From the NCBI GenBank assembly GCA_049296775.1, contig JBAQTB010000003.1, positions 12,766 through 76,765 on the forward strand: a stretch of DNA of 64,000 nt. The letters run 5' to 3'. A program made the position numbers and the translations under genes. This document shows, piece by piece, positions 1-64,000 of this stretch. Source of the stretch: Patescibacteria group bacterium (GTDB lineage: Bacteria; Patescibacteriota; Patescibacteriia; UBA9934). The notes beneath the pieces are model-generated. The model worked only from the letters and a program-made list of their open reading frames with translations. It did no database searches and was not told the DNA's origin. Numbering within the stretch: the stretch's first letter is position 1; the number at the start of each line of letters is the position of its first letter.

Positions 1-48
1 TTGTTGAACATACTTCTAAAGTCTAAAATCTTTCTTAATTATTGAGTA

Positions 49-1560
49 CTACCCTGTCGCTGGTCGGGGTTGGAAACCTTTGGGCGGCATACCTGGAGGT
101 AGGCCGATGTTGTTGGGGTTGGGTCCAGTTGAGCCTGGTGCTGGCAGGCTGCCGGACATAGCTGGAGCAGCGTGACTTGGAGTCGAGCTAGGTGGTTGAT
201 AGCGCGTATCCATGTTTTTGAAGGAGGCTCTAGCCGCATCCCAGTATAGCTTGACCATGCCGGTTGGGCCATTTCTATGTTTGGCAATATGGACTTCCGC
301 GCTATTTTTCTCTTCCGGAGTCAGTTCTTCTGCTTGGTAGTTACGGTCTGAAGCTTTGCGGTACAAGAACATGACTACGTCAGCGTCTTGCTCAATGGAT
401 CCAGAGTCACGCAGGTGGGCCAGGCGGGGAATAGCTGGTTTGGTGAGTTCTACGGCACGTGAAAGCTGAGCGAGGGCCAGGACAGGCACATGGAGCTCAC
501 GCGCAATTTGCTTTAAGCCACGACTGATTTCTGCCACTTCTTGAACGCGGTTGTCTGACTGGTTTTTAGCTTCCATGAGCTGCAAGTAGTCGATAACAAT
601 CATGGACAGGCCGTGTTCGCTCTGCAGACGCCGGGCTTTGGTACGGATACTCATGATGGTGGCGGCGGGGGAGTCGTCAATGAAGATTGGGGCTTCTGAG
701 AGCCGGCCGAGGGCGTCACCAATTCTTGGAAAATCGTCATCTTGTTCAGATAGTCGGCCGGTACGGAGCTTCCAGAGATCCACATTAGCTTCTGCACAGA
801 TCATGCGGTCGACTAGCTGCTCCTTGGACATTTCCAAGCTAAAGAAACCGACAGGCTTTTTAGTTTTCAGCGCGACGCTACGGATAATATCTAGCGCGAA
901 GGAAGTTTTACCCACAGACGGACGGGCGGCGAGAATCACTAGGTCAGAAGGCTGGAGGCCAGCGAGGAGGTTATCGACACCAGTAAAGCCGGTTGGAACG
1001 CCGCGTAACTTGCCCTTGTCTTTGTGGAGCTCATCAATTCTGTCAAAGGCGTCGGTCAGAATGGTGCTAAGTGGCACGAAACTTTGTTTGATGAAGTTGG
1101 TGGAAACGTTGAAGAGTTTTTGTTCAGCGGTATCGATGACAACGTCAACGTCTTGTGATTCATCAAAGCCGAGTTCAGTAATTTCTCCTGCAGCTCTAAG
1201 TAGGCGTCTGAGGGCGGCTTTTTTGGAGATGATTTCTGCGTAGTGAGAAACATGGGCGGAAGTGGTCACGGCGTTGGTCAACTCCACAAGCGCAGTGCGG
1301 CCACCAATCTGTTTCAAAACCCCTCGTTCTTCCAGCCGGTTGCCTAGGGTTAGAATATCGATAGGTTGATGACGTCCGAAAATCTCCACCATGGTCTCAA
1401 AGACAATGCGGTAAGAGTCGCGGTAGAAATCTTCCCCACGCACCGCATCACCAACTTTGAGCATGGCTTCCTGGTCAATCAAAAGCGCCCCAAGCAGGGA
1501 TTGCTCGGCTTCAAGATTATGCGGAGGAATGCGGGCACCAAGCGACATAGCTGCAGGCAT
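49..1560 (-). CDS. dnaB: Replicative DNA helicase DnaB with a roughly 55-aa Pro/Ser/Gly-rich C-terminal tail
   Basis: 503-aa ORF. N-terminal DnaB motif HNLEAEQSLLGALL, Walker A ARPSVGKTSFAL, RecA-like C-domain motifs IVIDYLQLM and HVPVLALAQLSR. The C-terminus QPPSSTPSHAAPAMSGSLPAPGSTGPNP... is low complexity. Confidence 0.93.
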   Translation of the reverse strand: MPAAMSLGARIPPHNLEAEQSLLGALLIDQEAMLKVGDAVRGEDFYRDSYRIVFETMVEIFGRHQPIDILTLGNRLEERGVLKQIGGRTALVELTNAVTTSAHVSHYAEIISKKAALRRLLRAAGEITELGFDESQDVDVVIDTAEQKLFNVSTNFIKQSFVPLSTILTDAFDRIDELHKDKGKLRGVPTGFTGVDNLLAGLQPSDLVILAARPSVGKTSFALDIIRSVALKTKKPVGFFSLEMSKEQLVDRMICAEANVDLWKLRTGRLSEQDDDFPRIGDALGRLSEAPIFIDDSPAATIMSIRTKARRLQSEHGLSMIVIDYLQLMEAKNQSDNRVQEVAEISRGLKQIARELHVPVLALAQLSRAVELTKPAIPRLAHLRDSGSIEQDADVVMFLYRKASDRNYQAEELTPEEKNSAEVHIAKHRNGPTGMVKLYWDAARASFKNMDTRYQPPSSTPSHAAPAMSGSLPAPGSTGPNPNNIGLPPGMPPKGFQPRPATG

Positions 1561-1621
1561 CTTAGCCCATGCGGACTAAGCGGTGAAGTGGACAGATTGT
1601 GCAAGAACGGTGGAGAAAACT

Positions 1622-2782
1622 ATGAGGTATAATGCTGGGGTTATGGAGGATAAATACAGATATATTTGGGATGGCGCCCGGCCACTCGTGGGAACGGTGG
1701 TGGGCGTGGGTATTTTTGGCTTGCCGTACGTGTTTTCTCAGGCCGGCTATGTGGTGGGGTTATTGGAGCTAGTGATTGTGGCGGCCATGAGTTTGTTGGT
1801 GTATTTGCTCTTCTCTGATTTGTTGGCGATCAACAAGCAGCATGTCCGGTTTGTGGCGGTGATCACTGAGCAGTTGGGGCCGGTGGGTCGGGTAGTGGCG
1901 AGTATCGGTTTTTTTGGGGCGTTATGGGGCGCAATGTTGGCATATGTGATTATCGGCGGCCAGTTTGCTGCTACGCTGATTCGACCTGTGATTGGAGGAT
2001 CGGTCTTTTACTATCAATTAGGTTTTTGGCTAGTATCTTCATTAGCGATGGTGGGCGGAACGTTATTTGTGAGGCGGTTGCAGGCTCTCATCATCCCCTT
2101 ATTTTTTATCATGGTGGTGGCTTTGACCTTGTTTGCCCTGCCGCATTTGCACTTAGAGTATTTGACCACCGTTAACCCTAATTTGGCTTTCTTGCCGATT
2201 GGAGCTTTGATCTTTGCGTTTAGTGGATTTTCTGCGATTCCGGAGTGTCGGGAGGCGCTTGGAAGGCGAACGTCTTTGATGGGTAGGTCGCTATTATTGG
2301 GAGCGATTTTCATTTTTGCACTTTACGCCTTGTTTACTTTTGCCGTGGTGGGGATGACGGGGCCATTTACGTCAGTGCAGGCGGGGGAGGGTTTGCGCTT
2401 TGCGGTAGGGCCGTGGTTATCGGCGTTTGTGGCGGTGATTGGCTTGTGTACGGTGTTCACGGCGTTTGTGACTGTGGGAACGAGTTTGACCAATTCTCTC
2501 ATTTACGATTTTAAGGGCCGTTTCTTATCTTCTTGGTGGTTGGCCGTGGCGATCCCTCTGTGTATCTTCATCTTTGGGGCTAGAGATTTTATTGGCGTGA
2601 TTGGGGCGACAGGCGGCATTTTAGGTGGTGTTAACGGCATCATTTTGTTGGTCGCTTATGAGAGGGCTAGGTTTGCAGGTAAATTACCAAAAAGAGCCCT
2701 AGCGATCTCGCAAGGACTCATTGCCATGGGCTTTATCTTGTTCGCGTTCATGATTATTCTGACGATCATTGAACTCATTTAA
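1622..2782 (+). CDS. Polytopic membrane transporter, amino-acid permease-like (aromatic amino acid / HAAAP-like family)
   Basis: About 11 predicted TM helices with G/A-rich segments (VGTVVGVGIFGLPYVF, GAIFIFALYALFTF). Start moved to the ATG at 1622, which has GGAGA 6 nt upstream; the ORF-track start is 1583 and 1643 is another possibility. Confidence 0.55.
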   Translation: MRYNAGVMEDKYRYIWDGARPLVGTVVGVGIFGLPYVFSQAGYVVGLLELVIVAAMSLLVYLLFSDLLAINKQHVRFVAVITEQLGPVGRVVASIGFFGALWGAMLAYVIIGGQFAATLIRPVIGGSVFYYQLGFWLVSSLAMVGGTLFVRRLQALIIPLFFIMVVALTLFALPHLHLEYLTTVNPNLAFLPIGALIFAFSGFSAIPECREALGRRTSLMGRSLLLGAIFIFALYALFTFAVVGMTGPFTSVQAGEGLRFAVGPWLSAFVAVIGLCTVFTAFVTVGTSLTNSLIYDFKGRFLSSWWLAVAIPLCIFIFGARDFIGVIGATGGILGGVNGIILLVAYERARFAGKLPKRALAISQGLIAMGFILFAFMIILTIIELI

Positions 2783-3617
2783 TACCTTCTCGATGTTGTG
2801 ACTCCATGGCTTTCATGACATTTGTGAGCAGGTAGGCCACTGTAAGTGGGCCTACGCCGCCAGGAACTTTACTGAGAAAGCCGACGTGACCTTCTAGCGC
2901 TGGGTCAGCATCACCCACGGTGCGGGTGCCGACTTTGTTGGTGCCGACGTCTATTACGATAGCAGCTTCTTGAACCATGTCCGGTTTGAGGAAACCTGCT
3001 TCTCCTAGAGCGACGATGATGATGTCTGAGCCTCTGGTGACGGCGGATAGGGCTGGTGTGTTACGTGTGACCAAGGTGGCGGTGACTCCAGCTTCTCGTA
3101 ATAACTCAATAATCGGTTCGGCAAACACGGCGCTGTTTCCTAGGACGACGGCGCTGCGGTTAGTGAGTGGCCGGCGTGTGGCTTGGATTAAGCGCATGAC
3201 GGCTAGCGCTACCGGTGGGACTAGGACAGGAGCATTAGCTAATAACGAACGGCGATTTTCTGGATGAAAACCGTCCACGTCTTTTGAGGGGTGAATAGCG
3301 CCAATAACTGCTTCAACGTCTTGATCGACTAAAGGCAGCTGCACCAAGATGCCGTGAATGTCTGGCCGGGCATTTAAGTCTGAGATTTTTTGTATGAGTT
3401 CTTGGGTGGTTGCGTCTTTAGGGTAAGTGAATTTTTCCACATAAATACCCACGTCTTTGGCAGCCTCCTCTTTAAGTCTGACGTATAAAGCTGAGGCGGG
3501 ATGATCGCCAACTAAAATGACTGCCAAGCCTGGTGGGTGCTTGAGCTTAGCGATACGAGTTTTGGCCTTGCGTTTGATGTTATTAGCTAACACGGCCCCG
3601 TTTAAAATTTCCGTCAT
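2775..3617 (-). CDS. folD: Bifunctional methylenetetrahydrofolate dehydrogenase / methenyl-THF cyclohydrolase
   Basis: Full-length similarity to FolD (ILVGDHPASALYVRLK, DVDGFHP, PGGVGPLTVAYL). Start taken at MTEILNG (3617) rather than the ORF-track 3656. Confidence 0.9.
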   Translation of the reverse strand: MTEILNGAVLANNIKRKAKTRIAKLKHPPGLAVILVGDHPASALYVRLKEEAAKDVGIYVEKFTYPKDATTQELIQKISDLNARPDIHGILVQLPLVDQDVEAVIGAIHPSKDVDGFHPENRRSLLANAPVLVPPVALAVMRLIQATRRPLTNRSAVVLGNSAVFAEPIIELLREAGVTATLVTRNTPALSAVTRGSDIIIVALGEAGFLKPDMVQEAAIVIDVGTNKVGTRTVGDADPALEGHVGFLSKVPGGVGPLTVAYLLTNVMKAMESQHREGIK

Positions 3618-3718
3618 AATTGTAAGAAGTATAGCCTTAATTTGGTAATTAGACAACTTCTGAAATAGAAAAGCTCCAGTGCGCAGTGGCGCCTGGAGCT
3701 GAGGTTCTGCTGTACAAG

Positions 3719-4453
3719 CTAGAGCGAGTACCGCGTGTTGGGATTGGGGACGATGATGTTGCCCCTAAAGCCAGATGACAGGCAATTGCCCATGACTTGC
3801 GTTTGGGTGTCAGTTCCGGGCAAGTGCGTGAGCACTAGAGTTTTTACACCTGCCCGTTGCGCGATATTGCCGGCCTGTGCTGGTGAGAGTGCGCCAGAGA
3901 GCTTACCAGCTTCGCGGTCGCTGATTCGTGTTGGTACTTCGCAGATCAACGTTTGGGCATTGAGCGCGATGGGTATGAGCTTGTAGGGCTTGAAGCGTCC
4001 ACAATTGCCGATGTAGACAATTTTTTTGCCGGCTGTGGTGATTGCGTACGCGAGTACGTCGCGGATACCGAATTTGGGGTACAGTGCTTGGCTACTTAAA
4101 ATGGCATTTTCTGCCAATGGCACAGCGCTGTCCTTGGCTGACATGTTGGTGACATTGATGCCATCCAAATGGATCTTGTCCAGTGCTGCGGCCAGGTGCC
4201 TGGGGCCGAAGACTTGCAGGACGTTGCCGTTTTGACCTGAGTCGTCGGGCATCCGTTTTGGCAAGGACTGCAGTTTCTTGATGAAGCTGTCGCGCTTTGA
4301 CTGACAGTCATCGACGACGGCGATGTGTGAATACGGCGTCATCGGATCACCGAACATTAGGCACGAGCTATTTCTTTGTCCCCAGTACACTACGACGCGC
4401 GGATGTGCTTTGCGGCCGTTAGCGTGGACAGGGTATACAACCTCGACCTTCAT
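3719..4453 (-). CDS. Metallo-beta-lactamase-fold hydrolase
   Basis: MBL-fold-like His/Asp pattern and LVLTHL segment. Start taken at MKVEVVY (4453). Exact family not resolved. Confidence 0.5.
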   Translation of the reverse strand: MKVEVVYPVHANGRKAHPRVVVYWGQRNSSCLMFGDPMTPYSHIAVVDDCQSKRDSFIKKLQSLPKRMPDDSGQNGNVLQVFGPRHLAAALDKIHLDGINVTNMSAKDSAVPLAENAILSSQALYPKFGIRDVLAYAITTAGKKIVYIGNCGRFKPYKLIPIALNAQTLICEVPTRISDREAGKLSGALSPAQAGNIAQRAGVKTLVLTHLPGTDTQTQVMGNCLSSGFRGNIIVPNPNTRYSL

Positions 4454-4614
4454 GTTTACTCCCCCAAGGTAATTGTCTCGACACAGTGTCGTGACCGGGA
4501 AGTGTAGTCGTTGTTGGCTCAAAAGTCAAGCTGTTTATAGACGATTTTTCAGCCAAATTTAGCCGTGCTACAATCATAAATAACTCCCCAGCTTTAATTC
4601 GTAATAGTGCAATT

Positions 4615-4869
4615 ATGCTAAATAAGCAGGATATTGCCCTCTTGAAGGGGATGTTAGAAATTCAAAAGAAAGACATTATCTTAGATGTGAGGGACGAAAT
4701 TCATTCTTGTATTTCAGCTTCTGAGGCCAGAATGATGGCTAAGATGCATGACATGAAGATTGATATCATCCACGATGTCGCGGAGCTAATCGACGGCTCG
4801 ATCTTGCCGCAAACTTCAGACTTAGACCGCCGTGTGTCTAGGTTAGAACGATACGTGAAGATCGCTTAG
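4615..4869 (+). CDS. Small coiled-coil protein, copy 1 of a tandem paralogous family
   Basis: 84 aa; conserved N-terminus MLxKxDIxLLKGMxExQKKDIILDVRDE and SILPQ motif; C-terminus TSDLDRRVSRLERYVKIA. Confidence 0.7.
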   Translation: MLNKQDIALLKGMLEIQKKDIILDVRDEIHSCISASEARMMAKMHDMKIDIIHDVAELIDGSILPQTSDLDRRVSRLERYVKIA

Positions 4870-4886
4870 TTTTTAGTTGATTAAAT

Positions 4887-5162
4887 ATGTTAACTAAAAC
4901 AGACATCAGTCTCTTGAAGGGAATGTTCGAGACTCAGAAGAAAGATATTATCTTAGACATGCGGGACGAGACACGTTCGGTGATTAACGCCGCCATCACA
5001 GCTTCAGAGCAACGCATGACTAATAAGTTGGATAAATTGGAACAGAAGATAGACCGAGTCGCTTCAGACGCAGCTGAACTCATCGGTGACTCTATCTTGC
5101 CACAAATCGACGAGCTTCGGAGAGCAGATGCTCGAATCAAGAAATTTGTGGGAATGGTCTAG
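4887..5162 (+). CDS. Small coiled-coil protein, copy 2 of the tandem paralogous family
   Basis: 91 aa; same N-terminal consensus, SILPQ motif, alternative C-terminus ...ARIKKFVGMV. Conserved leader gattaaatATGttaactaaaa shared with copy 3. Confidence 0.7.
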   Translation: MLTKTDISLLKGMFETQKKDIILDMRDETRSVINAAITASEQRMTNKLDKLEQKIDRVASDAAELIGDSILPQIDELRRADARIKKFVGMV

Positions 5163-5242
5163 ACGTAACTCGACTCCTGTCGCAAACCTCTGACCTGGAT
5201 CATCGCTTGTCTAGACTAGAACACCACGTTAAGCTCGCCTAA
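5162..5242 (+). pseudogene. Relic of a fourth paralog (C-terminal 23 codons only)
   Basis: Codons 5174..5242 translate to LLSQTSDLDHRLSRLEHHVKLA*, homologous to the copy-1 C-terminus ILPQTSDLDRRVSRLERYVKIA*. No start codon; out of frame relative to copy 2. Confidence 0.6.
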
Positions 5243-5261
5243 GTCTTCTTAGTGATTAAAT

Positions 5262-5516
5262 ATGTTAACTAAAATAGACCTGACCCTTTTGAAGGGCATG
5301 TTCAAGACTTACACGGAAGACGTTGTCTCGATGGTTCGTGATGAAACTCGATCGTTAATTGCCGCTTCGGAACAACGTATAACTGCTAAATTAGAAAACA
5401 AAATCGACCAACTCCGTTCTGATGTTATTGACCTGACGAATAACTCAATTCTGCCTCAGATTCACGAACTTCAGGAGGACAACTTACGTATCAAAAAATT
5501 CGTGCGGATGGTTTAG
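5262..5516 (+). CDS. Small coiled-coil protein, copy 3 of the tandem paralogous family
   Basis: 84 aa; MLTKIDLTLLKGMFKT..., SILPQIHELQEDNLRIKKFVRMV. Confidence 0.7.
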   Translation: MLTKIDLTLLKGMFKTYTEDVVSMVRDETRSLIAASEQRITAKLENKIDQLRSDVIDLTNNSILPQIHELQEDNLRIKKFVRMV

Positions 5517-5574
5517 TTGACCTTGTCGAGTATCGGCTCGGGATCATGCTATCCAACATACGTTAAAGCTTGAT

Positions 5575-6396
5575 TTAAGCAGTTATGCGCCGAATAGGGG
5601 TGTGGACGGTTTTGCGGTCGAAATAGTTAGGTTCCGGTGGACTACAAAAGAATACTATCGCCCAACGTGAGGCGGTATCGTTATAGATACTGTTCCCTCG
5701 TTGAAGTACGTCGTGCCATGTTGGCATTAGTTCATTATCAGTGTGTAGTCCTAGTGAAATGCCCGGAAAGAACAGGCCTTGACCTTTTGTATGTGTAACT
5801 TCTGTGAGGTGTTGATCGTCTGGGCCTAGACGTAGTCCTGGCGCGCTTTCTGCAATGGCGATGGTGCAGCTACCACGATCGTAATGTCCTTTAGCTAGGA
5901 AATCACCAGCACGAGTTCGATCATATTTAAGTAAACGAATCACGTATGCATCATTACCGTCAGCGGGGAAGAATTTAGTGTATAAACCGGGGTAGTCGAC
6001 TTCTAATGAATGTATTATTTCTCGCATTGCGCTCAAGGTTTTATTTAGAATTGGATCCAGACTTCGTGTAAGGGCTTGAGCGGCAGGGATTTGGGCTATC
6101 AGTGGAGCAAATAGGATTTTTGCTTGATTGTTATAGTGAAAGAACTCTTTATTGTCATATCCAAAGCCAGCATCAACACTACGACGTCGCCAGCCAAGAT
6201 CTACACCGCGATCACGTTCATCTTGTTTTATATCGATTACAAACTTAGCCTTATCTGTCTCTGGGAGAGCTAAAAAAGTAAAGAAATTTTTTACCGCTAG
6301 AGCGATTTGTTCAGAATGAATTTCAAGCGGAAACTCGAAATAAGATTGTTTTTGAATAGTGGCTTTTAAGTTGGTTATATTGTATTTAGACGCCAT
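5575..6396 (-). CDS. Fe(II)/2-oxoglutarate-dependent oxygenase (isopenicillin-N-synthase-like fold)
   Basis: 2OG-FeII_Oxy-type motifs: [20 protein letters not shown] (HxD), PGLRLG, TWHDVLQ...[10 protein letters not shown] (distal His plus RxS). The start overlaps the glyA stop by 11 nt. Confidence 0.6.
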
Positions 6397-7639
6397 AGTT
6401 TAATTCCGGATATAGCGGAAAGGCTTGCATGAAGACGGCGACTTCGGCTTTGATGGATGCGAGTTTGGTGGGATCTTTTTTGTGAGTGATAGCTTCGTCG
6501 ATCCAGGCGGCGACTTTGATGATGTCGGCTTCTTTTAAGCCGCGAGTTGTGATTGCTGGAGTACCTAAACGGATGCCGGATGGGTCCATAGGCGGGCGAG
6601 GATCGTCCGGGATCATATTTTTATTACAGGTAATTCCAGCTGCGTCTAGGGCCTGTTGAGCTTCGCCGCCAGTTGCGTTTTTACTGGTGACGTCGATGAG
6701 CATTAGATGGTTTTCGGTGCCACCGAACATTAGTTTGTAGCCTTTAGCGGTAAGCTCGCTCGCCAGTACCTGAGCATTGGCCTTAATTTGTTTGGCGTAC
6801 GCTTTGAATTCAGGTTTAAGCGCTTCTCCAAAAGCTACCGCCTTAGCGGCAATGGTATGCATGTGGGGGCCGCCTTGCAACATCGGAAACACGGCTTTAT
6901 CGATCTGCTTGGCTAGGGCAGCCTTACACATAATCATGCCGCCACGTGGTCCGCGTAGAGTTTTGTGCGTGGTGGTAGTCACAACATCGAACAAGGGCAC
7001 GGGGTTATTCATTTCACCTCCAGCAATCAAACCGGCGATATGAGCAATGTCAGCCATGGAGTAGGCGCCAACGCTGTCCGCGATTTGTTTGACACGAGCG
7101 TAGTCGATTTCTCTGGAGTAAGCCGAATAACCCACGAGAATCAATTTTGGTTTGTGTTCTTTGGCGGTAGCCTCGAGTGCGTCGTAGTCAATGCGGCCAT
7201 CCGCGGTGGTCTTGTAACGCAAGAAATTGTAGCGCTTGGCTGAATCGGTGACGGGGTGGCCGTGGGTTAAATGACCACCGTGGGATAAGTCCATCCCGAG
7301 CACAGTATCGCCAGGGGCAAGTAATGCTGCATAAACAGCAATGTTCGCCGGTGCTCCGGAGTGGGGCTGCACGTTGACGTGCTCAGCACCAAACAATAAT
7401 TTTGCCCGTTCAATGGCTAAAGTTTCCAATTTATCGACCTCTTCACAGCCACCATAGTAGCGTTTGCCGGGGTAGCCTTCTGCGTATTTATTGGTGGCAA
7501 CTGAGCCAAGTGCTTCTAAGACCGCTTGGGAAACAAAGTTTTCTGAAGGAATTAACTCTAGACCACCACGTTCGCGAGCTAGTTCTAGGTCTAAGGCCTC
7601 GGCGATTTCTGGATCCTGATCTTTAAGCGTTTTAAACAT
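6386..7639 (-). CDS. glyA: Serine hydroxymethyltransferase
   Basis: Near full-length SHMT similarity ([21 protein letters not shown], the PLP-lysine region [14 protein letters not shown]). Confidence 0.95.
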
Positions 7640-7739
7640 AAACTAAGCAAACAAGAATAAGCGCCGGTCAAGAAGTTTAGGATTAAGTCATATTTAGCTT
7701 TGGACAAAGTGTAATCGAAAAAAAGACGCCCGTCACCTT

Positions 7740-8234
7740 TTACAGGTTACGGGCGATGACGGCCACTTGCTCTTGAAGGCGTGGCACGAAGTTTTTGACG
7801 GTCATGCCGTCCCTCAGGGCGGCCACGATCAGCGTCCGGCTGAGCTCGTTTTGTTGAGCTTTGGCAGCTGCCTCGGTGCTGAAGCCACATAGGACACTGA
7901 ACCAGCCGGTAGCGGCGATTCTAAACTTCTCGCCCTCAGTTACCACTTGGTTTTTGTCGATCAAGCGGTGTTTGGAGCCATTCGTATACACGATTTCCTT
8001 AACTATGTAATACGTCGAGGTTTCCGGCAGAGGATCGGCGCTAGCTGCTGGATCTTCTTTGATATATGCATGGACGTGAACCGCTAGTTCGTGTCCACTG
8101 GCTTGATTAGGTCGGTGCCCGATGATAACCACCGTATTTTCTGCGGGGTGTCGATACGCGTTACCGTGCATGACTTGCACCGTGTAGATCTTTCCCTTGT
8201 TGTGCGTCGGCACGCAACACATCACGATATACAT
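7740..8234 (-). CDS. Hypothetical His-rich protein, first gene of the glyA operon
   Basis: 164-aa ORF with VVIIGHRPNQASGHELAVHVHAYI. No family recognised. Confidence 0.4.
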   Translation of the reverse strand: MYIVMCCVPTHNKGKIYTVQVMHGNAYRHPAENTVVIIGHRPNQASGHELAVHVHAYIKEDPAASADPLPETSTYYIVKEIVYTNGSKHRLIDKNQVVTEGEKFRIAATGWFSVLCGFSTEAAAKAQQNELSRTLIVAALRDGMTVKNFVPRLQEQVAVIARNL

Positions 8235-8280
8235 TGGAGTCTCCTGAGGTGAAAGCTTCTATGCTTTACCAGATTATGCT

Positions 8281-8315
8281 AATTAACACAAAACCCCACC
8301 GTGAGGTGAGGGTTT
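8281..8315 (-). terminator. Intrinsic terminator / attenuator hairpin (minus strand)
   Basis: The minus-strand RNA reads CCCUCACC-UCAC-GGUGGGG followed by UUUUGUGUUAAUU. It lies about 50 nt upstream of the 7740..8234 start. Confidence 0.5.
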
Positions 8316-8525
8316 GTGTGAAGCAGCAAAGAAGTCTTTGCTGCGAGAGCTCCGGCCGTGTGGCCAGAGCTAGCAGGCTCGCTCGTCGTGGATGTCGTGC
8401 TCGGTCCTTCGACCGGAATGGTCGACGGGGCCGAGCAAGTGCTCGGGAACACGGTCGAACGGCCCGGGGTGGCCCGGGCGCGACGACGTTGACTGGGTCG
8501 GTTCCTGTTTTTCTGACTCTTTTGA
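8316..8525 (-). ncRNA. GC-rich structured island: candidate cis-regulatory leader (riboswitch-like) or small ncRNA ending at the 8281..8315 terminator
   Basis: About 68% GC over roughly 200 nt in a roughly 50% GC genome. Multiple perfect stems, for example gcagcaaaga/tctttgctgc and gcccggg/cccgggc. Sits in the divergent 390-nt gap between 7740..8234 (-) and murB (+). Confidence 0.3.
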
Positions 8526-8624
8526 TTGGGGCGTCACGTTGCCTCCTATGGCGTGTGAGTTGCGGCTAGAGTATAGCAGAAAAATTGAATTTGTCAAGGT
8601 TTTCATGTATACTTTGAGGTATCT

Positions 8625-9599
8625 ATGTCTACTTTTTTAGAGGCTTTAACCGAGCGTTTTGCGGCTCAATTCAAGGTCGACGAGCCATTGGCTAAGCATG
8701 TTAACTTTAGGATTGGCGGACCGGCTAAGTATTTTGTAGAAGCAAGGTCGACTGAAGATTTAGTGGCGGTGGTAAAAATCGCTAGAGAGTTTGAAGTTCC
8801 ATATTTTATTTTAGGCGGTGGCTCTAATACGCTGGTGTCTGACGAGGGTTTTTCCGGTTTGGTGATCAAGGCGGCTAATCGACAAGTAATTTTTAACGGA
8901 GAAAGAGTGACGGCCGAGGCTGGGGTGATTGCTGCAACTTTGGCGCGGAGCAGTGCAGATAAAGGTTTGCGTGGTTTTGAGTGGGCCATTTCTTTGCCCG
9001 GCACAATTGGGGGTGCAGTACGTGGAAACGCTGGGTGTTTTGGCGGTGAGGTGAAAGATAATTTGGAGTCTGTGAAGTTATTGCGCCAGGGTGAGGTGGT
9101 TGAGGTCAGCGCTGCTGAGATGCGTTACGGTTACAGACACAGCATTCTGAAAGAGCCTGGTCATGAAACTGATGTGATTTTAGAGGCGACGTTCAAGTTG
9201 GCACCTGGGGACAGGGTCGAGGCCATGGCGGCCTTGGACAAGAATTTAGCTGGTCGCAAGGCTTCACAGCCGCTCGGGTCTGCTAGTGCGGGGTGTATGT
9301 TCAAGAACGTGGAGTTCGCGGATGCAGAAGAGATTAGTAAGTTAAAGTCTAAGGTCGAAATTCCAGAGAACATGTTGGCTATGCGGCGTTTAGGGGCCGG
9401 TTGGTTGATTGATCAACTTGGTTTGAAGGGCATGAAGATGGGGGAGGCGCAGATTGCACCGCAGCATGGCAATTTCTTGTTAAACGTTGGACATGCGAGT
9501 GCTAAAGATATTGCGGCTTTGATTAGTTTGGTAAAAACGCGCGCTCGGAACGAATTTGGAGTACAGTTACATGAGGAGGTCCAGTATCTGGGCTTCTAG
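8625..9599 (+). CDS. murB: UDP-N-acetylenolpyruvoylglucosamine reductase
   Basis: FAD-binding MurB N-domain (HVNFRIGGPAKYF, ILGGGSNTL) and MurB C-domain. Confidence 0.9.
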   Translation: MSTFLEALTERFAAQFKVDEPLAKHVNFRIGGPAKYFVEARSTEDLVAVVKIAREFEVPYFILGGGSNTLVSDEGFSGLVIKAANRQVIFNGERVTAEAGVIAATLARSSADKGLRGFEWAISLPGTIGGAVRGNAGCFGGEVKDNLESVKLLRQGEVVEVSAAEMRYGYRHSILKEPGHETDVILEATFKLAPGDRVEAMAALDKNLAGRKASQPLGSASAGCMFKNVEFADAEEISKLKSKVEIPENMLAMRRLGAGWLIDQLGLKGMKMGEAQIAPQHGNFLLNVGHASAKDIAALISLVKTRARNEFGVQLHEEVQYLGF

Positions 9600-9623
9600 A
9601 CGTTTGATTCTTAGCTGTCTTGT

Positions 9624-9926
9624 ATGCGAATCACAGAAATCAAAGGGACAAACATGGAGTTAACCGAGGCGATTAAGGCGTATGTAGAGAAACGTTTAAG
9701 TTCATTAGATAAGTTGACCGAAAAATATTCCCCTTGCGATGCGGCGGTAGAGGTTGGTAAAACTAGCCAACATCATCAGAAAGGCGAGGTCTTTTTTGCG
9801 GAATTTAATTTGACGATTCCAGGGGAAACTTTGCGGGCGACTTCCACGCAGGAAGATTTGTACGCCGCGATTGATGTGGCTAAAGATGAGTTGCGTCGTC
9901 AGATTGTGGATAGAAAAGTGCGATAA
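9624..9926 (+). CDS. hpf: Ribosome hibernation promoting factor (HPF/RaiA/YfiA family)
   Basis: N-terminus MRITEIKGTNMELTEAIKAYV aligns with HPF MQLNITGNNVEITEALREFV; about 100 aa. Confidence 0.8.
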   Translation: MRITEIKGTNMELTEAIKAYVEKRLSSLDKLTEKYSPCDAAVEVGKTSQHHQKGEVFFAEFNLTIPGETLRATSTQEDLYAAIDVAKDELRRQIVDRKVR

Positions 9927-9927
9927 T

Positions 9928-11292
9928 ATGTTTATTGACGCTTTTCACAAAATTCATTGTGTCGGGATTGGCGGAATTGGCATTAGTGCAATTGCCAAGT
10001 TTTTGTTAGCCAAAGGTAAAGTTGTCACAGGTTCGGATGCGTTTGCGTCGAACATTACCCGAGAACTTGAAACGCGAGGTATCAAAGTAGCGATCGGTCA
10101 GGCAGCTGAACATTTGTCGGCTGACGTTGACCTCGTCGTTTATACCGAGGCGGCGCAGGTTGATAATGTCGAGCGAGCTGAGGCTGCGCGTCGAGGCATT
10201 AAGCAGCTCGGACATTTTGATTTTCTAGGCGAGCTATCTAAAGAGTATCGGACTATTTGCGTGACGGGTACGAACGGGAAGTCGACGACTACGGCCATGA
10301 CCGGTCTAGTGTTTGCGGCGGCTGGTTTGGATCCGACGGTTTTCGTTGGTTCGCTGGTGCCGGGTTGGGCCGATGGCAATTTACGCTTGGGTCAAAGCGA
10401 TATTTTGATTGTGGAAGGTGACGAGTATAAACGTAAGATGTTGAAGTTGCATCCAGACACAACCTTGATTACGAATATCGAGTTAGATCATTTGGATGTC
10501 TACAAAGATCTGGCAGATATTGAAGCCGCATTTAAGACATTATGTCTGCAGACCAAGCGGCAAGTGTTTTTGAATGTGTTTGAACATGAGCGTGGCATTT
10601 ATGTTGGTGAAGGAGAGGCCAAGGAAGAATATTTCGGTTTAGAGTTTATCGGTAAGCCTAAGCTGCCGTGGTTTTGGAAGCCGACTAAACGTGACCGTGT
10701 GATTGGTGATGGGAAACAGAGTTTGCAAGGGCTGGAGTTACAGGTGCCGGGTGAATTCAATATGATGAACGCACTGGGCGCTAGGTCCATTGCACGGGCT
10801 TATGGCATTGATGACGCGGTTATCGCCCAGGCGTTATTTGACTTCAAGGGTATTTGGCGACGGTTTGAAGTGGTGGGTGAATACGCTGGCGCGACGATTA
10901 TTTCTGATTACGGTCATCACCCCACGGCTATCCGGGGCACTTTGGCAGCGGCTAAAGAATTTTATCCAGGTCGGCGGTTAGTGGTTTTATTTGAGCCGCA
11001 CCAGCATAGCCGTACCAAAGAATTATTTGCCGATTTTGTGACAGCTTTTAAGTTAGCCGACAAAGTCATTTTGTCCGAAATTTATCACGTGGAGGGCCGG
11101 GTAGCGAGTGAGGGGGAGGTATCGAGTTTGGATTTGGTTAAGGCGATTAACTTGGACTCAGTTACGTACGCCCCTAATTTAGGGGAAGCTGAAGCTCAGT
11201 TACGGTCGGTTATCCAGCCTGGTGACGTCGTCGTAATTATGGGAGCGGGGGATGTCGATAAAGTAGCGAGGAATTTATGTGTTAAACCATAA
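9928..11292 (+). CDS. murC: UDP-N-acetylmuramate--L-alanine ligase
   Basis: Mur ligase motifs HCVGIGGIGISAIA and GTNGKSTTTAM. Start taken at MFIDAFHKIH (9928). Confidence 0.9.
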   Translation: MFIDAFHKIHCVGIGGIGISAIAKFLLAKGKVVTGSDAFASNITRELETRGIKVAIGQAAEHLSADVDLVVYTEAAQVDNVERAEAARRGIKQLGHFDFLGELSKEYRTICVTGTNGKSTTTAMTGLVFAAAGLDPTVFVGSLVPGWADGNLRLGQSDILIVEGDEYKRKMLKLHPDTTLITNIELDHLDVYKDLADIEAAFKTLCLQTKRQVFLNVFEHERGIYVGEGEAKEEYFGLEFIGKPKLPWFWKPTKRDRVIGDGKQSLQGLELQVPGEFNMMNALGARSIARAYGIDDAVIAQALFDFKGIWRRFEVVGEYAGATIISDYGHHPTAIRGTLAAAKEFYPGRRLVVLFEPHQHSRTKELFADFVTAFKLADKVILSEIYHVEGRVASEGEVSSLDLVKAINLDSVTYAPNLGEAEAQLRSVIQPGDVVVIMGAGDVDKVARNLCVKP

Positions 11293-11295
11293 GTT

Positions 11296-12621
11296 ATGGA
11301 AGGTTTAGGACGTGGACCAGAAATGCCGGTGCCTCAAGACGAGGTTCGTGAGTTTAACTCGGCTGCGAATCGTGGCGAAGTGACAGAGGAGATCGCTATA
11401 GAGGCGGCGCGTAAGGCTGAGTCTGATCAGGCAGCAGCAGCGCTTGAAGTTCAGTCTAATCAAGGAACCGAGGATCTCTTTGATTTTAAAAATGATGCGA
11501 ACAATCGAGAGTCGACTGAGGAGATTTTTAAGCTGCCAAAAGAGACGGTGCCCTTTGAGAAATTGCCTGAGGCCGAGCAAGTTAAGTTGTTGGACAAAAT
11601 GTTAGCTGGGATGCGTGAGGCGATTGGTCCAGTGAGAGATTATGCCGTGTTTGCGAGTACGGCCATGTATTTAAATGGTGAGAAAGCGGTACAGCGGGGT
11701 GATGCCGAGGGTAAGACGCTGATGAAGCCGCCAGGAGATTTTGATGCTGCAGTTTGGAGAGAAGAGGATTTGGATAAGATCAGGGAACGGATGCGCCGGA
11801 TGCCGGATGTGGTTTTTTCTAATGCTCAAGTGGATGCTGACGGTAATATTTTGCGAGATCAAGATGGCGAGGTTTTATATGACGGTCAGCCGGGTAGGTA
11901 CAGCAATCTGTCTGGTCAGGTGAAAGTTTTGGCGGGTAAACGGATTTCAGAGGAGATGGTTAACGGCGAGATGCAAAAGGTAGCTTATGATTTTGAGTTT
12001 TTCTTAAACTCTAGAATGGTGCGTCAGGATATGGCCAGAGCGCACACTACGGAGGCACAGGGATTGAGGATTTTAGATTTGGCGGGTTTACAAATTCAGT
12101 ATGAGGCTAATTTTGCTTACGAGAGTAACGTCAATGAGGTAGTACAGCAGTTTGTAGAGGAATTACACACGAAAGATCCAGAAAAACAGGCAGGTTTACA
12201 AGCCTTTAAACGAGAGATCATGAGCTTGCCAGAAGTCCGTGATGACAATGGCGAAGTGATAGAGGATCAAGAGGAAGACGTTGCTTTGACAGACGAAACT
12301 CGGGCTGCACTCCAGCGCGTTGATTTGAGCCCGCACGACATGCAGAAGGTGTTTAAAATTCAGGACGAGTTGGATAAGATTGATAGTAGTTCTAATATTC
12401 CGTTTGCGCGTTTAACCGGAGAGGGGCTGATGGAACTGTACGCGCAAGCTTATATCGACGCCGGTGATGACGCTAAGGCGCTTGATCTGAAGGACAAGCA
12501 CGCCAAAGTGCAAAAGCTAATTGCTGAGCGCGCAACGATTTTGTCCGGTGGCTCTAAAACTAAGTTAGCTAAGCGGGCCTTGAACTTGATTCAGTTAGCT
12601 AGAATGCGTGGTCAGGCTTAG
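11296..12621 (+). CDS. Acidic hypothetical protein (possible minimal nucleotidyltransferase-like segment)
   Basis: 441 aa, very acidic, no TM helix. FASTAMYLNG...KPPGDFDAAVW loosely resembles the hG[GS]...DxD nucleotidyltransferase motif. Confidence 0.35.
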   Translation: MEGLGRGPEMPVPQDEVREFNSAANRGEVTEEIAIEAARKAESDQAAAALEVQSNQGTEDLFDFKNDANNRESTEEIFKLPKETVPFEKLPEAEQVKLLDKMLAGMREAIGPVRDYAVFASTAMYLNGEKAVQRGDAEGKTLMKPPGDFDAAVWREEDLDKIRERMRRMPDVVFSNAQVDADGNILRDQDGEVLYDGQPGRYSNLSGQVKVLAGKRISEEMVNGEMQKVAYDFEFFLNSRMVRQDMARAHTTEAQGLRILDLAGLQIQYEANFAYESNVNEVVQQFVEELHTKDPEKQAGLQAFKREIMSLPEVRDDNGEVIEDQEEDVALTDETRAALQRVDLSPHDMQKVFKIQDELDKIDSSSNIPFARLTGEGLMELYAQAYIDAGDDAKALDLKDKHAKVQKLIAERATILSGGSKTKLAKRALNLIQLARMRGQA

Positions 12622-12690
12622 CGACTTAGCCCCAGACTTCCGCTTGAGTTTTTGTGCGAATTAGCGCACACTGGGGCTAATTATTTGCCT

Positions 12691-15408
12691 ATGTCTTGGA
12701 TTACAAAATTCTTTGGAGACCCTAACGCTAAAGTTGTCGCTAATCTTCGGCAAGAAGTTGCGGAAATTAACGCCCTAGAGGCTGGAATTGCAGCTTTGTC
12801 AGATGAGCAATTGCAGGCCAAGACTGTAGAGTTTAAGCAGCGTTTAACGGCTGGAGCGTCTATTGATAGTTTGACGTATGAGGCTTTCGCGGTGATTAGG
12901 GAAGCGTCTAAACGCGTGCTTGGTCAGCGTCATTATGACGTGCAGCTCATGGGCGGATTGGTGTTGCATAAAACAGGGATCGCAGAAATGCGGACTGGTG
13001 AGGGTAAGACTTTGACGGGTACAGCTCCGATTTTTTTGAATGCTTTAGCCGGTAAAGGTGTACACGTGATTACGGTTAACGATTACTTGGCTAAGCGTGA
13101 CGCCGTCTGGATGGGACGAGTATTTCATTTCATGGGTTTGAGCGTGGGTTGTATTCAGCATGAGAGTGGTTACCGTTACGACGAAGCGTATAAAGCTCCG
13201 GTCATTGAAGTGGCGGCAGATAAGGTCGATGAAGTTAAGGCGACTGTGCAGTCTTTTAGGGTGGAGATGGATAGTTTGAGGCCAGCTTCACGCAAGGAGG
13301 CGTATGACGCGGACGTAACTTACGGCACGAATAATGAGTTTGGTTTTGATTACTTGCGTGACAACATGGCGCAGGCACCGGAGAATTTGGTGCAACGGGG
13401 ATTACATTATGCGTTGATTGATGAAGTTGATTCGATTTTGATTGACGAGGCCAGAACGCCGTTGATTATTTCTACGGCCGCTCAAGAGTCAGCTGAGGAA
13501 TATTATCAATTTGCCGAGATCGCTAAGACGTTTGTTGAACATGAGGATTATAATTTAGATGAGAAGATGCGCGTGTCTACGTTTACAGAAGTTGGTTTAC
13601 AGAAGGTAGAAAAGGCTTTGGGTGTGACGAATTTGTATGAGCAAGGTTTGAACATGGTGCATCATGCTGAGCAATCTTTGCGGGCCCAGGCGTTGTTTAA
13701 GAAAGATAAAGATTATGTAGTCCGTGACGGTGAGGTGGTGATTGTGGATGAGTTCACTGGCCGCATGATGGAAGGTAGACGGTATTCAGAGGGCCTGCAC
13801 CAGGCGATTGAGGCCAAGGAAGGCGTGAAGATTCAGCGTGAGAGTAAAACCATGGCGACGATTACGTTTCAGAACTATTTCCGTTTGTACACCAAGTTAG
13901 CAGGTATGACGGGAACGGCTGCGACTGAAGCTGAAGAATTTGAGAAGATTTATAAATTAGAGGTGACACAAATTCCGACGCATCGTGAGAATAAGCGTAA
14001 AGATTTGCCGGATAGAATTTATCGTACAGAAAAGGGCAAGTGGTTGGCGGTTGTTCAGGAAGTAAAGGAACGACATGCTTTGGGTCAGCCAGTTTTGATT
14101 GGTACGGTTTCGATTGAGAAGAATGAATTGTTGGGGGAGTTGTTAAGGGCTGCTGGAGTGCCGTACAAGATGTTGAATGCTAAAAACCATGAGCAGGAAG
14201 CTGAGATTATTGCGCAAGCGGGTAAGCGCGGGGGAGTGACCTTGGCGACTAACATGGCTGGACGTGGTGTGGACATTATTATGGGTGGTAACCCGCCGAG
14301 CGTGGATGAGGCTGAGATTACTAAGAGTGCGGGTGGTTTGCACGTGATTGGTACTGAGCGGCATGAGAGTCGTAGAATTGATAACCAGTTGCGGGGTAGA
14401 GCTGGGCGTCAGGGTGATCCTGGTAGCACGCAATTCTTTGTGTCATTAGATGATGACATCATGAGAATTTTTGCGACCACCAGAGTTAAGCAGATGATGG
14501 CGAGTTTGGGGATCGAAGAAACAGTGCCGATTGAAAGCCGGATGGTAACTAACGCTTTAGAGAAGGCGCAGCAGAGGGTGGAAGGTCATAACTTTGATAC
14601 ACGTAAACACGTTTTGGAGTACGATGACGTGTTGAATAAGCACAGATTATCTATTTATGATGAGCGCAAGAGTTTGATGATCGATAAAGGGGCTAAGGCA
14701 CATGCGGAGATTTTGCGGATGCTGGAAAGCGAGGTAGAGAGAATTGTGTATTTCCATACGTCTAGAGAAGCTCATGACGTGCCGGTGCAGTTTACCGTTA
14801 ACCCTAATCAGTCTACGGCTGCTAATCCTGAATATGGTGATTGGAATCCCAAGGAGATTCTAGAGTCTTTAAATACGATTTTAAAGCTTAAACTAGAAGA
14901 CGAGCAGGCCATTCAAGATAATCTAAAGGAGCTCTCTAGGGATAAGGAAGTGTTAGCAGCCCAGCGGACGGCGGTGATTGAGACTGTCTTGGCAGCGGCC
15001 AAAGAGCGTTATCAAGAACGTTCGGAAAAGATCGCCACGCCTGAGGCCCTGGCACGTCTTGAACGTACGGTGCTGTTGCGCTCTATTGATACCATGTGGA
15101 TGCGTCATTTGGACGACATGTCTTATTTGCGTCGCACCATTGGTTTGCAGGGTTACGCTCAGCGTGATCCGTTAGTTGAATATAAGAAAGAATCCTTTAG
15201 ACTTTACACTTCCATGCGTCAAGAAATGTCTAGGGAAGTGGTTTACAATATCTTTAAAATTTTAGATCAAGCCGCGGATGCTCAAGTAGTCATGAACGCC
15301 GCGCCTGACATGATGAACGCTCTCAGCAAGATGCTCGGTCTAGGCGCCAACGGCACTAACGGTACCAATACCGGTGACAGCAAACCCCAATCAAAAATCG
15401 GCGGTTAG
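12691..15408 (+). CDS. secA: Preprotein translocase ATPase SecA
   Basis: MSWITKFFG..., DEAD motor motifs MRTGEGKTLT and LIDEVDSILIDEARTPLIIS, C-terminal region. Start taken at 12691. Confidence 0.95.
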   Translation: MSWITKFFGDPNAKVVANLRQEVAEINALEAGIAALSDEQLQAKTVEFKQRLTAGASIDSLTYEAFAVIREASKRVLGQRHYDVQLMGGLVLHKTGIAEMRTGEGKTLTGTAPIFLNALAGKGVHVITVNDYLAKRDAVWMGRVFHFMGLSVGCIQHESGYRYDEAYKAPVIEVAADKVDEVKATVQSFRVEMDSLRPASRKEAYDADVTYGTNNEFGFDYLRDNMAQAPENLVQRGLHYALIDEVDSILIDEARTPLIISTAAQESAEEYYQFAEIAKTFVEHEDYNLDEKMRVSTFTEVGLQKVEKALGVTNLYEQGLNMVHHAEQSLRAQALFKKDKDYVVRDGEVVIVDEFTGRMMEGRRYSEGLHQAIEAKEGVKIQRESKTMATITFQNYFRLYTKLAGMTGTAATEAEEFEKIYKLEVTQIPTHRENKRKDLPDRIYRTEKGKWLAVVQEVKERHALGQPVLIGTVSIEKNELLGELLRAAGVPYKMLNAKNHEQEAEIIAQAGKRGGVTLATNMAGRGVDIIMGGNPPSVDEAEITKSAGGLHVIGTERHESRRIDNQLRGRAGRQGDPGSTQFFVSLDDDIMRIFATTRVKQMMASLGIEETVPIESRMVTNALEKAQQRVEGHNFDTRKHVLEYDDVLNKHRLSIYDERKSLMIDKGAKAHAEILRMLESEVERIVYFHTSREAHDVPVQFTVNPNQSTAANPEYGDWNPKEILESLNTILKLKLEDEQAIQDNLKELSRDKEVLAAQRTAVIETVLAAAKERYQERSEKIATPEALARLERTVLLRSIDTMWMRHLDDMSYLRRTIGLQGYAQRDPLVEYKKESFRLYTSMRQEMSREVVYNIFKILDQAADAQVVMNAAPDMMNALSKMLGLGANGTNGTNTGDSKPQSKIGG

Positions 15409-15441
15409 GACCTTTTATTGGCGAATATTAGTTGTTTTTTT

Positions 15442-15474
15442 AAGGCTTTTTACTTGACAAAAGCCTGTTTTTAT
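15442..15474 (+). terminator. Intrinsic terminator after secA
   Basis: Stem aggctttt/aaaagcct, loop tacttgaca, then GUUUUUAUG. Confidence 0.6.
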
Positions 15475-15482
15475 GCTATAAA
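15454..15482 (+). promoter_or_regulatory. Sigma-70-like promoter (TTGACA-N17-TATAAA) overlapping the secA terminator
   Basis: ttgaca at 15454-15459, 17-nt spacer, tataaa at 15477-15482. AGGAG-like SD then ATG at 15523. Confidence 0.5.
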
Positions 15483-15522
15483 TCTCGTATCGAGCTAACT
15501 TTGGCCCGATACAGGAGACGTC

Positions 15523-15789
15523 ATGCGCGCAATGTTTTTGGTCGTTTTGGCGATTTTGTCCGGTTGTAAAAACGAGGCAAGCGTGTGCGAGGATTACTTC
15601 GTAGCCGGTGATGATCCGACGTTCTGCATCGAGAACGTTACGGGGAACGCGGGGAGTTTCGTGGCGGTCATCGAACATGACCCACGAGATTTTGACGCCT
15701 TCATCCAACAGGGTGAAGAGAGTTGGGACATCAAGATGTTCAAACTCGAGGGCTCTAAGCCTGGTGCCGACGTTCGGACTGCCCTATGA
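15523..15789 (+). CDS. Small putative lipoprotein
   Basis: Signal peptide MRAMFLVVLAILSGC with lipobox L-S-G-C. lgt is present in the window (43837). Confidence 0.6.
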   Translation: MRAMFLVVLAILSGCKNEASVCEDYFVAGDDPTFCIENVTGNAGSFVAVIEHDPRDFDAFIQQGEESWDIKMFKLEGSKPGADVRTAL

Positions 15790-16319
15790 TTAACCCGCAA
15801 AAGTTAGTCGTCGCGCTCCATTTCTCAAGCATCAAAAAGAGAGGATACATAGTCAAGGTTCGCACAACTGTGGACGGACCTCTAGAAGAGCGGTCACGCT
15901 ACGATCTACCTCTGGTTTGGGATCGCATTTTTAGCACCATGGATGAACTAGCCAACAGCGTTGGCGCCTGTGAAGCCACCATTCGCGTGGGGGATACCTG
16001 CTTCAAGAGCACGGTTGCGTTATCGACTGACGAATTTGAGCGACGTACTCACATAATCAATATTGTAGCCACAGAAGCTCTCTCCGTCGCACCAAGTGGG
16101 CCAGAGTTGCTCGTTCTGAAGCCGCAACCTAGCGGCGAAGACAAGCAGCAGTTTATTCCGCCTGTCGCCGACGTAACGTCGCCCAACCGGACGAATCTGG
16201 TGACCACGCTTGCTGCCGCCATGATTCTAGTTGGGCTGATAGCGTTTGGAGCTGGATGGCGCCTGAGCCGCCACTTTCAGGAGCACTCCTCCAGTCAACT
16301 GTCCGATTTAGCTGACTGA
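15786..16319 (+). CDS. Hypothetical protein with C-terminal membrane anchor
   Basis: 177 aa; one TM helix LVTTLAAAMILVGLIAFGAGW near the C-terminus. Start overlaps the previous stop (ATGA). Confidence 0.5.
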   Translation: MINPQKLVVALHFSSIKKRGYIVKVRTTVDGPLEERSRYDLPLVWDRIFSTMDELANSVGACEATIRVGDTCFKSTVALSTDEFERRTHIINIVATEALSVAPSGPELLVLKPQPSGEDKQQFIPPVADVTSPNRTNLVTTLAAAMILVGLIAFGAGWRLSRHFQEHSSSQLSDLAD

Positions 16320-16342
16320 GGTCGCGCCTGATCGAGAATCTT

Positions 16343-16378
16343 GCCCGATAGACCACTGGTCTGTCGGGCATTTGTTTT
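16343..16378 (+). terminator. Intrinsic terminator
   Basis: gcccgatag / ctgtcgggc stem with 9-nt loop, followed by ATTTGTTTT. Confidence 0.65.
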
Positions 16379-16487
16379 ACGAGCCCTCAGGTTTGCGCCG
16401 CCGGTGATTTTGTTTTGTCCGAATGAATGTCTGATTCAACTCGACAGAATCAGGAGGGGGTGATCCTAAAGAAAGTAATAGAGATCG

Positions 16488-16521
16488 ATAAGTCCTTCGG
16501 CATCCGCCTCAGGATGGTGAT
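16488..16521. repeat. 34-nt motif taagtccttcggcatccgcctcaggatggtgatg, shared with 46069..46126
   Basis: The same ggcatccgcctcaggatggt(g/a)atg core and taagtcctt prefix occur at 46069..46126; the second copy carries a 25-nt insertion. Confidence 0.5.
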
Positions 16522-16602
16522 GTGCGGTACAGACTGGTCGGCGACCCGTCTGTACGCCAAATGTGAGTGTGATGAGATGAAGTAAGAAAGATTAAAGTCG
16601 TG

Positions 16603-17661
16603 CTAAGATAAAATTTTGAACTTGGCTTTTTGATTTTTGCGGATGCGGATACGTTCTTCTAGAGGCAAGGCAACGATAGCCTGACAGGCTTCAGAGCAGG
16701 TGCCGAGGGTTTTTTGTTTACAGTCTGCACACTGGATAAATAGAGCGTGACAGAGATCGCTCTTGCAGTTGTCGTAGCTGTCGGCGGGCTGCTGGCAGGT
16801 GTGGCATTTTCCTAGAATGTCTGGAGTGACCGCTTCCGCCATGCGGCCGTCGAACACGAAATTTTTGCCTTTGAATTTTGACTCAAGACCAGCTTGTTCA
16901 ACTTCATGTTTGTAGTTTATGATGCCGCCGTATAGCTGACTGACATCTTTAAATCCGTTGTGTTTTAAGAAGGCACTAGCTTTTTCACAGCGAATTCCAC
17001 CTGTGCAGTAAAGTAAAACTTTCTCGTCTTTTTTGTCGTTGAGAAGTTGGATAACTTCTTGAAGCTCTTCACCAAAAGTTTGTGAGCTAGGTGTCACAGC
17101 ATTTTCAAAATGACCAATGTCACTCTCATATTTATTCCGCATGTCTACCACGAGTGCGCCCTCTTCCATGGCAGCATTAAAAGCTTGGGCGTCTAAATGA
17201 TTACCAACGTTGTTGAGGTCGTAACTACCTGCCGGAAGATTATCAGCTACGATCTGTTTTTTGACCTTGATGATCAGTTTCCAGAACGAGACAGTGGGTT
17301 CTTCTAGGGCGTATTTAAATTCAACGCCCGAAAAATACGGTGAAGCATCAATCAGCTGACGAAAATTCTCAAGCTCTGGTTTGGGCACACTAATCTGCGC
17401 ATTAATGCCTTCTGTTGATAAATAAATTCGGCCGAGCACGTTGAGCTTTTCAAATGCAATAAACAGCTCGTCTCTTAGAGCGTCGGGTTCGGTAATGGTC
17501 ACGTAGCGGTAAAACGAAATCGTCTGCCGGGCAAAGGTCTCGGCAGCCAGCTTGGCTAGGGCTTGGGTTTGATTAAGTTTATTGGCTAATTGACGCATAA
17601 AATCTTCCAAATTAAACACTAAATTGGGCAGGCTTGCAAGTCTTGTGTTAATGTTAGGCAT
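16603..17661 (-). CDS. trhO: Rhodanese-domain tRNA uridine(34) hydroxylase (YceA/TrhO, UPF0176 family)
   Basis: UPF0176 N-domain plus rhodanese active-site loop CTGGIRCEKA, then a Cys-rich C-terminal zinc-binding tail. Confidence 0.75.
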   Translation of the reverse strand: MPNINTRLASLPNLVFNLEDFMRQLANKLNQTQALAKLAAETFARQTISFYRYVTITEPDALRDELFIAFEKLNVLGRIYLSTEGINAQISVPKPELENFRQLIDASPYFSGVEFKYALEEPTVSFWKLIIKVKKQIVADNLPAGSYDLNNVGNHLDAQAFNAAMEEGALVVDMRNKYESDIGHFENAVTPSSQTFGEELQEVIQLLNDKKDEKVLLYCTGGIRCEKASAFLKHNGFKDVSQLYGGIINYKHEVEQAGLESKFKGKNFVFDGRMAEAVTPDILGKCHTCQQPADSYDNCKSDLCHALFIQCADCKQKTLGTCSEACQAIVALPLEERIRIRKNQKAKFKILS

Positions 17662-17784
17662 TGAATAATGACCACCCTGATTCTTAGCCTACGCTCAGGA
17701 TCGGATTGGAAAGGGTTGGGTTGGTCCACAGGATTGGGAGGTGTTACTAATTCTTTAGAACGCGCCTCAGGGTAATTTAGTTCT

Positions 17785-18612
17785 ATGATCGGTGTTTTTG
17801 ATTCAGGTTTTGGCGGACTCGTGATTCTCCGCGAGCTCGTCAAACAGCTACCAGAATATTCTTACGTTTACCTGGGTGACAATGCCCGAGCCCCGTACGG
17901 ACCCCGCACGCCAGATGAGATTTACGAGTTTACCCTTCAAGCAGTCGAGAAGTTATTCGCAGAAGGTTGTGAGCTTGTCTTGCTCGCGTGTAACACGGCC
18001 TCGGCCAATGCTTTACGCCGGATCCAACAGAATGATTTAGTGAGATTTCCGGGTAAGAAGGTGCTGGGAATTCTGGTGCCGACTATTGAGCAGATTACCG
18101 GTTTGCCCTGGAGCGCCTTGCACCCGTATCCGCAAGCCATGCGGATTGGCGTGTTTGCCACGGCAGCGACGGTGAATTCGCATGCGTATCGGACAGAGAT
18201 TTTGCGACGCAACCCTCAAGCGGAAGTGGTTGAGATCGCCTGTCCGGACTTGGCGACCATGATTGAGTCTGCCGTTGATGAGGCTGAGCTCCGTGCTTAC
18301 GTCGCAACTTGCGTCGACAAGCTTCGGTCCGAGCTCCCAGAACCCGACGCCGTTTTGCTCGGTTGCACGCATTACCCCTTGGTGCTCGAGTACTTTGTGG
18401 AGACCTTGCCCGACGTGCCGGTTTTCGATCAAGGACAAATTACCGCTGATGCCTTGAAAGAATATTTACGTACTCATCCAGAACTCGATGCGCGTTTAGC
18501 TAAAACGGGCGACTGGAGATTTTTGACTACGGGTGAAGGTGCTAAGATAGCGCCGTTAGCGTCGGCGTTCTTTGGCCTGCCTATAGACTGCGAGGAGGTC
18601 GTGCTATCATAA
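17785..18612 (+). CDS. murI: Glutamate racemase
   Basis: IGVFDSGFGGL and LACNTAS motifs; full length. Confidence 0.9.
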   Translation: MIGVFDSGFGGLVILRELVKQLPEYSYVYLGDNARAPYGPRTPDEIYEFTLQAVEKLFAEGCELVLLACNTASANALRRIQQNDLVRFPGKKVLGILVPTIEQITGLPWSALHPYPQAMRIGVFATAATVNSHAYRTEILRRNPQAEVVEIACPDLATMIESAVDEAELRAYVATCVDKLRSELPEPDAVLLGCTHYPLVLEYFVETLPDVPVFDQGQITADALKEYLRTHPELDARLAKTGDWRFLTTGEGAKIAPLASAFFGLPIDCEEVVLS

Positions 18613-18692
18613 CGCCCGTCGAGACTTGCCTGAGGATTGTGGCAAACAACCCCTCACAACTTTAATCTTTAATCTTGTTTCTTAATCACGCT

Positions 18693-19040
18693 ATGAAAGA
18701 CCTGACAGAAGTTTATAATCGTTTAAAGATGAAAAAGGCTGAGCGTAAGGATTTACGAACATCTATTCAGGATGAGCTCAAGAATGATAAGCGTTATCAG
18801 GATCTGATCGAGAAAATTAATGAGCTCAAAATTGAGAAGAAGTCGATTGAAAATGAGATCATGTCCCGTGAATTGGACCGGGCTAAGCTTGAGGAATTGA
18901 ACTTGGATATTAAAACCGACGTAGAAATGTTAACCGATATCACACTCAACATGTTTTTAGCGCAAGAGCCGGTAGAAATTGTGGATGAGGTCAATAATAA
19001 ATGGACGCCAGTCTTTGCCGTGCGTTTCCGTAAGGGCTAA
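18693..19040 (+). CDS. Hypothetical coiled-coil protein
   Basis: K/E-rich heptad-like sequence. The ORF-track start 18675 is TTG; the first ATG is 18693. Confidence 0.45.
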   Translation: MKDLTEVYNRLKMKKAERKDLRTSIQDELKNDKRYQDLIEKINELKIEKKSIENEIMSRELDRAKLEELNLDIKTDVEMLTDITLNMFLAQEPVEIVDEVNNKWTPVFAVRFRKG

Positions 19041-19076
19041 GGCTAGCCAAGCGGAGTCCAAAATCGCGATTTTATC

Positions 19077-19111
19077 AAGTGACAACTGGGGGCTATACCC
19101 AGTTGTCACTT
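19077..19111. promoter_or_regulatory. Perfect 14-bp inverted repeat, candidate operator upstream of secD
   Basis: aagtgacaactggg-ggctata-cccagttgtcactt. No U-tract follows, so it is probably not a terminator. Confidence 0.35.
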
Positions 19112-19148
19112 GCGTAAATGGCGGCATTTTCTTAGAATGCTCCCGACT

Positions 19149-21188
19149 ATGAACAAATACGCCGCTCGAGAAGGTTTTTCTTATAAGCAGGCTAGATTGG
19201 TAGCTCTGGGGCTGTTATTGGCCTTAGCGATAGGCGTGGGCATCGCTTATCCCAAACCTTGGAATCAGGCCATGGGTGCCATGGAAGATAAGTTAGGCTT
19301 CCATTTGCCGTATTTGCCGGAATCAGAGTTTAGATTGGGTCTCGACCTACGGGGCGGGGCGCATTTGGTATATGAGGCTGACATGTCGGCCATTCCAGAC
19401 GTAGATAAGACTGAGGCCTTGTCTGGTGTGCGTGACGTGGTGGAGCGCCGGGTGAATGCGTTTGGTGTGTCTGAGCCGGTGGTGCAGACCACGGTGAGCG
19501 GTGGAAGCTATCGCGTGATCGTGGATTTGCCAGGCGTGACTGACGTTGCTGACGCTGTGCGTGAGATTGGCGAGACGCCAGTTTTGACTTTCCGTTTACC
19601 GGACGAAGAGATTGAAGTTGAACCGACTGCTGAACAGGAGCAGCAGATCGTGGAGGCACAGGTCATTGAGCGTGAGGCGGCCGTAGCGGTGTTAGACCGC
19701 GCTTTGGACGGTGAGGATTTTGGTGCCTTGGCAGCGGAGCTATCTATTGACGCAAGTACTAGAGACGCTGAGGGTTATGTGGGTTTCATTAGTTCTGAGG
19801 ATGAAGAGTACGGTGGTTTGGCTGAGCAGATTGCGGATGACCGCTTGCGCGTGGGCGTGATTAACGGCTTGTATGAAGGCACGTCACGTATTCACATTGT
19901 TAAGTACTTATCTAGAAAGGTAGAAACTGAGCCGAGAATTTCACATATTTTGGTGTGTTATGACGGCGCTTTGAGCTGTACGCAATCACGCACTAAGGAA
20001 GAAGCCTTGACGATGATTGAGGGACTTAAGGATCAGGCCACACGCTCCAACTTTGCTGAGTTAGCTACAGAATCTTCAGATGACACAGGGAGCGGTCAGG
20101 CTGGTGGAGATTTGGGCTTCTTGAAGCCAGGTGACACCGTAGCTCCTTTTGATGAAGCCGCTTTTGCTTTATCGAATAACCGAATCTCTGAGGTGATCGA
20201 AACAGATTTTGGTTACCATATCCTATTCCGCCCAGAGTCACGGTCTGTGACTTATTACGAAATTGCCCAGGTAGAAATGCCATGGACAACCTTGTCTGAT
20301 ATTTTCGTGATTGATCCTTGGATTAACACTGAACTGTCAGGTAAGCATGTACAGCACGCGAGTGTCGGTTTTGATCAGAACAGTGGTGCGCCGTACGTGA
20401 TTTTGGACTTCAACACTGAGGGTGCTGATTTATTTACCAAAATGACGGAAGAAAACGTGGGTAAAGTGATCGGGATTTTCTTGGATGGTGAAGCCATTAC
20501 TACGCCAGTCGTGCAGCAGGTCATTTACGGCGGGCAAGCGACGATTACCGGAAACTTCTCTCTGACTGAGGCTAAGCTCTTGGCGCAGCGTTTGAATGCT
20601 GGCGCCTTGCCAGTGCCAATTGAAGTTGTTAGCCAACAGACGATCGGTCCAGCTTTAGGTAAAGTGTCACTAGATAAGAGTATTCAGGCTGGTTTGGTAG
20701 GTTTTGCTCTGATCGCGTTGTACATTTTAGTGTATTACCGCTTGGCAGGAGCTTTGGCAGTGGTGGCGTTAGCTTTTTACGCCGTGACTAACCTGGCTTT
20801 ATACAAGTTGCTGGGTGTGACGATTACATTATCCGGAATTGCCGGTTTTGTGTTGTCGCTCGGTATTGCGGTTGATGCCAACGTGCTGATTTTCGAGCGC
20901 TTAAAAGAAGAATTGAGAAGTGGCAGGGATTTGCCAACAGCGTGTGACGAAGCCTTCAGACGCGCTTGGCCATCTATTCGTGACGGTAACTTGACGACCT
21001 TGATTGCGACCATGGTGTTGTACTGGATCGGTGAAGGTTTTATTCGTGGATTTGCTTTGACCTTGACGATCGGTGTGTTGATGTCGATGGTGAGCGCAAT
21101 GGTGGTCACTAAGGTGCTCTTGAAATTGGTCGTACGTTATAAGGCGGTACGCAAACCGGCATTTTTCTTAGGTCTTGAACGTAAGTAG
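19149..21188 (+). CDS. secD: SecD with two parvulin-type (PpiC) PPIase modules inserted in the periplasmic domain
   Basis: TM1 then SecD base LGLDLRGGAHLVYEA. Insert module 1 GEDFGALAAELSIDASTRDAEGYVGFI...TSRIHIVK (degenerate parvulin). Module 2 ISHILVCYDG...GGDLGFLKPGDTVAPFDEAAFAL...DFGYHILF (canonical PpiC). Then SecD P1/C-terminal TMs VVALAFYAVTN..., GIAVDANVLIFER. Confidence 0.8.
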   Translation: MNKYAAREGFSYKQARLVALGLLLALAIGVGIAYPKPWNQAMGAMEDKLGFHLPYLPESEFRLGLDLRGGAHLVYEADMSAIPDVDKTEALSGVRDVVERRVNAFGVSEPVVQTTVSGGSYRVIVDLPGVTDVADAVREIGETPVLTFRLPDEEIEVEPTAEQEQQIVEAQVIEREAAVAVLDRALDGEDFGALAAELSIDASTRDAEGYVGFISSEDEEYGGLAEQIADDRLRVGVINGLYEGTSRIHIVKYLSRKVETEPRISHILVCYDGALSCTQSRTKEEALTMIEGLKDQATRSNFAELATESSDDTGSGQAGGDLGFLKPGDTVAPFDEAAFALSNNRISEVIETDFGYHILFRPESRSVTYYEIAQVEMPWTTLSDIFVIDPWINTELSGKHVQHASVGFDQNSGAPYVILDFNTEGADLFTKMTEENVGKVIGIFLDGEAITTPVVQQVIYGGQATITGNFSLTEAKLLAQRLNAGALPVPIEVVSQQTIGPALGKVSLDKSIQAGLVGFALIALYILVYYRLAGALAVVALAFYAVTNLALYKLLGVTITLSGIAGFVLSLGIAVDANVLIFERLKEELRSGRDLPTACDEAFRRAWPSIRDGNLTTLIATMVLYWIGEGFIRGFALTLTIGVLMSMVSAMVVTKVLLKLVVRYKAVRKPAFFLGLERK

Positions 21189-21189
21189 T

Positions 21190-22089
21190 ATGAAGTCTTT
21201 GAATGTCATCGGTTACACCCGGTTCTGGCTAGGTCTATCGGCCTTTTTGGTCACGACGTCGTTGTTGCTCTTGATCGTGCTCAAACCTAACTTTGGTATC
21301 GATTTTACGGGGGGAAGTTTGCTGGAGATTCAAGTTGAGGGCACTGACAGCCAAAGTTTGCGCTCTGAACTAGTGGCCGCTGGTAAGGAGGCGGTAGTGC
21401 AGTCAGCTGAAGGTAATAGCTACTTTGTCAGACTTGGTCCGATTAGTGAGGAAGAGCATCAGGCGATCTTGGAGATTTTGCGCGTTCAACATCCGGACTT
21501 GGTCGAGAGTAAGTTTGATTCCGTGGGACCGGTCATTGGTGATGAGTTGAAAAAGGATACGGCTATTGCGGTGATCGTCTTGTTGGTTTTGATTGCGGTG
21601 TATATTGCCTGGGCTTTCCGCAAGGTGTCTCTGCCAGTGCCGTCTTGGAAGTATGGTCTGGTAACTTTGTTGGCAGCTTTTCATGACGTGGTGATTCCGC
21701 TTGGTGTCTTCGCAGTGCTTGGACGCACGAGCGGTTATCAGATCGATATCGCTTTTGTCGCCGCCATGCTCACCATTCTTGGTTACTCAATTAACGACAC
21801 CATCGTGGTGCTTGACCGTACGCGTGAAAATTTGGCGCGTTATCGTCACTCAAATAAGACTTTTGGCGAGATCGTTAATCAAAGTGTAGTCGAAACCCTT
21901 GGTCGTTCCTTGAATACTACCTTGACCACGTTATTACCGTTATTGGCGATTTTGTTTGTTGGTGGTGCGAGTACCCGGTCATTTGTGCTAGCGTTGATCA
22001 TAGGTATTGTGTCCGGAGCTTATTCGTCAATCTTCTTTGCGAGTCCGGTTTTGGTAGCTTGGGATACTTGGTCACGTCGGAGCAGATAA
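21190..22089 (+). CDS. secF: Protein-export membrane protein SecF
   Basis: GIDFTGGSLLEIQ, SecD/F TM core GYSINDTIVVLDR. Immediately after secD. Confidence 0.9.
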   Translation: MKSLNVIGYTRFWLGLSAFLVTTSLLLLIVLKPNFGIDFTGGSLLEIQVEGTDSQSLRSELVAAGKEAVVQSAEGNSYFVRLGPISEEEHQAILEILRVQHPDLVESKFDSVGPVIGDELKKDTAIAVIVLLVLIAVYIAWAFRKVSLPVPSWKYGLVTLLAAFHDVVIPLGVFAVLGRTSGYQIDIAFVAAMLTILGYSINDTIVVLDRTRENLARYRHSNKTFGEIVNQSVVETLGRSLNTTLTTLLPLLAILFVGGASTRSFVLALIIGIVSGAYSSIFFASPVLVAWDTWSRRSR

Positions 22090-22133
22090 GTCGTTTAGGT
22101 GGGGTAGGAGTCATGCTATAATGCGCCTATCCT

Positions 22134-23687
22134 ATGCTAGGAATCGTTCTCAACCTTCCACCTTACGTAGAAAACTACCTTGCGACTACCCCAATTGAGT
22201 CCATGGCGGCTCAGGCGATTTTGTTGTTTGGTTGGTTTCCCATCTTTGGAGTGCTCGTGTGGGGTATGGCCCACGTGTGGTTGGATTTTAAACAAGATAA
22301 ATATAGCGCTGCCCAGAAATACGTCATGCTAGACGTGCGTGTTCCGCAAACGGCGATTCAAACGCCTAAGGGCATGGATATCTTTTTCGCTAATTTGTCT
22401 GGGTCAAGGAGCAGTATTACATGGCGTGAGAAGTGGTTACTCGGCAAGGAACAGCCAGTATTTTCTTTTGAAATTGCAAGTAATGAGGGGAGGATTCAAT
22501 TTATTATTCGCTGCACGGATAAGTATCGTGATTTAGTTGAGGCAGATATTTACGCGCAGTATCCAGAGGCGCAAATTACGGAAATTGCGGATTACACAGG
22601 GGTCATTCCTAAGGCTTATCCTGATGAAGAATGGGAGGCTTTTGGAGCTGAGTTTGTCTTGAAGAACGCCAATCATTTCCCGATCCGGACGTTCATGGAT
22701 TTTGAACACCAGGGGGAGAAAGAGGGGAGATTTAAGGATCCCTTGCTACCAATTTTGGAATTGATGGGCAAGATGCGCCCAGGCGAGCACTTCTGGATCC
22801 AAATGTTAATTCAGGCTCCGGACAGTCAAGATTGGACTAAAGATGGAGCTAAGTTTGCTTCCACGATCATGGGTAAAGAGGAGAAGAAAGTTAAGAGCAT
22901 GACACAAGAGCTAGGCGAGATGGTTGGATCTTTACCGATGGATGTGTTAGGACAAATGACGGGTGCCTCTTCCCCTAATGCTAAGCCAGAAAAGAAGAGC
23001 GATGATTTTAAGATGTTTAAGTTGACGCCGGCTGAGAAGTTGCAGATTGATTCGGTGACGGAGAAGATCTCTAAGTTGGGCTGGAAAACTAAGATCAGAA
23101 TCGTGTACGCGGCTAAGAAATCAACCTTCCGTAAGGGTATGATGGCTTCTGGTATGAAGGGCATCATGGCTTCATACACTAATAGCATCGTGAATTCCTT
23201 TAGCATGCACGGGCCGTCAATTCCAAAAGACGATTATTTTTGGATGGCTTGGCAGTATCCAGGTAAACAGACTAAACTCGCTAAACGCTTTGCTGGCCGC
23301 TCATTTGGACCTGGGTCTACGGCCTTCATTCTCAATACTGAAGAATTGGCGACTTTTTGGCACTTCCCGGCTGCAGATGCACGGACTCCGGTGCTAGCAG
23401 CCATGGGTGCACGTCGAGCAGAGGCTCCAGCTGATTTGTACTTTGCGGATGATTTAGACGGTGATGGTATTCCGGATTGGAAGCAGAAGCATGGCAAGAG
23501 TTTGCCGGGAGTTGGTTTGGCAGCTGAGGCTGAGTCTCCAGTGCGTTTGCCGACTCCGTTATCACCTACAGGTGCGGCGGGTGCTATGCCGCAACCGGGC
23601 AAACCGGCACCTTTGCCACCTGGACTTGATCTGAGTGATGAGCCGCTTGACCCTAGGAATATCGCCCCAGGAAATTTACCTGTTTAA
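22134..23687 (+). CDS. Hypothetical membrane-anchored protein, upstream partner of the T4CP-like ATPase
   Basis: 517 aa; N-terminal TM helices (AILLFGWFPIFGVLVWGMAHVWL), large soluble domain, Pro/Gly/Ala-rich C-terminus. The stop is 21 nt before the next start. Confidence 0.5.
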   Translation: MLGIVLNLPPYVENYLATTPIESMAAQAILLFGWFPIFGVLVWGMAHVWLDFKQDKYSAAQKYVMLDVRVPQTAIQTPKGMDIFFANLSGSRSSITWREKWLLGKEQPVFSFEIASNEGRIQFIIRCTDKYRDLVEADIYAQYPEAQITEIADYTGVIPKAYPDEEWEAFGAEFVLKNANHFPIRTFMDFEHQGEKEGRFKDPLLPILELMGKMRPGEHFWIQMLIQAPDSQDWTKDGAKFASTIMGKEEKKVKSMTQELGEMVGSLPMDVLGQMTGASSPNAKPEKKSDDFKMFKLTPAEKLQIDSVTEKISKLGWKTKIRIVYAAKKSTFRKGMMASGMKGIMASYTNSIVNSFSMHGPSIPKDDYFWMAWQYPGKQTKLAKRFAGRSFGPGSTAFILNTEELATFWHFPAADARTPVLAAMGARRAEAPADLYFADDLDGDGIPDWKQKHGKSLPGVGLAAEAESPVRLPTPLSPTGAAGAMPQPGKPAPLPPGLDLSDEPLDPRNIAPGNLPV

Positions 23688-23708
23688 CGTTGTTTGCACT
23701 CTGCTTGT

Positions 23709-25724
23709 ATGGCGAACCGTTATCCTCACGATCACGAGCAAGATGTTGTCTATTTTGCTAAGACTAACTTCCGCAATCAATTGCGCAAGTTTGGCATTAA
23801 GACAGATGACCGACGCCGTCATGTGTACGTGGTGGGTAAGACCGGTATGGGTAAGACCACTTTGCTTGAGAACATGATCTTGTCAGATATTTACGCCGGG
23901 CACGGTTGTTGCTATGTAGATCCGCACGGGGATACGGTACAGAAAATTATCGATTACATTCCGTCATGGCGCATTAATGACGTGGTGTATTTCGATCCTG
24001 CTGACGTGGCGCATCCAATCGGATTTAACATTTTGGAGTCTGTGGATCCGACCATGAAACACTTGGTGGCGTCGGCTCTCATGTCCGTGTTTAAGAAGAT
24101 TTGGGAGAATGTATGGTCAGCGCGCATGGAGTACATTCTCAACAACACGATTTTGGCGCTTCTGGATACCCCGGGCACCACGCTCTTGGGTGTGAATCGC
24201 ATGTTGTCAGATAAGGAATATCGTTTAGAGATCGTCAAGAATATTCAAGATCCGATTGTTAAGCAGTTTTGGGTGACAGAGTTTGCGGCGTATGACGCTA
24301 AGTTTGCCTCTGAAGCCGTGGCTCCGATCCAGAACAAGATCGGTCAGTTTTTGTCTTCCTCGATTATTCGCAATATTGTGGCTCAGGCTAAGTCGTCCAT
24401 CAATATTCGTGAGATGATGGATGATCAGAAGATTTTTATCATCAACTTATCTAAAGGTAAGATTGGGGAAGATGCCATGCGCTTGCTCGGCGGCATGTTG
24501 ATCACCAAGATGCAGGTAGCTGCCATGGAGCGCGTGAATGTTCCGGAAGAGACTCGTGAAGATTTTTATTTGTACGTTGATGAATTCCAGAACTTTGCGG
24601 TGGAATCATTCGCTGGCATTTTGTCTGAGGCGCGTAAGTACCGGCTGAATTTGATCATGGCGCACCAGTACATTACTCAATTATCTGAAGAGGTGAGAGA
24701 CGCGGTGTTTGGTAACGTGGGTACCATGATTACGTTTAGAGTTGGCTCGCCGGATGCGGTTTTCATGGAGAATGAGTTCATGCCCAGGTTTACGCCAGAG
24801 GATATTATCAATTTGCCTAAGGCGGGTATTTATTTGAAGTTGATGATTGATGGCGTAGCGAGTCAGCCGTTTTCTGCGGTGACTTTGCCGCCAATTGCGC
24901 AACGCACTGAGAGTATGACGCGCGTAGTTGAGCAGTCGCGTGAACGTTACGGTGGTAACCGCAGCATCATTGAAGAACGTGTGGCAGTTTGGAGCGGTTT
25001 TGGCGCTGATGCCGATGTCGAGAAGATGATTGCGGGTGTAACTCAGGCTAAGAAAGATGCCAAGAAGGCTAGATTTAGTCACGATTATACGTGTACGCGT
25101 TGCGGCAAGGTTTTCTCATTGCCAGTTGAATTAGACCGGAGCCGGCCGATTTATTGTGAAGATTGTAAGCCGATTATTGACGCTGAACGACAAAAGTCCA
25201 AAGACAAAGCTGGTCAACGGACTAAAATCTCAGATGGGCAAGTGATCACTAAACCGATCATTGGATCAGTGTCGCTCGATACTTTAGTGCCGCCTAAGCG
25301 TCTGGAGCCAGCGGTGGTTGCGCCAGAGAAGCACGAGCATATCTTAACGCCGACGGTGCCTGTGCCGCCAGCTGTTGCGGTTAAACCAGTCGCGGTTGCG
25401 GCGGTCGCAGAAACGCCTCGAGCCGCTCCGGCTCCCGTGACGCCTTCGGTAAGTAGCCGACCGTCCATGCCAGCACCACGTGCGGTAACAGTCGCGCCAG
25501 CTCGGCCTGTGAGCACGCAGACAGGAACAGCTGACCCGGATAAGAAGCGCAAGCGGAATCGCAAACGCAAGCCTAGAGTTATAGCAGATGTAGCTGTCAC
25601 GCCACCATTAGCGCCGTTGTCTGTGCCTAGGCTAGTGCCACCAACGGCGATTAAAACCACGGCGGCCATTGAGCCAGCGCTGAAGCCTGTCATGCCCGGC
25701 GAAAGAATTAGCTTTGATGATTAG
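23709..25724 (+). CDS. TraD/TraG/VirD4-family (type IV coupling protein-like) P-loop ATPase, soluble, with C-terminal zinc ribbon and Pro/Ala-rich basic tail
   Basis: Walker A VVGKTGMGKTTL, Walker B YLYVDEFQNFA, T4CP-like core (LIMAHQYITQL). CTRCGKVF-x16-YCEDCKP zinc ribbon. A 190-aa P/A/V-rich tail carries KKRKRNRKRKPR. No N-terminal TM helices. The ORF-track start 23694 is TTG; the ATG is at 23709. Confidence 0.7.
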   Translation: MANRYPHDHEQDVVYFAKTNFRNQLRKFGIKTDDRRRHVYVVGKTGMGKTTLLENMILSDIYAGHGCCYVDPHGDTVQKIIDYIPSWRINDVVYFDPADVAHPIGFNILESVDPTMKHLVASALMSVFKKIWENVWSARMEYILNNTILALLDTPGTTLLGVNRMLSDKEYRLEIVKNIQDPIVKQFWVTEFAAYDAKFASEAVAPIQNKIGQFLSSSIIRNIVAQAKSSINIREMMDDQKIFIINLSKGKIGEDAMRLLGGMLITKMQVAAMERVNVPEETREDFYLYVDEFQNFAVESFAGILSEARKYRLNLIMAHQYITQLSEEVRDAVFGNVGTMITFRVGSPDAVFMENEFMPRFTPEDIINLPKAGIYLKLMIDGVASQPFSAVTLPPIAQRTESMTRVVEQSRERYGGNRSIIEERVAVWSGFGADADVEKMIAGVTQAKKDAKKARFSHDYTCTRCGKVFSLPVELDRSRPIYCEDCKPIIDAERQKSKDKAGQRTKISDGQVITKPIIGSVSLDTLVPPKRLEPAVVAPEKHEHILTPTVPVPPAVAVKPVAVAAVAETPRAAPAPVTPSVSSRPSMPAPRAVTVAPARPVSTQTGTADPDKKRKRNRKRKPRVIADVAVTPPLAPLSVPRLVPPTAIKTTAAIEPALKPVMPGERISFDD

Positions 25725-25727
25725 CTT

Positions 25728-26516
25728 ATGACCGTTTTGCAGGCGGTTGTTTTGGGTGCGGTTCAAGGTTTGACCGAATTTTTACCGATCTCTAGTTCCG
25801 GACATTTAATTATAGTTCCGACGTTACTTGGTTGGGAGCCGCAGGGTATTGCCTTTGATCTGATTATTCACCTAGCGACTTTATTGGCGGTGATACTCGC
25901 CATGCGTACGGACATTGTCTGGTTGTGGGATGGCGTGTTGAGACGCGATAAGCTCAGATTGCAGCTACTGTATAAATTAGGTGCGGCCACGATTCCGGCA
26001 TTATTGGTAGGTTTCTTTTTTGGTGACTTAATTTCTGGTTGGCGTGGGCCGCAGGTGGTCGCGATCTCTTTAATTATTTGGGGTTTGCTCCTTGGTTTAG
26101 CGGATAAGTTTTCATCTTTGATGCGTGGGCAGATTAAGGATTTGGGTAAAATACGTTGGTGGCAGGCGCTGCTGGTGGGTGTGATTCAAGTGTTTGCGTT
26201 CATTCCTGGCACGTCACGGTCTGGTTCCACAATGACCGCCGCCTTATTTTCTGGGTTGGATCGAGTGGCGGCGGCTAGGTTTTCTTTTTTGTTAGCAATT
26301 CCAATTACTGCTGCAGCCGGAGCCTCGGCGTTGCTGGATGTGGCTAAACACGGTTTAGATATCCCACTTTTGCCCATGTTGAGTGGGTTTATGGCCGCCT
26401 TTGTGTGTGGCATTTTAGCAATTAGATTGCTGTTATTGGTGGTCAAAAAGGCGAGTTTTGTATGGTTTGCGGTTTACCGCGTAGCGCTTGGTATCTTCCT
26501 TCTTTTCTATCTCTAG
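25728..26516 (+). CDS. uppP: Undecaprenyl-diphosphatase
   Basis: BacA/UppP family (VQGLTEFLPISSSGHL, PGTSRSGSTM). Confidence 0.9.
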   Translation: MTVLQAVVLGAVQGLTEFLPISSSGHLIIVPTLLGWEPQGIAFDLIIHLATLLAVILAMRTDIVWLWDGVLRRDKLRLQLLYKLGAATIPALLVGFFFGDLISGWRGPQVVAISLIIWGLLLGLADKFSSLMRGQIKDLGKIRWWQALLVGVIQVFAFIPGTSRSGSTMTAALFSGLDRVAAARFSFLLAIPITAAAGASALLDVAKHGLDIPLLPMLSGFMAAFVCGILAIRLLLLVVKKASFVWFAVYRVALGIFLLFYL

Positions 26517-26533
26517 GGTAAGGTGCGTGAACT

Positions 26534-27388
26534 ATGGAATTACAGCGTGAACATGCCGTCTGGACCGATTACGAGCTTTTGGATTCTGGTGATTTTGAAA
26601 AGCTAGAACGGTTTGGTGAGATTTTAATGGTGCGTCCAGAACCACAAGCATTGTGGAAGAAGGCGGATGCCAGTCTTTGGGCTGAGGCACATTTAGTTTA
26701 TGCTAGGCAGGGTCGGGAGGGGGAATGGCAGAGTTTGAAGAATGCCCCTGAGGCCTGGGAAGTGGCTTGGGAAAATTTGAAATTTCACATTCGACCAACG
26801 TCGTTTAAACATACCGGGCTTTTTCCTGAGCAAGCGTCTAACTGGAAGTATTTGCGTGAACATCTAAAACCTGGGCAGAAAGTTTTGAATTTATTTGGCT
26901 ATACCGGTGGAGCATCGGTAGCGGCGGCGTCAGTAGATGCGGACGTAACGCATTGTGATGCCAGTAAGCCGGTGGTGACTTGGGGTCGAGAAAATCTGGA
27001 ATTGTCTGGTTTGGGGGACAAGAAGTGTCGTTGGATTGTGGATGATGCTCAGCGGTTTGTGGCGCGTGAAATTCGTCGTAACAATACGTATGACGTTATC
27101 ATCATGGATCCACCAGCGTTTGGCCGTGGACCGGAGGGTGAAGTTTGGCAATTTGAAAAGCATTTGCCAACCTTGCTGGATGAATGTGTACAAATTTTGA
27201 ATCCAGACCATGGCATGTTGCTTGTGAATGCGTATTCATTGGGATTCCCTGGTTTGGCGGTGGAGAATTTGGTACGTACCGCCATTCCATTTGCTAAACA
27301 TTTTGAGACAGTAGAGCTGACCCTGAAAGAAAGTACACAGCGAGGTTTCGAATTACCAACTGGCGTAGTAGTGCGGGCTACTTGGTAG
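26534..27388 (+). CDS. Class I SAM-dependent methyltransferase (RlmI/RlmK-like rRNA methyltransferase)
   Basis: LNLFGYTGGASVAAA SAM-binding motif; DVIIMDPPAF (DPPxF, typical of nucleic-acid base methyltransferases). Confidence 0.6.
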   Translation: MELQREHAVWTDYELLDSGDFEKLERFGEILMVRPEPQALWKKADASLWAEAHLVYARQGREGEWQSLKNAPEAWEVAWENLKFHIRPTSFKHTGLFPEQASNWKYLREHLKPGQKVLNLFGYTGGASVAAASVDADVTHCDASKPVVTWGRENLELSGLGDKKCRWIVDDAQRFVAREIRRNNTYDVIIMDPPAFGRGPEGEVWQFEKHLPTLLDECVQILNPDHGMLLVNAYSLGFPGLAVENLVRTAIPFAKHFETVELTLKESTQRGFELPTGVVVRATW

Positions 27389-27420
27389 CGTGATGAGTTT
27401 GTCTGGTGCGTAAATTAGGT

Positions 27421-28083
27421 ATGCAAATCTTGTTTGAAGACAATCACCTTATCGCTATAAATAAGCCGCACGGTCAGTTGGTGCAGGCTGATCATGGGGG
27501 AGATTTATCTTTGCTGGATGAAGTGAAGGCGTTTATTAAGGCGCGTGATCAGAAGCTGGGTAATGTTTTTATCGGCTTGTTGCATCGATTAGACCGGCCA
27601 GTCGGTGGGGTGGTTTTGTTTGCCAAAACTAGTAAGGCGGCGAGTAGAATCTCTGATCAATTCCGCCGGCACAGTGTGCAGAAGATTTATTGGGCGGTGG
27701 TTGAGGTTGGTGATGGTGCAAGAGCGTTGACGCATGGCGAGGTGGTGCAGTGGCTGGTGAAAGATGAAAGTACGAATGTAGTTACAGCTTTTGATCACGA
27801 AGTCGCTAAGAGCCAAAAAGCTGAGCTCAGTTATCAAATATTGGAAGCTCGTGGTGACCATGCCTTGATGGAGATAAGCCCTAAGACTGGCAGGTCGCAC
27901 CAGATTCGTGTGGCTATGAGTTCACTTGGTTGCCCGATTGTTGGTGACTTGAAGTATGGTTCCAAACAGCCGCTACAACATGACATTGCTTTATTCGCGA
28001 GGTCATTAAGTTTTGATCATCCAATTACGGGGGAGCGAATGGCGGTGGCAGCTGAGCCGAGCTTAAAGATTTTTTCTAAATAG
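27421..28083 (+). CDS. RluA-family pseudouridine synthase
   Basis: HRLDRPVGGVVLFAKT catalytic motif, LIAINKPHG. The ORF-track start 27406 is GTG; the ATG is at 27421. Confidence 0.8.
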   Translation: MQILFEDNHLIAINKPHGQLVQADHGGDLSLLDEVKAFIKARDQKLGNVFIGLLHRLDRPVGGVVLFAKTSKAASRISDQFRRHSVQKIYWAVVEVGDGARALTHGEVVQWLVKDESTNVVTAFDHEVAKSQKAELSYQILEARGDHALMEISPKTGRSHQIRVAMSSLGCPIVGDLKYGSKQPLQHDIALFARSLSFDHPITGERMAVAAEPSLKIFSK

Positions 28084-28112
28084 AAAAACCGCCAGCGTGT
28101 CTGGCGGTTGAT
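28084..28112. terminator. Bidirectional intrinsic terminator
   Basis: ccgccag/ctggcgg stem. A-tract upstream and T-rich downstream serve both the converging RluA-family gene (+) and 28128..28493 (-). Confidence 0.6.
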
Positions 28113-28127
28113 GGTGACGCATGTTGG

Positions 28128-28493
28128 TCACAGGAGTGTGAGGGTGATGTTTATGGTGGTACATTCTTCTTCCGGTCTGGAGACTTCCTGCTCGGTGTAG
28201 AATCTCATGCGCCAGCCATGCTCGCTGGTCCAGCTGAGATCTTTGACATCGCGCTCCATGAACGTCACGAGGTCGATGCCCAGCGTGAAGATGTTTGTTT
28301 TTCTGACGGTATTATGTTCTAGGCCGATGCACTTGATACTCGCAATCATGAATCGTTGGTGCTGGTTGCGTACGTGGTTGATGACGCACTGTCTACCTAC
28401 CAGTCTTGCTAATCCAGCCGGGCTAGATTCTAGGTTCACGAGTTCTGGTGGAAGGGTAAAATTCTCAATGAGATGATTGTGATGTGGTAGCAT
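28128..28493 (-). CDS. Hypothetical protein
   Basis: 121-aa ORF, no recognised family. Confidence 0.35.
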   Translation of the reverse strand: MLPHHNHLIENFTLPPELVNLESSPAGLARLVGRQCVINHVRNQHQRFMIASIKCIGLEHNTVRKTNIFTLGIDLVTFMERDVKDLSWTSEHGWRMRFYTEQEVSRPEEECTTINITLTLL

Positions 28494-28556
28494 GGTGCCT
28501 CCTTGTCTGGACAGGTAAGCATATTTGTGGCAGATTGGCTAGTTCCAGCGTTCAAT

Positions 28557-29690
28557 ATGGCATCTAAGCCCCGTGTTTTATTGGGAATGTCAGGTGGTGT
28601 CGATAGTTCTGTATCGGCGATTTTGTTGTTAGAACAGGGGTATGAGGTGATTGGGGGGTTTATGAAGAATTGGTCAGATATTGCTGTAGAGACGGATCGA
28701 GGCCAGCAGGAATCACAAGTACTCGGCCGTGACCCGTCTTTAGCTGAGTGTTCGTGGAGGACGGAGCGCCGAGACGCCATGCGAGTGGCAGCGCAACTGG
28801 GGATTGAATTTCATACTTTCGATTTTGAGGCCGATTATCGGAGGTTAGTTTACGAGTACATGATTGCTGAGTACAAGGCCGGTAGAACGCCCAATCCGGA
28901 CGTGCTGTGCAACAAGTACATGAAGTTCGACCTATTCTTGCAGGAAGCAGATAAGCTCGGTTGTGATTTTGTGGCTACCGGCCATTACGCGCGCATAGCA
29001 CATCCCCCCTTGGACAAGGGGGGAGAAAGGGGGGTCGGTAACAGCCGCATGTTCGCCGGAGTCGATGCCAATAAAGATCAGAGTTACTTCTTGTGTCAGC
29101 TCACGCAGCCGCAATTGAAGCGAGTCTTGTTTCCGATTGGCGAGCTTGAAAAAACCCAAGTACGTGACATCGCACACAAGCATGGACTCGTCGTCGCCGA
29201 TAAGAAAGACAGTCAAGGTATTTGTTTTGTCGGCAAGGTCGACATGCAAGATTTTCTTGAGGCTAGGATCCAGCCGCATGCCGGTAACATTGTGACGACG
29301 AGTGGCGAGATTATTGGAGAGCACCGTGGCTTTGAGTTTTACACTATCGGACAACGTGGCGGCCTGGGAGTTGGTGGCGGTACGCCATATTATGTCGTCG
29401 AGCGTCGACCAGAGACTAACGAAGTTATCGTAGCTGTCGGCGATGAGGATCCGGCTTTGTTTAAGTCCGAGCTCGTGGCCACGAATCTCACCGAGACTGT
29501 GGAGGGCAATTTTACCAAGTACGCTGATCAGAAAATCGTGGCCCGTATTCGTTATCGCCAGCCGTTGGCTGCTTGCACTTTTGACGGCTCCAAGGTCGTC
29601 TTCGACCAACCTCAACGCGCCGTGGCTCCAGGGCAATTTATTGCCTTCTATGTTAAGGATGAGTTGATTGGATCTGGTGTGATCGCATAA
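28557..29690 (+). CDS. mnmA: tRNA-specific 2-thiouridylase
   Basis: PP-loop SGGVDSS, catalytic Cys region, C-terminal barrel. Start taken at MASKPRV (28557). Contains G/C homopolymer tracts at 28994..29042. Confidence 0.9.
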   Translation: MASKPRVLLGMSGGVDSSVSAILLLEQGYEVIGGFMKNWSDIAVETDRGQQESQVLGRDPSLAECSWRTERRDAMRVAAQLGIEFHTFDFEADYRRLVYEYMIAEYKAGRTPNPDVLCNKYMKFDLFLQEADKLGCDFVATGHYARIAHPPLDKGGERGVGNSRMFAGVDANKDQSYFLCQLTQPQLKRVLFPIGELEKTQVRDIAHKHGLVVADKKDSQGICFVGKVDMQDFLEARIQPHAGNIVTTSGEIIGEHRGFEFYTIGQRGGLGVGGGTPYYVVERRPETNEVIVAVGDEDPALFKSELVATNLTETVEGNFTKYADQKIVARIRYRQPLAACTFDGSKVVFDQPQRAVAPGQFIAFYVKDELIGSGVIA

Positions 29691-29744
29691 GTCAGGAGCC
29701 GTATTTTCTAGATTTATCTTATCTAGCGTTTAACCCTTCGGGAA

Positions 29745-29990
29745 GATACTTTCTTTACCAGAAAAGAAAGTATCCAAAGAAACTGCCCCGTCTTTAAGTC
29801 TGTCGAGGTTGAAGTTCGTCGTCGCTTCGGGCAAACCCGGCGCTAGTCGATTCCATATTTCTAAGAAAATATCTTATTCGTTGGTATCGGCTAGCACGGG
29901 CTTTGCTATTCCTCAGCTCCCGCCGAACTTCCTAACGTAGCGCTCCTCGACAGACTCCGACGGGGATAGGCGACCCGCCGCTTACCGCCG
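29745..29990 (+). ncRNA. Candidate structured RNA element, copy A, upstream of lepA
   Basis: Perfect 12-bp 5' hairpin gatactttcttt/aaagaaagtatc, then four nested long-range helices P1-P4. About 85% identical to 37782..38024 with compensatory changes in the helices. Confidence 0.6.
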
Positions 29991-30052
29991 TTCCGATGAG
30001 TATTTCACTCGGTGGACACATGTTGGGTTTTCCGCTAAGCTAGGTCCGATTT

Positions 30053-31858
30053 ATGGTCCCACAGTCCCGCATCCGTAACTTTTGTATTATTGCCCACATC
30101 GATCATGGAAAGTCGACACTTTCTGATCGGTTGCTTGAGGTTACTGGCACCGTGCAGAGCAGACAGATGAAGGAACAGTTGTTGGATTCCATGGATATTG
30201 AACGTGAGCGTGGCATTACGATTAAGTTGGCGCCGGCCAGGATGCAATGGAAAAAGGCCGATACAGAATTTACCCTGAACTTAATTGATACACCTGGACA
30301 CATTGATTTTAACTACGAAGTATCGCGATCACTTGCCGCTGTTGATGGCGCCGTCTTGCTTGTCGATGCCACGCAAGGGGTGCAGGCTCAAACCATTGCT
30401 AACTTGTATCTCGCACTTGAGGAAGAGCTGGAGATTATTCCGGTCCTGAATAAAATCGACCTTCCAGCTGCTGACGTTCCACGTCGTAAGGCTGAGCTTG
30501 TTAAGTTACTTGGTTGTTCCGAGGACGAGATTTTAGCTGTTTCGGGCAAGACCGGCGAGGGCGTTAGGGAATTGCTTGATAAGATTGTAGACAAGATTCC
30601 GGCACCCAATGGTCGACCAGACGCGCCGGCTAGAGCAGTCATTTTCGATTCTGCCTATGACGACTACAAGGGCGTCGTGGCGTATATTCGAGTTGTTGAT
30701 GGTAGTTTCAAGAAGCGAGACAAGCTTAAATTAATCGCCACGCAAGCTGATGGCGAAATTCTTGAGATTGGTGCTTTGAAGCCCAAGTTTTTTCCGTTAG
30801 ATGAACTTGAGACCGGACAGATCGGTTACGTAGTGACGGGGCTTAAAGATATTCGGGCGTGTCGCGTGGGTGATACGTTCACGGTAGGTAATAGTTCAGC
30901 GGGAGTAGAGCCATTGCCGGGCTACAGAGAGGTCAAGCCGATGGTTTTTGCGGGAGTGTTCCCGGCACAAGGTGATGAGTACGGTGCCTTGCGTGATGCC
31001 ATGGACAGATTGAAATTAAATGACGCCGCGCTCGTTTACGATCCGGAGCATTCACCGGCGCTGGGGTACGGTTTCCGCTGTGGTTTTTTGGGCATGCTGC
31101 ATCTTGAGATTCTGAAAGAGCGACTGTCGCGCGAATACAATTTGGATTTGGTGGTGACTTTGCCGTCCGTAGCTTATCGAGTTTACGAGCAGGGTAAGCC
31201 GGAGTATCGAGTTATCAAAGGCGCCTTGGATTTGCCGGATCCAGCGCATATGGACAAGATTGAAGAGCCTTGGGCTAGGGTCGACGTGATTGTGCCAACA
31301 GACTTTATTGGTAACGTCATGACGTTAGCGCAGGACCGGCACGGTATTTACTTAACGACTGAGTATTTGTCTGAAGGCCGGGCTTTGATTAAATACGAGT
31401 TACCACTGGCGGCGATTATTGTTGACTTTAACGATAAGCTGAAGAGCGTCACGAGCGGATATGCTTCCATGAGTTACGAGATTTTTGATTACAGAGAGGC
31501 AGATATTGTGAAGCTGGATATCATGGTAGCAGAGGATACGGTGGATGCGTTTTCAACCTTGGTTTACAGGAGTGAAGCAGAAAGTTCTGGCCGGAGATTG
31601 CTTGAGATTTTGAAGGACTCAATTCCGCGCGCGCAATTTGTGATCAAATTACAAGCCGCCATTAGCGGTAAGATTGTAGCCGCAGAAAGAATTTCCGCCG
31701 TGAGCAAAGATGTCACGAGCGGTTTATACGGCGGTGACTATACGCGTAAATTAAAGTTGTTACAGAAACAGAAGAAGGGCAAGAAGAAGATGATGGCCAT
31801 GGGTGTGGGCAGTGTTGAGATTCCGGGTGAGGCGTATTTGAAAGTTTTGAAGCGCTAA
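30053..31858 (+). CDS. lepA: Elongation factor 4 (LepA)
   Basis: IIAHIDHGKST, DTPGH, NKID GTPase motifs and LepA C-terminal domain; 601 aa. Confidence 0.95.
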   Translation: MVPQSRIRNFCIIAHIDHGKSTLSDRLLEVTGTVQSRQMKEQLLDSMDIERERGITIKLAPARMQWKKADTEFTLNLIDTPGHIDFNYEVSRSLAAVDGAVLLVDATQGVQAQTIANLYLALEEELEIIPVLNKIDLPAADVPRRKAELVKLLGCSEDEILAVSGKTGEGVRELLDKIVDKIPAPNGRPDAPARAVIFDSAYDDYKGVVAYIRVVDGSFKKRDKLKLIATQADGEILEIGALKPKFFPLDELETGQIGYVVTGLKDIRACRVGDTFTVGNSSAGVEPLPGYREVKPMVFAGVFPAQGDEYGALRDAMDRLKLNDAALVYDPEHSPALGYGFRCGFLGMLHLEILKERLSREYNLDLVVTLPSVAYRVYEQGKPEYRVIKGALDLPDPAHMDKIEEPWARVDVIVPTDFIGNVMTLAQDRHGIYLTTEYLSEGRALIKYELPLAAIIVDFNDKLKSVTSGYASMSYEIFDYREADIVKLDIMVAEDTVDAFSTLVYRSEAESSGRRLLEILKDSIPRAQFVIKLQAAISGKIVAAERISAVSKDVTSGLYGGDYTRKLKLLQKQKKGKKKMMAMGVGSVEIPGEAYLKVLKR

Positions 31859-31889
31859 AAGAAAGCGGCCCCGCGTATTGCTGGGGCCG
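31855..31889 (-). terminator. Intrinsic terminator for the minus-strand gene ending at 31903 (possibly bidirectional)
   Basis: cggcccc/ggggccg stem. On the minus strand it is followed by CUUUCUUUUAGC. Confidence 0.5.
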
Positions 31890-31902
31890 TAAGACGAATG
31901 AG

Positions 31903-32544
31903 TCACGCTTCTGCTCCTGAGGTACGACTGCGTTTGCAAATCTCGAATTGGACCAGGACAAAGATCCAATTGTTTGCTTCGTTGCCTCGGCGGAGTAGCT
32001 CGAGACTTGAGTTTCTTGTTTTCTTACCCACTCGTAGGGGTAAGTGAGCCTCGTGTGGTGTCAGTGCCACGTAGGTTTCGCCCAGCTCTTTGTTGATCGT
32101 ATGCGGGATCCGTTCGTTGTAGTGACGTCGGCCGTACTCAGGATCCGTGATCACTACATGTGGTTCATCTTGATCATATCGCTGTCGTGGCTTGTCACTG
32201 GCCATGTGACCTCCCGAGTGAGGGGGCGGATGTGAATTCTCGGGTTGTATTACGGCAGAAACACGGGTTTCTGTCAAGGTATTAGCCAGATGTTCTAGCC
32301 TCCTTTGGTAACGGTATTCCCTGACCAATCTTTGGCTGACATTGATTGGCAAAGGAAAGTAGTAACGTTGATCGTTACACAGAGCTTCATAGCCGCAGGC
32401 TATGTAAGCCTCGGGATCAGTCCCAGGATCTTCCGGAGACAAGATGGCGTAGGTGACGCCGTTTTCCTCCAGATTGCTGGCGATCAGAATGAAATGGTGG
32501 TACTGGTCTGGTTGCTCGGGGTCTAAGGCGAGTTGAATCGACAT
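31903..32544 (-). CDS. Hypothetical protein
   Basis: 213-aa ORF, no recognised family. Confidence 0.35.
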   Translation of the reverse strand: MSIQLALDPEQPDQYHHFILIASNLEENGVTYAILSPEDPGTDPEAYIACGYEALCNDQRYYFPLPINVSQRLVREYRYQRRLEHLANTLTETRVSAVIQPENSHPPPHSGGHMASDKPRQRYDQDEPHVVITDPEYGRRHYNERIPHTINKELGETYVALTPHEAHLPLRVGKKTRNSSLELLRRGNEANNWIFVLVQFEICKRSRTSGAEA

Positions 32545-32593
32545 GTTGACCTCCTGTTTGAGGATACACCTAGTTGCTAATCCCCAGAAGGGG

Positions 32594-32622
32594 CTGACAA
32601 AAAGGCTGGCTAAGTTTATACT
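32594..32622 (+). promoter_or_regulatory. Near-consensus sigma-70 promoter (cTGACA-N17-TATAcT)
   Basis: ctgaca at 32594-32599, 17-nt spacer, tatact at 32617-32622. The predicted TSS coincides with the ATG at 32629. Confidence 0.5.
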
Positions 32623-32628
32623 TTATCT

Positions 32629-32727
32629 ATGCAAAAGCAAACGCAAGCTATCCGCAGAATTTGGGCCATAATGGCGATTTTAATGATCTTCTCCATGCTG
32701 GTATCCATGTTTGCGTACGCGCTTTAG
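32629..32727 (+). CDS. 32-aa hydrophobic small ORF, probably leaderless, upstream of recJ
   Basis: MQKQTQAIRRIWAIMAILMIFSMLVSMFAYAL*. Below the 60-aa cutoff of the ORF track; single TM helix. Confidence 0.35.
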   Translation: MQKQTQAIRRIWAIMAILMIFSMLVSMFAYAL

Positions 32728-32784
32728 TGCCTAACCTGGCCCCATAAACTTTGTGCGGCTAAGTTAAGCTCTAAAGGTGTTATC

Positions 32785-34485
32785 GTGTCTAAAGTTTGGA
32801 ATATTCAGCCACGGACTGAAGAGTCTGTTTTACGACAGATTTTGGTAAATCGAAAGGTCTTAGAGACTGATTTCGAGCATTTTTTGCTTCCAGATTGGGA
32901 ACGGGACACCTATTCTCCCGCGGATTTTGCGCACATGACCGCCGCCGTGGCTAAAGTTTTACAGTCTTTGGTAGCCGGGGACAAAGTAGTTATTCATGGC
33001 GATTATGACGCTGACGGTGTGTGCGGTTCCACGGTTTTGTTTACGACTTTGCGAGAAATTTGTGAACGTTTAAAGTTACCTTTTAACGTGGAAGTCTTTT
33101 TACCTGATCGTGAGAAGGATGGTTATGGCGTGGTCATGCACACCATTGAGCGGTTAGCGGCGGAGGGGGTGAAATTACTCATCACTGTGGATTGCGGCAT
33201 TGCGAATGGTTTAGAGCTGGGGCGGGCGCATGCTTTAGGTTTAGCGGTGGTTATTTGCGATCACCACCAAATGGGCGAACATTATCCGGAGCACGCGATT
33301 GTTCTGCATCCATTAGCGCCTGGGGAAACGTATACAAATAAGGTGTTGTGTGGCACGGGCGTGGCGTTTAAATTAGCTTCAGGATTATTGGCAGGAGCTC
33401 GGGAGCGGGGGGCAGATTTTCCGGTCGGTCATGAAAAATGGCTTTTGGATTTAGTCGCCATTGCGACGGTGACGGACGTGGTGCCGTTACTCGGTGAGAA
33501 TCGGGCTTTGGAGTTTTACGGTTTACAAGTTTTGCGGAAGACGCGACGGCCAGGCTTGAAGGCGATTTTGCAAGTAGCCGGGACGGAGCCGGGCGCTGTC
33601 GACACGCAGGCAATTGGCTTCAGGATTGGTCCGCGCTTGAATGCGGCGGGTAGATTAGCTTCCGCTAGATTAGCCTTTAATACTTTGGCGGCCGTGACGG
33701 AAGATACAGCTAGTCAGGCGGCACTGGAATTAGAACGTTTAAACAAAGAACGTCAACAAGTGTTTGCCGCAGCTTACGAGGAAGCTAAAGTTAAGGCGAA
33801 TGAACTTAAGGATGAGGCTACGGTTTTGGTGGTTTACGGCGAGACTTGGTTGCCGGGTATTGTGGGGTTGATCGCTGGTAGATTGGTGTCAGATTACGGT
33901 TTACCAGCTTTTGCGTTTGCTAAAGTGGGGGAGCATTTTGTGGGTTCGGGACGGAGTTTGGGTGGTTTGCATTTAGTGAAGGCCATGGAGGCGTGTGGTG
34001 ATATGTTCGTGAAACGCGGTGGACATCCGCAGGCGTGTGGATTGACTTTAGAGTCATTGAGCAGAGTGGACGAATTTAGAGAGAAGATGAATGTGTTCGC
34101 TGGCCAACATTTTGGTGAAGCGGGTGTCAAAGATACGCTCTTGATTGATGCTGAGTTGCCGTTTGATCAGGTCACGGATGCGCTGTATGTCGAGCTTCAG
34201 AAATGCGCTCCTTTTGGTGAGGGTAATCGACCACCAGTCTTTGCTTATCAGAACGTGAGTGTGATTGGGGCGGACACTATGGGGGTTAATGGCGCCCATT
34301 TGCGTTTGAGCGTGGTACCGTCTGAAGGCGGTTTACATAAATTGGTGGGCTTTGGGTTTGGTCATTTGGCTAAGCAGATTAAAATTGGGAGTCCGGTCAA
34401 CGTAGCTTACGAAATCGAGATGAATGAATGGAATGGTAAAAAATCCTTGCAGTTTAGGTTGGTGGATGTGCAGTTGCTCACTTAA
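32785..34485 (+). CDS. recJ: Single-stranded-DNA-specific exonuclease RecJ
   Basis: DHH motifs (VIHGDYDADGV, DHH...) and DHHA1 domain. GTG start. Confidence 0.9.
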   Translation: MSKVWNIQPRTEESVLRQILVNRKVLETDFEHFLLPDWERDTYSPADFAHMTAAVAKVLQSLVAGDKVVIHGDYDADGVCGSTVLFTTLREICERLKLPFNVEVFLPDREKDGYGVVMHTIERLAAEGVKLLITVDCGIANGLELGRAHALGLAVVICDHHQMGEHYPEHAIVLHPLAPGETYTNKVLCGTGVAFKLASGLLAGARERGADFPVGHEKWLLDLVAIATVTDVVPLLGENRALEFYGLQVLRKTRRPGLKAILQVAGTEPGAVDTQAIGFRIGPRLNAAGRLASARLAFNTLAAVTEDTASQAALELERLNKERQQVFAAAYEEAKVKANELKDEATVLVVYGETWLPGIVGLIAGRLVSDYGLPAFAFAKVGEHFVGSGRSLGGLHLVKAMEACGDMFVKRGGHPQACGLTLESLSRVDEFREKMNVFAGQHFGEAGVKDTLLIDAELPFDQVTDALYVELQKCAPFGEGNRPPVFAYQNVSVIGADTMGVNGAHLRLSVVPSEGGLHKLVGFGFGHLAKQIKIGSPVNVAYEIEMNEWNGKKSLQFRLVDVQLLT

Positions 34486-34493
34486 TTAGGTGT

Positions 34494-34925
34494 ATGTTGA
34501 AAAAAGTACGCATGTACGCAGATGGCGGCTCACGCGGGAATCCTGGTCCGTCAGCCGGGGCGGCGGTGTTATTTGCGATTAAAGATAACGATGATACTGG
34601 TGAGCGGGTGGGGGAGTCGGCAAAGTTCTTAGGCATTGCAACGAATAATCAGGCGGAATACACGGGCATTATCGAGGGTCTTAGAAAAGCCCATGAACTT
34701 GGGTACAATGAAGTCGAGGCCAGGTTGGACTCAGAGCTGGCCGTGCGCCAATTGAATGGCCAGTACAAGGTCAAAAATCCAGAATTAGCTAAATTGTTTT
34801 TACAAATTTACAATCTCAAACAACATTTTAGAAAAGTTACTTTCACTCATGTTAGACGTGAGTATAACGTGGAGGCCGATGCGCTCGTGAATAAGACCTT
34901 AGATGAGATGGTTAACATGCTATAA
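34494..34925 (+). CDS. rnhA: Ribonuclease HI
   Basis: DGGSRGNPG, catalytic DEDD pattern, NQAEY. Confidence 0.85.
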   Translation: MLKKVRMYADGGSRGNPGPSAGAAVLFAIKDNDDTGERVGESAKFLGIATNNQAEYTGIIEGLRKAHELGYNEVEARLDSELAVRQLNGQYKVKNPELAKLFLQIYNLKQHFRKVTFTHVRREYNVEADALVNKTLDEMVNML

Positions 34926-34936
34926 TCCCATTAACT

Positions 34937-36061
34937 ATGGGCTTGTTTGGTAAGAAAAAAATCGAGCGCTTTGAAGGTACGTTGGGTGTTGATGTGGGTA
35001 CCTCTGGCATTAAAGTGGTAGAAATCGTTGCGGAGAACGGTAGACTTAGGTTATCTAGATACGGTTATTCGCAATTAGTGACGGCGGTTAAGCCGGATAC
35101 GGCCTTGATTGATGACGCGCCTAGGGCCGCGGAGACTTTGCAACGCATCATGAAGGAGTCAAACATGCGGGGCCAGAAGGCGGTGGCGTCATTGCCGAGC
35201 TCCAAGGTGTTTCACGCCATGATCACCTTGCCGGTACCAAAAGATCCCAAAGAAGACTTGAAACCGATCATTGAAGCTCAGGCCCGTAAACTTTTGCCGT
35301 TGCCGCTAGAGGAGATGATTTTAGATTCGAATATTTTAGATAAGGATTTGTTACCTAAGGCGCAGGGAGCGCAGCCGGCTGAGGCTAGTGCGCAACCGCT
35401 TGATAAAAGCAAGAAATATATTCGAGTGTTATTGACGGGTGCGCCTAAAACTTTGGTCGCTAAGTACGTTGAGATGTTTAAGCTGGCTAAATTAGAGCTA
35501 GTCTCTTTGGAGACGGAAATTTTTGCGGTCATTAGATCTTTAGTCGGAAAAGATAAATCGCGGATCATGATTGTGGACATGGGAGCAAATCGTACGAATA
35601 TTGCGGTGGTCGATAAAGGCGTGCCGTATTTAACGCGGGGCATTAAGACGGGTGGTAACGCGATTACTCAGGCTTTGGCGGCGAGTATGGGGGTGTCATT
35701 TGAGGAGGCTGAGGCCATGAAATTGGATCTATCTTTTTCTGCTAATCAAACCTTACCGGCACCATTAGAGCAGGCTATCAAGCCGATGTTGCATGAATTG
35801 CAATACGCGTTACAGCTCTACGCTGAGCAGGAATTTCATGACAACAGCACGGTTGAGAAGATTATTATTACCGGCGGATCTTCTCATGTCCCTGGGTTGG
35901 TTCCGTATTTGACGGCGGCCCTGAACGTGAACGTGTATCACGGTGATCCATGGGCTAGGGTAGCTACAGTTCCAGAAGCTAGGCCGGTGTTGGATGAAGT
36001 TGGACCCCGTTTAGCGGTGGCGATTGGTTTGGCTATGCATGACCATGACCCCAAGGTATGA
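34937..36061 (+). CDS. pilM: Type IV pilus assembly protein PilM
   Basis: Actin-like ATPase fold (LGVDVGTSGIKVVE, IVDMGANRTN). Confidence 0.8.
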   Translation: MGLFGKKKIERFEGTLGVDVGTSGIKVVEIVAENGRLRLSRYGYSQLVTAVKPDTALIDDAPRAAETLQRIMKESNMRGQKAVASLPSSKVFHAMITLPVPKDPKEDLKPIIEAQARKLLPLPLEEMILDSNILDKDLLPKAQGAQPAEASAQPLDKSKKYIRVLLTGAPKTLVAKYVEMFKLAKLELVSLETEIFAVIRSLVGKDKSRIMIVDMGANRTNIAVVDKGVPYLTRGIKTGGNAITQALAASMGVSFEEAEAMKLDLSFSANQTLPAPLEQAIKPMLHELQYALQLYAEQEFHDNSTVEKIIITGGSSHVPGLVPYLTAALNVNVYHGDPWARVATVPEARPVLDEVGPRLAVAIGLAMHDHDPKV

Positions 36062-36441
36062 CGCAGGCTAAGCCGGGGATATTGCTATTGATGCCGGATG
36101 CTCGTTTACGAGATATTTACGTATCTAGGTTTGAACGTGATGGTTGGGAGGTGGAAGAAGCTGCTAGTTTGCTAGACGCTGAAAGACGTGCGGTACAATT
36201 AAGGCCAGCCGTCCTGTTTATTCATCATGTCTTGTTAGAAGACATTAAGGGCGCGTTCAAGCGCTTGCGTTCATTGCCGACTTTGCAGCAGACCAAGATC
36301 GTCGTGGCCGATAGGCATATGTCTCGTGCCGCGGTGGATGAGGTTTTGCAAGCCGGTGCGCATGAGGTGGTCATGACCGCCCATATGACCCCACGCTCAT
36401 TAGTGAAACGCATGAATCAAATCACTGATACAGACTTATGA
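36058..36441 (+). CDS. Pseudo-receiver (REC-like) domain protein in the pilus operon
   Basis: REC-like alternation (ILLLMPD, VLFIHHVLLED, TKIVVA). The phospho-acceptor Asp and the Thr/Lys positions are not conserved. 4-nt overlaps with both neighbours. Confidence 0.45.
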   Translation: MTQAKPGILLLMPDARLRDIYVSRFERDGWEVEEAASLLDAERRAVQLRPAVLFIHHVLLEDIKGAFKRLRSLPTLQQTKIVVADRHMSRAAVDEVLQAGAHEVVMTAHMTPRSLVKRMNQITDTDL

Positions 36442-36944
36442 CAAAGATTGAATTATTGAGTGTCGGCTTGGTTATTGGAGTGGTGGGTTTAGTGTCTAGT
36501 TTAGCGATTGGTTCTGCTAGGCAGCATACGCGTGATGTCACGCGTTTGGCGCATGTCAGAGAATTGCAAATTGGACTGGAGTTATTTTTTAACGATCACG
36601 CCGCGTATCCGGTGGTTGCGGAAGCGACGCCACTTGGCAGAACCACCACGGCGTGTTTGTCCGGCGATGGTTTTGGGGCACCGTGTGCTGTCAGTGACAC
36701 GCAGACGGCGTACGTGGAGTTTGTGCCAGCTCCGCCAACCAAGGGTCTCAAAGGCAAATCCAGTTGCGGGGGCGTTAAGGATGCTTATTGTTACAGTAGT
36801 GATGCTGAAAATTTTGCGGTGCAATTTGAACTGGAAGCAGGGAATAGCTTGTTGAAACTCCAGAAGGGCGAGAATTGTGTGACTGAAGCTGGTCTTAAGG
36901 CTGGTGCCTGTCCGCTGCTTACGCCAGTAGCCACTGAAGAGTAA
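36438..36944 (+). CDS. Type IV pilin-like protein (atypical N-terminus)
   Basis: N-terminal hydrophobic helix MTKIELLSVGLVIGVVGLVSS (IELL as in the pilin TLIE core, but no G before it). Several Cys pairs in the C-terminal domain. Confidence 0.45.
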   Translation: MTKIELLSVGLVIGVVGLVSSLAIGSARQHTRDVTRLAHVRELQIGLELFFNDHAAYPVVAEATPLGRTTTACLSGDGFGAPCAVSDTQTAYVEFVPAPPTKGLKGKSSCGGVKDAYCYSSDAENFAVQFELEAGNSLLKLQKGENCVTEAGLKAGACPLLTPVATEE

Positions 36945-36948
36945 GCTT

Positions 36949-37749
36949 ATGTCTGATTTTATCTTTATTTTAGGGGCGTTGGTAGCTGGTTTGCTGGCTG
37001 GTGGTATAGCTAACGCCAGAGTCATGCGGACTCAGAAGGGTTTGATTTTTACTACAAGCAAGGCTTGTTCAATTTGTGCTAAGCCCGCTCACGCTAAAGA
37101 ATATTTGCCGGTCTTTGGTTATTTTGCGGTGAAGGGTCGGTGTCATAAGTGCAAGGCGGTGATTCCGTGGCAGTATCCAGCGACGGAGGTAGTCTTTGCG
37201 GCGTTGTTTGTAGTCTTTGCGGCGCGTGCCATAAGTTTGTGGGGTTTGGAATTACCGCTCTACGCTTCAGCTGCAGAAGCAGTGCTGTTGTTCGTGCGTG
37301 ATGCCGTGGTGGTTTCAGCTTTGATTTTGATCTTTGTGTTTGATTATCGCGCCTCGATCATTCCGGACAGGTTGACGATTCCGGCCATGGTGGTTGCGAT
37401 TCTGTGTAATGTAGCGTTGGGCGTGCCGGTGACGGAGATTTTGCTCGGTGGCTTTTTGCTCGGTGGCTTCTTTGCTTTTCAGTTCCTGTTTTCTAAAGGC
37501 AAATGGGTGGGCGGGGGAGATATTCGCATGGGCATGTTGATGGGTTTCTTGTTGGGGCCGTGGTTGGGAGTTTTAGCTTTGTTGCTAGCGTATGCCGCCG
37601 GAGCGGTGGTCGGGGTTGGTTTGTTGATAGGCAAACAGCGCACTTTGGCTAGTCATGTGCCTTTTGGAACTTTCATGGCTTTAGCGACTGTGGTGACCAT
37701 GCTCTGGGGTCAGCAACTACTTGATTGGTATTTGGGATTTTTTAGCTAG
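36949..37749 (+). CDS. pilD: Prepilin peptidase (A24 family)
   Basis: N-terminal CxxC...CxxC zinc module (CSICAKP...CHKCKAV), IPWQYP, two catalytic Asp regions. Confidence 0.8.
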   Translation: MSDFIFILGALVAGLLAGGIANARVMRTQKGLIFTTSKACSICAKPAHAKEYLPVFGYFAVKGRCHKCKAVIPWQYPATEVVFAALFVVFAARAISLWGLELPLYASAAEAVLLFVRDAVVVSALILIFVFDYRASIIPDRLTIPAMVVAILCNVALGVPVTEILLGGFLLGGFFAFQFLFSKGKWVGGGDIRMGMLMGFLLGPWLGVLALLLAYAAGAVVGVGLLIGKQRTLASHVPFGTFMALATVVTMLWGQQLLDWYLGFFS

Positions 37750-37781
37750 TTGAGGGATTTTAATTAAGGTTTACTTAATTC

Positions 37782-38024
37782 GATACTTTCTTTACCAGAA
37801 AAGAAAGTATCCAAAGAAACTGCCCCGGCTTTAAGTCTGTCAGGGTTGAAGTTCGGCGTCACTCCGGGCAAACCTGAATTCGACTGATTGATATTCCTGA
37901 GCATCATCACTTGTCTATTTGAATCAGTCGACCAGGTTTGCTATTCCTGCGTTTCCGCCGAACTTCCAAATACGTCACCCCTGACAGACTCCGCCGGGGA
38001 TCTGCGAACCACCGCTTACCGCCG
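37782..38024 (+). ncRNA. Candidate structured RNA element, copy B, upstream of ligA
   Basis: Same 5' hairpin and nested helices P1-P4 as 29745..29990, with compensatory differences. Confidence 0.6.
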
Positions 38025-38075
38025 TGAAAAGTGGCTCGAGGGACGTGATTTTGAGTTGTCGTTTGGCCAGTTTAC

Positions 38076-40148
38076 ATGGTAATATTGGCCGGTATGGCTA
38101 GGTCTAAATCAGAGGCGGCGGAGAGGATTTTGAAGCTTAGGCAGCTGATTGATAAATACCGTTACGAGTACCATGTTTTGGATACTCAAGAGGTGTCTGA
38201 TGCGGTGAATGACTCATTGAAGCATGAGTTGTATCAGCTGGAGCAGGCCTATCCTGATTTGATTGTGGCCGATTCACCCACGCAAAGAATTGGCGGCAAG
38301 CCGCTGGATAAATTTAACAAGATTGAACATGTTTACCCCATGTTGTCCATGGAAGACGTGTTTAGTTTTGCGGAATTGGGTGATTGGGAGGCGCGGTTGT
38401 TGAAAATTCGTGAAGGTCAGTCAACTGATTATTACGCCATGTTGAAGATTGATGGTTTGGCGGTGTCGATTGTTTATCAGGATGGCTTGTTGGTTACAGC
38501 TGCGACCAGGGGTGACGGCAAGATAGGTGAAGAAGTGACTAACAATATTAAGACTATCGAGGCGGTGCCGCTGGCGTTGCGTGCACCTGATGAGGCTGAA
38601 TTGCAGTCATTGCAAGCGACTTTTGGTGTGTCGGCTGAAATGATTGAAAAAATCAGGTCACGTGTGGGGCGAATTGAGATTCGTGGCGAGGTGTATATGC
38701 CTAAGGCTGCCTTTGAGGCCATGAACCAGGAACGGGCCAAAAAGGGTGAAGAAACTTTTGCTAATCCGCGTAATGTGTCCGCCGGGAGTATCCGTCAGCT
38801 TGATCCGGCGATTGCGGCGAGTAGACCGCTTGATTACATGGCTTGGCGTTTAGAAACTGAGCTGGGTGAGATGACGCAAACTCTGGGGGTCGAGATTCTT
38901 AAATTGTTTGGTTTCAAGACTAGCATCGGCCAACAGTGTGAGAATTTAAAGGCGGTGAAAGCTTTTTTTGAGGCAATGGGGAAGAAACGTGACAAGTTGG
39001 ATTTTTGGATTGATGGCGTGGTCGTCAGGGTGAATGATAACGTGGCGTATAAACAATTGGGCGTAGTCGGTAAGACGCCGCGCGGTTTGGTGGCTTGGAA
39101 GTTTCCGGCTGAAGAAGCGACAACGGTGGTAGAGTCTGTGGATTGGTTTGTGGGTCGGACGGGTGCTTTGACGCCAGTAGCGACAGTTGCACCGACCTTT
39201 GTAGCGGGCACGACCGTGACACACGCCTCTCTGCATAATGCAGATGAGATTGAACGTTTAGGTTTACGTGTTGGCGATACCGTGATTTTGACAAAGGCGG
39301 GGGACATTATTCCCAAGATCATGAAGGTGTTAACGGAACTTAGAACCGGTCATGAGCAGCCGGTGATGATTCCGGAGCAGTGTCCGGTGTGTGATGCACC
39401 AACCAAACGAGTTGAAGGGGAAGTGGCGCTCATGTGTTCAAACACATCTTGTTACGCTAAAGAGCGCGAGAAAGTGCTTTACGCCGCTAGAGCTTTTGGG
39501 ATTGATGGCCTGGGCGACAGAATTGTAGAAAAATTACTGGATGCCGGGTTAGTAAAAACTCCGCCAGATATTTTCCGCCTGCAAGCTGCAGATTTTTTGG
39601 GCATTGAAGGTTTTGCTGAGCTGTCAGCTAAGAAACTTTATGATCAAATTCAGACTCGTAAAGACATCGAACTGGCGCCATTCATAGTGTCTCTGGGTGT
39701 GCGGCACGTGGGCGCAGAAACGGCGTTTGCTCTTAGCTTGGCGTTTGGCACCATCGATAATATTGCGTCAGCTAGTTTGGATGAGCTTGAACGCGTACCG
39801 GATGTGGGAGTAACTGTCGCGCAGTCTATTCACGAGTTTTTTCAGAGTGAACATGGCAAGCATATGATCAAGGATTTCGCCGAAGTCGGGGTTATGATTA
39901 AGCAGGCTAAGGCCATCAAACGGGTGCTGGATGGTCAGCGTTTTGTGGTGACTGGGACTTTAGAGTCGATTGGTCGGGAGGAGGCTAAAGACAAGATCCG
40001 CCTTTTGGGCGGCAATGTCTCGGAATCCGTCAGTAAAAAGACTGATTTTGTGGTGGTTGGTGAGAATCCGGGCTCAAAAGCTGACAAAGCGCAGGAATTA
40101 GGGGTCAAGATCTTGTCGGAAGCAGAATTTTTGCGTATGCTCGCTTGA
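38076..40148 (+). CDS. ligA: NAD-dependent DNA ligase
   Basis: Adenylation domain KxDG (MLKIDGLAV), OB, Zn finger (CPVCDAPTKRVEGEVALMCSN), HhH, BRCT. Alternative start at 38094. Confidence 0.95.
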   Translation: MVILAGMARSKSEAAERILKLRQLIDKYRYEYHVLDTQEVSDAVNDSLKHELYQLEQAYPDLIVADSPTQRIGGKPLDKFNKIEHVYPMLSMEDVFSFAELGDWEARLLKIREGQSTDYYAMLKIDGLAVSIVYQDGLLVTAATRGDGKIGEEVTNNIKTIEAVPLALRAPDEAELQSLQATFGVSAEMIEKIRSRVGRIEIRGEVYMPKAAFEAMNQERAKKGEETFANPRNVSAGSIRQLDPAIAASRPLDYMAWRLETELGEMTQTLGVEILKLFGFKTSIGQQCENLKAVKAFFEAMGKKRDKLDFWIDGVVVRVNDNVAYKQLGVVGKTPRGLVAWKFPAEEATTVVESVDWFVGRTGALTPVATVAPTFVAGTTVTHASLHNADEIERLGLRVGDTVILTKAGDIIPKIMKVLTELRTGHEQPVMIPEQCPVCDAPTKRVEGEVALMCSNTSCYAKEREKVLYAARAFGIDGLGDRIVEKLLDAGLVKTPPDIFRLQAADFLGIEGFAELSAKKLYDQIQTRKDIELAPFIVSLGVRHVGAETAFALSLAFGTIDNIASASLDELERVPDVGVTVAQSIHEFFQSEHGKHMIKDFAEVGVMIKQAKAIKRVLDGQRFVVTGTLESIGREEAKDKIRLLGGNVSESVSKKTDFVVVGENPGSKADKAQELGVKILSEAEFLRMLA

Positions 40149-40183
40149 TTATTTTGATTTATTAGCACCCGAGCTCGTTACAT

Positions 40184-40786
40184 ATGGGAAATATTATTTT
40201 GACGTCAAGTTTCAGTACTGTCGCTAAGGAATTGTATGAGAAGGGATTATTGCCGCATGAACCTGTTAAGGTGGGTTTCGTGACGACGGCGGCTGATCCT
40301 TATAAAAATAAGCCCTGGATGGAGGCAGATCGAAAAGCTCTGATCGATCTCGGTTATGCGGTTATCGATATTGATTTGAAAGATAAAACCTCCACTGAGC
40401 TTCAGATAGTATTTAACGACACTCGGATTCTTTTTATTGCAGGTGGGAATGCCCCCTTTCTTGTTGAGCACGCTCATCGATCAGGGCTTCGGGAGGTCAT
40501 AAAAAAGGCCTTGGACGACGGTGAGCTTTTCATTGGCTCGAGTGCTGGATCAATTTTGGCGGGACCAAGTGTCGAACCATTCGTCGAAGAGGACGCCGCC
40601 GAGCTCCCAAAGACGTTTTCACTTCAGAACTCGAGCTGCCTGGGGCTCGTTGATTACATTGTTCTGCCACACTACCCGCATTACGCTCAGCGAAACGATA
40701 AACTAGCCGAACAATATGGAAAGCAATACAAATTTCAGAAGTTGAACGATCGTGAATATCGTGTTGAAACATCTAACGATATTTAA
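40184..40786 (+). CDS. Peptidase S51 family (dipeptidase E / cyanophycinase-like)
   Basis: ILFIAGGNAPFL and FIGSSAGSILAG (catalytic Ser region). Confidence 0.6.
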   Translation: MGNIILTSSFSTVAKELYEKGLLPHEPVKVGFVTTAADPYKNKPWMEADRKALIDLGYAVIDIDLKDKTSTELQIVFNDTRILFIAGGNAPFLVEHAHRSGLREVIKKALDDGELFIGSSAGSILAGPSVEPFVEEDAAELPKTFSLQNSSCLGLVDYIVLPHYPHYAQRNDKLAEQYGKQYKFQKLNDREYRVETSNDI

Positions 40787-40800
40787 GTGATGAATGAGAA

Positions 40801-41346
40801 CTATTTTCTCACGTTACGATCCACCCAGCCAGAGGTGCATAGGTATCCCACCGCAGCGATGCTGGGGCTGTCATGTATGCTTCCATCGTTGATCATTTGG
40901 CAGAGTTCCGCATAAGTCACGTGACGAGATTCGATGCCCTCTTCGCCTTCATCTGGTTCCGCTTCCCCGGCGACAAGGTCGGTTGCGAGATAAATGTCCA
41001 TTGATTGCGTGCTGCTTCCATTGGCGAGAAAGACTTTGCCGATATGCTCATAGGCGCCAGCCGAGAACCCAGTTTCTTGTTTAAGTTCGAGTTTTGCAGC
41101 TTCATCCATCGAGACATCGGCAACACTTCCGGCAGGGAATTCCCAGGATGCTCTGTTGATCACGTAGCGATAGAGCTTGACCAGTACGAAGCGTTCCCCG
41201 TCCCAAGGCAGGACCATGGCACAGGGTTTCTGGTGAATGACACTCCAGGTTAATGATTTTCCGGCTTCTGTGATGACCTTATCTTCTGTAATTCTCAACC
41301 ACGGGCTCTGGTATCTTTCTTGGTAGGATAGTTGTTTCCAGGCCAT
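40801..41346 (-). CDS. NUDIX hydrolase (ADP-ribose pyrophosphatase-like)
   Basis: Nudix box WEFPAGSVADVSMDEAAKLELKQETG. Start taken at MAWKQ. Confidence 0.75.
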   Translation of the reverse strand: MAWKQLSYQERYQSPWLRITEDKVITEAGKSLTWSVIHQKPCAMVLPWDGERFVLVKLYRYVINRASWEFPAGSVADVSMDEAAKLELKQETGFSAGAYEHIGKVFLANGSSTQSMDIYLATDLVAGEAEPDEGEEGIESRHVTYAELCQMINDGSIHDSPSIAAVGYLCTSGWVDRNVRK

Positions 41347-41550
41347 AGAAGTTTGATGGGGAAGGTATGATAGCACTCAGTATTCATGCTGAATACTTGA
41401 CTGTCAACGGGCTAAATTTAGATGAACGAGCTAGATTTGATTTTTTTGTTTAAAATCAGTACATTATGGTCGAGTAGTAGGCGGGTTAAGGTGAGGGGCG
41501 GGTTATCGGCGGCATGTGTATGAGGACGTAAATATCGATAGTAAATTGTT

Positions 41551-41832
41551 ATGGACATTAATCTTGATCACGTGGCTAAATTGGCCAAGCTTAAATTGAC
41601 TGAGGTTGAAAAAGAGGCGCTGGGTCGGCAGTTGCCAGCCATTGTGGAGTATGTGGCCAAGTTGCAGGAGGTCGATACTACAAATATCGATCCTAAGGCT
41701 TATCTGACGGAGGCTACGAATGTCTTTAGGGCAGATGAACAGACCACCACCCAGTCGGAGAGAGATGCGGCGGTGGCGGCGTTTCCTAAGAGTACCGGCG
41801 ACGCCTTGGAGGTTCCAGGCATTTTTCACTAG
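41551..41832 (+). CDS. gatC: Asp/Glu-tRNA(Asn/Gln) amidotransferase subunit C
   Basis: 93 aa; LAKLKLTEVEKE...VEYV. Confidence 0.85.
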   Translation: MDINLDHVAKLAKLKLTEVEKEALGRQLPAIVEYVAKLQEVDTTNIDPKAYLTEATNVFRADEQTTTQSERDAAVAAFPKSTGDALEVPGIFH

Positions 41833-41856
41833 TCAAAGTCGCAAGTTGCAAATTGT

Positions 41857-43305
41857 ATGCGTGAATTTATAACCGTTAAAGCTATTCGTGAGGCCGTGGC
41901 AGAGGGAACTGTGACCGCGGAAGAGGTAGTCAAGAATGCTTTGGCTAAAATTGAGGCTGAGGATCCAAAAATTGGAGCTTTTGTGGAAGTGTACGCCGAG
42001 GCGGCTTTAGCCAAGGCTAGGGAGATTGATGCCATGAAGGCGCGTGGGGATGTTTTGCCGCGTTTAGCCGGTGTGCCGGTAGCCATTAAGGACAATATGT
42101 TGCAGGCGGGCCGTAAGGCCAGTGCTGGGGCGATGATTTTGCGTGATTACACGTCTTCTTACACCGCCACGGCCGTGGAGCGCTTGGAGCAGGCCGGTGC
42201 GATTATTTTGGGCCGTACCAACATGGACGAATTTGCCATGGGTTCTTCAACTGAGACTTCAGCTTTTCAGAAGACGCATAATCCTTGGGATGAATCCAGG
42301 ATTCCAGGTGGATCATCTGGCGGCTCGGCGGCAGCGGTCGCGGCTGGCTTTGTGGCGGCTGCTTTGGGTACGGATACGGGTGGATCAATCCGTCAACCAG
42401 CGGCCATGTGTGGCGTAGTTGGTCTAAAGCCGACGTATGGACGAGTGTCACGCTACGGCATAATTGCTTTGGCCTCGAGCTTAGATCAGGTTGGACCTTT
42501 TACGCATACCGTAGAGGACGCGATGTTGATCATGGAAGTGATTGAGGGTCGGGATGTTCATGATGGTACGTCGGTGGATTTGGCGGATAAGCCGGTAGCA
42601 GAATTATTGGCCCCGAGTTTGGCGGGTATGAAAGTTGGCGTACCCAAAGAATACTTTATTGATGGCATGGATCCTGAGGTGCGCGCTAGAGTAGAGGAGG
42701 CCATTCAGGTGTTCAAGGATCAGGGTGCGGAGATTGTGGAGTTATCTTTGCCGCTCACGCCATACGCACTTGCAACTTATTACATTATTCAGCCGGCTGA
42801 AGCGAGCAGTAACTTGGCGCGGTATGACGGCATGCGATATGGCACTAGAGCGCCGGGAGCTTTGGAAGAGTCTTACCTAGCGGCTAGAAGTGAAGGCTTT
42901 GGCTTGGAGGTCAAGCGCCGTATCATGTTAGGTTCATTTATTTTGTCAGCCGGTTATTACGATGCTTTTTACAAGAAGGCTTTGGCGGTAAGAAATGCTT
43001 TGCGCAAAGAGTTCGATGAGGCGTTTAAGCAAGTAGACATTATCGTAGGTCCAACTGCGCCGGGCACGGCTTGGAAGTTGGGGGAGAAGTTTAATGATCC
43101 TTTGGCGATGTATTTGGCGGACGTGTTCACGACTCCGGCTAACATTACAGGTTTACCCGGTATGTCTGTGCCGTGCGGTTTTGCAAACGGTATGCCGGTC
43201 GGCTTACAGATACAGGCCAAACCGTTTAACGAGTTAGCGTTGTATACTGCAGCTGGTGCTTATCAGGCTGTGACCGATTGGCATACACAAGTTCCTCAAG
43301 CTTAG
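41857..43305 (+). CDS. gatA: Glu-tRNA(Gln) amidotransferase subunit A
   Basis: Amidase signature (GGSSGGSAAAVAAG), catalytic Ser-cisSer-Lys region; 482 aa. Confidence 0.93.
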   Translation: MREFITVKAIREAVAEGTVTAEEVVKNALAKIEAEDPKIGAFVEVYAEAALAKAREIDAMKARGDVLPRLAGVPVAIKDNMLQAGRKASAGAMILRDYTSSYTATAVERLEQAGAIILGRTNMDEFAMGSSTETSAFQKTHNPWDESRIPGGSSGGSAAAVAAGFVAAALGTDTGGSIRQPAAMCGVVGLKPTYGRVSRYGIIALASSLDQVGPFTHTVEDAMLIMEVIEGRDVHDGTSVDLADKPVAELLAPSLAGMKVGVPKEYFIDGMDPEVRARVEEAIQVFKDQGAEIVELSLPLTPYALATYYIIQPAEASSNLARYDGMRYGTRAPGALEESYLAARSEGFGLEVKRRIMLGSFILSAGYYDAFYKKALAVRNALRKEFDEAFKQVDIIVGPTAPGTAWKLGEKFNDPLAMYLADVFTTPANITGLPGMSVPCGFANGMPVGLQIQAKPFNELALYTAAGAYQAVTDWHTQVPQA

Positions 43306-43307
43306 CC

Positions 43308-43772
43308 ATGGATTTTTCCGCCCAGCTCACCGCGATGTTCATGAGTGCGCTGCCATCAATTGTGCTGGGCCTGGTTTTTGTGGCCTTGGCCTTTTTGGCG
43401 GTGATTTATGGCCGTCGATTGATGCGCCGATTACAGTTTAAGGATGCCGCCAAGGAGCGTATCTGGCAGGCGTGGACAGAGGTGGAAGAACACGTGGCGG
43501 ACGGGGACGATACGCATCTACGTATGGCTATCATTCAAGCGGATGCGGTGTTGGACATGGCATTGCAAGCTAAGCAGTTTCCGGGTCGATCACTCAATGA
43601 CAGACTGAATTTTGCGATTAACAAATACAGGCGTTTGAAGTTAGTCCGGCCGGCGCATGGCTTGAGAAATCGTTTAGCACATGAGCCGTTGTTGCAACTC
43701 AAACGCAAGGAAGGCGTAGCGGCTATCGCCAGTTTTAAACACGCCTTACGCGAACTCGGCGCCTTGCCTTAG
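43308..43772 (+). CDS. Hypothetical membrane protein
   Basis: One N-terminal TM helix (ALPSIVLGLVFVALAFLAVIYG). The ORF-track start 43278 is TTG; the ATG is at 43308. Confidence 0.4.
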   Translation: MDFSAQLTAMFMSALPSIVLGLVFVALAFLAVIYGRRLMRRLQFKDAAKERIWQAWTEVEEHVADGDDTHLRMAIIQADAVLDMALQAKQFPGRSLNDRLNFAINKYRRLKLVRPAHGLRNRLAHEPLLQLKRKEGVAAIASFKHALRELGALP

Positions 43773-43836
43773 GCCGTTTGTACCTCTTCACTCTAAATTC
43801 TAATCTCTAAAATCTAAAGTCTTTCCTATATTCACT

Positions 43837-44589
43837 ATGTTGCCGTACCTCGAATGGCGCGTCATTCAACTCGGACCGATCAACTTGCAAGTTTGGGGCA
43901 TGTTTGTGGGTTTAGGTTTTTTGTTGGGGGCCGTGGCAGCAGCTTGGTTAGCTAAAAGACGTGGTCAAGACAGTAAATTAGTTTTCGATATTTTACCTTG
44001 GTTGATTTTTGCGGGGATTGTTGGGGGGAGGCTGGGGCATGTGTTTTTTTATGACTGGAGTTATTTTGCTCAACACCCTTTGGAGATTTTTGCGGTCTGG
44101 CAGGGGGGAGCCTCGATTTTTGGCGGTTTGATTGCTTGTTTGGCGGTGGGGATTTGGTATTTGCGCCGTCGTCAGTTGGACGTGATGGCGTATGCTGACA
44201 CTTTAATTTTCGGTTTACCATTTGGGCTGTGGATTGGCAGGATCGGCTGTTTTTTGATTCACGATCATCCGGGTACGGCCACTGATTTTGTCTTGGGCGT
44301 TAAGTATCCAGATGGAATTGTCAGACATGATCACGGTTTATATTTATCGATCAACGGTTTTTTGATGGCGATGACTTTTTTATGGTTAGCCAGAAAACCA
44401 AGACCGGTTGGTCTGTATTTGGCGATTTTTGCTATTTGGTACGGCGTAGTCAGATTTGGTCTGGATTTCTACCGCGTGGCGGATACGAAGTACGCGGGTT
44501 TAACTCCGGCGCAGTATTTTTGCGTGGCGTTAGTGGCGGCTGGTGTAGGGGTGTTGGTGTGGATAAACAAGAGGTTAAAAAGGGGCTAA
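43837..44589 (+). CDS. lgt: Prolipoprotein diacylglyceryl transferase
   Basis: Lgt signature GGRLGHVFFY, GGLIA, GRIGCF. Confidence 0.9.
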   Translation: MLPYLEWRVIQLGPINLQVWGMFVGLGFLLGAVAAAWLAKRRGQDSKLVFDILPWLIFAGIVGGRLGHVFFYDWSYFAQHPLEIFAVWQGGASIFGGLIACLAVGIWYLRRRQLDVMAYADTLIFGLPFGLWIGRIGCFLIHDHPGTATDFVLGVKYPDGIVRHDHGLYLSINGFLMAMTFLWLARKPRPVGLYLAIFAIWYGVVRFGLDFYRVADTKYAGLTPAQYFCVALVAAGVGVLVWINKRLKRG

Positions 44590-44694
44590 ACCAGTACAAT
44601 GCGGGTATTCAATGCTTGAATTTTGGGGGATCTGATGGTGTACGCCATCCGGGCTAGTCAGCTTTCAGCATTTGATTATTTCACCTAATGTTTT

Positions 44695-45417
44695 ATGAAT
44701 GAACAACAGACGCCTAAAGGTTTCTTTGACGGCAATCCTAAGATGCTTTTTGCCTTCGGTTTGGTGACCGGTATCGCTTTGTCATTGATCTTGAATAATT
44801 TCGCTGGTGTAGCTATTGCGTCACCAGGAGGCAATGATCGTGGCACGGTGGCAGTTAACACGCAGCCAACCACAGTGCCAGACACGCAGCCAGCTGGTCA
44901 GTTGGCCGCAGCTACCAAGGAAGATCACGTGCGTGGCGACCTTAATAAAGCCAAAGTAGTTGTGATTGAGTATTCAGATTTTGAATGTCCATTCTGTGGT
45001 CAGCATCATCCGACTATGCAGCAGATGGATGATGAGTATGGCGATGAAGTGGCCTGGGTTTACAGACATTTCCCTCTCTCTTTCCATCCAGAAGCTAATC
45101 CATCCGCCTTGGCGAGTGAATGTGCGGCTGAGCAGGGTAAGTTCTGGGAGTATGCCGATGAACTCTTTGCTAACCAGACTACTTTGAGCACGAGCTATTA
45201 CGGTCAGTTAGCCGGTGAGCTCGGCTTGAACCAGAAGAAGTTTGATGAGTGTTTGAGCACAGCTAAGTATCAGGCTGTAGTTGACTCACACGCTGCTGGT
45301 GGTGCTGCCGCTGGTGTCAACGGAACTCCAGCAACTTTCATCAACGGTCAGATGATCTCAGGCGCCGTGCCTTACGCCTCACTTAAGACAGTCATCGATG
45401 CCGAGCTAGCTAAGTAA
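44695..45417 (+). CDS. DsbA-family thiol:disulfide oxidoreductase (membrane-anchored)
   Basis: N-terminal TM helix, thioredoxin CPFC active site, DsbA-like helical insertion. Confidence 0.75.
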   Translation: MNEQQTPKGFFDGNPKMLFAFGLVTGIALSLILNNFAGVAIASPGGNDRGTVAVNTQPTTVPDTQPAGQLAAATKEDHVRGDLNKAKVVVIEYSDFECPFCGQHHPTMQQMDDEYGDEVAWVYRHFPLSFHPEANPSALASECAAEQGKFWEYADELFANQTTLSTSYYGQLAGELGLNQKKFDECLSTAKYQAVVDSHAAGGAAAGVNGTPATFINGQMISGAVPYASLKTVIDAELAK

Positions 45418-45430
45418 TCACTTAGATTGA

Positions 45431-45465
45431 AAAAACACTCCGTCAATTGGCGGAGTGTTTTGTAT
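45431..45465 (+). terminator. Intrinsic terminator after the DsbA-like gene
   Basis: acactccg/cggagtgt stem, loop tcaattgg, then UUUGUAU. Confidence 0.6.
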
Positions 45466-45517
45466 AAAAAAGCGCACCCGTCAGACGAGCGGCGCTTCTG
45501 AGACTGCAATGCCTCAG

Positions 45518-45970
45518 TTACGCCGTCGGGCCTGTACGAGTGCGTGAGTCGCGCTGACGTGTCGTTGCGCGGTCGATAGCTATGCTGTTGACCGTGCGCG
45601 GCGTTTTGCCGTCTAGTCCAAGTTCATGCGGAAGCGTAGCATCGCCGAATTGAATCAGCGGACAGATCTCACGCTGAAAATTGAGATAGGTGGGCGGATT
45701 CTTGGTGGCGCCAGCGATTCGCAAGATTCGGTGGCCCGTGCCGATGTAGCAGAGGCCGAGGTGGATTTTCGACCCACTGTCGTGGATGGCGATGCCGAAC
45801 GGTGGCACTTTTCCATCAAACAAGGCGCCGGCAACTTGCGCGGCCGGTACGTAGACTTGTGGTGCCACCAGGTAGTGTAGGAGTCCAGGGATTTGATCTC
45901 CCCAGGCGTCGCGCATGCTTTTGTGTAAGTTCGTGGCGGTTTCGATAACGGCTACCTCGATTGGTCCCAT
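45518..45970 (-). CDS. Hypothetical protein
   Basis: About 150 aa. The ORF-track start 45988 is TTG; the first ATG (MGPIEV) is at 45970. The C-terminal coding runs through a GC-rich hairpin region. Confidence 0.35.
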   Translation of the reverse strand: MGPIEVAVIETATNLHKSMRDAWGDQIPGLLHYLVAPQVYVPAAQVAGALFDGKVPPFGIAIHDSGSKIHLGLCYIGTGHRILRIAGATKNPPTYLNFQREICPLIQFGDATLPHELGLDGKTPRTVNSIAIDRATTRQRDSRTRTGPTA

Positions 45971-46068
45971 TTTACCCCCAAGATTCAAATGCCGCAGTAT
46001 GCAGATTTGAACGCTCGATATTACTAACTTTTCAGGCAGAAGTCAAGGCAAGAGAGATTGATTAAAGT

Positions 46069-46126
46069 AAGTCCTTTCCTTCAGCTTCGTTCAGGACAGG
46101 CGGCATCCGCCTCAGGATGGTAATGA
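46069..46126. repeat. Second copy of the taagtcctt...ggcatccgcctcaggatggt(a)atg motif
   Basis: Shares a 9+24-nt core with 16488..16521. Lies at the distal end of the tRNA-Pro-linked repeat array. Confidence 0.5.
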
Positions 46127-46217
46127 CGATTGAGATTAAAGAGAAATAGAAATTTAAAGTTATGAAATGTTGGAGTTTGATATTGGCGATCATGAACGAT
46201 TTGAAAACCTGTGTGTC

Positions 46218-46337
46218 GCCGGTCAGAGACCATGAGCGAGCGAAGCCTGATGGTAAGCCCTTCGATGAACTCAGGGCATTCGACTCACTTCGTCTTCCCA
46301 AGCGGTCGAAGACCATGAGCGAACGAAGTGAGTCGAA
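46218..46337 (-). repeat. tRNA-Pro-linked tandem hairpin repeat (one full roughly 85-nt unit plus one half unit)
   Basis: Unit cccttcgatgaactcagggcattcgactcacttcg-[30-nt loop]-cgaagtgagtcgaatgg; the terminal tgg is the encoded CCA of tRNA-Pro. The half unit ggtcagagaccatgagcgagcgaag lies upstream. Confidence 0.7.
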
Positions 46338-46412
46338 TGGTCGGGCTAGTGGGATTTGAACCCACGGCCTCTTGCACCCCATGCAAGCGCGCTACCACTG
46401 CGCCATAGCCCG
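46338..46412 (-). tRNA. tRNA-Pro (anticodon GGG), CCA encoded
   Basis: Cloverleaf: acceptor CGGGCUA/UAGCCCG, D arm GCGC/GCGC, anticodon stem CUUGC/GCAAG, loop AUGGGGU (G37), T arm GUGGG-UUCAAAU-CCCAC, discriminator A, CCA. Confidence 0.85.
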
Positions 46413-46444
46413 ATGTTTGAGGTTGTCGTTGGGGTTATTGTAGG

Positions 46445-46993
46445 CTACTTAAACTGTGCGTAGCTGAAAAGGACACCAAAGGCGCGGCACCAGATCATGA
46501 CGTTGGTGTATTTGGTTAGATCAGTCCCGGCTGGGATGGCGTAGTTGACGCTGCCCTCCGTGGCCCGAATGGCACCAAGGTCTACAATGTCATCCGCATT
46601 TAGGTCGGACGATAGGTAGATGCGTAGATCGGGGCCGTTGATAGTTTTTAGATTTTCAAAACGTAGAAAAGTTTCGTCACCAGCTGTAACTAGTAAAGCT
46701 TCGCCTTCCACGCCGTGTGCCATGGCGATCATATTTGCTCGGCTGGTGATGGTTGGTTGACTTGCAGGCATGGTTTCATCTTTCACCATCACCTCGTCTT
46801 TCATGTCTGCAGTCTGCTTGTCAAAATCGGCTTGTGTCTCGGCATCCATTGTCTGCCGGTTATCTTGGATTGAAGCGTCTGGAGTGCCTGGCAAGGCCTC
46901 ATCTAGTGTTACATCTCGCCAAAAAGGTGATATCAACCAGTATGCTAAGGCTAATATAACGATCAATCCGATCCCAATAAATAGTTTTTTCAT
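46445..46993 (-). CDS. DM13-domain secreted/membrane-anchored protein
   Basis: N-terminal signal/TM, C-terminal DM13-like domain (GEALLVTAGDETFLRFENL...GPDLRIYLS...NVMIWCRAFGVLFSYAQF). Confidence 0.5.
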   Translation of the reverse strand: MKKLFIGIGLIVILALAYWLISPFWRDVTLDEALPGTPDASIQDNRQTMDAETQADFDKQTADMKDEVMVKDETMPASQPTITSRANMIAMAHGVEGEALLVTAGDETFLRFENLKTINGPDLRIYLSSDLNADDIVDLGAIRATEGSVNYAIPAGTDLTKYTNVMIWCRAFGVLFSYAQFK

Positions 46994-47048
46994 AAGTACT
47001 TAAAGATTTACGGATTTTCTATGACGATTTTGAAGTCCGAAGCATTAA

Positions 47049-47510
47049 TCATAGCTCGTAGTAGGTCTTGATGCACTCATCCAAATCATGAATCAAATCC
47101 AATTTGAGTGCTTCGATTGGTGATACCCACACATACGCCTGATGTTCTTTAAGATTAACAATTATTTCAGGCTGGGTCGAGAGGCGAGCAATGAACATGT
47201 GATAACCAATGTCATGTCCCTCGTTTCGAACGAATACAGTACCAATATGTTCAAGATCTTCTTCAGAAATGTCTAGGCCAGTTTCTTCTTTAATCTCTCG
47301 GCTCATTGCCCGATGAATAGTTTCTCCTGGGTCGACCTTGCCAGCGGGTAGGCCTAATTTATTGCCATTGGTTTTGTGCGGTTGGCGGTGGAGCAGCACA
47401 AACTTTCCGTCATGCTGAACATAACAACCAACCACGTCTATTTCCTTATTAAAATCTTTCGGCGCTTCTTGGAAAATCATAGAGTTCGAATCCCTTTTGA
47501 ATTCACTCAT
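47049..47510 (-). CDS. NUDIX hydrolase
   Basis: Nudix box GLPAGKVDPGETIHRAMSREIKEETGL. Confidence 0.8.
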   Translation of the reverse strand: MSEFKRDSNSMIFQEAPKDFNKEIDVVGCYVQHDGKFVLLHRQPHKTNGNKLGLPAGKVDPGETIHRAMSREIKEETGLDISEEDLEHIGTVFVRNEGHDIGYHMFIARLSTQPEIIVNLKEHQAYVWVSPIEALKLDLIHDLDECIKTYYEL

Positions 47511-47612
47511 GTTATCACCTTTTAGTTTTAGAAAGTAGCTTAAAATACATTGACGACATCCCCAACGTAGCCCGATTTGTCCGACATAGCCCGTAGGGCG
47601 ACGGCGGAGGGG

Positions 47613-47784
47613 TGAAATGTCAGCCCTTCGATAAACTCAGGACATTCGACTCACTTCGTCTTCCCAGCGGTCTGAGACCATGAGCGAACGAGGTTTGATG
47701 GTGCGTCCTTCGATTGACTCAGGACATTCGACTCGCTTTGTCCCCTCACTGGTCGAAGACCATGAGCGAGCGAAGCGAGTCGAA
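47613..47784 (-). repeat. tRNA-Ser-linked tandem hairpin repeat (two roughly 80-85-nt units)
   Basis: Units are homologous to the tRNA-Pro-linked unit. The proximal unit ends gagtcgaatgg, with tgg equal to the CCA of tRNA-Ser. Stem cgactcgctttg/cgaagcgagtcg shows compensatory changes relative to cgactcacttcg/cgaagtgagtcg. Confidence 0.7.
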
Positions 47785-47872
47785 TGGCGGAAGAGGAGAG
47801 ATTCGAACTCTCGATACCTTGCGGTATACACGCTTTCCAAGCGTGCGCACTAGGCCACTATGCGACTCTTCC
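47785..47872 (-). tRNA. tRNA-Ser (anticodon GGA), class II with long variable arm, CCA encoded
   Basis: Acceptor GGAAGAG/CUCUUCC, anticodon stem CACGC/GCGUG, loop UUGGAAA, variable arm UAUACCGCAAGGUAU, T arm GAGAG-UUCGAAU-CUCUC, discriminator G, CCA. Confidence 0.85.
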
Positions 47873-47951
47873 TTAAGGATATTAGGATAGAATTCCCACC
47901 TTAAGATATAGCAATTACTTACTTTAGGCAAGCGTGGTAATATGCGTAAAT

Positions 47952-48344
47952 ATGAAGATCAGTTATCCAATTGCTGAGGTTCCGAATCCGGGCGAAGCGC
48001 TGCGTAAAGCCGGATATGCTTACTTTAGGGACCCTAAGTCTGGGGAGGATAGTTTTGTAATCAGGCTGACCACAGAGTTCTATCCACGCTTTCATTTATA
48101 TGTGGACCAAGATGACAAACAAGTGAGTTTTAATTTGCACCTGGATCAGAAAAAGCCTTCTTACGGCGATCATAACAAGCATGCCGGCGAATATGATGGC
48201 GAGGTCGTAAGTAAAGAAATGCGTAGAGTAGACAGTTGGGTGAGGTCTTATGCACGTATGGTTAAGGCCGATAATATTACGCCGGCTTCTGATCGACATA
48301 AAACCAAGGACGCAAGCAAGCCTTGGTGGAGACGCTTTTTCTAA
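47952..48344 (+). CDS. Hypothetical protein
   Basis: The ORF-track start 47934 is GTG; the ATG is at 47952. No family recognised. Confidence 0.4.
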   Translation: MKISYPIAEVPNPGEALRKAGYAYFRDPKSGEDSFVIRLTTEFYPRFHLYVDQDDKQVSFNLHLDQKKPSYGDHNKHAGEYDGEVVSKEMRRVDSWVRSYARMVKADNITPASDRHKTKDASKPWWRRFF

Positions 48345-48382
48345 ATTCTTCCAGTCTGAACAATGTTATACTCTATAGGAGT

Positions 48383-49711
48383 ATGCGTTATTGGGGGTTG
48401 CGAATTTGGATCGCTATTTTGCTAGTGGCAGGGAGCGTCATGCAGCTACCAATTAGTCAGGTAGCGGCTGAAACCGCGGTGGATGCACCGGCGGTAAATT
48501 TGTTTTTTTCACCGGCTAGCCAGAGCGTGATTGAGGGGTCGACGTTTCAGGTGTCTTTGTATATCGATACTAAAGGTCAGAGCATGAGCACCATGGAGTT
48601 GCTGGTTAAATTCAATCCGCAGTTAATGGAGGTAGTCACTCCGGCCGCAGGTCAGTCCTTGATTCAGTTGTGGCTGCAGCCGCCGTCATATTCAAATTCT
48701 GAAGGTACAGCTAGATTCGTGGGTTTGATTCCTAACGGAATCGTGACGGAAAGTGGCTTGGTAACGACGATTACTTTTAGAGCCTTGGCCGTGGGGAAGG
48801 CGGACGTGAGTTTATTGACTTCGTCCCAGGTGTTAGCGAATGACGGCCTTGGGACCGCGGCCAAGACATCTTTTGGCCGAGCTTCTTATACTATTACACC
48901 TAAGCCACCATCTGGAGTGAGGGTTTTCTCAGCCACGCATCCGTTTGAAACGGATTGGTATAAGGAAAAGAACGTCGTGATTGGTTGGGATCAGGATCCA
49001 GAGGTCGACGGTTTTAGTTTTAGTTTAGACACTGAGCCGTCAACGGTGCCAGATGACGTGGCGGAGGGCTTAATGACGTCTAAGGGTTATGAAAACTTAA
49101 GCGACGGTTTGCATTACTTCCATATCCGTGCCAGTAAGCAGGGCGTGTGGGGTCAGACTAGCCACTTCTTGGTTAGAATTGATTCCATTCCACCGGCTGC
49201 ATTCAAGCCCAAGGTTGAGGAAGTAGTTGATGACTCTAAACAGCGGCGCTTGGTGAGTTTTTTTACCACGGACTCTCTCTCCAGAATGGATCACTACGAG
49301 ATTGGTGTGATTGATAAGACGGAGTCACCGGATCTGTCACCGGTGTTTGTGCAGGCCGTGAGCCCGTATCAATTCACTACTGACCCAAGCCATAATTATC
49401 GAGTAGTAGTTAGAGCCGTGGACGCGGCGGGGAATACGCGGGACCAGTCACTCGAGATTAGAGCGAGTGTGTATTCAGGCGTGTTTGCGGGAGTTATGCA
49501 GTTAGTCAAGGGCCGATTGATGTTCTTGCTCAGTTTGGTCTTGGCGATTTTAGTGGGTTTGATTGCGCTGCACTATATCGTCGGTCATCACGTCTATTCC
49601 AGATTCAGAGCTCTCCTCCGATTATTGACTCACGATGATGAGTTTAAGCAGATCGAAAATCAATTAGCAGCTCGGCGACACGTTAAGCCGAAAATGATTA
49701 GACGTAAGTAA
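48383..49711 (+). CDS. Cell-surface protein with signal peptide, cohesin-like beta-sandwich domain and C-terminal membrane anchor
   Basis: Signal peptide MRYWGLRIWIAILLVAGSVM. Cohesin-like segment (TFQVSLYIDTKGQSMSTMELLVKFNPQLMEV...ANDGLGT). C-terminal TM helix MFLLSLVLAILVGLIALHYIV. AGGAG SD before the ATG at 48383 (the ORF-track start is TTG). Confidence 0.5.
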   Translation: MRYWGLRIWIAILLVAGSVMQLPISQVAAETAVDAPAVNLFFSPASQSVIEGSTFQVSLYIDTKGQSMSTMELLVKFNPQLMEVVTPAAGQSLIQLWLQPPSYSNSEGTARFVGLIPNGIVTESGLVTTITFRALAVGKADVSLLTSSQVLANDGLGTAAKTSFGRASYTITPKPPSGVRVFSATHPFETDWYKEKNVVIGWDQDPEVDGFSFSLDTEPSTVPDDVAEGLMTSKGYENLSDGLHYFHIRASKQGVWGQTSHFLVRIDSIPPAAFKPKVEEVVDDSKQRRLVSFFTTDSLSRMDHYEIGVIDKTESPDLSPVFVQAVSPYQFTTDPSHNYRVVVRAVDAAGNTRDQSLEIRASVYSGVFAGVMQLVKGRLMFLLSLVLAILVGLIALHYIVGHHVYSRFRALLRLLTHDDEFKQIENQLAARRHVKPKMIRRK

Positions 49712-49718
49712 ATCCGTT

Positions 49719-49997
49719 ATGGTTCAAGTCCTTTCACGGTTAAAGCAGCACGGTCAGAAAGTGCAGGGTGCAGTGGCGGATCAGACCATGAGTTACGTGA
49801 CAGCTGCGCTTGGTGTGGTAGCGGGTTTGGCTTGGAATGATGCCGTCAAATCCGCAATTGATTATTTTTTCCCAGCCGAGTCCGCCACGATTGTGGCGCA
49901 GTTTTTGTATGCCATTATTGTCACGTTGATTGTGGTCGTGTTGACTTTGCTGTTACGTAGACTATTTGGACTCGTGAAACCTAAAGTCACGGAGTAG
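49719..49997 (+). CDS. Small membrane protein
   Basis: 92 aa, two TM helices. Confidence 0.45.
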   Translation: MVQVLSRLKQHGQKVQGAVADQTMSYVTAALGVVAGLAWNDAVKSAIDYFFPAESATIVAQFLYAIIVTLIVVVLTLLLRRLFGLVKPKVTE

Positions 49998-50000
49998 GTT

Positions 50001-50447
50001 ATGCAGTTGGCTATGTTGTCGAGTTATCTGTGGTTGGCAGGTTTTGTGATTGGCCTTGGGGCGGTGAGTGTGATTGAAACTTTGGGTTGGTTGGGTCAGA
50101 GGTCGACCTACTGGACCGAGACGACTATCCGCACACATAAAGTGACTAAGCCCCTCATTTGGTTTGGGTTAACTTTAGCGACCGTGGGGGCGGTGTGGCA
50201 CTTTGTCCAGTTTGGACTGAGTCCGGTGGCGTATGTGTTGCTGGGGTTGGGGGCGGTGATGATTGTAAATGGTTCTTGGTTAACTTTTTGGTTGAGTCCA
50301 CGGTTGTTGGAACTAGAGCGTCAAGGACAGGCTAAACGATTGTTGCCCAAGACTTGGAAGCGTTGGATCACCTTGAGTTTCTGTGTGTCGATAGTCACCT
50401 GGTGGTCGGCCTTTGCGATCTCGATCTCAATTCTGGTTAATGGTTAG
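50001..50447 (+). CDS. Membrane protein (4 TM)
   Basis: 148 aa, four hydrophobic helices. Confidence 0.45.
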   Translation: MQLAMLSSYLWLAGFVIGLGAVSVIETLGWLGQRSTYWTETTIRTHKVTKPLIWFGLTLATVGAVWHFVQFGLSPVAYVLLGLGAVMIVNGSWLTFWLSPRLLELERQGQAKRLLPKTWKRWITLSFCVSIVTWWSAFAISISILVNG

Positions 50448-50451
50448 GTGT

Positions 50452-51030
50452 ATGACGACTAAGGATTGGAAGAAATTGGGGAGTGTAGTGTTAGCGTTGC
50501 TGATAATAGTTTTAGGATCGGTGATAGGTGAGACGGTGGGGTCGGTTGAGGATACTGATGCTGATATAGCGTTAGACACGAACGTGGCGATCGATGTCAC
50601 TCAGCCTGTCGATGGTAGCGTGGACAGGGTGATCGACGGGGATACGGTGGATGTGGTGTTAGCTGGTGAAGTGACACGCATTCGGTTGATCGGGGTCGAC
50701 ACTCCAGAGACGGTGGATCCTAGGAAAGAGGTGCAATGTTTTGGTCTGGAAGCGAGTGCGTTTGTGCAGAATTTACTCGCTGATCAGGTGGTGACGGTGG
50801 AGTTTGATGAGTCGCAAGGCATGACGGATAAGTACGGCAGAGCTTTAGCGTATTTGCGTTTAGCAGACGGTACGAATGTGGGGGAGAAGTTGCTCCGGGA
50901 TGGTTATGGTTATGAGTACACTTACAGCAAGGCGTACAAGTATCAGCAAGACTTTAAAAATGCTGAACAACTGGCGCGTGATACTGAAAGTGGTTTGTGG
51001 TCAAGTGAAACGTGTGGAGGAAATCGCTGA
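50452..51030 (+). CDS. Secreted thermonuclease (staphylococcal nuclease / SNase-like)
   Basis: Signal/TM MTTKDWKKLGSVVLALLIIVLG; SNase motifs VIDGDTVDV, RIRLIGVDTPE, YGRALAYL, ESGLWS. Confidence 0.8.
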   Translation: MTTKDWKKLGSVVLALLIIVLGSVIGETVGSVEDTDADIALDTNVAIDVTQPVDGSVDRVIDGDTVDVVLAGEVTRIRLIGVDTPETVDPRKEVQCFGLEASAFVQNLLADQVVTVEFDESQGMTDKYGRALAYLRLADGTNVGEKLLRDGYGYEYTYSKAYKYQQDFKNAEQLARDTESGLWSSETCGGNR

Positions 51031-51108
51031 TGCTGTGTGTAAACATGCTTGTCGCTCATGCCGAGCGACAGTATCATGATTGCATTCTCCTATCTCGATT
51101 TTGTGCTT

Positions 51109-51807
51109 ATGCGTATCATGAGCCCGGCATTTGCTAACGGTCACAGAATCCCATCCTTGTACACTTGTGATGGTGATGATATTAATCCAGAATTACGTTT
51201 TGACGGTGTACCTAAGGGGACGCAGAGTCTAGCTTTAGTGGTGGACGATCCTGATTCTCCAAGTGGTAATTGGTTGCACTGGTCAGTCTGGAATATTTCT
51301 CCAGAGGTCAGATCAATTGCAGAAGATAGTGTTCCAGAAGGTGGTCTTGAAGGTGAGACTGACTTTAGTGAGGTGGGTTACGGCGGTCCGTGCCCGGGTT
51401 ACGGTGAACATGAGTATCGTTTTACGATTATTGCTTTGGATTGTTGGTTAGATGTGGCGGAGGGTGCACCCAGACACGTGCTTGAGGCCGCCATGAAGCG
51501 TCATATTTTAGCCACAGCATCTTTGGCTGGTAGATATCAACGGATTAAAAAAGATCCTAGAGCAGCTAAGTTGAAACTTAAGCAGTTAGCTGAGGCCAAG
51601 GCGAAATTAAAAGCTAAACCTAAGTCCACACCCAAAGCCAAAGGCAAGGTCGTGAAAAAAGTGACAGCAGCAAAAGCTAAGTCCAAGCCTAAAACTAAGG
51701 CTAAGCCGGTTGCAAAACCAAAAGCTAAAGTTAAACCAGGAGTTAAAACTAAAACTCGAGCTAAGCAGAAGACTAAGGTCAAGGTGGGGGCTAAACGTAA
51801 ACGTTGA
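51109..51807 (+). CDS. PEBP/YbhB-YbcL family protein fused to a roughly 85-aa Lys/Ala-rich histone-H1-like tail
   Basis: The PEBP core MSPAFANGHRIPSLYTCDGDDINPELRF...DDPDSPSG.WLHW...HEYRFT aligns with YbhB. The tail AKLKLKQLAEAKAKLKAKPKSTPKAKGKVVKK...KRKR is an AKP-repeat low-complexity region. Confidence 0.7.
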   Translation: MRIMSPAFANGHRIPSLYTCDGDDINPELRFDGVPKGTQSLALVVDDPDSPSGNWLHWSVWNISPEVRSIAEDSVPEGGLEGETDFSEVGYGGPCPGYGEHEYRFTIIALDCWLDVAEGAPRHVLEAAMKRHILATASLAGRYQRIKKDPRAAKLKLKQLAEAKAKLKAKPKSTPKAKGKVVKKVTAAKAKSKPKTKAKPVAKPKAKVKPGVKTKTRAKQKTKVKVGAKRKR

Positions 51808-52067
51808 TGACGGACTTCAAGCAGAAAGTCTTAGCGGTAGTGGCGAGTATTCCCGCCGGCTCCACGCTCAGTTATCAGGAAGTTGGTAAACGCGCGGGTA
51901 GCCCCCGGGCGTTTAGAGCTGTGGGCAGTGTCATGAAGCAGAATTTCGACCCCCAGATTCCGTGTCACCGCGTGATTTGTTCTGACGGAAGTTTAGGTCA
52001 ATATAATCGAGGTGTCGCCCAAAAACGTGCGCGCCTAGTGGCTGAAGGCGTAATTTTAGCCAAATAA
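51807..52067 (+). CDS. Short MGMT-family protein (methylated-DNA--protein-cysteine methyltransferase DNA-binding domain, active-site PCHRV present)
   Basis: 87 aa; HTH SYQEVGKRAGSPRAFRAVGSV and PCHRVI motif. The ATG at 51807 overlaps the preceding stop by 1 nt. Confidence 0.7.
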   Translation: MTDFKQKVLAVVASIPAGSTLSYQEVGKRAGSPRAFRAVGSVMKQNFDPQIPCHRVICSDGSLGQYNRGVAQKRARLVAEGVILAK

Positions 52068-52108
52068 TCTGGCTGTTAAAAAATGCTAGTTTACGGTAAT
52101 GTCTCGTC

Positions 52109-54004
52109 ATGGATGCTAAAGATGAGATCAAATTAAAGCTAGATGTAGCTGAAGTTATCGGCGAATATTTGCCGCTTAAGTCAGCTGGGAGTGGTTCCAT
52201 GAAGGGTGTTTGCCCGTTTCATGCGGAACGCACGCCGTCTTTTCATGTTTCCAGAGAACGTCAGATCTGGAAATGTTTTGGTTGTGATAAAGGTGGTGAC
52301 ATGTTTACTTTTATTATGGAGATGGAAGGCATGACCTTCCCAGAGGCCTTGCGTCATTTGGCGGATAAGGCGGGAGTGGAGGTGCCGGAATATCGATCAA
52401 CGCCGGATACAGACAAGCGTGATGTGCTGAAAACGATTCACAAGTTCGCGGCTGAGTATTACGCCACCTGTTTACGTGAGTATCCTAACGGTCAGTCGGT
52501 GCGTAGTTATGTCGCTGGTCGGCAGATTGATGCTGCCTTGCAAGCTAAGTTTCAGTTAGGCGCTTCTCCGGATGATTGGGATGTGTTGTGTAATTTGTTA
52601 CTCAAGCAGGGTTATTCTGAGCAGACGATTTTAGACAGTGGTTTGGGTTTGCGGAGAAAATCGGGGAGTGGTTTGGTGGACAGGTTTAGAGGCAGGTTGA
52701 TGATCCCACTGTGTGATGCGGCCGGAACAGTGATTGGTTTTACGGCTAGAGTCTTGCCAGGCGCGCCGGAAGATCAGGGTAAATATGTCAATTCACCCGA
52801 GACTCCAATTTATCACAAGGGTGCTGTGTTGCACGGTTTGCATTTAGCTAAGTCCGGCATACGCCAGGCCGGTGAGGTGATTATCGTGGAAGGTAATTTG
52901 GATGTGATCGCCTCACATAAGGCGGGGGTTGAGAATGTGGTGGGGAGTTCTGGTACAGCTTTAACTGAGACACAGTTACGCACATTGGCGCGTTACACTA
53001 AACGTTTGGTCTTTTGTTTAGATGATGACGCGGCTGGGTTTGCGGCGGCTAAGCGCGTGGTTGAGTTGGCGATTAAATTACAAGCGTCCGATCCAGCTTT
53101 GCAGTTTGATGTGCGGTGTTTGGTGGTGCCAGTTGGCGCCGGTAAAGATCCGGATGAAATTGTGCAGCGTGACCCGGCGGAGTGGGTGCGGATTGCGAGT
53201 GATTCGCAAGCGGTGATCGAATATTATTTTCAGAAAGTTATTCGTTTGTTTGAGGAGCATGGGGGAGCGGCGAGTGTGGAGGCCAGACGGCATTTGATTG
53301 ATGACTTGTTACCGCATATTGCTAGAGTCAACCGGCCGGACGAGCGACATTTGTACCTCATGCGGATTGCGGATGCCACGCACGTGGGTACAGACGTGTT
53401 GCAAGCTATGGTAGAGGAGACGCGGTCCAAGACCAGTCAAGCCGAGACGCCAGCGACCCCGGCCAAGACCGCGCCCTTGGCTTTAAAGCCAGCAGTGAAG
53501 GTCAACCAGCCAAATACCGCCCAGGCACCAGAGACTCAAGCTGCGGCCTTATTGTTTGGGGCAGCTTTGCGCTACGAGCTGTATGCGCCAGCGATTTTGG
53601 CCAATGTTCCTAAAGAACTGTTGATGGATCCGTGGCAGCAGCTTTACACCGCCCTGGAACTCGTTTATAATGCTGGTCAAATACAACCTCCCGCACCACC
53701 TCAAACACTTTTTTCGCGACTACGGGCATATCTCGAGGATCAGCAGCAGGTCCAGGCTATTCATACGCTTGATGCCGTTGCTCTCCGTATTGATGAGATC
53801 TTTGCCGGTCTGACGCCAACACGTGTGCGTTCGGAAGTTGAAAATCACTTAGCGCTGTTTGCCTCGGCGCAACTCATGAAGAGGCGTAAAGAGCTGGAAG
53901 CGGCTATTCGGCACGCTGAACTAGCAGGTGATGCTGCACGTTTGACGGAGTTGTTAGCTGACTACTCCAAGCTCATTCCACGTTCCAATACCAAGTCGTC
54001 CTAG
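52109..54004 (+). CDS. dnaG: DNA primase
   Basis: Zinc-ribbon CPFHAERTPSFHV...CFGC, TOPRIM EGNLDVIA / DDDAAG, C-terminal DnaB-interaction region. Confidence 0.93.
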   Translation: MDAKDEIKLKLDVAEVIGEYLPLKSAGSGSMKGVCPFHAERTPSFHVSRERQIWKCFGCDKGGDMFTFIMEMEGMTFPEALRHLADKAGVEVPEYRSTPDTDKRDVLKTIHKFAAEYYATCLREYPNGQSVRSYVAGRQIDAALQAKFQLGASPDDWDVLCNLLLKQGYSEQTILDSGLGLRRKSGSGLVDRFRGRLMIPLCDAAGTVIGFTARVLPGAPEDQGKYVNSPETPIYHKGAVLHGLHLAKSGIRQAGEVIIVEGNLDVIASHKAGVENVVGSSGTALTETQLRTLARYTKRLVFCLDDDAAGFAAAKRVVELAIKLQASDPALQFDVRCLVVPVGAGKDPDEIVQRDPAEWVRIASDSQAVIEYYFQKVIRLFEEHGGAASVEARRHLIDDLLPHIARVNRPDERHLYLMRIADATHVGTDVLQAMVEETRSKTSQAETPATPAKTAPLALKPAVKVNQPNTAQAPETQAAALLFGAALRYELYAPAILANVPKELLMDPWQQLYTALELVYNAGQIQPPAPPQTLFSRLRAYLEDQQQVQAIHTLDAVALRIDEIFAGLTPTRVRSEVENHLALFASAQLMKRRKELEAAIRHAELAGDAARLTELLADYSKLIPRSNTKSS

Positions 54005-54037
54005 AGTTAAGGGCTGTTTGGGTTGGAAGGTCTATCT

Positions 54038-55306
54038 ATGGCACAGAAAAAAGTGACCCCAAAAAAGTTTGTCAAAAAAGTGGTTCCGGCGAAAGTTAAA
54101 CAACCTTTAAAAAAATCGCCAGTGCCTAAGAAAAAAGCGGCCGCTAAAGTTGTTTTTAAGAAAGCGCCAGTTATCAAGCCAGCGGTTAAGCTGGTGGTAG
54201 ATAAAAAGAGTCCGCCACCCACGGATGAGTCTTTGACGCGCATGATTGAGCGCGGTATGTCACGTGGTTTTGTGACGGAAAATGAAGTCATCTTTGTTTT
54301 TGGTTACGTAGAAGATCATTTGGAGTTATTTGAAGAATTTTTAGATAGATTAGATAGAAAAGGTTTGCATTTTGTTGAGATGAAAGAAGGTTTTTTGGGT
54401 GGTAGTAAATCTAGAGATGATGTTTACGGCAAATTACGTTTAACGGTAGATAAGAAGTCTGATACATCCGTGAGTACTGAATTGACTCAGGATAGTATTC
54501 AGATGTACTTGCGTGAAATTGGTAAGATTCCGTTGTTGAATGCTGAGGAAGAGGTGGCTTTGGCGCGCCGCAAGGAGCGGAATGACAAAGAAGCCGAGCG
54601 CCGTTTGATTGAAGCTAACTTGCGTTTGGTAGTTTCGATTGCCAAGAAGTTTGTGGGTAAACAATTATCTTTACTCGACCTCATTCAGGAGGGTAACGTG
54701 GGCTTGTTCCGCGCCGTAAAAAAGTTTGAATATCGTAAAGGTTTTAAGTTTTCTACTTACGCTACCTGGTGGATCAGACAGGCGATTACCCGTGCTTTGG
54801 CTGACCAATCCAGAACAATTCGTATTCCGGTGCACATGGTAGAGACTATCAACCGCTTTAAGCAGGTGGAACGTCGGTTGATTCAGGACTTGGGTCGTGA
54901 GCCGCTGTTGGAAGAGTTGGCGGCAGAAATGGATATGCCACTTGAGAAGGTCCAGCACATTCAGAAGATTTCTCAGGAGACTGTTTCGCTCGACACATCT
55001 GTGGGTGATGACGATGATGATTCCAAGCTGGAAGACTTTATTGAAGACGTTAAGAATTTGCCACCAGATAAAGCCGCAGCTAGACAGTTGCTGAAAGATT
55101 ACGTGCATGAAGCCATGCGTGATCTCACTCCGCGTGAACAGAAGATTTTAGAGATGCGTTTTGGTCTGGAAGACGGTGTATCGCATACTCTGGAAGAAGT
55201 CGGTAGAGAGTTTGATGTGACGCGTGAACGTATTCGTCAGATTGAGGCTAAGGCGCTAGAGAAGATTCAGCAGAAAGATATTATTCAAAAGCTGAGAGAC
55301 TATTAG
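54038..55306 (+). CDS. rpoD: RNA polymerase sigma-70 factor RpoD with Lys/Pro-rich N-terminal extension
   Basis: Regions 1.2-4 ([48 protein letters not shown], region 4 HTH). N-terminal roughly 60 aa is KKxxPxK low complexity. Confidence 0.93.
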
Positions 55307-55310
55307 TCTT

Positions 55311-55508
55311 ATGGACACACGGGCCTTAAAAGGAAGGATTTTGGCAGCGTTGACCTGTACTACTGCTCTAATTGTGATCGTGATTTTCTTGTTATCGGCC
55401 GGCAAAACTCCGGTGTTACTGATTATCTTAACGGTACTCTCGGCCCTCTACTCCACCTCTAAGCTCAAGCAATTACGGGCGAGTATTAAGAAAGATATTA
55501 GATCTTAG
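55311..55508 (+). CDS. Small membrane protein
   Basis: 65 aa, two TM helices. Confidence 0.4.
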   Translation: MDTRALKGRILAALTCTTALIVIVIFLLSAGKTPVLLIILTVLSALYSTSKLKQLRASIKKDIRS

Positions 55509-55510
55509 TA

Positions 55511-55557
55511 AGAAAAGAAACGGCCGCCAGTTTTTGACTGGCGGCCAGTGTTTTTTT
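55511..55557. terminator. Bidirectional intrinsic terminator
   Basis: ggccgccag/ctggcggcc stem flanked by an A-tract and a T-tract between convergent genes. Confidence 0.65.
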
Positions 55558-56932
55558 ACCCGCGTAAGATGCTTTCGAAATCTTCGTAGGGAATGCCCAG
55601 GCGCTCTAGCGCTTTTTTCACCGCTGACTTCACATGCCGGGGGTCTTGATGGGCATGGGGGTTGAGAAAGCTGGACGTTTTGCCGTCACGGGAGAGCTTG
55701 ACATGTTTGCCTCGTTCGACGCGGACGGGCGTGACGCCCAGCTGCGCAAAGACTTGCATGACTCTGGTGTAGCTGAAGCTATTCCTGCCGATGCCAGGTT
55801 GCTTTTTAGGGGCAACTATTGGCATGTTCGAGCTGTCGACGTCGAACGGTAGACAGGGTGCCGGCGGTATCTCTGAGCTTGGTGCCTCGTCGAGAATGGG
55901 AGCGTCGTCAGCGGCCAGTGCTGATTGATCCTCATCTTCATCCTCGTCAAGTTCGAGGTAGACTTTTTCTTGTAAAACGCCCGTTTCGATCATGCGATAA
56001 ATGCCACAGGTCACAAAGTCACGCAGGTGTTGGTACGGTCCGGTAGCTCGGTGACATTTGAAGGTGGACTGCAGGTCTGAAACGAGGCAATCGTCAAAGA
56101 GAATGTGCCCATCTCTTCTGGCGATTTCGCCCTGTGCTATGAGTGCCCCGGGCTGATTCAATTGATCGAAGACAAGGATTCTGCCTAGGCTGAGAGGATT
56201 TTTGCTTGCGGCTAGGCCTAAGGAGAAACTCATCGGACTGCCATTGAGATCCGTGTACGTAGGCAGAGATATGAATTGACCTTTCGGATAGTCGATTTCC
56301 ACTGATTTCAGGATGTTCCTGATCTGTTTGGCGTCAGATGAGGCTTCGAATATTTGAGTAGGTAGTCCCGAGACTCTGAAGGCGATTTCATGCCAGCCTC
56401 TGTCTAGGTTGGTTTGTTCCTCTTCAGACTGACTGAGTCTTTGTTCCTCACTTATCCTGTTATGCGCTCGCATGGCGCCGGGATAGGTCAGCCTCTTGAC
56501 GGAGTTTGCAAAGTTCAGGGCCCCTATAAGGGCCGTGTTTTCGTCAATCACCTTGGAACAAAGATTGTAGTTGTTCTCGTCAAGGCATAACTGTATGCCG
56601 TTCAGAGCTCGATAGAATCTTTTTGTGAATTGGTGTCGCTTCCCAGGTTTTGGCGTGAGATTGTACTGCTCGAGTTGGTATACCAACATGCCAACTGCGG
56701 AAGTGTAGAGCAATGTTCTGAACTCATCGGAGAGGCAATTTTGATACTCCATGAGGTCGAAGATGGTGAGTTGGTCGTCTTCATTGCAGCCTTCAAGAAG
56801 CTCATCGTACGGAGCCAGGATCCGGGCCATGGCTCGGATGGGGTCAAGTAGGGTGTTGGGGAACTCCCCCTTGAAGCGAATAATGGACTCGACCTTGCTG
56901 GACATGTGATCTCCGGTGGTGGTTTGTCTCAA
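55556..56932 (-). CDS. Large hypothetical protein with C-terminal HicA/YcfA-like domain
   Basis: 458 aa. The C-terminal roughly 65 aa (YTRVMQVFAQLGVTPVRVERGKHVKLSRDGKTSSFLNPHAHQDPRHVKSAVKKALERLGI) matches the HicA-family pattern (GxH...H...L..IL...GI). The N-terminal roughly 380 aa is unrecognised and has an acidic linker DEDEDEDQ. Confidence 0.45.
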   Translation of the reverse strand: MRQTTTGDHMSSKVESIIRFKGEFPNTLLDPIRAMARILAPYDELLEGCNEDDQLTIFDLMEYQNCLSDEFRTLLYTSAVGMLVYQLEQYNLTPKPGKRHQFTKRFYRALNGIQLCLDENNYNLCSKVIDENTALIGALNFANSVKRLTYPGAMRAHNRISEEQRLSQSEEEQTNLDRGWHEIAFRVSGLPTQIFEASSDAKQIRNILKSVEIDYPKGQFISLPTYTDLNGSPMSFSLGLAASKNPLSLGRILVFDQLNQPGALIAQGEIARRDGHILFDDCLVSDLQSTFKCHRATGPYQHLRDFVTCGIYRMIETGVLQEKVYLELDEDEDEDQSALAADDAPILDEAPSSEIPPAPCLPFDVDSSNMPIVAPKKQPGIGRNSFSYTRVMQVFAQLGVTPVRVERGKHVKLSRDGKTSSFLNPHAHQDPRHVKSAVKKALERLGIPYEDFESILRG

Positions 56933-57004
56933 TACGAGACTAACTAGACTAGCAAATTTTCCGTAAATAGTAAAGAACGGGCCGGAGCCCGTTCTTTTAA
57001 CTGT

Positions 57005-58798
57005 TTAGCGATCAGCGCGTTTGCGTTCATTTTCTGTCAGGTACTTTTTGCGAATACGTACGTTTTCTGGGGTAACTTCTACGTATTCGTCGTTGTCGAT
57101 GTATTCCAGGGCGCGTTCTAGGTTCATGTCAATTGGTGGGGTGATGACCACGATATGGTCAGCACTTGAGGCACGCATGTTGGTCAATTTCTTTTCTCGT
57201 ACGGCATTCACCGTCATGGTCTCCTTCATGCTAGCACCAATGACCATACCTTCGTAAATTTCAGTACCTGGCGCTACAAAGAGCGGACCACGTTCCTGGA
57301 TCATGGCCAAAGCGTAAGGCGTGGTCTTGCCTTGATCGCCAGAAATGATAGAGCCGGCACTGCGGCGGTTGATTTCTCCCTTGTGTGGCGCGTAAGCTGA
57401 GAAGATGTGGGCAAAAGTACCCTCGCCTTTAGTGTCGGTCATGAATTCTGTGCGGAAGCCCAGAATACCGCGGGTAGGCATGGTGTACTCCAAACGGGTT
57501 GAACCGTTCTCCGTAATCATGTTGGTCATTTCACCTTTACGGCGTCCGAGTTTCTCAATTACCGTTCCGGCGAATTCGTCCGGTACGTCAATGACGACTG
57601 ATTCCATCGGCTCAAGCATTTGGCCGTTGTCTTCCTTCATGATGACTTGTGGCTGACTAACCTGGAGCTCAAAGCCTTCACGACGCATCTGCTCAATCAA
57701 GACGGCGAGGTGCATTTCACCACGACCAGAAACTTTGAATTCACCGTCCGCGGTTGGGAAGTCGACATGTAAACCAACGTTAACCTCAAGCTCACGTTCT
57801 AGACGCTCACGAATCTGTCTTGAAGTGACTAATGAACCTTCACGTCCCGCAAATGGGGAAGAGTTCGGCATGAAGTTCATGGTCAAAGTTGGCTCGTCGA
57901 TAGCTAGAGTTGGGAGAGCCTCAGCCTCTGGAGCCTCAGCTACGGTTTCACCTACGTAAATATCGGGGAAACCAGCAATCTGTACAATGTCTCCAGCTAC
58001 GGCTTCATTGACCTCTGTCTTGCTCAAGCCCTGGTGAGTGTAGAGCTTGGTGATTTTACCATTGTAGCGTGAGCCATCAATTTTGATAATGGTCGCAGTC
58101 ATGCCAGCTTTGACAATACCTTCTACGACGCGACCAACACCAATACGACCAACGTAGTTATCGTATTTCAAGTTAGCAATCTGCAAACGCATCGGCTTAG
58201 TGGTGTCACTCGCTGCTGGAGGGACAGACTTCAGGATGAGGTCGAAGAGAGGACGGAGGTCTTTGCTCTCATCAGTTAAGCTGGTTTTAGCCACACCGTC
58301 ACGACCAATAGCGTAAATGTATTTGAAATCCAACTGATCATCCTTAGCGCCAAGTTCAACGAACAGATCGAAAATCATGTTCAGAACGGCGTCAGGGCGG
58401 GCAGTAGGTTTATCGATCTTGTTGATTACCACGATTGGCTTCAAGCCAAGGGCCAAAGACTTGCGGAGTACGAATTTGGTCTGAGGCATTGGGCCTTCAT
58501 AAGCGTCCACCAACAAAAGCACTGAGTCCACCATCCGCAACACGCGCTCAACTTCTGAACCAAAGTCAGCGTGACCAGGGGTGTCCACGATGTTGATCTT
58601 CACGCCGTCCACAGTAATGGCTGTGTTCTTGGCGTAAATAGTAATACCGCGCTCGCGTTCTAGTTCATTGCTATCCATGACACAGTCCTGGATGACATCG
58701 CGGTCATTAAAAGTGCCAGACTGTTTAAGCATGGCGTCCACGAGCGTAGTTTTGCCGTGGTCAACGTGAGCGATGATCGCAATATTTCTAAATTCCAT
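57005..58798 (-). CDS. typA: Translational GTPase TypA/BipA
   Basis: AIIAHVDHGKTTL, DTPGHADF, NKID, BipA-specific C-terminal domain; 597 aa. Confidence 0.93.
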   Translation of the reverse strand: MEFRNIAIIAHVDHGKTTLVDAMLKQSGTFNDRDVIQDCVMDSNELERERGITIYAKNTAITVDGVKINIVDTPGHADFGSEVERVLRMVDSVLLLVDAYEGPMPQTKFVLRKSLALGLKPIVVINKIDKPTARPDAVLNMIFDLFVELGAKDDQLDFKYIYAIGRDGVAKTSLTDESKDLRPLFDLILKSVPPAASDTTKPMRLQIANLKYDNYVGRIGVGRVVEGIVKAGMTATIIKIDGSRYNGKITKLYTHQGLSKTEVNEAVAGDIVQIAGFPDIYVGETVAEAPEAEALPTLAIDEPTLTMNFMPNSSPFAGREGSLVTSRQIRERLERELEVNVGLHVDFPTADGEFKVSGRGEMHLAVLIEQMRREGFELQVSQPQVIMKEDNGQMLEPMESVVIDVPDEFAGTVIEKLGRRKGEMTNMITENGSTRLEYTMPTRGILGFRTEFMTDTKGEGTFAHIFSAYAPHKGEINRRSAGSIISGDQGKTTPYALAMIQERGPLFVAPGTEIYEGMVIGASMKETMTVNAVREKKLTNMRASSADHIVVITPPIDMNLERALEYIDNDEYVEVTPENVRIRKKYLTENERKRADR

Positions 58799-58895
58799 AA
58801 CTTTAGCTGACGAGTGGTTAAGGGTTGCTGGTTACAAGAGGACGACGATTAACCGTCAAATCGGGCCAAGGATACCTGTTTTTTTGCCACAAGTC

Positions 58896-58912
58896 AAGCT
58901 TTATCCGGGATT
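58896..58912 (+). repeat. 17-bp direct repeat, left copy (aagctttatccgggatt)
   Basis: 16/17 identical to 59569..59585. The pair brackets the GC-rich cupin gene. Confidence 0.5.
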
Positions 58913-58993
58913 TTAGATCTGTTTGGCTTAGTGACCATAAAGTTGTCAAAATTATCTCAGTATGTTAGCTTAATGTGGCCTAAAGGAGGCTAC

Positions 58994-59476
58994 ATGACCC
59001 CATTCGTTACTTCGGTACACGGTCATTCTAACGAGCAGCGACGGCTGTTGTCGGCGCGTTTTCCGTCACACCCTGGGTTGCGGGATGCCTTCCCGAACAA
59101 CGTTCCGGAGTCGTACACGCTCGACAATTCGTGTCTGGGGTGGGCCGCAGGCGGCCATTACCATCACCAAAAGAACGAGCTCTTCCGCTGCGTTCACGGC
59201 GCCCTCGACGTGATCTTGCGGAAAGTGGATGCAGAGGGCAGAAGCCTTCACGCTACGGTTCGACTCACGAGAGCGGAGCCTACGTTCCTGTTCGTGCCGG
59301 CGGGTTATTACCATGAGGTGATCATGGTCGACCCCGACAGCATCTTGTTGGTGCACTCCTCGACCTTGTTTCAGGAAGCGCCGCATACGGACGAAGTCCG
59401 GGCGTTGCCGGACGGTTACGACAAGGATGCAAGTGTTGAATTGCTCGTGGTGGAGCGCGTCTCTCATCACTACTGA
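58994..59476 (+). CDS. Cupin-fold protein, WxcM/FdtA-like sugar 3,4-ketoisomerase family (GC-atypical)
   Basis: GWAAGGHYHHQKNELFRCVHGALDV...FLFVPAGYYHEV cupin motifs. AGGAGG SD 4 nt before the ATG. About 59% GC against roughly 48% in neighbours. Confidence 0.5.
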   Translation: MTPFVTSVHGHSNEQRRLLSARFPSHPGLRDAFPNNVPESYTLDNSCLGWAAGGHYHHQKNELFRCVHGALDVILRKVDAEGRSLHATVRLTRAEPTFLFVPAGYYHEVIMVDPDSILLVHSSTLFQEAPHTDEVRALPDGYDKDASVELLVVERVSHHY

Positions 59477-59568
59477 TCCAAAGATACTACCTGTTCGCGG
59501 GCGATAGATCGCTCGGCGAACTACCAGCCGCTCCTAATTCCAAAGGGCGGCTATTTTTTTACTGAATA

Positions 59569-59585
59569 AAGTTTTATCCGGGATT
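59569..59585 (+). repeat. 17-bp direct repeat, right copy (aagttttatccgggatt)
   Basis: See 58896..58912. Confidence 0.5.
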
Positions 59586-59600
59586 GTGGTATAACCATTT

Positions 59601-60419
59601 TTGTCTATGTTGGATTTAAAAACGCGATTTAAAGAGGATTTTCATGAGTTCTTGGTTTTTGGCTGGAAACAGGCCAGAGCCTGTGTGTTTGTGGGAAGTT
59701 TTTTAGCGGCCTTGATTTTATCCAATTACATCCCGTTATTTGGCTTGGCTAGATATGATTTTCTCTTTTTAGCCGCGATTTTAATTCAAGTGGTGTTGGT
59801 CTTAACTAAACTAGAGACTAAAGATGAGGTGAAAGTGATTATGCTGTTCCATGTAATTGGTTTTGCTTTAGAGGTCTTTAAAACCTCACCCGGGATTGGA
59901 TCCTGGAGTTACCCTGAGCCGGGTGTGTTCAAACTGTTCAACGTCCCTTTATATAGCGGCTTTATGTACTCAGCGGTGGGGAGTTATATTTCTCAAGCGT
60001 GGAAGTTACAGAAACTCCGGGTTGAGAACTATCCGCCGTACATTTATAGCGTTCCGCTAGCCGCCGCGATTTACCTCAACTTTTTTACGCATCATTACTT
60101 GCCGGATTTCCGTTGGGTACTGACAGCTTTGGTGGTTTTGGTGTTTTGGAAGACGGATGTGTATTTTGTGATTATTGAAAAAGTCAGGCGCATGAAGTTG
60201 CTAGCGTCATTTGCGTTGATAGGTTTCTTCATTTGGATCGCTGAAAATATTTCCACCTGGTTTGGGGCCTGGCAGTATCCAGATCAAACAGAAGTGTGGC
60301 ATTTGGTGTCATTTGGCAAGATCTCTTCTTGGGCGTTGCTTGTGATTATCTCCGTGATTATTATTGCCGATTTGAAACAGTTCAAAGCCGAACGCGACCG
60401 CGCTAAAATTGCTATTTAA
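59601..60419 (+). CDS. Polytopic membrane protein (DUF817-like)
   Basis: About 7 TM helices; resembles the DUF817/YoaT-type architecture (not checked against a database). Confidence 0.4.
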   Translation: MSMLDLKTRFKEDFHEFLVFGWKQARACVFVGSFLAALILSNYIPLFGLARYDFLFLAAILIQVVLVLTKLETKDEVKVIMLFHVIGFALEVFKTSPGIGSWSYPEPGVFKLFNVPLYSGFMYSAVGSYISQAWKLQKLRVENYPPYIYSVPLAAAIYLNFFTHHYLPDFRWVLTALVVLVFWKTDVYFVIIEKVRRMKLLASFALIGFFIWIAENISTWFGAWQYPDQTEVWHLVSFGKISSWALLVIISVIIIADLKQFKAERDRAKIAI

Positions 60420-60465
60420 TCTAAGTTTAAGTACCCTAATCCAGCCTTTTGGCTTGGGGGTCAAC

Positions 60466-60951
60466 ATGTGCAAAGCACCATTTTGGAAGCGGGCAACTGG
60501 GCAGACGGTGGTGGGGTCAGGACAGGCGTCTTGGCGACCTGAGCACTTTAAGGATTTCGATGCGATCTTTCCGAACGGGTTTCGGCAGGTCGAGGTCATG
60601 ACATTGCCGCAGATCGGGGATGAATTTGGCGATAGATTCGTCGCCGACGTCTACCTGTGCGTGGTGTGTTCATGGGGGGAGTTGGCGGTGACTTTGCGTT
60701 GGGTGGATGAGGAGCATGTCAGTTGGTTTTCCAATGACGGCATGACCAACAGCGGGGCGGTGCTACTTATTCCTCCGGGTGTGTGGTTTTCATTCCGGTC
60801 ACTGAAGGAGCATACCGGCATTGTCTGGTTTTCTTCGGCACCAATAGGGGCAGATGACTGGACGATGGGTACGCCCAAGGATTACGACGAGTATGGCTCT
60901 CATGCGTCATACATCATCTTCCCTGATCAACCCTCCACTCCCGCCTACTAA
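60466..60951 (+). CDS. Cupin-fold protein, RmlC-like (dTDP-sugar epimerase/isomerase-like), GC-atypical
   Basis: GAVLLIPPGVWFSF cupin motif. GGGGGT SD before the ATG at 60466. About 58% GC. Confidence 0.4.
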   Translation: MCKAPFWKRATGQTVVGSGQASWRPEHFKDFDAIFPNGFRQVEVMTLPQIGDEFGDRFVADVYLCVVCSWGELAVTLRWVDEEHVSWFSNDGMTNSGAVLLIPPGVWFSFRSLKEHTGIVWFSSAPIGADDWTMGTPKDYDEYGSHASYIIFPDQPSTPAY

Positions 60952-61108
60952 CAAGCAGCCATCGTGGCCCTTGTCTTACGCCGGTTTCTGAAGATGAAAC
61001 CGGCGTTGTTATTTGGGCCAAAATGTCAGGATGATTCTTTACAGAGGGGCTATTGTCTTGTTTCTTATCTTTTGCTAAGCTACTGTCGTTCCTAATAGCC
61101 GAATAGAA

Positions 61109-61123
61109 TATTCCGGGGTAGCT
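61109..61123 (+). repeat. 15-nt duplicate of the tRNA-Asn 5' end (tattccggggtagct)
   Basis: Identical to 61214..61228, which includes the first 12 nt of the tRNA. Confidence 0.5.
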
Positions 61124-61216
61124 TCCCGCATCAGACGTCGGTAATCATTACCTCCGTCGACGCGGGACAGGCAGTGGCCGTGAGCCACTTCGCCACCCGG
61201 ACAGAGACACAATTAT

Positions 61217-61291
61217 TCCGGGGTAGCTCAGTGGCAGAGCGCGGGACTGTTAATCCCTAGGTCGTGGGTTCGAGCCCCACCCCCGGAGCCA
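61217..61291 (+). tRNA. tRNA-Asn (anticodon GTT), CCA encoded
   Basis: Acceptor UCCGGGG/CCCCGGA, D arm GCUC-AGUGGCA-GAGC, anticodon loop CUGUUAA (U33, GUU, A37), T arm GUGGG-UUCGAGC-CCCAC, discriminator G, CCA. Confidence 0.85.
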
Positions 61292-61293
61292 AC

Positions 61294-61326
61294 AAAAAAT
61301 CAGCCTTAGGGCTGGTTTTTTGTTTT
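61294..61326 (+). terminator. Intrinsic terminator after tRNA-Asn
   Basis: aaaaaatcagcc-ttag-ggctggtttttt: hairpin plus U-tract. Confidence 0.65.
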
Positions 61327-61457
61327 ACCGACGGGGGAGCAGACAAAAAGTTTTGTCTGCGTTGGGGCGAGAACGCCGGAGGCATATTCCGTCAGCAGAC
61401 GGAATGCCGAGGCGGTGGCCAGCCCGAACCGAGTGACGACGAGGTGAGAGGCGAGGC

Positions 61458-61478
61458 CGAGCCCCACCCCCGGAGCCA
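61458..61478 (+). repeat. 21-nt duplicate of the tRNA-Asn 3' end (cgagccccacccccggagcca), att-site-like
   Basis: Identical to 61271..61291 (T-loop through CCA), 167 nt downstream of the intact tRNA. Confidence 0.6.
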
Positions 61479-61524
61479 TAAAGTAGAAACCAATTTGGTT
61501 TCTATTTTTTGTATCCAATTGGTT

Positions 61525-61755
61525 TCACTTTTGTATCGGTTTACTTTTTTGGTGCTTGTATTCAACCCGCCAGCTTAGGCCTGGTTTTACTTCGGCTATG
61601 GCTGGTAGGAGATGATTAAGCAGCTGCTCTGCGGTCATTTGAAACTTTCTGCCTTTGGCAGAAATTTTAACCCAGCCATTTTTCTCTCTAAAGTATGTTT
61701 CGGTGAAGTTCTTTGTTCCGATCGAAATAATATAGCTGTCGTTTGTTAACTTCAT
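61525..61755 (-). CDS. Orphan 76-aa ORF, possibly a truncated gene remnant at the tRNA-Asn locus
   Basis: MKLTNDSYIISIG...; the C-terminus runs into the tRNA-fragment region. No family recognised. Confidence 0.25.
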   Translation of the reverse strand: MKLTNDSYIISIGTKNFTETYFREKNGWVKISAKGRKFQMTAEQLLNHLLPAIAEVKPGLSWRVEYKHQKSKPIQK

Positions 61756-61877
61756 ATTTGAATATTCTACCAGTAAATCGGGAATAATGAAGCAGGGCTT
61801 GTCTGATCTAGAACCATGGCCGTCAGGCCTGTGAGAAGGTCGTTGCGTGATATGATGAGTGAGATAAATTAAAGTAT

Positions 61878-62081
61878 ATGCCCAAGAAACGCTGGACCAT
61901 TTGGTCTCTCACAAAATCGATCTCCATGGCGCTTGGATTGGTACTGGTGTGGCGCGGTGCCTGGTATCTCCTCGATGCTATCGACATCTGGATCTTTGGC
62001 GGCACTCACATCTGGTCCGCTGTCATTGGGGTGGTGATCGGCTTGAGTGTGTTTTATGTGTTTGATAAGGATTTGAGATAG
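61878..62081 (+). CDS. Small membrane protein
   Basis: 67 aa, two TM helices. Confidence 0.4.
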   Translation: MPKKRWTIWSLTKSISMALGLVLVWRGAWYLLDAIDIWIFGGTHIWSAVIGVVIGLSVFYVFDKDLR

Positions 62082-62148
62082 ATTATTATGATTTGAGCCG
62101 CTCTTGACATTTTGCTAATTTTGGCTAATATTAAATGGGATTTAACCT

Positions 62149-62892
62149 TTGGAGGCGTCGATGAGCTCAGATATTCTGGCATTTACCACTATTCGACAAG
62201 GTAGCCCAACGAACTTAATTGAAATGACTCGGGCGATGGTAGCGCTCGATACCATGAAGCAATTGCAAGCGGAGAATATCGCGTGTCTTGTGGTTTACAA
62301 GGACTGCGACGATGTTTATCTGCGACAGCTACAAGCTTTTGGAGCAACTTTAGTTCCAGAAATTGATTCAGGCATGGGAGCTGCACGTAGGCAGGCATTA
62401 CGAGAGGTGATTTCGTATGGAGGCCCTGAAACGCATTTACTGTGGCTCGAGCCCGAGAAGCCTGGTATGGCGCGTTACGCAACGAGCTTGCATCAATGTA
62501 TGGTGAGGGGGCGTGCAAAATTGGGACTTTTCAATCGTACTGCGTTCAGTATGTTGAGTTATCCAGCTGAACAATCGCACTATTATCAATTTTGTAGGGC
62601 GGTAGCGAGCGCACTCACCGGGTTTGACGTTGATTATGCGTTTGGACCAATGATGTTGCATCTTGATGCGACGGAAAGCTTTTTGGCGTATACGGGTCAG
62701 TATGGGGACCTTTGGGATTCAATTCTCGTACCGCGTATTCCATTCCTGAAGCGCCATGAGGCTGTCACGCTTGATGTAGATTTTGAGAATGATCCTCGTA
62801 TGACTCAAATCGAGTCTGGCAATACAACATTGATCATGAAGCGGCTCCGTCAATTCAATAACGTCATACCGTCGCTAATAGAAGCATGGTGA
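62149..62892 (+). CDS. Hypothetical protein
   Basis: 247-aa ORF, no recognised family. Confidence 0.4.
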   Translation: MEASMSSDILAFTTIRQGSPTNLIEMTRAMVALDTMKQLQAENIACLVVYKDCDDVYLRQLQAFGATLVPEIDSGMGAARRQALREVISYGGPETHLLWLEPEKPGMARYATSLHQCMVRGRAKLGLFNRTAFSMLSYPAEQSHYYQFCRAVASALTGFDVDYAFGPMMLHLDATESFLAYTGQYGDLWDSILVPRIPFLKRHEAVTLDVDFENDPRMTQIESGNTTLIMKRLRQFNNVIPSLIEAW

Positions 62893-62923
62893 TGATTCGG
62901 GTTTCAAGCTAGTCTTGCCGAGC

Positions 62924-63550
62924 ATGAAGGTTTATACTACCTTTGTGACTCGGCGATTTTTTATGAAGATACCTGAAAGCATTTCTTTGACTCGAGATGG
63001 TCAATATTGTCTTACATGTTTCAATGAAACAATTGAACGTTATTTTGATGGCGGAAGAACATTTTATACTTGCTCTTCTTGCGATGCTGTGGATGCACGA
63101 AGTTTAGTCATAGATAAAAAGATCACAGCTTGGGTTGATGAAGATGGGACTTATTGGCATGAAAGTGTTGGAGTGATTATTGAAAATGGGGCAGGACAGA
63201 TATTTTGTATCTTACGAACTCTGTATCCGTTTGCTTATGCGGTGCCAGCGGGACACCTGGATACGGGTGAAAATGCTGACGGAGCTGCACAAAGAGAAGT
63301 GCAAGAAGAGATCGGTATTTTATTGCCGGATCTTAAGTTTTTAGGTCGTTTTCCGATTCGAGGAGATCAATGTCGACGAGGCTGTGATGATCACATGTGG
63401 AATTTATTTACAGCAAAGCAACCAAGTGATTTTAAGCCTAAACTTTCTGATGAAGCGTCACGTTGGGTATGGATGTCAAAAGAAGAGATTATGAGCAGAC
63501 ATGACATGGCTTTTCCGATGCAATATCTAATGAATAATTATTTGAATTAA
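62924..63550 (+). CDS. NUDIX hydrolase with N-terminal zinc ribbon (NudC-like)
   Basis: CLTCFN...CSSCD zinc ribbon; Nudix box AVPAGHLDTGENADGAAQREVQEEIGI. The ORF-track start 62915 is TTG; the ATG is at 62924. Confidence 0.7.
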   Translation: MKVYTTFVTRRFFMKIPESISLTRDGQYCLTCFNETIERYFDGGRTFYTCSSCDAVDARSLVIDKKITAWVDEDGTYWHESVGVIIENGAGQIFCILRTLYPFAYAVPAGHLDTGENADGAAQREVQEEIGILLPDLKFLGRFPIRGDQCRRGCDDHMWNLFTAKQPSDFKPKLSDEASRWVWMSKEEIMSRHDMAFPMQYLMNNYLN

Positions 63551-63560
63551 TAGATTATCT

Positions 63561-64000
63561 ATGACCTCACTTAAACGGCCGTTGGTGATTATTACGGCGA
63601 TTGCGGTCGCGATTGTGTTGGTGACGGTGGTGATTATCTCTTTTTATGGTGCTTGGTATGACGAATGGAGTGGTTATAACGACAGTGCTTTGCTAGGGGA
63701 TGGGGCCTGTAATATCGCGGTGATTCCGTTGGTGGGCGAAATTACGGCTTATGATGGTGGCACGTATGAGGAAGTAGATTTTGAGGATTTAAGTTTAGTG
63801 TCAGCTGATCAGGTGATCGCCAAACTGCGTGAGGCTGAGGCCAATGATCAGATTGATGGGGTGGTGGTGCAGATTGATTCTGGGGGCGGCGGACCGGTGG
63901 CGTCTGAGATGTTGGCGAATACTCTCAAGCGCTTAGACGTTCCGTCTGTGGCTTTGATCCGAGAACTTGGAGCTTCTGGTGGTTACTTAACGGCCACCGG
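63561..64000 (+). CDS. sppA: Signal peptide peptidase SppA (S49 family), 5' partial: continues past the window end
   Basis: N-terminal TM helix, then the ClpP/crotonase-like S49 region (AVIPLVGEI..., DGVVVQIDSGGGGPVASE, LGASGGY). Confidence 0.7.
   Translation, partial: MTSLKRPLVIITAIAVAIVLVTVVIISFYGAWYDEWSGYNDSALLGDGACNIAVIPLVGEITAYDGGTYEEVDFEDLSLVSADQVIAKLREAEANDQIDGVVVQIDSGGGGPVASEMLANTLKRLDVPSVALIRELGASGGYLTAT

Follow-up and report, generated by a model that had tools for sequence, protein, structure and literature searches.

What do a membrane protein and a soluble ATPase, encoded side by side between secDF and uppP in a Patescibacteria chromosome, do for the cell? The ATPase resembles type IV coupling proteins (T4CPs), and the locus lies in a 64-kb stretch of DNA (64,000 nucleotides, referred to below as the window). 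We asked to which family the two products belong, how they relate to each other and which partners and substrates they may serve.

The locus and its two products

Both ORFs were found as the original prediction had described them, and all features given below lie on the plus strand. The first gene (22134..23687) encodes a 517-aa protein which, like all of its listed homologues, carries a precomputed Pfam assignment to PF26449 (DUF8128). The second gene (23709..25724) encodes a soluble 671-aa ATPase of the T4CP family, as judged from Pfam and NCBIfam matches and from hhalign comparison with TrwB. The ATPase ORF begins 21 nt after the DUF8128 stop codon, in a common reading frame. Translation of the ATPase probably begins at the ATG at 23709 and not at the TTG at 23694, because the NCBI model has 671 aa and the homologues share that start point; ATPase residues are numbered here by the 671-aa count from this ATG. 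A candidate promoter-like extended -10 element, TGCTATAAT (22114..22122), was tentatively read off the sequence 11 nt 5' of the DUF8128 ATG. It was missed by the promoter consensus scan because it has no -35 match, and it would give a near-leaderless transcript of the DUF8128 gene.

The membrane subunit starts with a single predicted TM helix at aa 25-50 (AAQAILLFGWFPIFGVLVWGMAHVWL, 22206..22283). Kyte-Doolittle windows exceed 1.6 at aa 23-48 only, and the AF2 model has a helix over aa 21-60. Based on the positive-inside rule, K53 and K56 after the helix suggest an N-out/C-in topology. The helix is followed by an alpha/beta DUF8128 domain of about 355 aa, predicted to be cytoplasmic (approximately aa 61-415; 22314..23378), which was delimited by AF2, invariant columns and Foldseek. 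Its pLDDT is 85-92 across most of the domain, and its end is marked by the conserved motif ELAT-x-HFP-x2-DA-x-TP-x-L-x3-GARR. A disordered Pro-rich tether of about 100 aa (23379..23684; pLDDT <50) finishes with the conserved C-terminal peptide P-G-N-L-P-V (23670-23684). The partner thus provides an anchor, as had been proposed, but it does so with one strong hydrophobic segment (aa 25-50) rather than several helices, and it brings the DUF8128 domain in addition.

The ATPase has no hydrophobic segment anywhere, in keeping with the claim that it lacks N-terminal TM helices. Its TrwB/VirD4-type nucleotide-binding domain (23754..24998), defined by profiles, hhalign and conserved motifs, contains an N-terminal motif FAKTNFRN..R.FGIK.DDRRRH, an intact Walker A (GKTGMGKT, 23835-23858, aa 43-50), an intact Walker B (FYLYVDEFQNF, 24564-24596, aa 286-296) and an AHQY motif (24660-24671), which are invariant in 40 homologues. 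An all-alpha insertion separates Walker A from Walker B. The PF10412 match covers profile positions 10-310, the hhalign alignment covers TrwB 118-393 including the TrwB helical insertion, and aa 114-225 are all-helical in an AF2 model of low confidence (pLDDT 55). Further downstream is a zinc ribbon, CTRC-x17-CEDC (CTRCGKVFSLPVELDRSRPIYCEDC, 25092..25166, aa 462-486), whose four Cys residues are invariant among homologues; the CxxC-x17-CxxC spacing corrects the x16 given originally. The ribbon profiles zf_Tbcl_2 (21.7 bits) and TIGR04272 (20.3 bits) match below threshold. Of 69 complete orthologues 66 have the ribbon, which the fused Saccharibacteria form lacks. The P/A/V-rich tail with a basic patch was also found as described: the last 185 aa (25167..25721; pLDDT <50; P 30, A 25, V 23, K+R 29) are disordered and contain the patch KKRKRNRKRKPR (25542-25577, aa 612-623), and a K/R run is found in most close orthologues. 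The protein ends in the conserved motif PGERISFDD (25695-25721), of which PGE..F is widely conserved at the C-terminus.

Family assignment of the ATPase

Besides its intact Walker motifs, the ATPase scored above threshold with three T4CP profiles, TrwB_AAD_bind (PF10412; 45.5 bits, cut-off 20.5), T4SS-DNA_transf (PF02534; 33.8 bits, cut-off 20.1) and TraG-D_C (PF12696; 24 bits, cut-off 22), which agrees with the T4CP-like ATPase of the original prediction. The hhalign comparison with TrwB gave a probability of 93.7% and an E of 1.9e-7 over 267 columns. TrwB and DotL were the best matches in a PDB sequence search, and TrwB came out on top in Foldseek with an ATPase model that is itself poor. 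FtsK/SpoIIIE (PF01580) matched at the P-loop only with 17.4 bits against 24, and HerA (DUF87, PF01935) reached 22.5 bits against 23.2; with both under their cut-offs, the best matches do not fall in the families named at the outset as the alternative assignment. In Southlakia, the canonical FtsK is a separate and essential gene (PMC10633639). A VirB4 identity was rejected as well; the ATPase aligns with TrwK at the P-loop only (hhalign probability 2%), and DUF8128 has no VirB4 sequence similarity. On sequence grounds, the ATPase is a T4CP-family protein.

Like TrwB of R388, VirD4 and TraD, the ATPase combines a P-loop nucleotide-binding domain bearing a helical insertion with Walker A and B and a downstream TraG-D_C region. 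Canonical T4CPs, however, lack DUF8128 and carry their own two N-terminal TM helices, whereas the anchor here comes as a second polypeptide, made up of one TM helix and a 355-aa domain, and the ATPase has a zinc-ribbon tail. The anchor is thus supplied in trans by the DUF8128 protein, while in the fused homologues it is in cis. In addition, genes for canonical T4CPs are found on mobile elements together with those for a relaxase or T4SS, whereas the present pair is chromosomal and in a housekeeping setting. Linkage to a T4SS or relaxase was not seen within the 64-kb window but was seen for the actinobacterial homologues. A T4CP would further be expected to act as a hexamer that binds DNA or another substrate and that transfer depends on.

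Fused relatives and conservation of the pair

Homologues of the DUF8128 protein and of the ATPase number hundreds to thousands, far beyond chance; the DUF8128 family comprises 2,542 clusters at 50% identity (E<=1e-3). Among Patescibacteria loci with enough downstream DNA, the ATPase directly follows DUF8128 in all but one (L078), where no ATPase match was found after DUF8128. Both parts are present in 76 loci, 74 of them split and 2 fused, including Moraniibacteria and Saccharibacteria loci without secDF and uppP as neighbours. The fused Saccharibacteria form is a 797-aa ORF (hhalign probability 99.7%, E 1e-26). Almost all of the 74 split loci have P-x-N-L-P-[VILMT] at the C-terminus of the DUF8128 protein or no more than 3 residues from it, and in the fused Saccharibacteria protein the same P-x-N-L-P motif is placed at the domain junction.

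Fused DUF8128+TrwB_AAD_bind proteins occur across Actinomycetota. Single-chain proteins from T4SS/ICE loci, Nonomuraea rubra P0292 (682 aa) and one from the Embleya plasmid NZ_CP108778 (812 aa), show the same order as the pair, one TM helix followed by DUF8128 and a TrwB-type ATPase. Identity in the ATPase core is about 30% (tblastn E 2e-55), and their N-domain carries the precomputed Pfam DUF8128 assignment and shares the ELA-x-L-x-H-x-P..DA..P.L...GAR motif. They differ in being one polypeptide and much less conserved, and no zinc ribbon or basic tail was seen in them. The actinobacterial gene belongs to a conjugative-type cluster that also encodes pilin, VirB6, VirB3, VirB4, Replic_Relax and NlpC/P60. 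The fused protein has VirB4 on one side and a Replic_Relax protein on the other in Nonomuraea, Embleya and an Acidimicrobiia MAG; PrgI and NlpC/P60 are also found in the Nonomuraea and Embleya clusters, and T4SS_pilin and TrbL in that of Nonomuraea.

Bacillus phage G gp156 and SPO1 gp27.4 (phrog_5156) likewise fuse a DUF8128-like N-domain to a T4CP-type ATPase. Their N-termini matched the DUF8128 profile with hhalign probabilities of 98.3% and 95.2%, respectively, the DUF8128 model matched phage G gp156 in a Foldseek search of BFVD (E 1.7e-17), and the two window proteins match different halves of phrog_5156. These are phage genes, about 23-30% identical to the pair, and their products lack the N-terminal TM helix. 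Phage G gp156 adjoins a VirB-like protein and SPO1 gp27.4 a replication-nicking protein. No T4SS genes were found flanking gp27.4 in the 7-kb stretch examined, and therefore the DUF8128-T4CP architecture may work without a channel.

The domain-matched natural fusions in Saccharibacteria, Actinomycetota and phages, together with the near-constant adjacency, therefore show that the pair is truly a split T4CP, as the original prediction had suspected, and we assign it with high confidence to a T4CP subclass that bears DUF8128. DUF8128 is the native N-terminal domain of this subclass and more than a TM anchor. That the two subunits interact is inferred from gene fusion and synteny only.

The ATPase core is strongly conserved, with a median identity of 74.8%, and is better conserved than SecD in 52/52 loci, SecF in 57/57 and UppP in 45/45. 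Synteny of the pair is kept over dozens of species-level genomes, with motifs intact and 60-95% identity. The neighbours are housekeeping genes, DnaB, RecR, MurB/C, SecA, MurI and SecDF upstream and UppP, a methyltransferase, RluA, MnmA, LigA, GatCA and Lgt downstream. No integrase, relaxase or T4SS genes were found near the pair, and the GC content is uniform over the window. The ORFs in the 64-kb window included no VirB4, PrgI, TrbL, Replic_Relax or second T4CP homologue, so the T4SS genes are absent from the window as had been noted. In Patescibacteria the module is passed on vertically as an operon-linked unit, and purifying selection on it is very strong. Given the housekeeping context, the T4SS-free window and the well-conserved ATPase core, the split pair is not mobile in the source genome; its conservation in relatives and the lack of flanking mobile-element genes uphold the core chromosomal neighbourhood first described.

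Partners and substrates

We propose that the two genes specify one T4CP divided into two polypeptides. The DUF8128 subunit would place its N-terminal helix in the membrane, with the ~355-aa domain and the flexible Pro-rich tether facing the cytoplasm, and the ATPase subunit, presumably a hexameric ring, would be kept at the membrane by it. This arrangement would mirror the single-chain DUF8128-T4CPs of Actinomycetota, Saccharibacteria and Bacillus phages. By comparison with TraD and DotL and their C-terminal extensions, the module made up of zinc ribbon, basic disordered tail and PGERISFD motif is likely the substrate- or adaptor-binding part, and it probably binds nucleic acid or nucleoprotein. 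The most likely job of the pair would be to pick up a substrate and pass it on to a monoderm-type T4SS (VirB4/PrgI/VirB6/pilins) encoded elsewhere. We favour this explanation as a whole, a split T4CP recruiting substrate for a T4SS encoded elsewhere, with modest confidence; the component claim that the split T4CP works with a T4SS is more tentative, at slightly under an even chance.

A monoderm-type T4SS is present in 2,417 of 3,035 Patescibacteria genomes (80%) and VirD4-type T4CP homologues in 2,918 of the 3,035 (96%), and of the phylum's 5,713 T4CP homologues only 148 have virB4 nearby (PMC12102498). Observations that run against T4SS coupling are the T4SS-free window and the fact that T4CP genes across the phylum almost never lie beside virB4, the lack of a known relaxase for the Patescibacteria systems, and an extreme sequence conservation that is atypical of conjugative T4CPs.

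Southlakia offers a genetic view through SEML1_0293, the apparent orthologue as judged from synteny and the placement of its domains. TopA, one gene, sigma factor and T4CP follow one another as in Moraniibacteria L072 and L074, and TrwB_AAD_bind at aa 402-719 of 921 leaves an N-terminal region of about 400 aa, as in the fused L080 protein. SEML1_0293 differs from the pair in being apparently fused, not split. It is flagged as a core family that is Patescibacteria-enriched (PMC10633639 Table S1) and is non-essential by Tn-seq, with normalised reads going from 5817 to 2940 to 1372 (PMC10633639), whereas the Southlakia T4SS, pilins included, is essential (PMC10633639 Table S1). VirD4 is required for substrate transfer only and not for pilus assembly (PMC13463995), a rule that an essential T4SS and a non-essential SEML1_0293 would fit.

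It is possible, if unlikely, that the split T4CP has been exapted as a T4SS-independent housekeeping translocase, a stand-alone membrane-tethered motor. One possibility is that DNA or RNA is moved across or at the membrane, by uptake with ComEC and type IV pili or by export, and the zinc ribbon and basic tail would then grip nucleic acid directly, replacing a relaxase. The difference between T4CP homologues (96%) and VirB4 (80%) hints at some T4SS-independent use, and linkage to virB4 is almost never seen (PMC12102498), although MAG incompleteness (>50% completeness threshold) could account for part of that difference. The same reading is favoured by the housekeeping context, the conservation of the ATPase above SecDF, the lack of a known relaxase, the conserved zinc ribbon (66/69 orthologues) and K/R patch, the absence of a protein named ComFA from the Southlakia tables, and phage homologues that share the architecture, SPO1 gp27.4 adjoining a nicking protein and having no flanking T4SS genes in the 7 kb examined. 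The pair is near dprA and topA in Moraniibacteria and Southlakia, but dprA-topA adjacency is common among bacteria, and in Moraniibacteria these two genes are on the strand opposite to the sigma factor and the pair. Southlakia comEC mutants are stable in Tn-seq reads while SEML1_0293 mutants drop about four-fold, and the phenotypes therefore differ. Furthermore, the cellular proteins most closely related to the pair are bona fide coupling proteins of T4SSs. In its specific form, a phylum-wide housekeeping nucleic-acid translocase that acts alone or with ComEC and type IV pili and is no T4SS accessory, the proposal is less likely still.

T4CP C-terminal extensions recruit protein effectors in Dot/Icm and VirB/D4 systems, and the pair could by the same token couple protein effectors, not DNA, to the Patescibacteria T4SS for delivery into a host bacterium. 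Wang et al. 2023 propose that the Southlakia T4SS may export proteins because its cluster has no recognisable coupling protein or relaxase. We consider protein coupling improbable, since the homologues nearest to the pair have linked genes for Replic_Relax or nicking proteins, whose functions lie in DNA processing, and since nucleic-acid binding is suggested by the basic patch and the zinc ribbon. The Southlakia T4SS is essential and SEML1_0293 is not, and therefore any effector that it handled would be dispensable in co-culture.

A remnant of an integrated conjugative element, or a defence ATPase (MADS mad8-like or HerA-like), is very improbable: T4CP genes are usually mobile and the PADLOC mad8 model matches the ATPase (65 bits, E 1.6e-18; HerA matches weak), but the flanking genes are all housekeeping by Pfam, with no other mad gene among them and none suggesting an eight-gene mad operon, no integrase, relaxase or T4SS genes lie nearby, GC is uniform, synteny extends over dozens of species-level genomes with motifs intact, and Southlakia Table S1 lists the gene as a Patescibacteria-enriched core family.

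The substrate-recruiting split T4CP remains our preferred explanation. That Patescibacteria T4CP homologues are unlinked to virB4 is already published (PMC12102498); our literature search turned up no account of the DUF8128 partner, of the fission/fusion relationship or of a VirB4-like fold. In a PDB search with Foldseek, the top 14 matches of the DUF8128 model were all TrwK/VirB4 chains (E 1e-4 to 6e-3), at TM-scores of only about 0.3, and the resemblance is not backed by profile comparisons, as DUF8128 profiles had no match at sequence level with TrwK, TrsD, actinobacterial VirB4 or phage G gp155. VirB3+VirB4 and TrsD+TrsE (pGO1), like the present pair, have neighbouring genes of which one encodes a membrane or N-terminal part and the other the ATPase part; in contrast with VirB4 (TrwK), the ATPase half here is TrwB-like. 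If the housekeeping-translocase proposal were true, the zinc ribbon and basic tail would take hold of DNA or RNA that is either taken up from the host cell or delivered to it. On a related reading, DUF8128 would be homologous to the VirB4 N-terminal domain, and the subclass would then be an evolutionary intermediate between VirB4 and VirD4.

Sequence and structure of the two subunits

The second gene of the pair (23709-25724, forward strand) encodes a 671-aa ATPase of the type IV coupling protein (T4CP) family in which the motifs are intact. Walker A (GKTGMGKT) occupies aa 43-50, Walker B (FYLYVDEFQNF) aa 286-296 and a CxxC-x17-CxxC zinc ribbon aa 462-486; the C-terminus is a P/A/V-rich tail of 185 aa that includes KKRKRNRKRKPR, and no hydrophobic segment was found in the whole protein. 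The original prediction of an ATPase with both Walker motifs, such a tail and no TM helix was confirmed in the sequence, and the zinc ribbon is present as well, with a spacing of x17 in place of the predicted x16. The ribbon is kept in 66 of 69 complete ATPase orthologues, and both the K/R run and a PGE..F motif at the C-terminus are widespread among them.

The assignment to the T4CP family agrees across methods. The ATPase scored above the Pfam cut-offs for TrwB_AAD_bind (45.5 bits, cut-off 20.5), T4SS-DNA_transf (33.8 bits, cut-off 20.1) and TraG-D_C (24 bits, cut-off 22) and below them for HerA/DUF87 (22.5 bits, cut-off 23.2) and FtsK_SpoIIIE (17.4 bits, cut-off 24), so that the best matches fall in the predicted T4CP type and not in FtsK/HerA. 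TrwB and DotL were the top PDB sequence matches, and the hhalign alignment of a 40-orthologue profile with R388 TrwB extended over 267 columns (probability 93.7%, E 1.9e-7). The AF2 model of the ATPase had a low mean pLDDT of 55, which probably reflects an alignment of little diversity, and was used for Foldseek alone; TrwB supplied the top three matches of this low-confidence model. A VirB4-like ATPase is ruled out, since the P-loop was the sole part that aligned with TrwK/VirB4 and pGO1 TrsE.

The upstream gene (22134-23687, forward strand) encodes a separate subunit of 517 aa, which precomputed annotations assign to Pfam PF26449 (DUF8128). It had been expected to supply N-terminal TM helices; the anchor is there, as a single predicted helix rather than two (one strong hydrophobic segment, aa 25-50). 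An exhaustive profile search (E<=1e-3) placed 2,542 clusters at 50% identity in the DUF8128 family, and the best 150 of these consist without exception of stand-alone proteins, about 265-690 aa long. Our literature search found no published work naming DUF8128 or PF26449. The AF2 model, with a core pLDDT of 85-92, predicts an N-terminal helix, an alpha/beta domain (aa ~61-415) and a disordered Pro-rich tail. All top 14 Foldseek PDB matches of this model were R388 TrwK/VirB4 chains (E 1e-4 to 6e-3, probability 0.87-1.0, about 435-450 columns), with low TM-scores of about 0.3, and the next was an ESX-3 chain at E 0.014. Because no further P-loop ATPases were among the matches, the VirB4-specific N-terminal domain, rather than the RecA-like one, is presumably what the model resembles. 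Profile searches of DUF8128 against PDB sequences found nothing, and hhalign comparisons with TrwK, TrsD, the Nonomuraea VirB4 and phage G gp155 were all negative. We treat the VirB4-like fold as a lead only; if true, it would inform the divergence of VirB4 and VirD4.

The window belongs to a Patescibacteria (CPR) MAG, and both proteins match NCBI 'Patescibacteria group bacterium' entries from a 383-kb contig at 100% identity. The two genes are separated by 21 nt. A TTG start for the ATPase at 23694 is unlikely, as the homologues and the NCBI model start at the ATG. An extended -10-like element, TGCTATAAT (22114-22122, forward strand), lies 11 nt 5' of the DUF8128 ATG, and the intervening DNA has no Shine-Dalgarno sequence, which suggests that the pair has a near-leaderless transcript of its own, separate from secDF.

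Split and fused forms of the coupling protein

Synteny was counted in species-representative genomes at loci with sufficient downstream sequence. The ATPase gene lies directly 3' of the DUF8128 gene at every such locus except one, and this adjacency holds even in Moraniibacteria, which have lost the secDF and uppP neighbours. Both genes occur at 76 loci, split at 74 and fused at 2, with spacers typically of 0-20 nt. The sole locus at which DUF8128 is not followed by the ATPase (L078, 2057-5230) belongs to a Parcubacteria MAG contig (JAIFWR010000022.1, 'viral-cat_58_25'); its downstream DNA holds overlapping Arg/Pro-rich ORFs, suggesting a different composition, and either an assembly chimera or a replaced partner could explain the locus.

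Both Saccharibacteria loci are fused. In one of them (L080), an ORF of 797 aa contains a TM helix, DUF8128 and the ATPase, and hhalign matched it to the DUF8128 profile with a probability of 99.7% (E 1e-26). The peptide P-x-N-L-P-V, the terminus of nearly every stand-alone DUF8128 protein, sits exactly at the domain junction of the fused Saccharibacteria protein, and the conserved N-terminal motif of the ATPase (...FGIK.DDRRRH) follows about 20 residues later. This fused form is without the C-terminal module of zinc ribbon, K/R run and PGE..F motif.

Fusions extend beyond Patescibacteria. The T4CP of an Embleya plasmid (812 aa) shares 30% identity with the ATPase core (E 2e-55), and its N-terminal 400 aa align with DUF8128. 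A database search with this N-terminal region returned 98 proteins from Streptomyces, Frankia, Kitasatospora, Nonomuraea, Acidimicrobiia and Pseudonocardiaceae. PF26449 is present in most of them, in many cases together with PF10412, PF01935 or PF12696 on the same chain. Each window protein matched a different half of the PHROG profile phrog_5156 (824 positions). The N-termini of gp156 of Bacillus phage G and gp27.4 of Bacillus phage SPO1 matched the DUF8128 profile with probabilities of 98.3% and 95.2%, respectively, and gp156 was the top BFVD structural match of the DUF8128 model (E 1.7e-17). One N-terminal TM helix is found in the actinobacterial and Saccharibacteria fusions and none in the two phage proteins. 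The fused forms in Saccharibacteria, Actinomycetota and Bacillus phages show that the split-T4CP reading in the original prediction is right: the pair is one T4CP split into two proteins, a Rosetta-stone relationship.

In Nonomuraea rubra, the fused gene stands in a cluster with the order T4SS_pilin, TrbL_3 (VirB6), PrgI (VirB3), VirB4, DUF8128-T4CP, a small ORF, Replic_Relax and NlpC/P60, and the cluster core is matched in Embleya and in an Acidimicrobiia MAG. Its place within such type IV secretion system (T4SS) clusters identifies the DUF8128-type protein as the coupling protein in a class of monoderm conjugative T4SS. DUF8128 is the N-terminal domain native to a T4CP subclass found in actinobacterial conjugative elements/ICEs and Bacillus phages. 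Whereas the actinomycetotal protein is a single chain inside a conjugative cluster, the window pair consists of two chains in a housekeeping context.

Several relatives on phages and plasmids were also recorded. The 906-aa SPO1 fusion gp27.4 (L093, 1747-5284) is preceded by a partition protein and followed by gp27.3, annotated 'replication initiation by nicking'; in phage G (L092, 196-4338), gp156 comes after gp155, annotated 'VirB-like'. The closest relative outside Patescibacteria in the plasmid collection is a stand-alone 395-aa ATPase (38% identity, E 4e-91) on the Sulfitobacter mediterraneus plasmid NZ_CP081110.1 (L083, 5986-7173), with transposases and a recombinase as neighbours and no annotated membrane or DUF8128-type partner adjoining. 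The Priestia megaterium 'plasmid' pFDU301A (L091, NZ_CP045273.1, 1.08 Mb, one annotated feature) holds a fragmented ATPase homologue with about 33-42% identity in three main pieces; the fetched 12-kb stretch has 33% GC and gave no DUF8128 match, and the record itself is possibly not a genuine Priestia plasmid.

In the window, both ORFs share a frame across 23685-23711, with one TAA and six sense codons between them. Programmed stop-codon readthrough re-creating the fusion was considered and dropped as unconvincing: the frame is shared at 31 of 71 loci, against 24 expected (one third), and a single stop separates the genes at 24 of the loci compared.

Genomic setting and conservation

The pair is preceded by genes for DnaB, RecR, YbaB, SHMT, MurB, MurC, SecA, MurI, SecD and SecF and followed by those for UppP, an rRNA-type methyltransferase, RluA, MnmA, LigA, GatC/A, Lgt and DsbA. 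With these housekeeping neighbours, a flat GC content across the window and conserved synteny, the core chromosomal setting originally proposed holds and a mobile element is ruled out. The reported lack of T4SS genes was also borne out, no VirB4, PrgI, TrbL or Replic_Relax homologue and no further T4CP or DUF8128 homologue being detected among the window ORFs. The ATPase core matches PADLOC mad8 of the MADS defence system (65 bits), indicating that some defence systems use a related T4CP/HerA-like ATPase; no MADS partner or mad operon is apparent in the flanking genes, which are housekeeping throughout, and a defence system is very unlikely here.

Conservation was measured as the median identity of relatives' proteins to the window protein. 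The ATPase core reached 74.8%, compared with 59.6% for SecD, 56.5% for SecF, 50.1% for DUF8128 and 46.9% for UppP, and it was the more conserved at 52/52, 57/57, 71/71 and 45/45 loci, respectively. The pair is thus under strong purifying selection in operon-like linkage. Conservation above that of SecDF points to a module that is important in nature, in ways that laboratory co-culture does not reveal.

The neighbouring SecD (19110-21188; 692 aa, or 679 aa as called in the database) contains PpiC-type rotamase domains (PF13616, PF00639; precomputed Pfam). It is an unusual SecD-PPIase fusion, and the longer of the SecD alignments at related loci, at least, hint that it is conserved. In two Moraniibacteria loci (L072, L074) and in Southlakia (SEML1_0293-0298), the module follows a sigma-factor gene, and close by are topA and a gene that is putatively dprA and is named DprA in the Southlakia annotation. 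The gene for MnmA is the next one after the module in Moraniibacteria and the fourth after it in the window. This sigma/topA/dprA/MnmA neighbourhood could be what is left of an earlier gene order.

A candidate coupling protein for the Patescibacteria T4SS

The T4CP homologue as such has been published before. What seems to be new to the literature is the two-subunit architecture, the place of DUF8128 as a T4CP subclass's own N-domain and how strongly the module is conserved. VirB4 was reported in 2,417 of 3,035 Patescibacteria genomes by Quinonero-Coronel et al. 2025 (PMC12102498), who also counted 5,713 VirD4-type T4CP homologues in 2,918 genomes, only 148 of them near virB4; in the portions of that study on which we draw, exaptation of the homologues is regarded as possible and we saw no mention of a DUF8128 partner. 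In Southlakia, the one species tested, the T4SS cluster is essential for epibiotic growth and is without a recognisable coupling protein or relaxase (Wang et al. 2023, PMC10633639). Tables S1 and S2 of that study list SEML1_0293 (921 aa, TrwB_AAD_bind at aa 402-719), which is flagged as a core family and Patescibacteria-enriched and was non-essential by Tn-seq at 3/3 time points (normalised reads 5817, 2940 and 1372). The order of the genes beside it (TopA, one gene, sigma factor) is that found in the Moraniibacteria loci, which makes it a positional orthologue of the module, and going by its published length and domain positions it is probably fused. A second T4CP-like protein, SEML1_0142 (1019 aa, with a TraM-recognition domain and an FtsK-like P-loop), proved essential in the Tn-seq data (PMC10633639 Table S1/S2). 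Patescibacteria genomes have roughly two T4CP homologues each, and SEML1_0142 may be the second one.

We propose that DUF8128 would hold a hexameric ATPase ring at the membrane, using its domain, its NLPV-tipped tether or both. The zinc ribbon, basic tail and PGERISFD module may recruit the substrate, probably nucleic acid or nucleoprotein, by comparison with the C-terminal extensions found in TraD and DotL, and the complex would dock on a VirB4/PrgI/VirB6 platform encoded elsewhere. The main rival, a translocase that works independently of any T4SS, is in our view less likely but quite conceivable: a T4CP homologue is present in 96% of genomes against 80% for VirB4, its gene is unlinked to the T4SS, no T4SS genes occur within the 7 kb examined around SPO1 gp27.4, and the ATPase is extremely conserved. 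Coupling to a T4SS, on the other side, reconciles the Southlakia genetics. VirD4 in model systems is required for substrate transfer only and not for pilus assembly (PMC13463995), so a T4SS that makes pili and is essential would be expected alongside a T4CP that is dispensable. A substitute for FtsK is ruled out, because Saccharibacteria own an essential canonical FtsK (SEML1_0096 in Southlakia, PMC10633639) while the T4CP is non-essential there.

These results make the near-universal, unlinked T4CP homologue of Patescibacteria one half of a two-gene module and give DUF8128 its first functional context. The module is a concrete candidate for the coupling protein missing from the Patescibacteria T4SS cluster, and it offers a testable explanation for the T4SS and its pilins being essential when the T4CP is dispensable. 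Patescibacteria rely on host cells, and the function of the module is approachable by experiment in Saccharibacteria.

Follow-up and report, generated by a model that had tools for sequence, protein, structure and literature searches.

An undescribed family of long-hairpin elements dispersed between genes in some Patescibacteria

Two homologous copies of a non-coding element lie on the forward strand of the window (the whole 64-kb stretch of DNA that was analysed), copy A at 29745-29991 between mnmA and lepA, and copy B at 37782-38025 between pilD and ligA. As the preliminary description had it, both occupy long same-strand gaps; they end 61-70 nt before the lepA and ligA start codons. These gaps, of 362 and 326 nt, exceed all others in an otherwise very compact window, in which nearly every intergenic gap is shorter than 130 nt; the only others above 280 nt are 16320-16602 and 60952-61263, the latter of which holds a tRNA (61217-61288). 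The 58 ORFs of the window encode housekeeping proteins (DnaB, SecA, SecDF, Mur ligases, DnaG, RpoD and others), and a search among them for transposases, integrases, reverse transcriptases and RNA-guided nucleases found none. A 676-aa protein with TrwB_AAD_bind, T4SS-DNA_transf and TraG-D_C domains, similar to type IV secretion coupling proteins, is encoded among these housekeeping genes at 23694-25724 (+), about 4 kb upstream of A, with no other conjugation genes seen nearby. The gene at 19110-21188 (+) encodes a SecD-like protein into which a PPIC-type peptidyl-prolyl isomerase domain is fused (the Rotamase domain covers residues 262-372, between the SecD P1 subdomains), and a separate SecF follows.

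The two copies were first reported to be about 85% identical; we measured about 80% (78.9% over 251 nt by blastn, E = 9e-49, and 81% in a MAFFT alignment, flanks included), and 68% in the rod alone. The leading 46 nt do not differ at all. The similarity begins precisely at the clamp hairpin (29745 in A, 37782 in B) and stops after ...CTTACCGCCGT (29991 and 38025, respectively). No third copy was found in the 64-kb window by blastn, nhmmer or the covariance model.

Each copy opens with a clamp hairpin, H5 (GATACTTTCTTT-ACCAGA-AAAGAAAGTATC), the 12-bp stem of which is indeed perfect (29745-29774 in A and, with the same sequence, 37782-37811 in B), followed by the linker CAAAGAAACTG, single-stranded in A (29775-29785 and 37812-37822). 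The rod measures 180 nt in A (29786-29965; 175.6 bits with the covariance model R1) and 177 nt in B (37823-37999; 160.6 bits), and the unit is closed by a 3' tail (ATAGGCGACCCGCCGCTTACCGCCGT at 29966-29991 in A; ATCTGCGAACCACCGCTTACCGCCGT at 38000-38025 in B). The rod of A consists of helices P1a (29786-92/29959-65), P1b (29797-808/29945-56), P2 (29811-21/29921-31), P3 (29831-39/29897-906) and P4 (29842-51/29886-95), with short 2-bp helices between P2 and P3 and a 34-nt tip loop beyond P4; the nested helices had been proposed by eye, RNAfold recovers all of them unaided, and fold and pair table give the same helices in B. The rods of the two copies differ by paired substitutions in P1a, P1b, P3 and P4. 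For P4 the initial account needs correction: in A this helix includes one T.G wobble and is not perfectly complementary, and in B, where it had been taken for a completely different sequence, it lies in register with that of A in the model-based alignment, the lower pairs differing by paired substitutions and the top three (G-C, A-U, U-A) being invariant family-wide. The folding energies predicted by RNAfold are -103.4 kcal/mol for A and -103.1 kcal/mol for B (z-scores of -7.5 and -9.7 against dinucleotide shuffles), and the opposite strand folds at least equally well (-113 and -111 kcal/mol). Just 5' of A, on the same strand, the sequence contains an accessory mini-hairpin, cccUUCGggg (29734-29742), which is the counterpart of optional hairpins (H1/H2) upstream of other members. 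Two further pairings were considered by inspection: one between the tail and the P1a 3' strand, 7 bp long in subtype I, was rejected, since P1a is changed between A and B and the tail is constant, and a linker-to-tip-loop pseudoknot is not claimed, the pairing being A/U-rich and of low information.

A and B genuinely belong to an undescribed family of long-hairpin elements, dispersed between genes in some Patescibacteria. Ten members, in which the P1-P4 pairings are preserved, were found outside the window by a genome scan, a metagenome scan and look-ups of syntenic regions, which gives 12 in total; the outside members come from a Patescibacteria MAG and from metagenome contigs. A pattern built on P1b-P2 matched one genome among 185,579 species representatives, a 'Candidatus Uhrbacteria' MAG (L002). 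The first pattern used on metagenomes (the P2-P3 segment) gave no match; a looser two-anchor pattern found eight true contigs, from Hainich groundwater 0.2-um filtrates and JGI Ga01631xx samples, as well as one contig that was dropped as a chance match at 70% GC (L009). The divergent members L014 and L021 were added by synteny look-ups with PilD and ydjM-like homologues. No member was found in plasmid and phage collections (blastn 'distant' mode), and pattern scans of viral contigs gave chance matches only, none of which was upheld by the covariance model. The copy number seen is two in the 64 kb of the window, and at least four contigs carry a copy in metagenome Ga0163151.

The family is new to Rfam: with Rfam 15 the whole window gave only three tRNAs at gathering thresholds, and at E <= 10 four members (A, B, L014, L005) gave only sub-threshold snoRNA, miRNA and lncRNA noise, so that the initial view that no characterised RNA class is involved holds, riboswitches, ribozymes, 6S, HEARO, OLE, ROOL and GOLLD included. 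No description of the element family was found in the literature searched. Six-frame scans of ten members revealed no conserved ORF, in keeping with the earlier reading of A and B, and a type I toxin-antitoxin mRNA was rejected because no ORF is common to the ten.

The constant parts of every member are a clamp hairpin of 12-15 bp, the purine-rich CCAAAGAAAC linker and an interrupted rod of about 180 nt (163-181 nt across members), and most members carry a 3' CCGCUUACCGCCG tail. The clamp hairpin has the form …TACTTTCTTT…AAAGAAAGTA… in all members, and its second pair covaries (A-T / G-C / T-A). The first C of the linker consensus is the last base of H5, and the linker is conserved in all members but the truncated L010. 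The tail, …CCACCGCTTACCGCCG(T/C), ends ten of the 12 members and differs in L002 and L014. In the 310 kb examined, the clamp hairpin and the tail motif CCGCTTACCGCCG always accompany the rod and never occur alone. The motif just 5' of the unit varies (TTTAC, TTTAAC, TTTTCA, TATTC, CCTAC).

In other genomes, optional small hairpins are added upstream (H0, H1, H2) or downstream (M3) of the unit. H0 (CCATCCTGA…GAAGGATTAGG) also stands alone (L007 2888-2965, L010 43-66), and these optional flanks, one of them also solitary, mean that the units sit in mosaics of small palindromic modules. In its full form H0 is a 5-6 bp hairpin, CACCATCCTGA-N-GAAGGATTAGG, found both directly 5' of the element and in isolation, in one case as two convergent copies (L002 3341-3364(-); L003 606-629(-); L005 3111-3136; L007 2888-2911(+) and 2940-2965(-); L010 43-66(-) and 1119-1144(-); L014 10822-10849), and it looks like an independent REP-like module; the window holds no H0 but one weak look-alike at 17677-17702(-). 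M3 (CCCTCGTCCACGTAGTGGAGAGGG then TGGGTGAGGA) lies just 3' of some elements, adjoining convergent genes (L003 269-283(-); L008 378-392; L014 11156-11171; L021 about 1205-1245(-)), and may be a bidirectional terminator-like hairpin.

One contig of 1367 bp (L008) requires separate mention. Its bases 1-139 correspond, in reverse complement, to the 5' half of the L021 element, its rod equals that of L003, its 3' flank equals that of L021, and these parts are joined within the palindromic clamp hairpin and within the shared tail. A head-to-head dimer sharing the clamp hairpin was rejected in favour of a probable chimeric assembly, and so was a 100% identical copy at two loci (suggested by the rod of L003), for which a chimeric 1.4-kb assembly is the simplest account; the contig is most simply explained as a pilD-site and a ydjM-site element that were probably fused by assembly. 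The palindromic repeats of this family can thus mislead assemblers.

The covariance model R1 describes the rod with 179 positions and 52 pairs, and scores the members at 107-204 bits on one strand versus 37-52 bits on the other. Among 12 distinct rods, 97.9% of the pair cells are standard pairs, and double (compensatory) changes occur in 25 of the 52 pairs, distributed over all of P1a, P1b, P2, P3 and P4 and one 2-bp helix; the observed pairing and covariation values were matched by none of 500 shuffles, and pairing drops to 31-49% when the 3' partners are slid. In subtype V (L021), P2 has been rewritten (GAAAUCCGG/CCGGAUUUC), and P1b too, and the central …CGGGCAAA / UUUGCUGUUCC… segment is retained. 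The covariation, the shuffle and slide tests and the rewriting of helices in L021 put the secondary structure, or equally an inverted-repeat symmetry, beyond doubt, and the compensatory changes first seen between A and B are borne out across the family. The hairpin itself is the selected feature.

The strand and the level at which this selection acts are a different matter. The pair cells number 571, of which 553 are Watson-Crick, 7 G.U and 4 A.C; what is A.C on one strand is G.U on the other, and at one pair both intermediates were met (U.G once, C.A twice). G.U counts are similar between strands (36 vs 33 in free folds, 7 vs 4 in the fixed structure). Because G.U is about as rare as A.C, the covariation fixes neither the strand nor the RNA level, and the near-pure Watson-Crick pairing is as expected for DNA or duplex-level complementarity. 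Compensatory changes are common also in REPINs, which are mobile DNA hairpins (PMC3116915). Selection on RNA secondary structure, and not just DNA repetition, had been read from A and B; the conserved structure stands, and the RNA level was overstated, with 97% of the pairs Watson-Crick, G.U no more frequent than A.C, and REPINs behaving alike. The case is a caution that compensatory changes by themselves are no proof of function at the RNA level.

A chromosomal DNA site, i.e., a binding or cruciform site at which a nucleoid, segregation or replication protein would act on the element as double-stranded or extruded DNA, would agree with the strand-symmetric, nearly all Watson-Crick complementarity, with a clamp that is a perfect palindrome and changes symmetrically, and with the strong sequence conservation. 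We nevertheless regard it as unlikely, since close relatives dispense with the element, which is far longer than known protein sites and has asymmetric conserved loops (a 13-nt bulge opposite 2 nt), and no candidate protein is known.

The genes next to the element vary. The upstream gene is mnmA for A, pilD for B, L003, L006 and L014, tmk for L002 and glmS for L007 and L010; L004 and L021 lie at a convergent junction of a small Sm_multidrug_ex membrane-protein gene and a ydjM-like gene, and L011 lies beside a divergent rluA. The next gene is convergent at five loci, and a neighbour is divergent at one. The element is co-directional with its neighbours in all three informative tandem contexts (mnmA-lepA, pilD-ligA, tmk-glycosyltransferase), and the accessory hairpins with cUUCGg-type loops are on the plus strand at five loci (29734-29742 in the window, L002, L003, L004 and L014); together, these observations weakly favour the plus strand and co-transcription.

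The window copies lie 61-70 nt before lepA and ligA and share their strand, which had suggested a shared cis-acting 5' leader (riboswitch- or attenuator-like) controlling both genes. The wider family makes this highly improbable: elsewhere the downstream gene encodes a glycosyltransferase, or a convergent ABC-2 permease or ydjM-like hydrolase follows and the element's own strand has no downstream gene, there is no constant 5' UTR position by which the element could be classed as a riboswitch or cis-regulatory leader, and lepA and ligA of relatives do without it. Moreover, lepA is preceded across relatives by a -10-like box, TAAnCT (TAAGCT at 30036-30041 in the window, the ATG at 30053), and ligA by a -10-like box TGGTAATAT (38077-38085 in the window), both conserved 10-15 nt before the ATG whether or not the relative has the element, which leaves almost no leader between box and start codon. 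The ATG of the longest ligA ORF (38076) overlaps the TGGTAATAT box, and relatives align on the ATG at 38094 (ATGGCT…), which on this alignment is the likely true start; the promoter would then lie only about 8 nt before the start and the mRNA would be nearly leaderless, and the layout at lepA is the same. With these conserved boxes next to both start codons, the element is placed 3' of the upstream gene's stop codon and 5' of the downstream promoter. Around both copies, scans for sigma-70 promoters and intrinsic terminators gave nothing above shuffles.

Conservation ends sharply after ...CTTACCGCCGT, with unrelated sequence beyond in every copy, and this 3' boundary would mark the start of the guide if the element were an orphan guide-RNA scaffold (TnpB/IscB omega-RNA or reRNA) or consisted of IS200/IS605-derived PATE ends. 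Like PATEs and omega-RNAs (HEARO), it is non-coding and structured, has a subterminal hairpin, and lacks terminal inverted repeats and target-site duplications. A T-rich (TTTAC-like) motif is often present 5' of the unit. It differs from them in that no nuclease or transposase gene belongs to it (no Y1_Tnp/RAYT, TnpB, IscB or tnpA gene was found in the 64-kb window or beside any other member) and in the lack of a HEARO or any other Rfam match even at E <= 10; furthermore, the tail is optional (L002 and L014 are without it) and the upstream T-rich motif is not constant. We therefore consider this origin very unlikely. No target-site duplication was found flanking the copies, as already noted for A and B; the accompanying statement that terminal inverted repeats are missing is misleading, since the 180-nt rod is one long imperfect inverted repeat.

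The distribution of the element among relatives is patchy. The pilD-ligA site is without it in L012, L013 and L017-L020, the PilD of which is 63-78% identical to that of the window, and these six relatives lack it across 20-kb syntenic regions spanning both window sites. In L024, the convergent ydjM-like and Sm_multidrug_ex genes share a 4-nt overlap, with nothing inserted between them. The same junction contains different members, of subtype I in L004 and of subtype V in L021, which differ in their accessory modules and left boundaries, and the sequences indicate that it was filled independently in the two. In L021 (1518-1535 (-), compared with L004 6800-6821 and L024 4898-4915), Sm_multidrug_ex has lost its native stop codon and is extended by six codons (…LQAFTA*) that lie in the H1 module of the inserted element, so that the insert remodelled the C-terminus of the protein. 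The pilD site contains three subtypes across different genomes. In L012, a different near-perfect palindrome of about 130 nt (5436-5570, GATATTACAAAATTAGATATTAGCAG…CTGCTAATATCTAATTTTGTAATATC) occupies the pilD-ligA site in place of the element, and hairpin inserts seem to have a hot spot at this junction. Copies from different loci in one metagenome population are 89-94% identical, and copies from the same locus in different genomes are as low as 60-70% alike. Empty sites, an independently filled junction and likeness across loci within a population require copying or exchange at the DNA level: the unit is copied or exchanged as DNA among a few permissive sites, mostly just 3' of a stop codon, and travels with a mosaic of optional small modules (H0, H1, H2, the 3' tail and M3).

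The rods of L007 and L010 are 91% identical, with all of 104 paired bases unchanged, and the four-fold sites of the adjoining glmS and ABC-2 genes are only 36-44% identical. This comparison argues for purifying selection or recent homogenisation of the rod; the differing 5' modules at the L007/L010 site make strict orthology doubtful, and both options remain. The most conserved part of the family is the mid-rod internal loop (…CGGGCAAA / UUUGCUNUUCC…), and the rod ends covary; conservation of the middle rather than the ends appears to fit a protein-binding nucleic acid better than transposon termini, and the invariance of the loop suggests a specific protein partner.

These features could also be those of a multi-copy, trans-acting, protein-binding small RNA of about 250 nt, rod-shaped like 6S RNA or Y RNA, with the central internal loop and clamp hairpin binding a protein and the sibling gene copies homogenised by gene conversion. 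An independently transcribed or processed sRNA had been the other option raised from A and B. We regard such an RNA as possible, and as the main rival of the reading that we prefer, though less likely than that reading: covariation is strong in every helix, the mid-rod loop is invariant while P1b, P2, P3 and P4 compensate even in divergent subtype V, conservation far exceeds that of four-fold sites, the rod length is constant (163-181 nt), the unit is oriented (155-204 bits versus 37-52 bits by strand), cUUCGg loops occur on the same strand, and the RNA, without an Rfam match, would be new. On the other hand, the copies have no promoter-like or terminator-like flanking sites, the element is missing from the 20-kb syntenic regions of the six close relatives and, at two sites, from 34 kb of one organism, the same gene junction holds different members with different boundaries, G.U pairs hardly occur and are as rare as A.C, an unusual feature in an RNA family, and the mosaic flanks are typical of repeat elements. 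That the element constitutes a new class of rod-shaped protein-binding ncRNA confined to one Patescibacteria lineage, with a 6S/Y-like shape and unrelated sequence, is rather doubtful. Like 6S RNA, which sometimes occurs in two copies, it has a rod of about 180 nt formed by pairing halves, with internal loops and a conserved centre, and is intergenic on the same strand as its neighbours; it differs in that its centre is not an open bubble but contains 2-bp helices, one of them covarying (pairs 40/136 and 41/135), in having no Rfam 6S match at E <= 10, and in occupying several changing loci and being absent from close relatives.

The reading that we prefer, with confidence about evenly divided for and against, is a dispersed non-coding hairpin repeat of the REPIN/ERIC/BOX kind that is probably co-transcribed with the upstream gene. 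The family is intergenic and lineage-restricted (Patescibacteria, CPR, Uhrbacteria-like). Like REPINs, the element is a non-coding, extragenic long hairpin made from inverted repeat arms, with compensatory changes in both arms (25 of 52 pairs here; for REPINs see PMC3116915), copies more alike within than between genomes, a lineage-specific distribution and no terminal-inverted-repeat or target-site-duplication signature of classical transposition. Unlike them, it has a hairpin two to three times longer (a 180-nt rod with a separate clamp hairpin) and is conserved in mid-rod, whereas REPINs are conserved in two terminal 16-25-mers; few copies per genome were seen in what are genome fragments only, compared with tens to hundreds of REPINs, and no RAYT gene was seen in these fragments (the 64-kb window and the members' neighbourhoods).

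With ERIC/IRU, BOX/RUP and Correia elements it shares a length of 100-300 bp, an imperfect palindrome, the intergenic location and tight folding, and, with ERIC, BOX and Correia elements, a frequent position at gene 3' ends and between convergent genes; with BOX it also shares modularity. BOX/RUP elements are modular and co-transcribed, with a proposed role in 3'-end stabilisation (PMC3049150), Correia elements bind RNase III (PMC2649163), and for the ERIC/BOX/Correia families action on mRNA, by 3' protection or RNase III / RNase E cleavage, has been proposed or shown (PMC3049150, PMC2649163, PMC2229807). There is, however, no sequence relationship to any of these, no TA or other target duplication, and much better conservation across genomes with saturated synonymous sites. 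MITEs are similarly small, non-coding and multi-copy, with filled and empty sites among relatives, but here the inverted repeat is internal, with clamp and tail outside it, and no flanking direct repeat was found.

For the preferred dispersed repeat, the proposed course of events would be as follows. A trans-acting enzyme, not encoded nearby, or gene conversion would copy the unit, and in tandem contexts read-through from the upstream gene would transcribe it. On the read-through RNA, it would form a very stable 3' structure (about -100 kcal/mol) that would shield the upstream transcript or set its end, or present RNase III with a long duplex, and the downstream lepA and ligA would start from their own promoters. 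The many unrelated contexts, the empty sites in relatives, and the modular flanks with solitary H0 count for a dispersed repeat. Against mobility count the absence of transposase, integrase, reverse transcriptase, TnpB and IscB genes nearby, the lack of target-site duplications and clean terminal inverted repeats, the low copy number seen, and rod conservation far above four-fold sites, which suggests purifying selection on each copy; the conserved central loop with covarying ends is the pattern of protein-binding RNAs and counts against transposon ends. Nor was a promoter or terminator consensus found around the copies.

Patescibacteria (CPR) have genomes of about 1 Mb with hardly any spare DNA, which makes a recurring, covarying non-coding element of 250 nt conspicuous, the more so as its conservation far exceeds that of synonymous sites in the genes around it. 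We know of no such hairpin repeat in this phylum, and a mobile repeat family would, to our knowledge, be the first described there; it would imply a mobilising enzyme, with sites at gene 3' ends as the only tolerated landing places. If the element acts as an RNA, it would add a new large structured RNA, probably with a protein partner, and, as a new ncRNA class, its central loop and clamp hairpin would recruit that partner in organisms with minimal regulatory repertoires. Under either reading, the 52-pair covariance model is ready for annotating Patescibacteria genomes.

Follow-up and report, generated by a model that had tools for sequence, protein, structure and literature searches.

What fills the two largest gaps between genes in an otherwise tightly packed stretch of bacterial genome: a functional RNA, a mobile sequence, or part of a neighbouring gene? 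In the window, the whole 64,000-nt stretch of Patescibacteria (CPR) DNA analysed here, the two longest intervals free of genes (362 and 326 nt) each correspond to one copy of a single element, copy A filling the spacer between mnmA and lepA and copy B that between pilD and ligA (the identities of these four neighbours come from Pfam searches on the orthologous loci). An earlier note on copy B had proposed a structured RNA, either a general leader or processing element or a mobile one. The features of the two copies, in window coordinates, are listed below.

37762..37780: copy B, small hairpin (hp0) AATTAAG-GTTTA-CTTAATT, 12 nt past the pilD stop codon (from the sequence and the minus-strand MFE fold).
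37782-37793/37800-37811: copy B, head hairpin, GATACTTTCTTT and AAAGAAAGTATC closing the loop ACCAGA, 12 perfect bp.
37812..37822: copy B, linker, purine-rich CAAAGAAA followed by CTG.
37823..37999: copy B, rod (from MFE fold and covariation), made up of P1a 37823-29/37993-99, P1b 37834-45/37979-90, P2 37848-58/37956-66, an internal loop, P3 37868-76/37933-41, P4 37880-89/37922-31 and a variable apex.
38000..38025: copy B, conserved tail ATCTGCGAACCACCGCTTACCGCCGT; homology with copy A stops at 38025.
37888..38082, plus strand: ORF from the ORF track, inside the element, judged spurious.
29734..29991: copy A, between mnmA and lepA, with hp0 29734-42, head hairpin 29745-74, linker 29775-85, rod 29786-29965 and tail 29966-91.

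Copy B is therefore a 12-bp hairpin followed by a rod of ~180 nt, the whole unit measuring ~265 nt and lying upstream of the ligA ATG at 38094 (an alternative ATG is found at 38076). Its minimum free energy of -101.9 kcal/mol compares with -57.5 +/- 4.4 for dinucleotide shuffles (z -10.2, 0/200), and copy A folds similarly (-103.4, z -8.0). In addition, the CTG of the copy B linker is complementary to the CAG of the hairpin loop (37796-37798), which yields a pseudoknot stem of 3 bp. The helices originally proposed are borne out, the 5' hairpin, P1a, P1b (11 bp), P3 (9 bp) and P4 (10 bp) all being perfect; P2 is likewise a perfect 11 bp, with its 3' strand moved by the MFE fold to 37956-37966, as no pairing occurs at the previously assigned 37957-37967. 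The two copies are indeed bounded at the 3' end, identity starting at GATAC and ending after CCGCCGT (29991 and 38025), and the unit extends upstream beyond GATAC to include hp0 (37762-37780 in B, 29734-29742 in A). The suspicion that ORF 37888-38082 is spurious also proved sound: it has no counterpart in the other copies, and no ORF is conserved across five copies of the element, the longest ORFs varying in frame and strand. We can therefore confirm the proposal of a bounded, structured, non-coding unit: the element is a real, evolutionarily conserved folded unit of ~265 bases.

BLAST aligns copy A (29745-29991) with copy B at 78.9% identity over 251 nt (E 1e-48). Head and linker are 100% identical over 46 nt (29745-29790 and 37782-37827), and the rod apex is entirely different in sequence and perfectly paired in both. 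BLAST, profile and tail-motif searches of the window and 10 kb past its left end (~74 kb) revealed no third copy. The hp0 of copy A, CCCTTCGGG, is found again in a relative, L004, at a different locus. The copy A rod is closer to that of L004 (75.6%) than to that of copy B (67.6%), while head and tail are identical in A and B; this combination suggests the head has been homogenised within the genome, by gene conversion or co-adaptation. The tail motif is confined to the two window copies, L001 (which is copy A), L006, L195 and L196, and is absent from L004. L001 is a short-read (Logan) assembly from the same sample (SRR28012402) whose positions 1-233 correspond to window 29761-29993; it breaks within the copy A head hairpin, as expected of a repeated sequence.

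To place the element in a wider lineage we retrieved the ligA loci of close relatives through their LigA homologues. The element is carried by L004/L005, L006 and L195/L196, in each case ~100 nt past the pilD stop, and in the L004, L006 and L195 loci a terminator hairpin and a small convergent ORF come next, with ligA beyond them. No element is present at the pilD-ligA locus of L008, L197, L007, L002 or L009. The LigA proteins of L008 and L197 are 79–82% identical to that of the window; the L197 spacer measures just 82 nt, and L006 exceeds L008 by ~365 nt in the interval from the pilD stop to the terminator hairpin that both have, without a duplicated target sequence. A LigA scan of GTDB genomes gave two loci only, the closer of which (L002, 71%) is without the element. 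Upstream of lepA no copy was seen in any relative examined, the position being taken by a minus-strand gene or a spacer of ~80 nt. Searches of viral, genome and metagenome collections with rod-derived patterns (CTTTAAGTCTGTCNNGGTTGAAGTTCG and a shorter form, exact and degenerate) returned no match, and the rod is therefore clade-specific.

Within this clade the rod has diverged while keeping its pairing. In an alignment of copies A and B with L004 and L006, pairing holds in 94.3% of cells and both partners have changed in 21 of 63 pairs, a value reached by 0 of 500 shuffles and compared with 2–5 in slid controls. Helices 2–5 hold 20 pairs changed on both sides, and with six sequences 22 of 66 pairs are compensatory. 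Such covariation argues strongly for selection on the fold. The pilD-locus element has been kept in four lineages whose LigA proteins are 79–85% identical, and in the LigA tree the carriers are paraphyletic to one non-carrier clade, so that one gain and one loss are enough to explain its distribution. The pilD-locus copy is therefore old and inherited, its structure having been preserved over long divergence at a fixed locus, unlike that of a decaying selfish insert. Copy A is an extra paralogue of the window lineage, and the linkage to ligA and lepA an accident of this genome.

Several local features accompany these loci. Between the pilD stop and the small hairpin, the CPR relatives contain an extra conserved module, a CCATCCTGA...GAAGGAT hairpin (L004 9065-9100, L006 9290-9330, L195 465-490), which both window copies lack. 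The small ORF convergent to pilD (minus strand at L006 9735-9887, L004 9674-9886 and L008 ~8509-8660) encodes a hydrophobic membrane-like segment (e.g. MSQQGQSSSLDRALESPFIMFITMMVICIVLAGVIVFGLEWLATTGLTSF) and has its own terminator hairpin; it is absent from the window pilD-ligA spacer and present in L008, which has no element. We considered whether the element might be the 3' UTR of a type I toxin encoded by this ORF, and rejected the idea since the ORF is also present where the element is absent (L008). On the other side, relatives contain a 184-aa minus-strand gene between mnmA and lepA (JGI contig of P0011) which the window lacks, copy A occupying the corresponding spacer (window 29691-30052).

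The head, by contrast with the rod, extends far beyond this clade. Its core, CTTTCTTT...AAAGAAAG, is conserved in L004, L006, L195 and more than 120 metagenome loci, and the search pattern CTTTCTTT-N4-12-AAAGAAAG-N3-5-CAAAGAAA matched at least 120 metagenome stretches (L010-L129) and 64 viral-contig stretches (L130-L193). BLAST with one member recovered Ralstonia megaplasmids (105 records) together with Comamonas, Variovorax, Ilyobacter and Pasteurella replicons; E. coli genomes gave no match, cultured phages gave short partial matches only, and BLAST of copy B against phages gave none. The hosts are diverse, with GC contents of 31–74%. The consensus head, ~50 nt long, reads NNTA-CTTTCTTT(T)G-loop-C(A)AAAGAAAG-TANN-CAAAGAAA(A), then the complement of the loop (also in L198, 3001-3047). 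It comprises a hairpin of 12–14 bp, one strand of which is all pyrimidine (CUUUCUUU) and the other all purine (AAAGAAAG), followed by a linker which repeats the purine tract (U-rich on the other strand) and bases that pair with the hairpin loop, the arrangement of an H-type pseudoknot. What had been described as merely a 5' hairpin is in fact a pseudoknot module conserved far beyond this genome, a feature the earlier note missed.

Features not imposed by the search pattern are shared by these loci, and the metagenome matches are therefore not chance. Among the matches listed, the hairpin is extended by four further covarying base pairs (one outer position is TA in 59, CG in 24, GC in 15 and AT in 6), complementarity of at least 4 bp between the loop and the downstream bases occurs in 59% of members compared with 13% of shuffled pairings, and the length of the linker A-run tracks that of the stem T/A run (Spearman 0.67, p 2e-16). 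A second small hairpin lies within 14 nt of the head in 88 of 122 members (72%), and its loop is complementary to the spacer in 34% versus 9% of controls, again among the matches listed. The pseudoknot stem is only 3 bp long in the window copies and 2–3 bp in L004 and L006.

The head is always joined to a variable body, rods or three-way junctions among the matches listed, and the CPR element has only the head in common with the wider family. Neither is there a neighbouring protein common to the contexts of 120 head loci (among the matches listed): the largest protein cluster covers 8 loci and consists of an aminotransferase and spurious reverse-strand ORFs, and Pfam searches on recurring spurious peptides (..LLRQKKVSKEKATP..) gave no match. 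For the 42 members in which both neighbouring genes were called among the matches listed, 20 lie between convergent genes, 6 between co-oriented and 4 between divergent ones; convergent spacers are over-represented in the family and divergent ones under-represented. Several loci contain 2–3 head copies, in both orientations.

Other repeated motifs were noted alongside the head. Many proteobacterial-like and low-GC members contain a second conserved motif at the body apex, AACTCGC-(short hairpin)-GCTCAAACAG (on the other strand CUGUUUGAGC...GCGAGUU), ~100–130 nt past the head, for example in L020, L017, L022, L042, L045 and L047; the CPR copies are without it. Positions 600-1100 of L036 form a tandem array with a period of ~100–130 nt in which each unit has a partial head motif, AAAAGAAAGTGGGCAAAGAAAATTCTATAAGCGGGTGG, and which may be a different, array-forming relative. 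The giant-virus MAG GVMAG-M-3300023184-110 has many head-pattern matches, up to four per stretch (L131, L134, L139, L147, L155, L157, L177, L182, L187 and L190), and these may be an unrelated low-complexity repeat.

The element does not belong to a curated RNA family. Rfam 15 found three tRNAs only in the whole window, two chance-level matches only at E <= 10 on 37700-38100, and, at gathering score, nothing at the element in eighteen family loci. The nearest likeness is to RF02421 (Bp1_684), which matches the reverse strand of L076 with 37.4 bits, below its gathering score of 44, and the CPR relative L195 with 13.9 bits at the equivalent place, by the CCATCCTGA module; the window copies do not match it at E <= 10. 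The RF02421 model opens on the final few bases of the hairpin in the head (AGAAAAGUGA) and spans the small hairpin and ~80 nt on the reverse strand, and it contains neither the pseudoknot head nor the rod. The window copies in turn lack its extension of ~80–100 nt, since their hp0 lies 12 nt from the pilD stop. RF02421 represents the Burkholderia sRNA candidate Bp1_Cand684_SIPHT, which is RT-PCR positive in B. pseudomallei, occurs in several phyla beside unrelated flanking genes and is of unknown function, a trans-acting role having been proposed (PMC3521395). Full-text literature searches returned no description of the head, of the head-plus-rod architecture or of a CPR ncRNA of this kind.

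Known structured RNAs offer partial parallels. The order of the reverse-strand head (U-rich tract, pyrimidine strand, loop, purine strand) matches that of triple-helix H-type pseudoknots such as telomerase RNA, SAM-II, preQ1-II and ENE/MALAT1-type structures, and the U-rich tract (UUUCUUU) runs parallel to and in register with AAAGAAAG, as U.A-U and C+.G-C triples need. Triple-helix riboswitches differ in having a gene association, which the element family lacks, and Rfam gave no match to SAM-II, SAM-V or preQ1-II. We rejected a one-to-one triple helix running the full length of the major groove: too little linker remains to close it beside the outer helix of 4 bp, which covaries. We therefore claim the pseudoknot alone and treat the triples as conjectural. 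Like 6S RNA and other rod-shaped housekeeping RNAs, the element has a ~180-nt rod with conserved internal loops, is poorly conserved in sequence and is present as one or two paralogues in a genome. 6S RNA, however, has no counterpart to the pseudoknot head, no 6S model matched at E <= 10, and the element must be dispensable, unlike 6S, because it is absent from close relatives. Among more distant candidates, an HDV-like ribozyme was discarded since the two pseudoknots are consecutive rather than nested, a group II intron remnant for want of domain V/VI and of a 5' GUGYG, and an integron attC site for want of R''/R' core sites, the flanking genes being housekeeping genes. A TnpB/Cas12-type guide RNA scaffold, suggested by a head with a copy-specific flank, was set aside as there is no nuclease gene near any copy. 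Nor does the element resemble a retron msr-msd, its neighbours being mnmA, lepA, pilD and ligA and its tail having no complement upstream of the head.

Which strand would be folded can be approached through wobble pairs. Among the matches listed, one outer head pair is C.A or A.C in 26 cases and G.T in 1, as would be seen if U.G pairs formed on the reverse strand; for 80 of 104 members the more stable fold is the reverse one (mean difference 6.7 kcal/mol); and G.U pairs in these 104 members number 835 on the reverse strand versus 578 on the forward strand. Stability follows the same trend in the window copies (-113.7 and -112.8 reverse, -103.7 and -105.3 forward) and in L004 and L006. The window copies have almost no G.U or A.C positions, and in the CPR subset G.U exceeds A.C on both strands, so with too few informative positions in the copies themselves their strand is assigned from the wider family alone. 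This suggests the folded strand is the minus strand, antisense to ligA. A consensus scan of the element regions found no sigma-70-like promoter or canonical terminator on either strand, the intrinsic-terminator consensus being absent for copy A and limited in copy B to a marginal 6-bp site within the linker.

The reading we favour, tentatively and with somewhat less than even confidence, is that the element is a stand-alone structured RNA of an undescribed broad family, probably read from the minus strand, with the head as a docking and protecting module. Copies A and B would be paralogous genes, or gene-like units, for a structured RNA of ~265 nt, transcribed from the minus strand of the window, antisense to ligA and pointing away from it, and convergent with pilD. 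Such an RNA would run from a 5' tail through the rod and pseudoknot head to the small hairpin at its 3' end, and would act on its own rather than as a leader. The near-invariant head may serve both to dock a conserved partner, a protein or ribonucleoprotein, and to protect the 3' end, with the rod as structural body; that the RNA acts in trans is a guess by analogy. We prefer a functional RNA to a decaying insert or a leader because of the fold, the covariation, the syntenic retention and a tertiary module that crosses phyla, and the RF02421 match on L076, which lies on the reverse strand beside the head, is in keeping with expression elsewhere.

If correct, a compact CPR genome with almost no spare DNA retains two copies of a 265-nt folded RNA, and unrelated bacteria and phage contigs have in common, near letter for letter, a recognition module belonging to no curated RNA family. 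This would be an abundant class of orphan RNAs whose testable architecture joins a pseudoknot head to a rod that varies, the head motif offering a handle for finding the partner. A bolder proposal, possible and on balance rather unlikely, is that the head defines a new and very widespread modular RNA class, spanning Patescibacteria, Proteobacteria, Bacteroidota-like, Firmicutes-like and Fusobacteriota genomes and phage contigs, which is either a self-propagating RNA element or a universal adaptor for a conserved machine. The head class might also provide the first long U.A-U triple helix in bacteria.

Patchy presence, contigs with several copies in both orientations, viral contigs and sharp boundaries tell against a stand-alone RNA in that they also fit a mobile element, and the mobile alternative raised in the earlier note is still live. 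In this main rival, which we consider unlikely and nonetheless serious, a non-autonomous element would move through an RNA or single-stranded-DNA intermediate: an enzyme encoded elsewhere would recognise the head, the rod would have to stay folded for mobility, and copies would land in ‘safe’ intergenic sites near gene 3' ends. Orthologous sites are indeed both occupied and empty among close relatives (the ~365 extra nt of L006, the 82-nt spacer of L197), the lepA-side copy is found in the window genome only, homology boundaries are sharp, and copy A is where the short-read assembly from this sample breaks. The loci with 2–3 copies in both orientations, the spread of the head across phyla and 64 viral-contig stretches, and the bias towards convergent over divergent spacers (20 versus 4 of 42 among the matches listed) point the same way. 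REP/REPIN, ERIC and MITE sequences are similarly intergenic and non-coding, often sit between convergent genes, fold into long hairpins, and occur in several copies that are present or absent between relatives. However, these families are species- or genus-specific in sequence and have no pseudoknot that crosses phyla, and the copy number of the element is very low, ~74 kb of this genome containing two copies only. MITEs are marked by terminal inverted repeats and duplicated target sites, and the element shows neither: its ends (AATTAAGG.../GATAC... and ...CTTACCGCCGT) are unrelated, and the flanks of A, B and L006 have no common duplication. The element might still be of the IS200/IS605-type PATE or REPIN kind, which combines similar subterminal hairpins at both ends, a conserved target tetra- or pentanucleotide at one flank and a genomic Y1 transposase (TnpA/RAYT), although it has a hairpin at one end only and its tail flanks differ (TCCGA, GAAAA and GAGAA). 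No transposase, integrase or reverse transcriptase is common to the 120 contexts, among the matches listed. The paralogues are of long standing, with rods 67.6% identical in which compensation is nevertheless complete, and the pilD-locus copy looks vertically inherited, both of which speak against mobility.

Could the element instead work on the plus strand, as the 3' end of the pilM-pilD and mnmA operons? We regard this as improbable. As a terminator, insulator or mRNA stabiliser it would block read-through into ligA and lepA and hold off 3' exonucleases, and long stable hairpins, as in REP-type elements, do impede polymerases and exonucleases. Within the CPR clade the element always follows a co-oriented gene (pilD at five loci, mnmA for copy A), and the family is enriched at gene 3' ends among the matches listed. 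Set against this, it lacks the G+C-rich hairpin plus U-tract of an intrinsic terminator, since the plus-strand rod does not run into a U-tract and the scan called no terminator-like site, and the relatives already have a separate terminator hairpin alongside. A pseudoknot invariant across phyla would be superfluous for such a role, and the wobble asymmetry favours the opposite strand.

More doubtful still is a function at the DNA level, in which a cruciform or triplex would be a site for recombination, priming or single-stranded-DNA protein binding. The head joins an inverted repeat to a tract of purines alone that recurs as a mirror repeat (AAAGAAAG..CAAAGAAA), which is what intramolecular triplex DNA classically requires, and the rod is a near-perfect palindrome, which is why both strands fold. 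Strand-asymmetric wobbles and the conserved asymmetric internal loops (GGCAAACC / TTTGCTATTCC) nevertheless suggest one folded strand, and pseudoknots between a loop and its linker are characteristic of RNA. One family member is, moreover, transcribed in part (PMC3521395).

Least probable of all is a plus-strand 5' leader or processing element common to the ligA and lepA mRNAs, for although the window copies lie 60–68 nt upstream of a co-oriented start codon with no promoter consensus in between, ligA is cut off from the element by the terminator and convergent ORF in L004, L006 and L195, the element is missing ahead of ligA in five relatives and ahead of lepA in every one examined, only 6 of 42 family members (among the matches listed) lie between co-oriented genes, and the strand evidence is opposite, antisense to ligA. 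This part of the original proposal thus appears largely refuted by synteny, while its rejection of a metabolite riboswitch is upheld, as the element has no conserved co-oriented position before ligA or lepA. It should be annotated neither as a regulatory leader of ligA or lepA nor as a protein-coding ORF.

One further resemblance concerns the tail, where CGCTTACCGCCGT (38013-38025 and 29979-29991) appears similar to the complement of the universal 16S rRNA 530-loop, GCCGCGGUAA; the match, of 7–8 contiguous complementary bases, may be chance.

Follow-up and report, generated by a model that had tools for sequence, protein, structure and literature searches.

What are the palindromic repeat units that follow a tRNA-Pro gene of a Patescibacteria group bacterium, and what ties them to the end of the tRNA? 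In the window, meaning the whole 64,000-nucleotide stretch of DNA that was analysed, the original prediction had placed structured repeat units immediately 3' of tRNA-Pro, beginning at its encoded CCA, and this was confirmed by ARAGORN, by Rfam, by the sequence itself and by the z-score of the fold (Table 1). On the minus strand the tRNA continues without a gap as CCA-TTCGACTCACTTCG-TTCGCTCATGGTCTTCGACC-GCTTGGGAAGA-CGAAGTGAGTCGAATG-CCCTGAGTTCATCGAAGGG, after which come a linker and a partial unit; the Rfam tRNA model stops immediately 5' of the CCA. The long stem that had been described is real and forms a perfect inverted repeat, the CA of the CCA supplying the first two bases of its helix (P1), but it comprises 17 bp with 29 nt between the arms and not 16 bp around a 30-nt loop. 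The inner hairpin was likewise present, although it reads GGTC-TTC-GACC, with 4 bp and a 3-nt loop, in place of ggtc-ttcg-acc, and the unit extends to 46340, not 46337. The conserved joining stretch of this first unit is TCGCTCA. The second, partial unit expected after the linker was found; it ends after the hairpin P3, and has neither the 3' arm of P1 nor the terminal hairpin P4.

The same family was said to recur at tRNA-Ser with compensatory changes in the stem, and it does; in the Ser stem, both sides have changed, from CACTTCG/CGAAGTG to CGCTTCG/CGAAGCG. The tRNA-Pro locus holds 1.3 units and the tRNA-Ser locus 2, the first unit starting at the encoded CCA in both, and both first units fold far below shuffled sequences. 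Both represent a short variant in which the hairpin P2, found in other members of the family, is absent and P1 is longer instead. In the second Ser unit the 5' arm is degenerate (CCATCAAACCTCG), with P3, a Pro-type 3' arm (CGAAGTGAGTCGAATG) and P4 intact, and its fold z-score indicates that P1 cannot form. The linker t-ttgatggt recurs as noticed earlier, though between the two units of the Ser locus and not between the two tRNA loci. Because the junction is common to the two loci and the second Ser unit carries a Pro-type 3' arm, the sequences suggest that the loci exchanged or inherited a dimer.

Table 1. Features of the element-bearing tRNA loci in the window
Feature	Position	Strand	Evidence
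tRNA-Pro (GGG), CCA encoded at 46338-46340	46338..46412	-	ARAGORN; Rfam tRNA 69.5 bits; sequence
Pro unit 1, complete element	46258..46340	-	inverted repeat; covariance model R1 72 bits, E 1e-14; -46.1 kcal/mol, z -6.4
Pro unit 1, P1	5' arm 46323-46339; 3' arm 46277-46293	-	inverted-repeat search
Pro unit 1, P3 GGTCTTCGACC	46304-46314	-	
Pro unit 1, P4 hairpin CCCTGAG..TCGAAGGG	46258-46276	-	
Pro partial unit 2: linker CCATCAGG, then CTTCGCTCGCTCATGGTCTCTGACC	~46220..46250	-	repeat search; covariance-model partial match 46220-46239
Possible degenerate remnant: GC hairpin GGCGGATGCCGCC (CCATCCTGAGGCGG...), then P4-like hairpin GTCCTGAACGAAGCTGAAGGA	46077..46133	-	covariance model R1 15.1 bits, E 0.15
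tRNA-Ser (GGA), CCA encoded at 47785-47787	47785..47872	-	ARAGORN, Rfam
Ser unit 1, complete element	47706..47787	-	covariance model 76.8 bits, E 1e-15; -42.4 kcal/mol, z -5.8
Ser unit 1, P1 arms	inside 47763-47786 and 47725-47748	-	inverted-repeat search
Ser unit 2	47624..47701	-	covariance model 37.8 bits, E 1e-6; fold z -0.5

The core TCGCTCATGGTCTNNGACC occurs four times in the 64-kb window, against 0.05 occurrences expected, and solely at the Pro and Ser loci; the covariance model yielded no further convincing copy there. At the CCA of tRNA-Asn, the third tRNA of the window, an ordinary terminator takes the place of the element. A candidate remnant about 90 nt 3' of the Pro units, for which the evidence is weak, is entered in Table 1, and 3' of the Ser units there is a 12-nt stretch (47582-47593; cgggctatgtcg on the minus strand) similar to the first nucleotides of tRNA-Pro (46401-46412; cgggctatggcg), which may be a tRNA fragment or chance. 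Neighbouring genes are ordinary and encode Lgt, a DsbA-like protein, a DM13 protein and a NUDIX protein. A search for orthologous loci through the 182-aa DM13 neighbour found no relatives in metagenome contigs, the protein appearing only on one 1.3-kb Logan contig. The open reading frames called across the units (46062-46382, 47637-47840, 47746-47931 and others) share peptides because the underlying DNA is repeated, as had been proposed, and are spurious read-through of the repeat. Two further exclusions also stood: the units abut through linkers of 3-11 nt with at most two units per locus, which does not describe a CRISPR array, and they have conserved cores (TTCGAC..GCTCA and TGAG..TCGAA) and no GTAG head, which does not describe a standard REP element.

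To find the wider family, we scanned a single genome for each GTDB species with a pattern that combines the unit's inner and distal segments (CATGGTCNNNGACC and, after a gap, CGAATGNCCTGAG) and is blind to the tRNA junction. It recovered 77 loci, against roughly 0.5 expected by chance on our own estimate. They are spread over many classes of CPR/Patescibacteria, Armatimonadota, ANGP1, WS2 and MAGs that carry the label Gammaproteobacteria; L047, at the least, seems to be a fortuitous hit within coding sequence. Most matches begin 21-36 nt past the 3' end of a same-strand tRNA of any isoacceptor. A profile of the unit delineated 110 non-overlapping copies in the 77 loci, 93 of them with a complete 5' end, and 67 of these 93 lie at offset 0 from the CCA of a tRNA or tmRNA called by ARAGORN, across about 20 isoacceptor types; Rfam placed tmRNA genes at two of the loci. 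The element is always on the tRNA strand, and a subset of the tRNAs in each genome bears it. The original prediction asked whether every copy abuts a tRNA 3' end: these 67 complete copies do so exactly, but some of the copies lie behind 3' fragments of tRNAs, and certain Armatimonadota copies behind non-tRNA sequence.

Within the element loci (L006-L082), the CCA is encoded by 143 of 144 tRNA genes, irrespective of a following element, and is thus the tRNA's own. In lineages that lack an encoded CCA, the first triplet of the element (CCC, CAC, CTC or CCG, ahead of TTCGAC) directly adjoins the discriminator. The 5' boundary of the element is tRNA position 74. Many tRNA genes in metagenome loci selected by protein are without an encoded CCA. 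A sister variant, CCACTCGACTCGTCGTC...CTCGCTCGTGGTTTC, was seen after an initiator-like tRNA-Met (L009:4603; L038, minus strand, tRNA-Met 4678; L031, tRNA-Met 2671), and in L038 and L031 a GIY-YIG gene follows it too. MAGs titled 'uncultured Gammaproteobacteria' (L009, L015, L016, L024, L026, L028, L029, L031, L034, L035, L057, L058, L075 and L076) match Patescibacteria MAGs in the element and in the layout of the tRNA operon, and their labels may be unreliable.

No known family accounted for the element in Rfam 15, which returned only tRNA/tmRNA plus noise at the gathering threshold and at E up to 10, and blastn of one unit against phage and plasmid collections gave no match. No description of it was found in literature searched for GIY-YIG with tRNA or CPR, trailer ribozymes, UPF0213/YhbQ, and the sequence and peptide strings. 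A 17-base core pattern gave five matches in IMG/VR, which were rejected as chance: none of the five loci has a tRNA, and L001, the one whose sequence was inspected, is coding-like (R-S-W-S codons).

An alignment of 57 tRNA-adjacent units (A1) revealed a constant order, in which CCA-TTCGAC-TC is followed by a variable hairpin (P2), TCGCTCA, P3 (TGGTC-nnn-GACCA), a variable linker, GAGTCGAATG and finally P4 (nCCTGAG...TCGAAGGn). The 5' end of the element pairs with the distal arm GAGTCGAATG to form P1, giving a four-helix fold: the CA of the CCA is buried in P1, P2 varies, P3 is a short helix, and P4 forms a terminal hairpin; within P4 a U-A pair is followed by tandem G.A/A.G and a G-C pair, a theme repeated in longer versions of the hairpin. 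Paired positions amounted to 91.8% of alignment cells, against 26-42% when the partners were slid. Double-sided changes were seen at 8 of 8 pairs in P2, and the closing pair of P4 is variously U.G (n=24), C-G (n=18) and U-A (n=12). P3 and P4 together contained 37 G.U against 6 A.C, an excess that speaks for an RNA with the sense of the tRNA strand; no G.U bias was seen in P1 or P2.

The 5' triplet covaries both with the triplet after GCTCA (GGG, GTG, GAG, CG) and with the distal arm (..CGAAGG, ..CGAAGT, ..AGAAGA), and the CCAC-TCGAC type has a matching GCTCGTGG and GTCGAGTG. The three-way covariation was visible in the A3 alignment (L204-L283) and in A1, where C to T in column 9 accompanies G to A in columns 36 and 86, and it indicates two mutually exclusive helices for the 5' end, both of them maintained: a short early hairpin, CCA-TTCGAC..GCTCA-TGG, and the long P1. 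P3 pairs the TGG after GCTCA with a second copy of the triplet. Such dual partners point to a folding pathway or a switch, and to more design than a plain palindrome would require. Hairpin modules are nested in several copies (L064, L026, L052, L042, L041, L060 and L028); P2 of L064 is GTCCTTCGATAAACTCAGGAC, and a second TCCTGAGTTTATCGRAGGR lies in the P4 loop of both L041 and L060. Unrelated trailers and ordinary terminators after tRNAs (L006-L082; window 61291-61330) also have stems that begin at the CA or at the whole CCA, an example being CCACGTAAAAACACCGG...CCGGTGTTTTTACGTG. Pairing of trailer with CCA looks like a general habit of these genomes and, since ordinary terminators share it, may be a property of the host's trailers and not of the element.

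A compact fold at a tRNA 3' end recalls the theta ribozymes, minimal HDV-like ribozymes that lie directly 3' of tRNA genes and are tied to trailer removal (PMC10879173). That precedent, the location, the several helices and the highly conserved joining stretches (TCGCTCA, GACCA and TGAG/CGAA) would all suit a new ribozyme that releases the tRNA 3' end by cleaving itself. We nevertheless consider this improbable, because the presumed site of cleavage is inside a long perfect helix, no ribozyme family of Rfam 15 matched 45900-48000 at E up to 10, the second Ser unit is kept despite having no P1, and the short hairpin module described below occurs in both orientations and also alone, far from tRNAs. 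Ribozyme models, HDV-like or other, do not match the element, in which no double pseudoknot was seen either; theta ribozymes reside in gut phages, whereas the element resides mainly in CPR and other bacterial MAGs and is linked to a GIY-YIG gene. Hammerhead and HDV-like ribozymes were also considered by eye and rejected, since the CUGA..GAA strings do not fit their cores, and Rfam agrees.

About 25 copies sit 8-25 nt 5' of the next co-oriented tRNA, three of them within one operon of L019, a spacing that leaves no room for a separate promoter. As these copies lie between co-oriented tRNAs, the element is probably co-transcribed with the tRNA. The strong GC-rich stem immediately after the tRNA might itself be taken for an intrinsic terminator of the tRNA gene, in line with the termination structure that was among the first candidate roles. 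No U-tract follows the element stems, however, the terminator scan found nothing at the window units, downstream tRNAs begin 8-25 nt further on, and in L020 an ordinary terminator comes after the element; we give this explanation almost no credence. A role in tRNA 3' processing, another of the roles first listed, is possible because the 5' boundary of the element coincides with the tRNA 3' processing position; for a decoy role there is nothing in favour.

Comparison of related genomes at orthologous tRNAs, as the original prediction had proposed, revealed that the element is polymorphic. L013 and L020 have near-identical tRNA-Gly and tRNA-Leu genes, with the element behind a different tRNA in each: in L013 an element of 112 nt stands between the Gly CCA and a short spacer, where L020 has none, and in L020 the element stands between the Leu CCA and a terminator common to both genomes. 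This filled/empty comparison displayed no clear target-site duplication, the insertion being clean after the CCA. In the Leu-Ala-Val operons of related genomes, the element follows Ala, Val or both.

Larger rearrangements were also apparent. L030 and L050, which come from different assemblies, share a block that runs from about 25 nt before the CCA, a piece resembling a tRNA 3' end, to the stop codon of a nuclease gene, and their flanks are unrelated. Both L012 and L045 contain a complete tRNA and, 130-240 nt beyond it, a duplicated tRNA 3' fragment with the element; in L012:60-800 (minus strand) the complete tRNA-Gln and its hairpin are succeeded by a cassette that comprises about 130 nt, then 20 nt duplicated from the 3' end of tRNA-Gln, two units and the GIY-YIG gene, and that is flanked by a 14-nt direct repeat, AGTCGTCAGATTAT. 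These arrangements bear the stamp of a mobile cassette that carries tRNA 3' sequence along. Vertical inheritance with occasional loss could explain part of the pattern. Copies are 0.77 identical within a genome and 0.69 identical between genomes, with the nearest relative often in another genome; as a test of transposition this was set aside, because the excess is weak and does not separate transposition from inheritance.

The nuclease gene of these blocks is a recurrent partner. Reading frames of the form FYVYIL..LYIG.T..R..H were noticed in the flanks, and phmmer identified 26 GIY-YIG ORFs in the 77 loci, 18 of which start 2-45 nt after P4 on the same strand. About one fifth of copies have the GIY-YIG gene directly downstream; most have no nuclease gene. 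The proteins are 79-97 aa long, consist of the catalytic domain only (Pfam PF01541) without a DNA-binding domain, and match the solved UPF0213 proteins BH0048 and EF2693 (PDB 1zg2 and 1ywl). Going by the UPF0213 name, we take them to be members of the YhbQ/YazA group. YhbQ and YazA have been placed in the Slx1 family in a review (PMC7017083). P4 could mask the ribosome-binding site, for the GAAGG/AAGGA in its 3' strand falls 3-13 nt before the start codon in roughly half of the cases.

The association was also seen from the side of the protein. Searching metagenome contigs with the aligned GIY-YIG proteins gave 600 candidates, of which 533 were relatives, and the best 80 of the 533 were kept. 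In about 30 of these best 80 the covariance model placed the element on the strand of the gene, ending just before it, and 19 of the 80 have a tRNA or tmRNA no more than 400 nt upstream; by eye, many of the remaining loci show variant P4-type hairpins ahead of the start. Neither a GIY-YIG gene nor a credible remnant of one was detected in the 64-kb window by phmmer, tblastn or HMM, so that for the window copies the nuclease link comes from their relatives. One frame right after the second Ser unit (47546-47611, minus strand; ...LRAMSDKSGYVGDVVNVF*) was considered as a remnant and rejected, as it rested on a single weak tblastn hit (E ~0.3 window-wide) and was not among the top HMM segments. 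The link to UPF0213 GIY-YIG genes, the distribution across phyla and the copies that do not abut an intact tRNA all go beyond what had been noticed at first. Among the roles listed at the outset, a tRNA-targeting mobile element is the best supported, by the clean insertions after CCA, the GIY-YIG cassette and the 67 of 93 copies at tRNA or tmRNA ends.

Several of these results could also be read as the signature of a tRNA trailer RNA useful to the host, a processing, insulating or stabilising module that would pair with the 3' end until it is cut and that the GIY-YIG gene merely uses as a landing pad or expression site. Consistent sense orientation, a start exactly at the processing position, rich covariation with two alternative 5'-end helices and a G.U bias that favours the sense strand all agree with it, as do the unrelated trailers and terminators of the same genomes that also pair the CA of CCA and the lack of a nuclease gene at most copies. 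We regard it as rather unlikely: only some tRNAs per genome carry the element and near-identical operons fare well without it, copies also stand behind tRNA fragments and, in Armatimonadota, behind non-tRNA sequence, their tandem, truncated and nested arrangements resemble the dynamics of repeats, and element and nuclease gene travel as one block.

P4 has a counterpart that is far more widespread. The 18-nt hairpin core CCTGAGCNTGTCGAAGGG had at least 120 matches in IMG/VR contigs (L084-L203); among the matches listed it usually lies inside variable, covarying complementary outer stems (e.g. ccgttcgc...gcgaacgg) and is often paired with a module in the opposite orientation, GGTTCGACAGGCTCACC. 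None of the IMG/VR matches listed has a tRNA or a GIY-YIG gene beside it, and the core matched no Rfam family. Peptides such as PFDKLRANG and SLSNHE are, we presume, common in annotations, which would fit this census of short hairpins. The composite element is, as far as these comparisons indicate, built from a much more widespread hairpin module. Such abundance away from tRNAs and GIY-YIG genes, together with modules that are nested and occur in both orientations, might suggest a generic REP- or MITE-like DNA palindrome, for which tRNA ends are simply tolerated insertion sites and which neither acts as an RNA nor is connected with the nuclease. This too strikes us as having little chance of being right, given the exact offset of 0 in 67 of 93 copies with strict orientation to the tRNA, the association with GIY-YIG genes in both search directions, and the lack of a GTAG-type REP head and of target duplication. 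A MITE has terminal inverted repeats; the P1 arms are inverted repeats, with P4, a part of the conserved unit, lying outside them.

Alongside the observed sequence family, junction, structure, insertion polymorphism and gene association, the interpretation that we favour, with slightly better than even confidence, is that the window units are gene-less (solo) copies of a mobile leader, anchored at tRNA and tmRNA ends, of a UPF0213/YhbQ-type GIY-YIG gene. Their solo status is assigned because the window contains no GIY-YIG gene and no credible remnant. We reasoned that, since the element lies at tRNA and tmRNA 3' ends and elsewhere leads into a GIY-YIG gene, it may belong to a selfish cassette that lives on tRNA transcription units. 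Such a cassette would have no promoter of its own and would be transcribed from that of the tRNA; the normal tRNA 3' endonuclease would separate its RNA from the tRNA, and the freed 5' end, locked in a helix, would stabilise that RNA and keep it clear of the tRNA. P4 would then mask the Shine-Dalgarno-like GAAGG/AAGGA a few bases before the start codon of the nuclease, and the nuclease would drive spread to other tRNA ends by break and repair. The window copies would be leaders that lost the ORF or never had it.

Homing cassettes offer one parallel. Presence/absence polymorphism at a conserved target and tRNA 3' fragments carried along were both found, as expected of such a cassette; an intact GIY-YIG ORF is absent from the window units and present after about one fifth of the copies elsewhere. 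Proven homing endonucleases have a DNA-binding domain, unlike the 79-97 aa nuclease of the cassette, and we know of no transposition chemistry for small GIY-YIG proteins of this type. Phage T4 SegB is a free-standing GIY-YIG homing endonuclease encoded in a tRNA gene cluster, and the two systems share a GIY-YIG gene among tRNA genes, presence/absence polymorphism and co-transfer of flanking tRNA sequence (PMC2330249). They differ in that the proteins found here are UPF0213/YhbQ/Slx1-like catalytic domains with no DNA-binding domain (PMC7017083), and in that the element is found in cellular genomes with a conserved structured leader as part of the unit.

Other systems share single features with the element. 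Integrative elements have integrase att sites in the 3' halves of tRNA genes, and the duplicate tRNA 3' fragments beside displaced cassettes (L012, L045 and L030) are comparable; the present element, however, has no integrase, measures about 0.1-0.4 kb and has its junction at position 74/77 and not inside the tRNA. In tRNA-punctuated transcripts, such as those of mitochondria (tRNA punctuation) and MALAT1-mascRNA, processing of the tRNA liberates the neighbouring RNA; by analogy, the RNA downstream would here gain its 5' end from tRNA 3' processing, but in a bacterial context and with a selfish gene. REPIN-RAYT systems consist of short hairpin repeats, imperfect palindromes of 20-40 nt with a GTAG-type head, and a small Y1/HUH (IS200/IS605-like) transposase gene flanked by the hairpins. 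They have in common with the element many short hairpins, a conserved core, covarying stems and one small nuclease gene that those hairpins flank; the partner of the element is instead a GIY-YIG nuclease, there is no GTAG head, and the composite is fixed in strand and anchored at tRNA position 74.

This last resemblance permits a bolder reading, which we put forward tentatively and think possible but doubtful: the composite element may be the autonomous form of a hairpin-repeat system run by the UPF0213 GIY-YIG nuclease, a counterpart of REP-RAYT, with the CCTGAG..TCGAAGG hairpins as its solo repeats and the leader as a two-state RNA that, by pairing its 5' end (tRNA positions 74-76) with one or the other of two partners, couples tRNA 3' processing to expression of the nuclease. 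If true, it would be a new lifestyle for a selfish gene, one based on tRNA transcription units and found in many bacterial phyla.

If the favoured interpretation, a mobile leader of a GIY-YIG gene anchored at tRNA ends, is correct, these units represent a large family of structured elements that sit at the 3' ends of tRNA and tmRNA genes with single-nucleotide precision and that appear neither in Rfam 15 nor in the literature searched. It would also explain why metagenome annotations contain a class of spurious small ORFs whose peptides include PFDSLRSLMV and MSERSESNG, and would for the first time place the widespread, uncharacterised GIY-YIG proteins of the UPF0213/YhbQ type in a genomic context and give them a testable role. 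Finally, it would bear on tRNA 3' maturation in CPR bacteria, where nearly all tRNA genes of the sampled loci encode CCA and the trailers pair with it.
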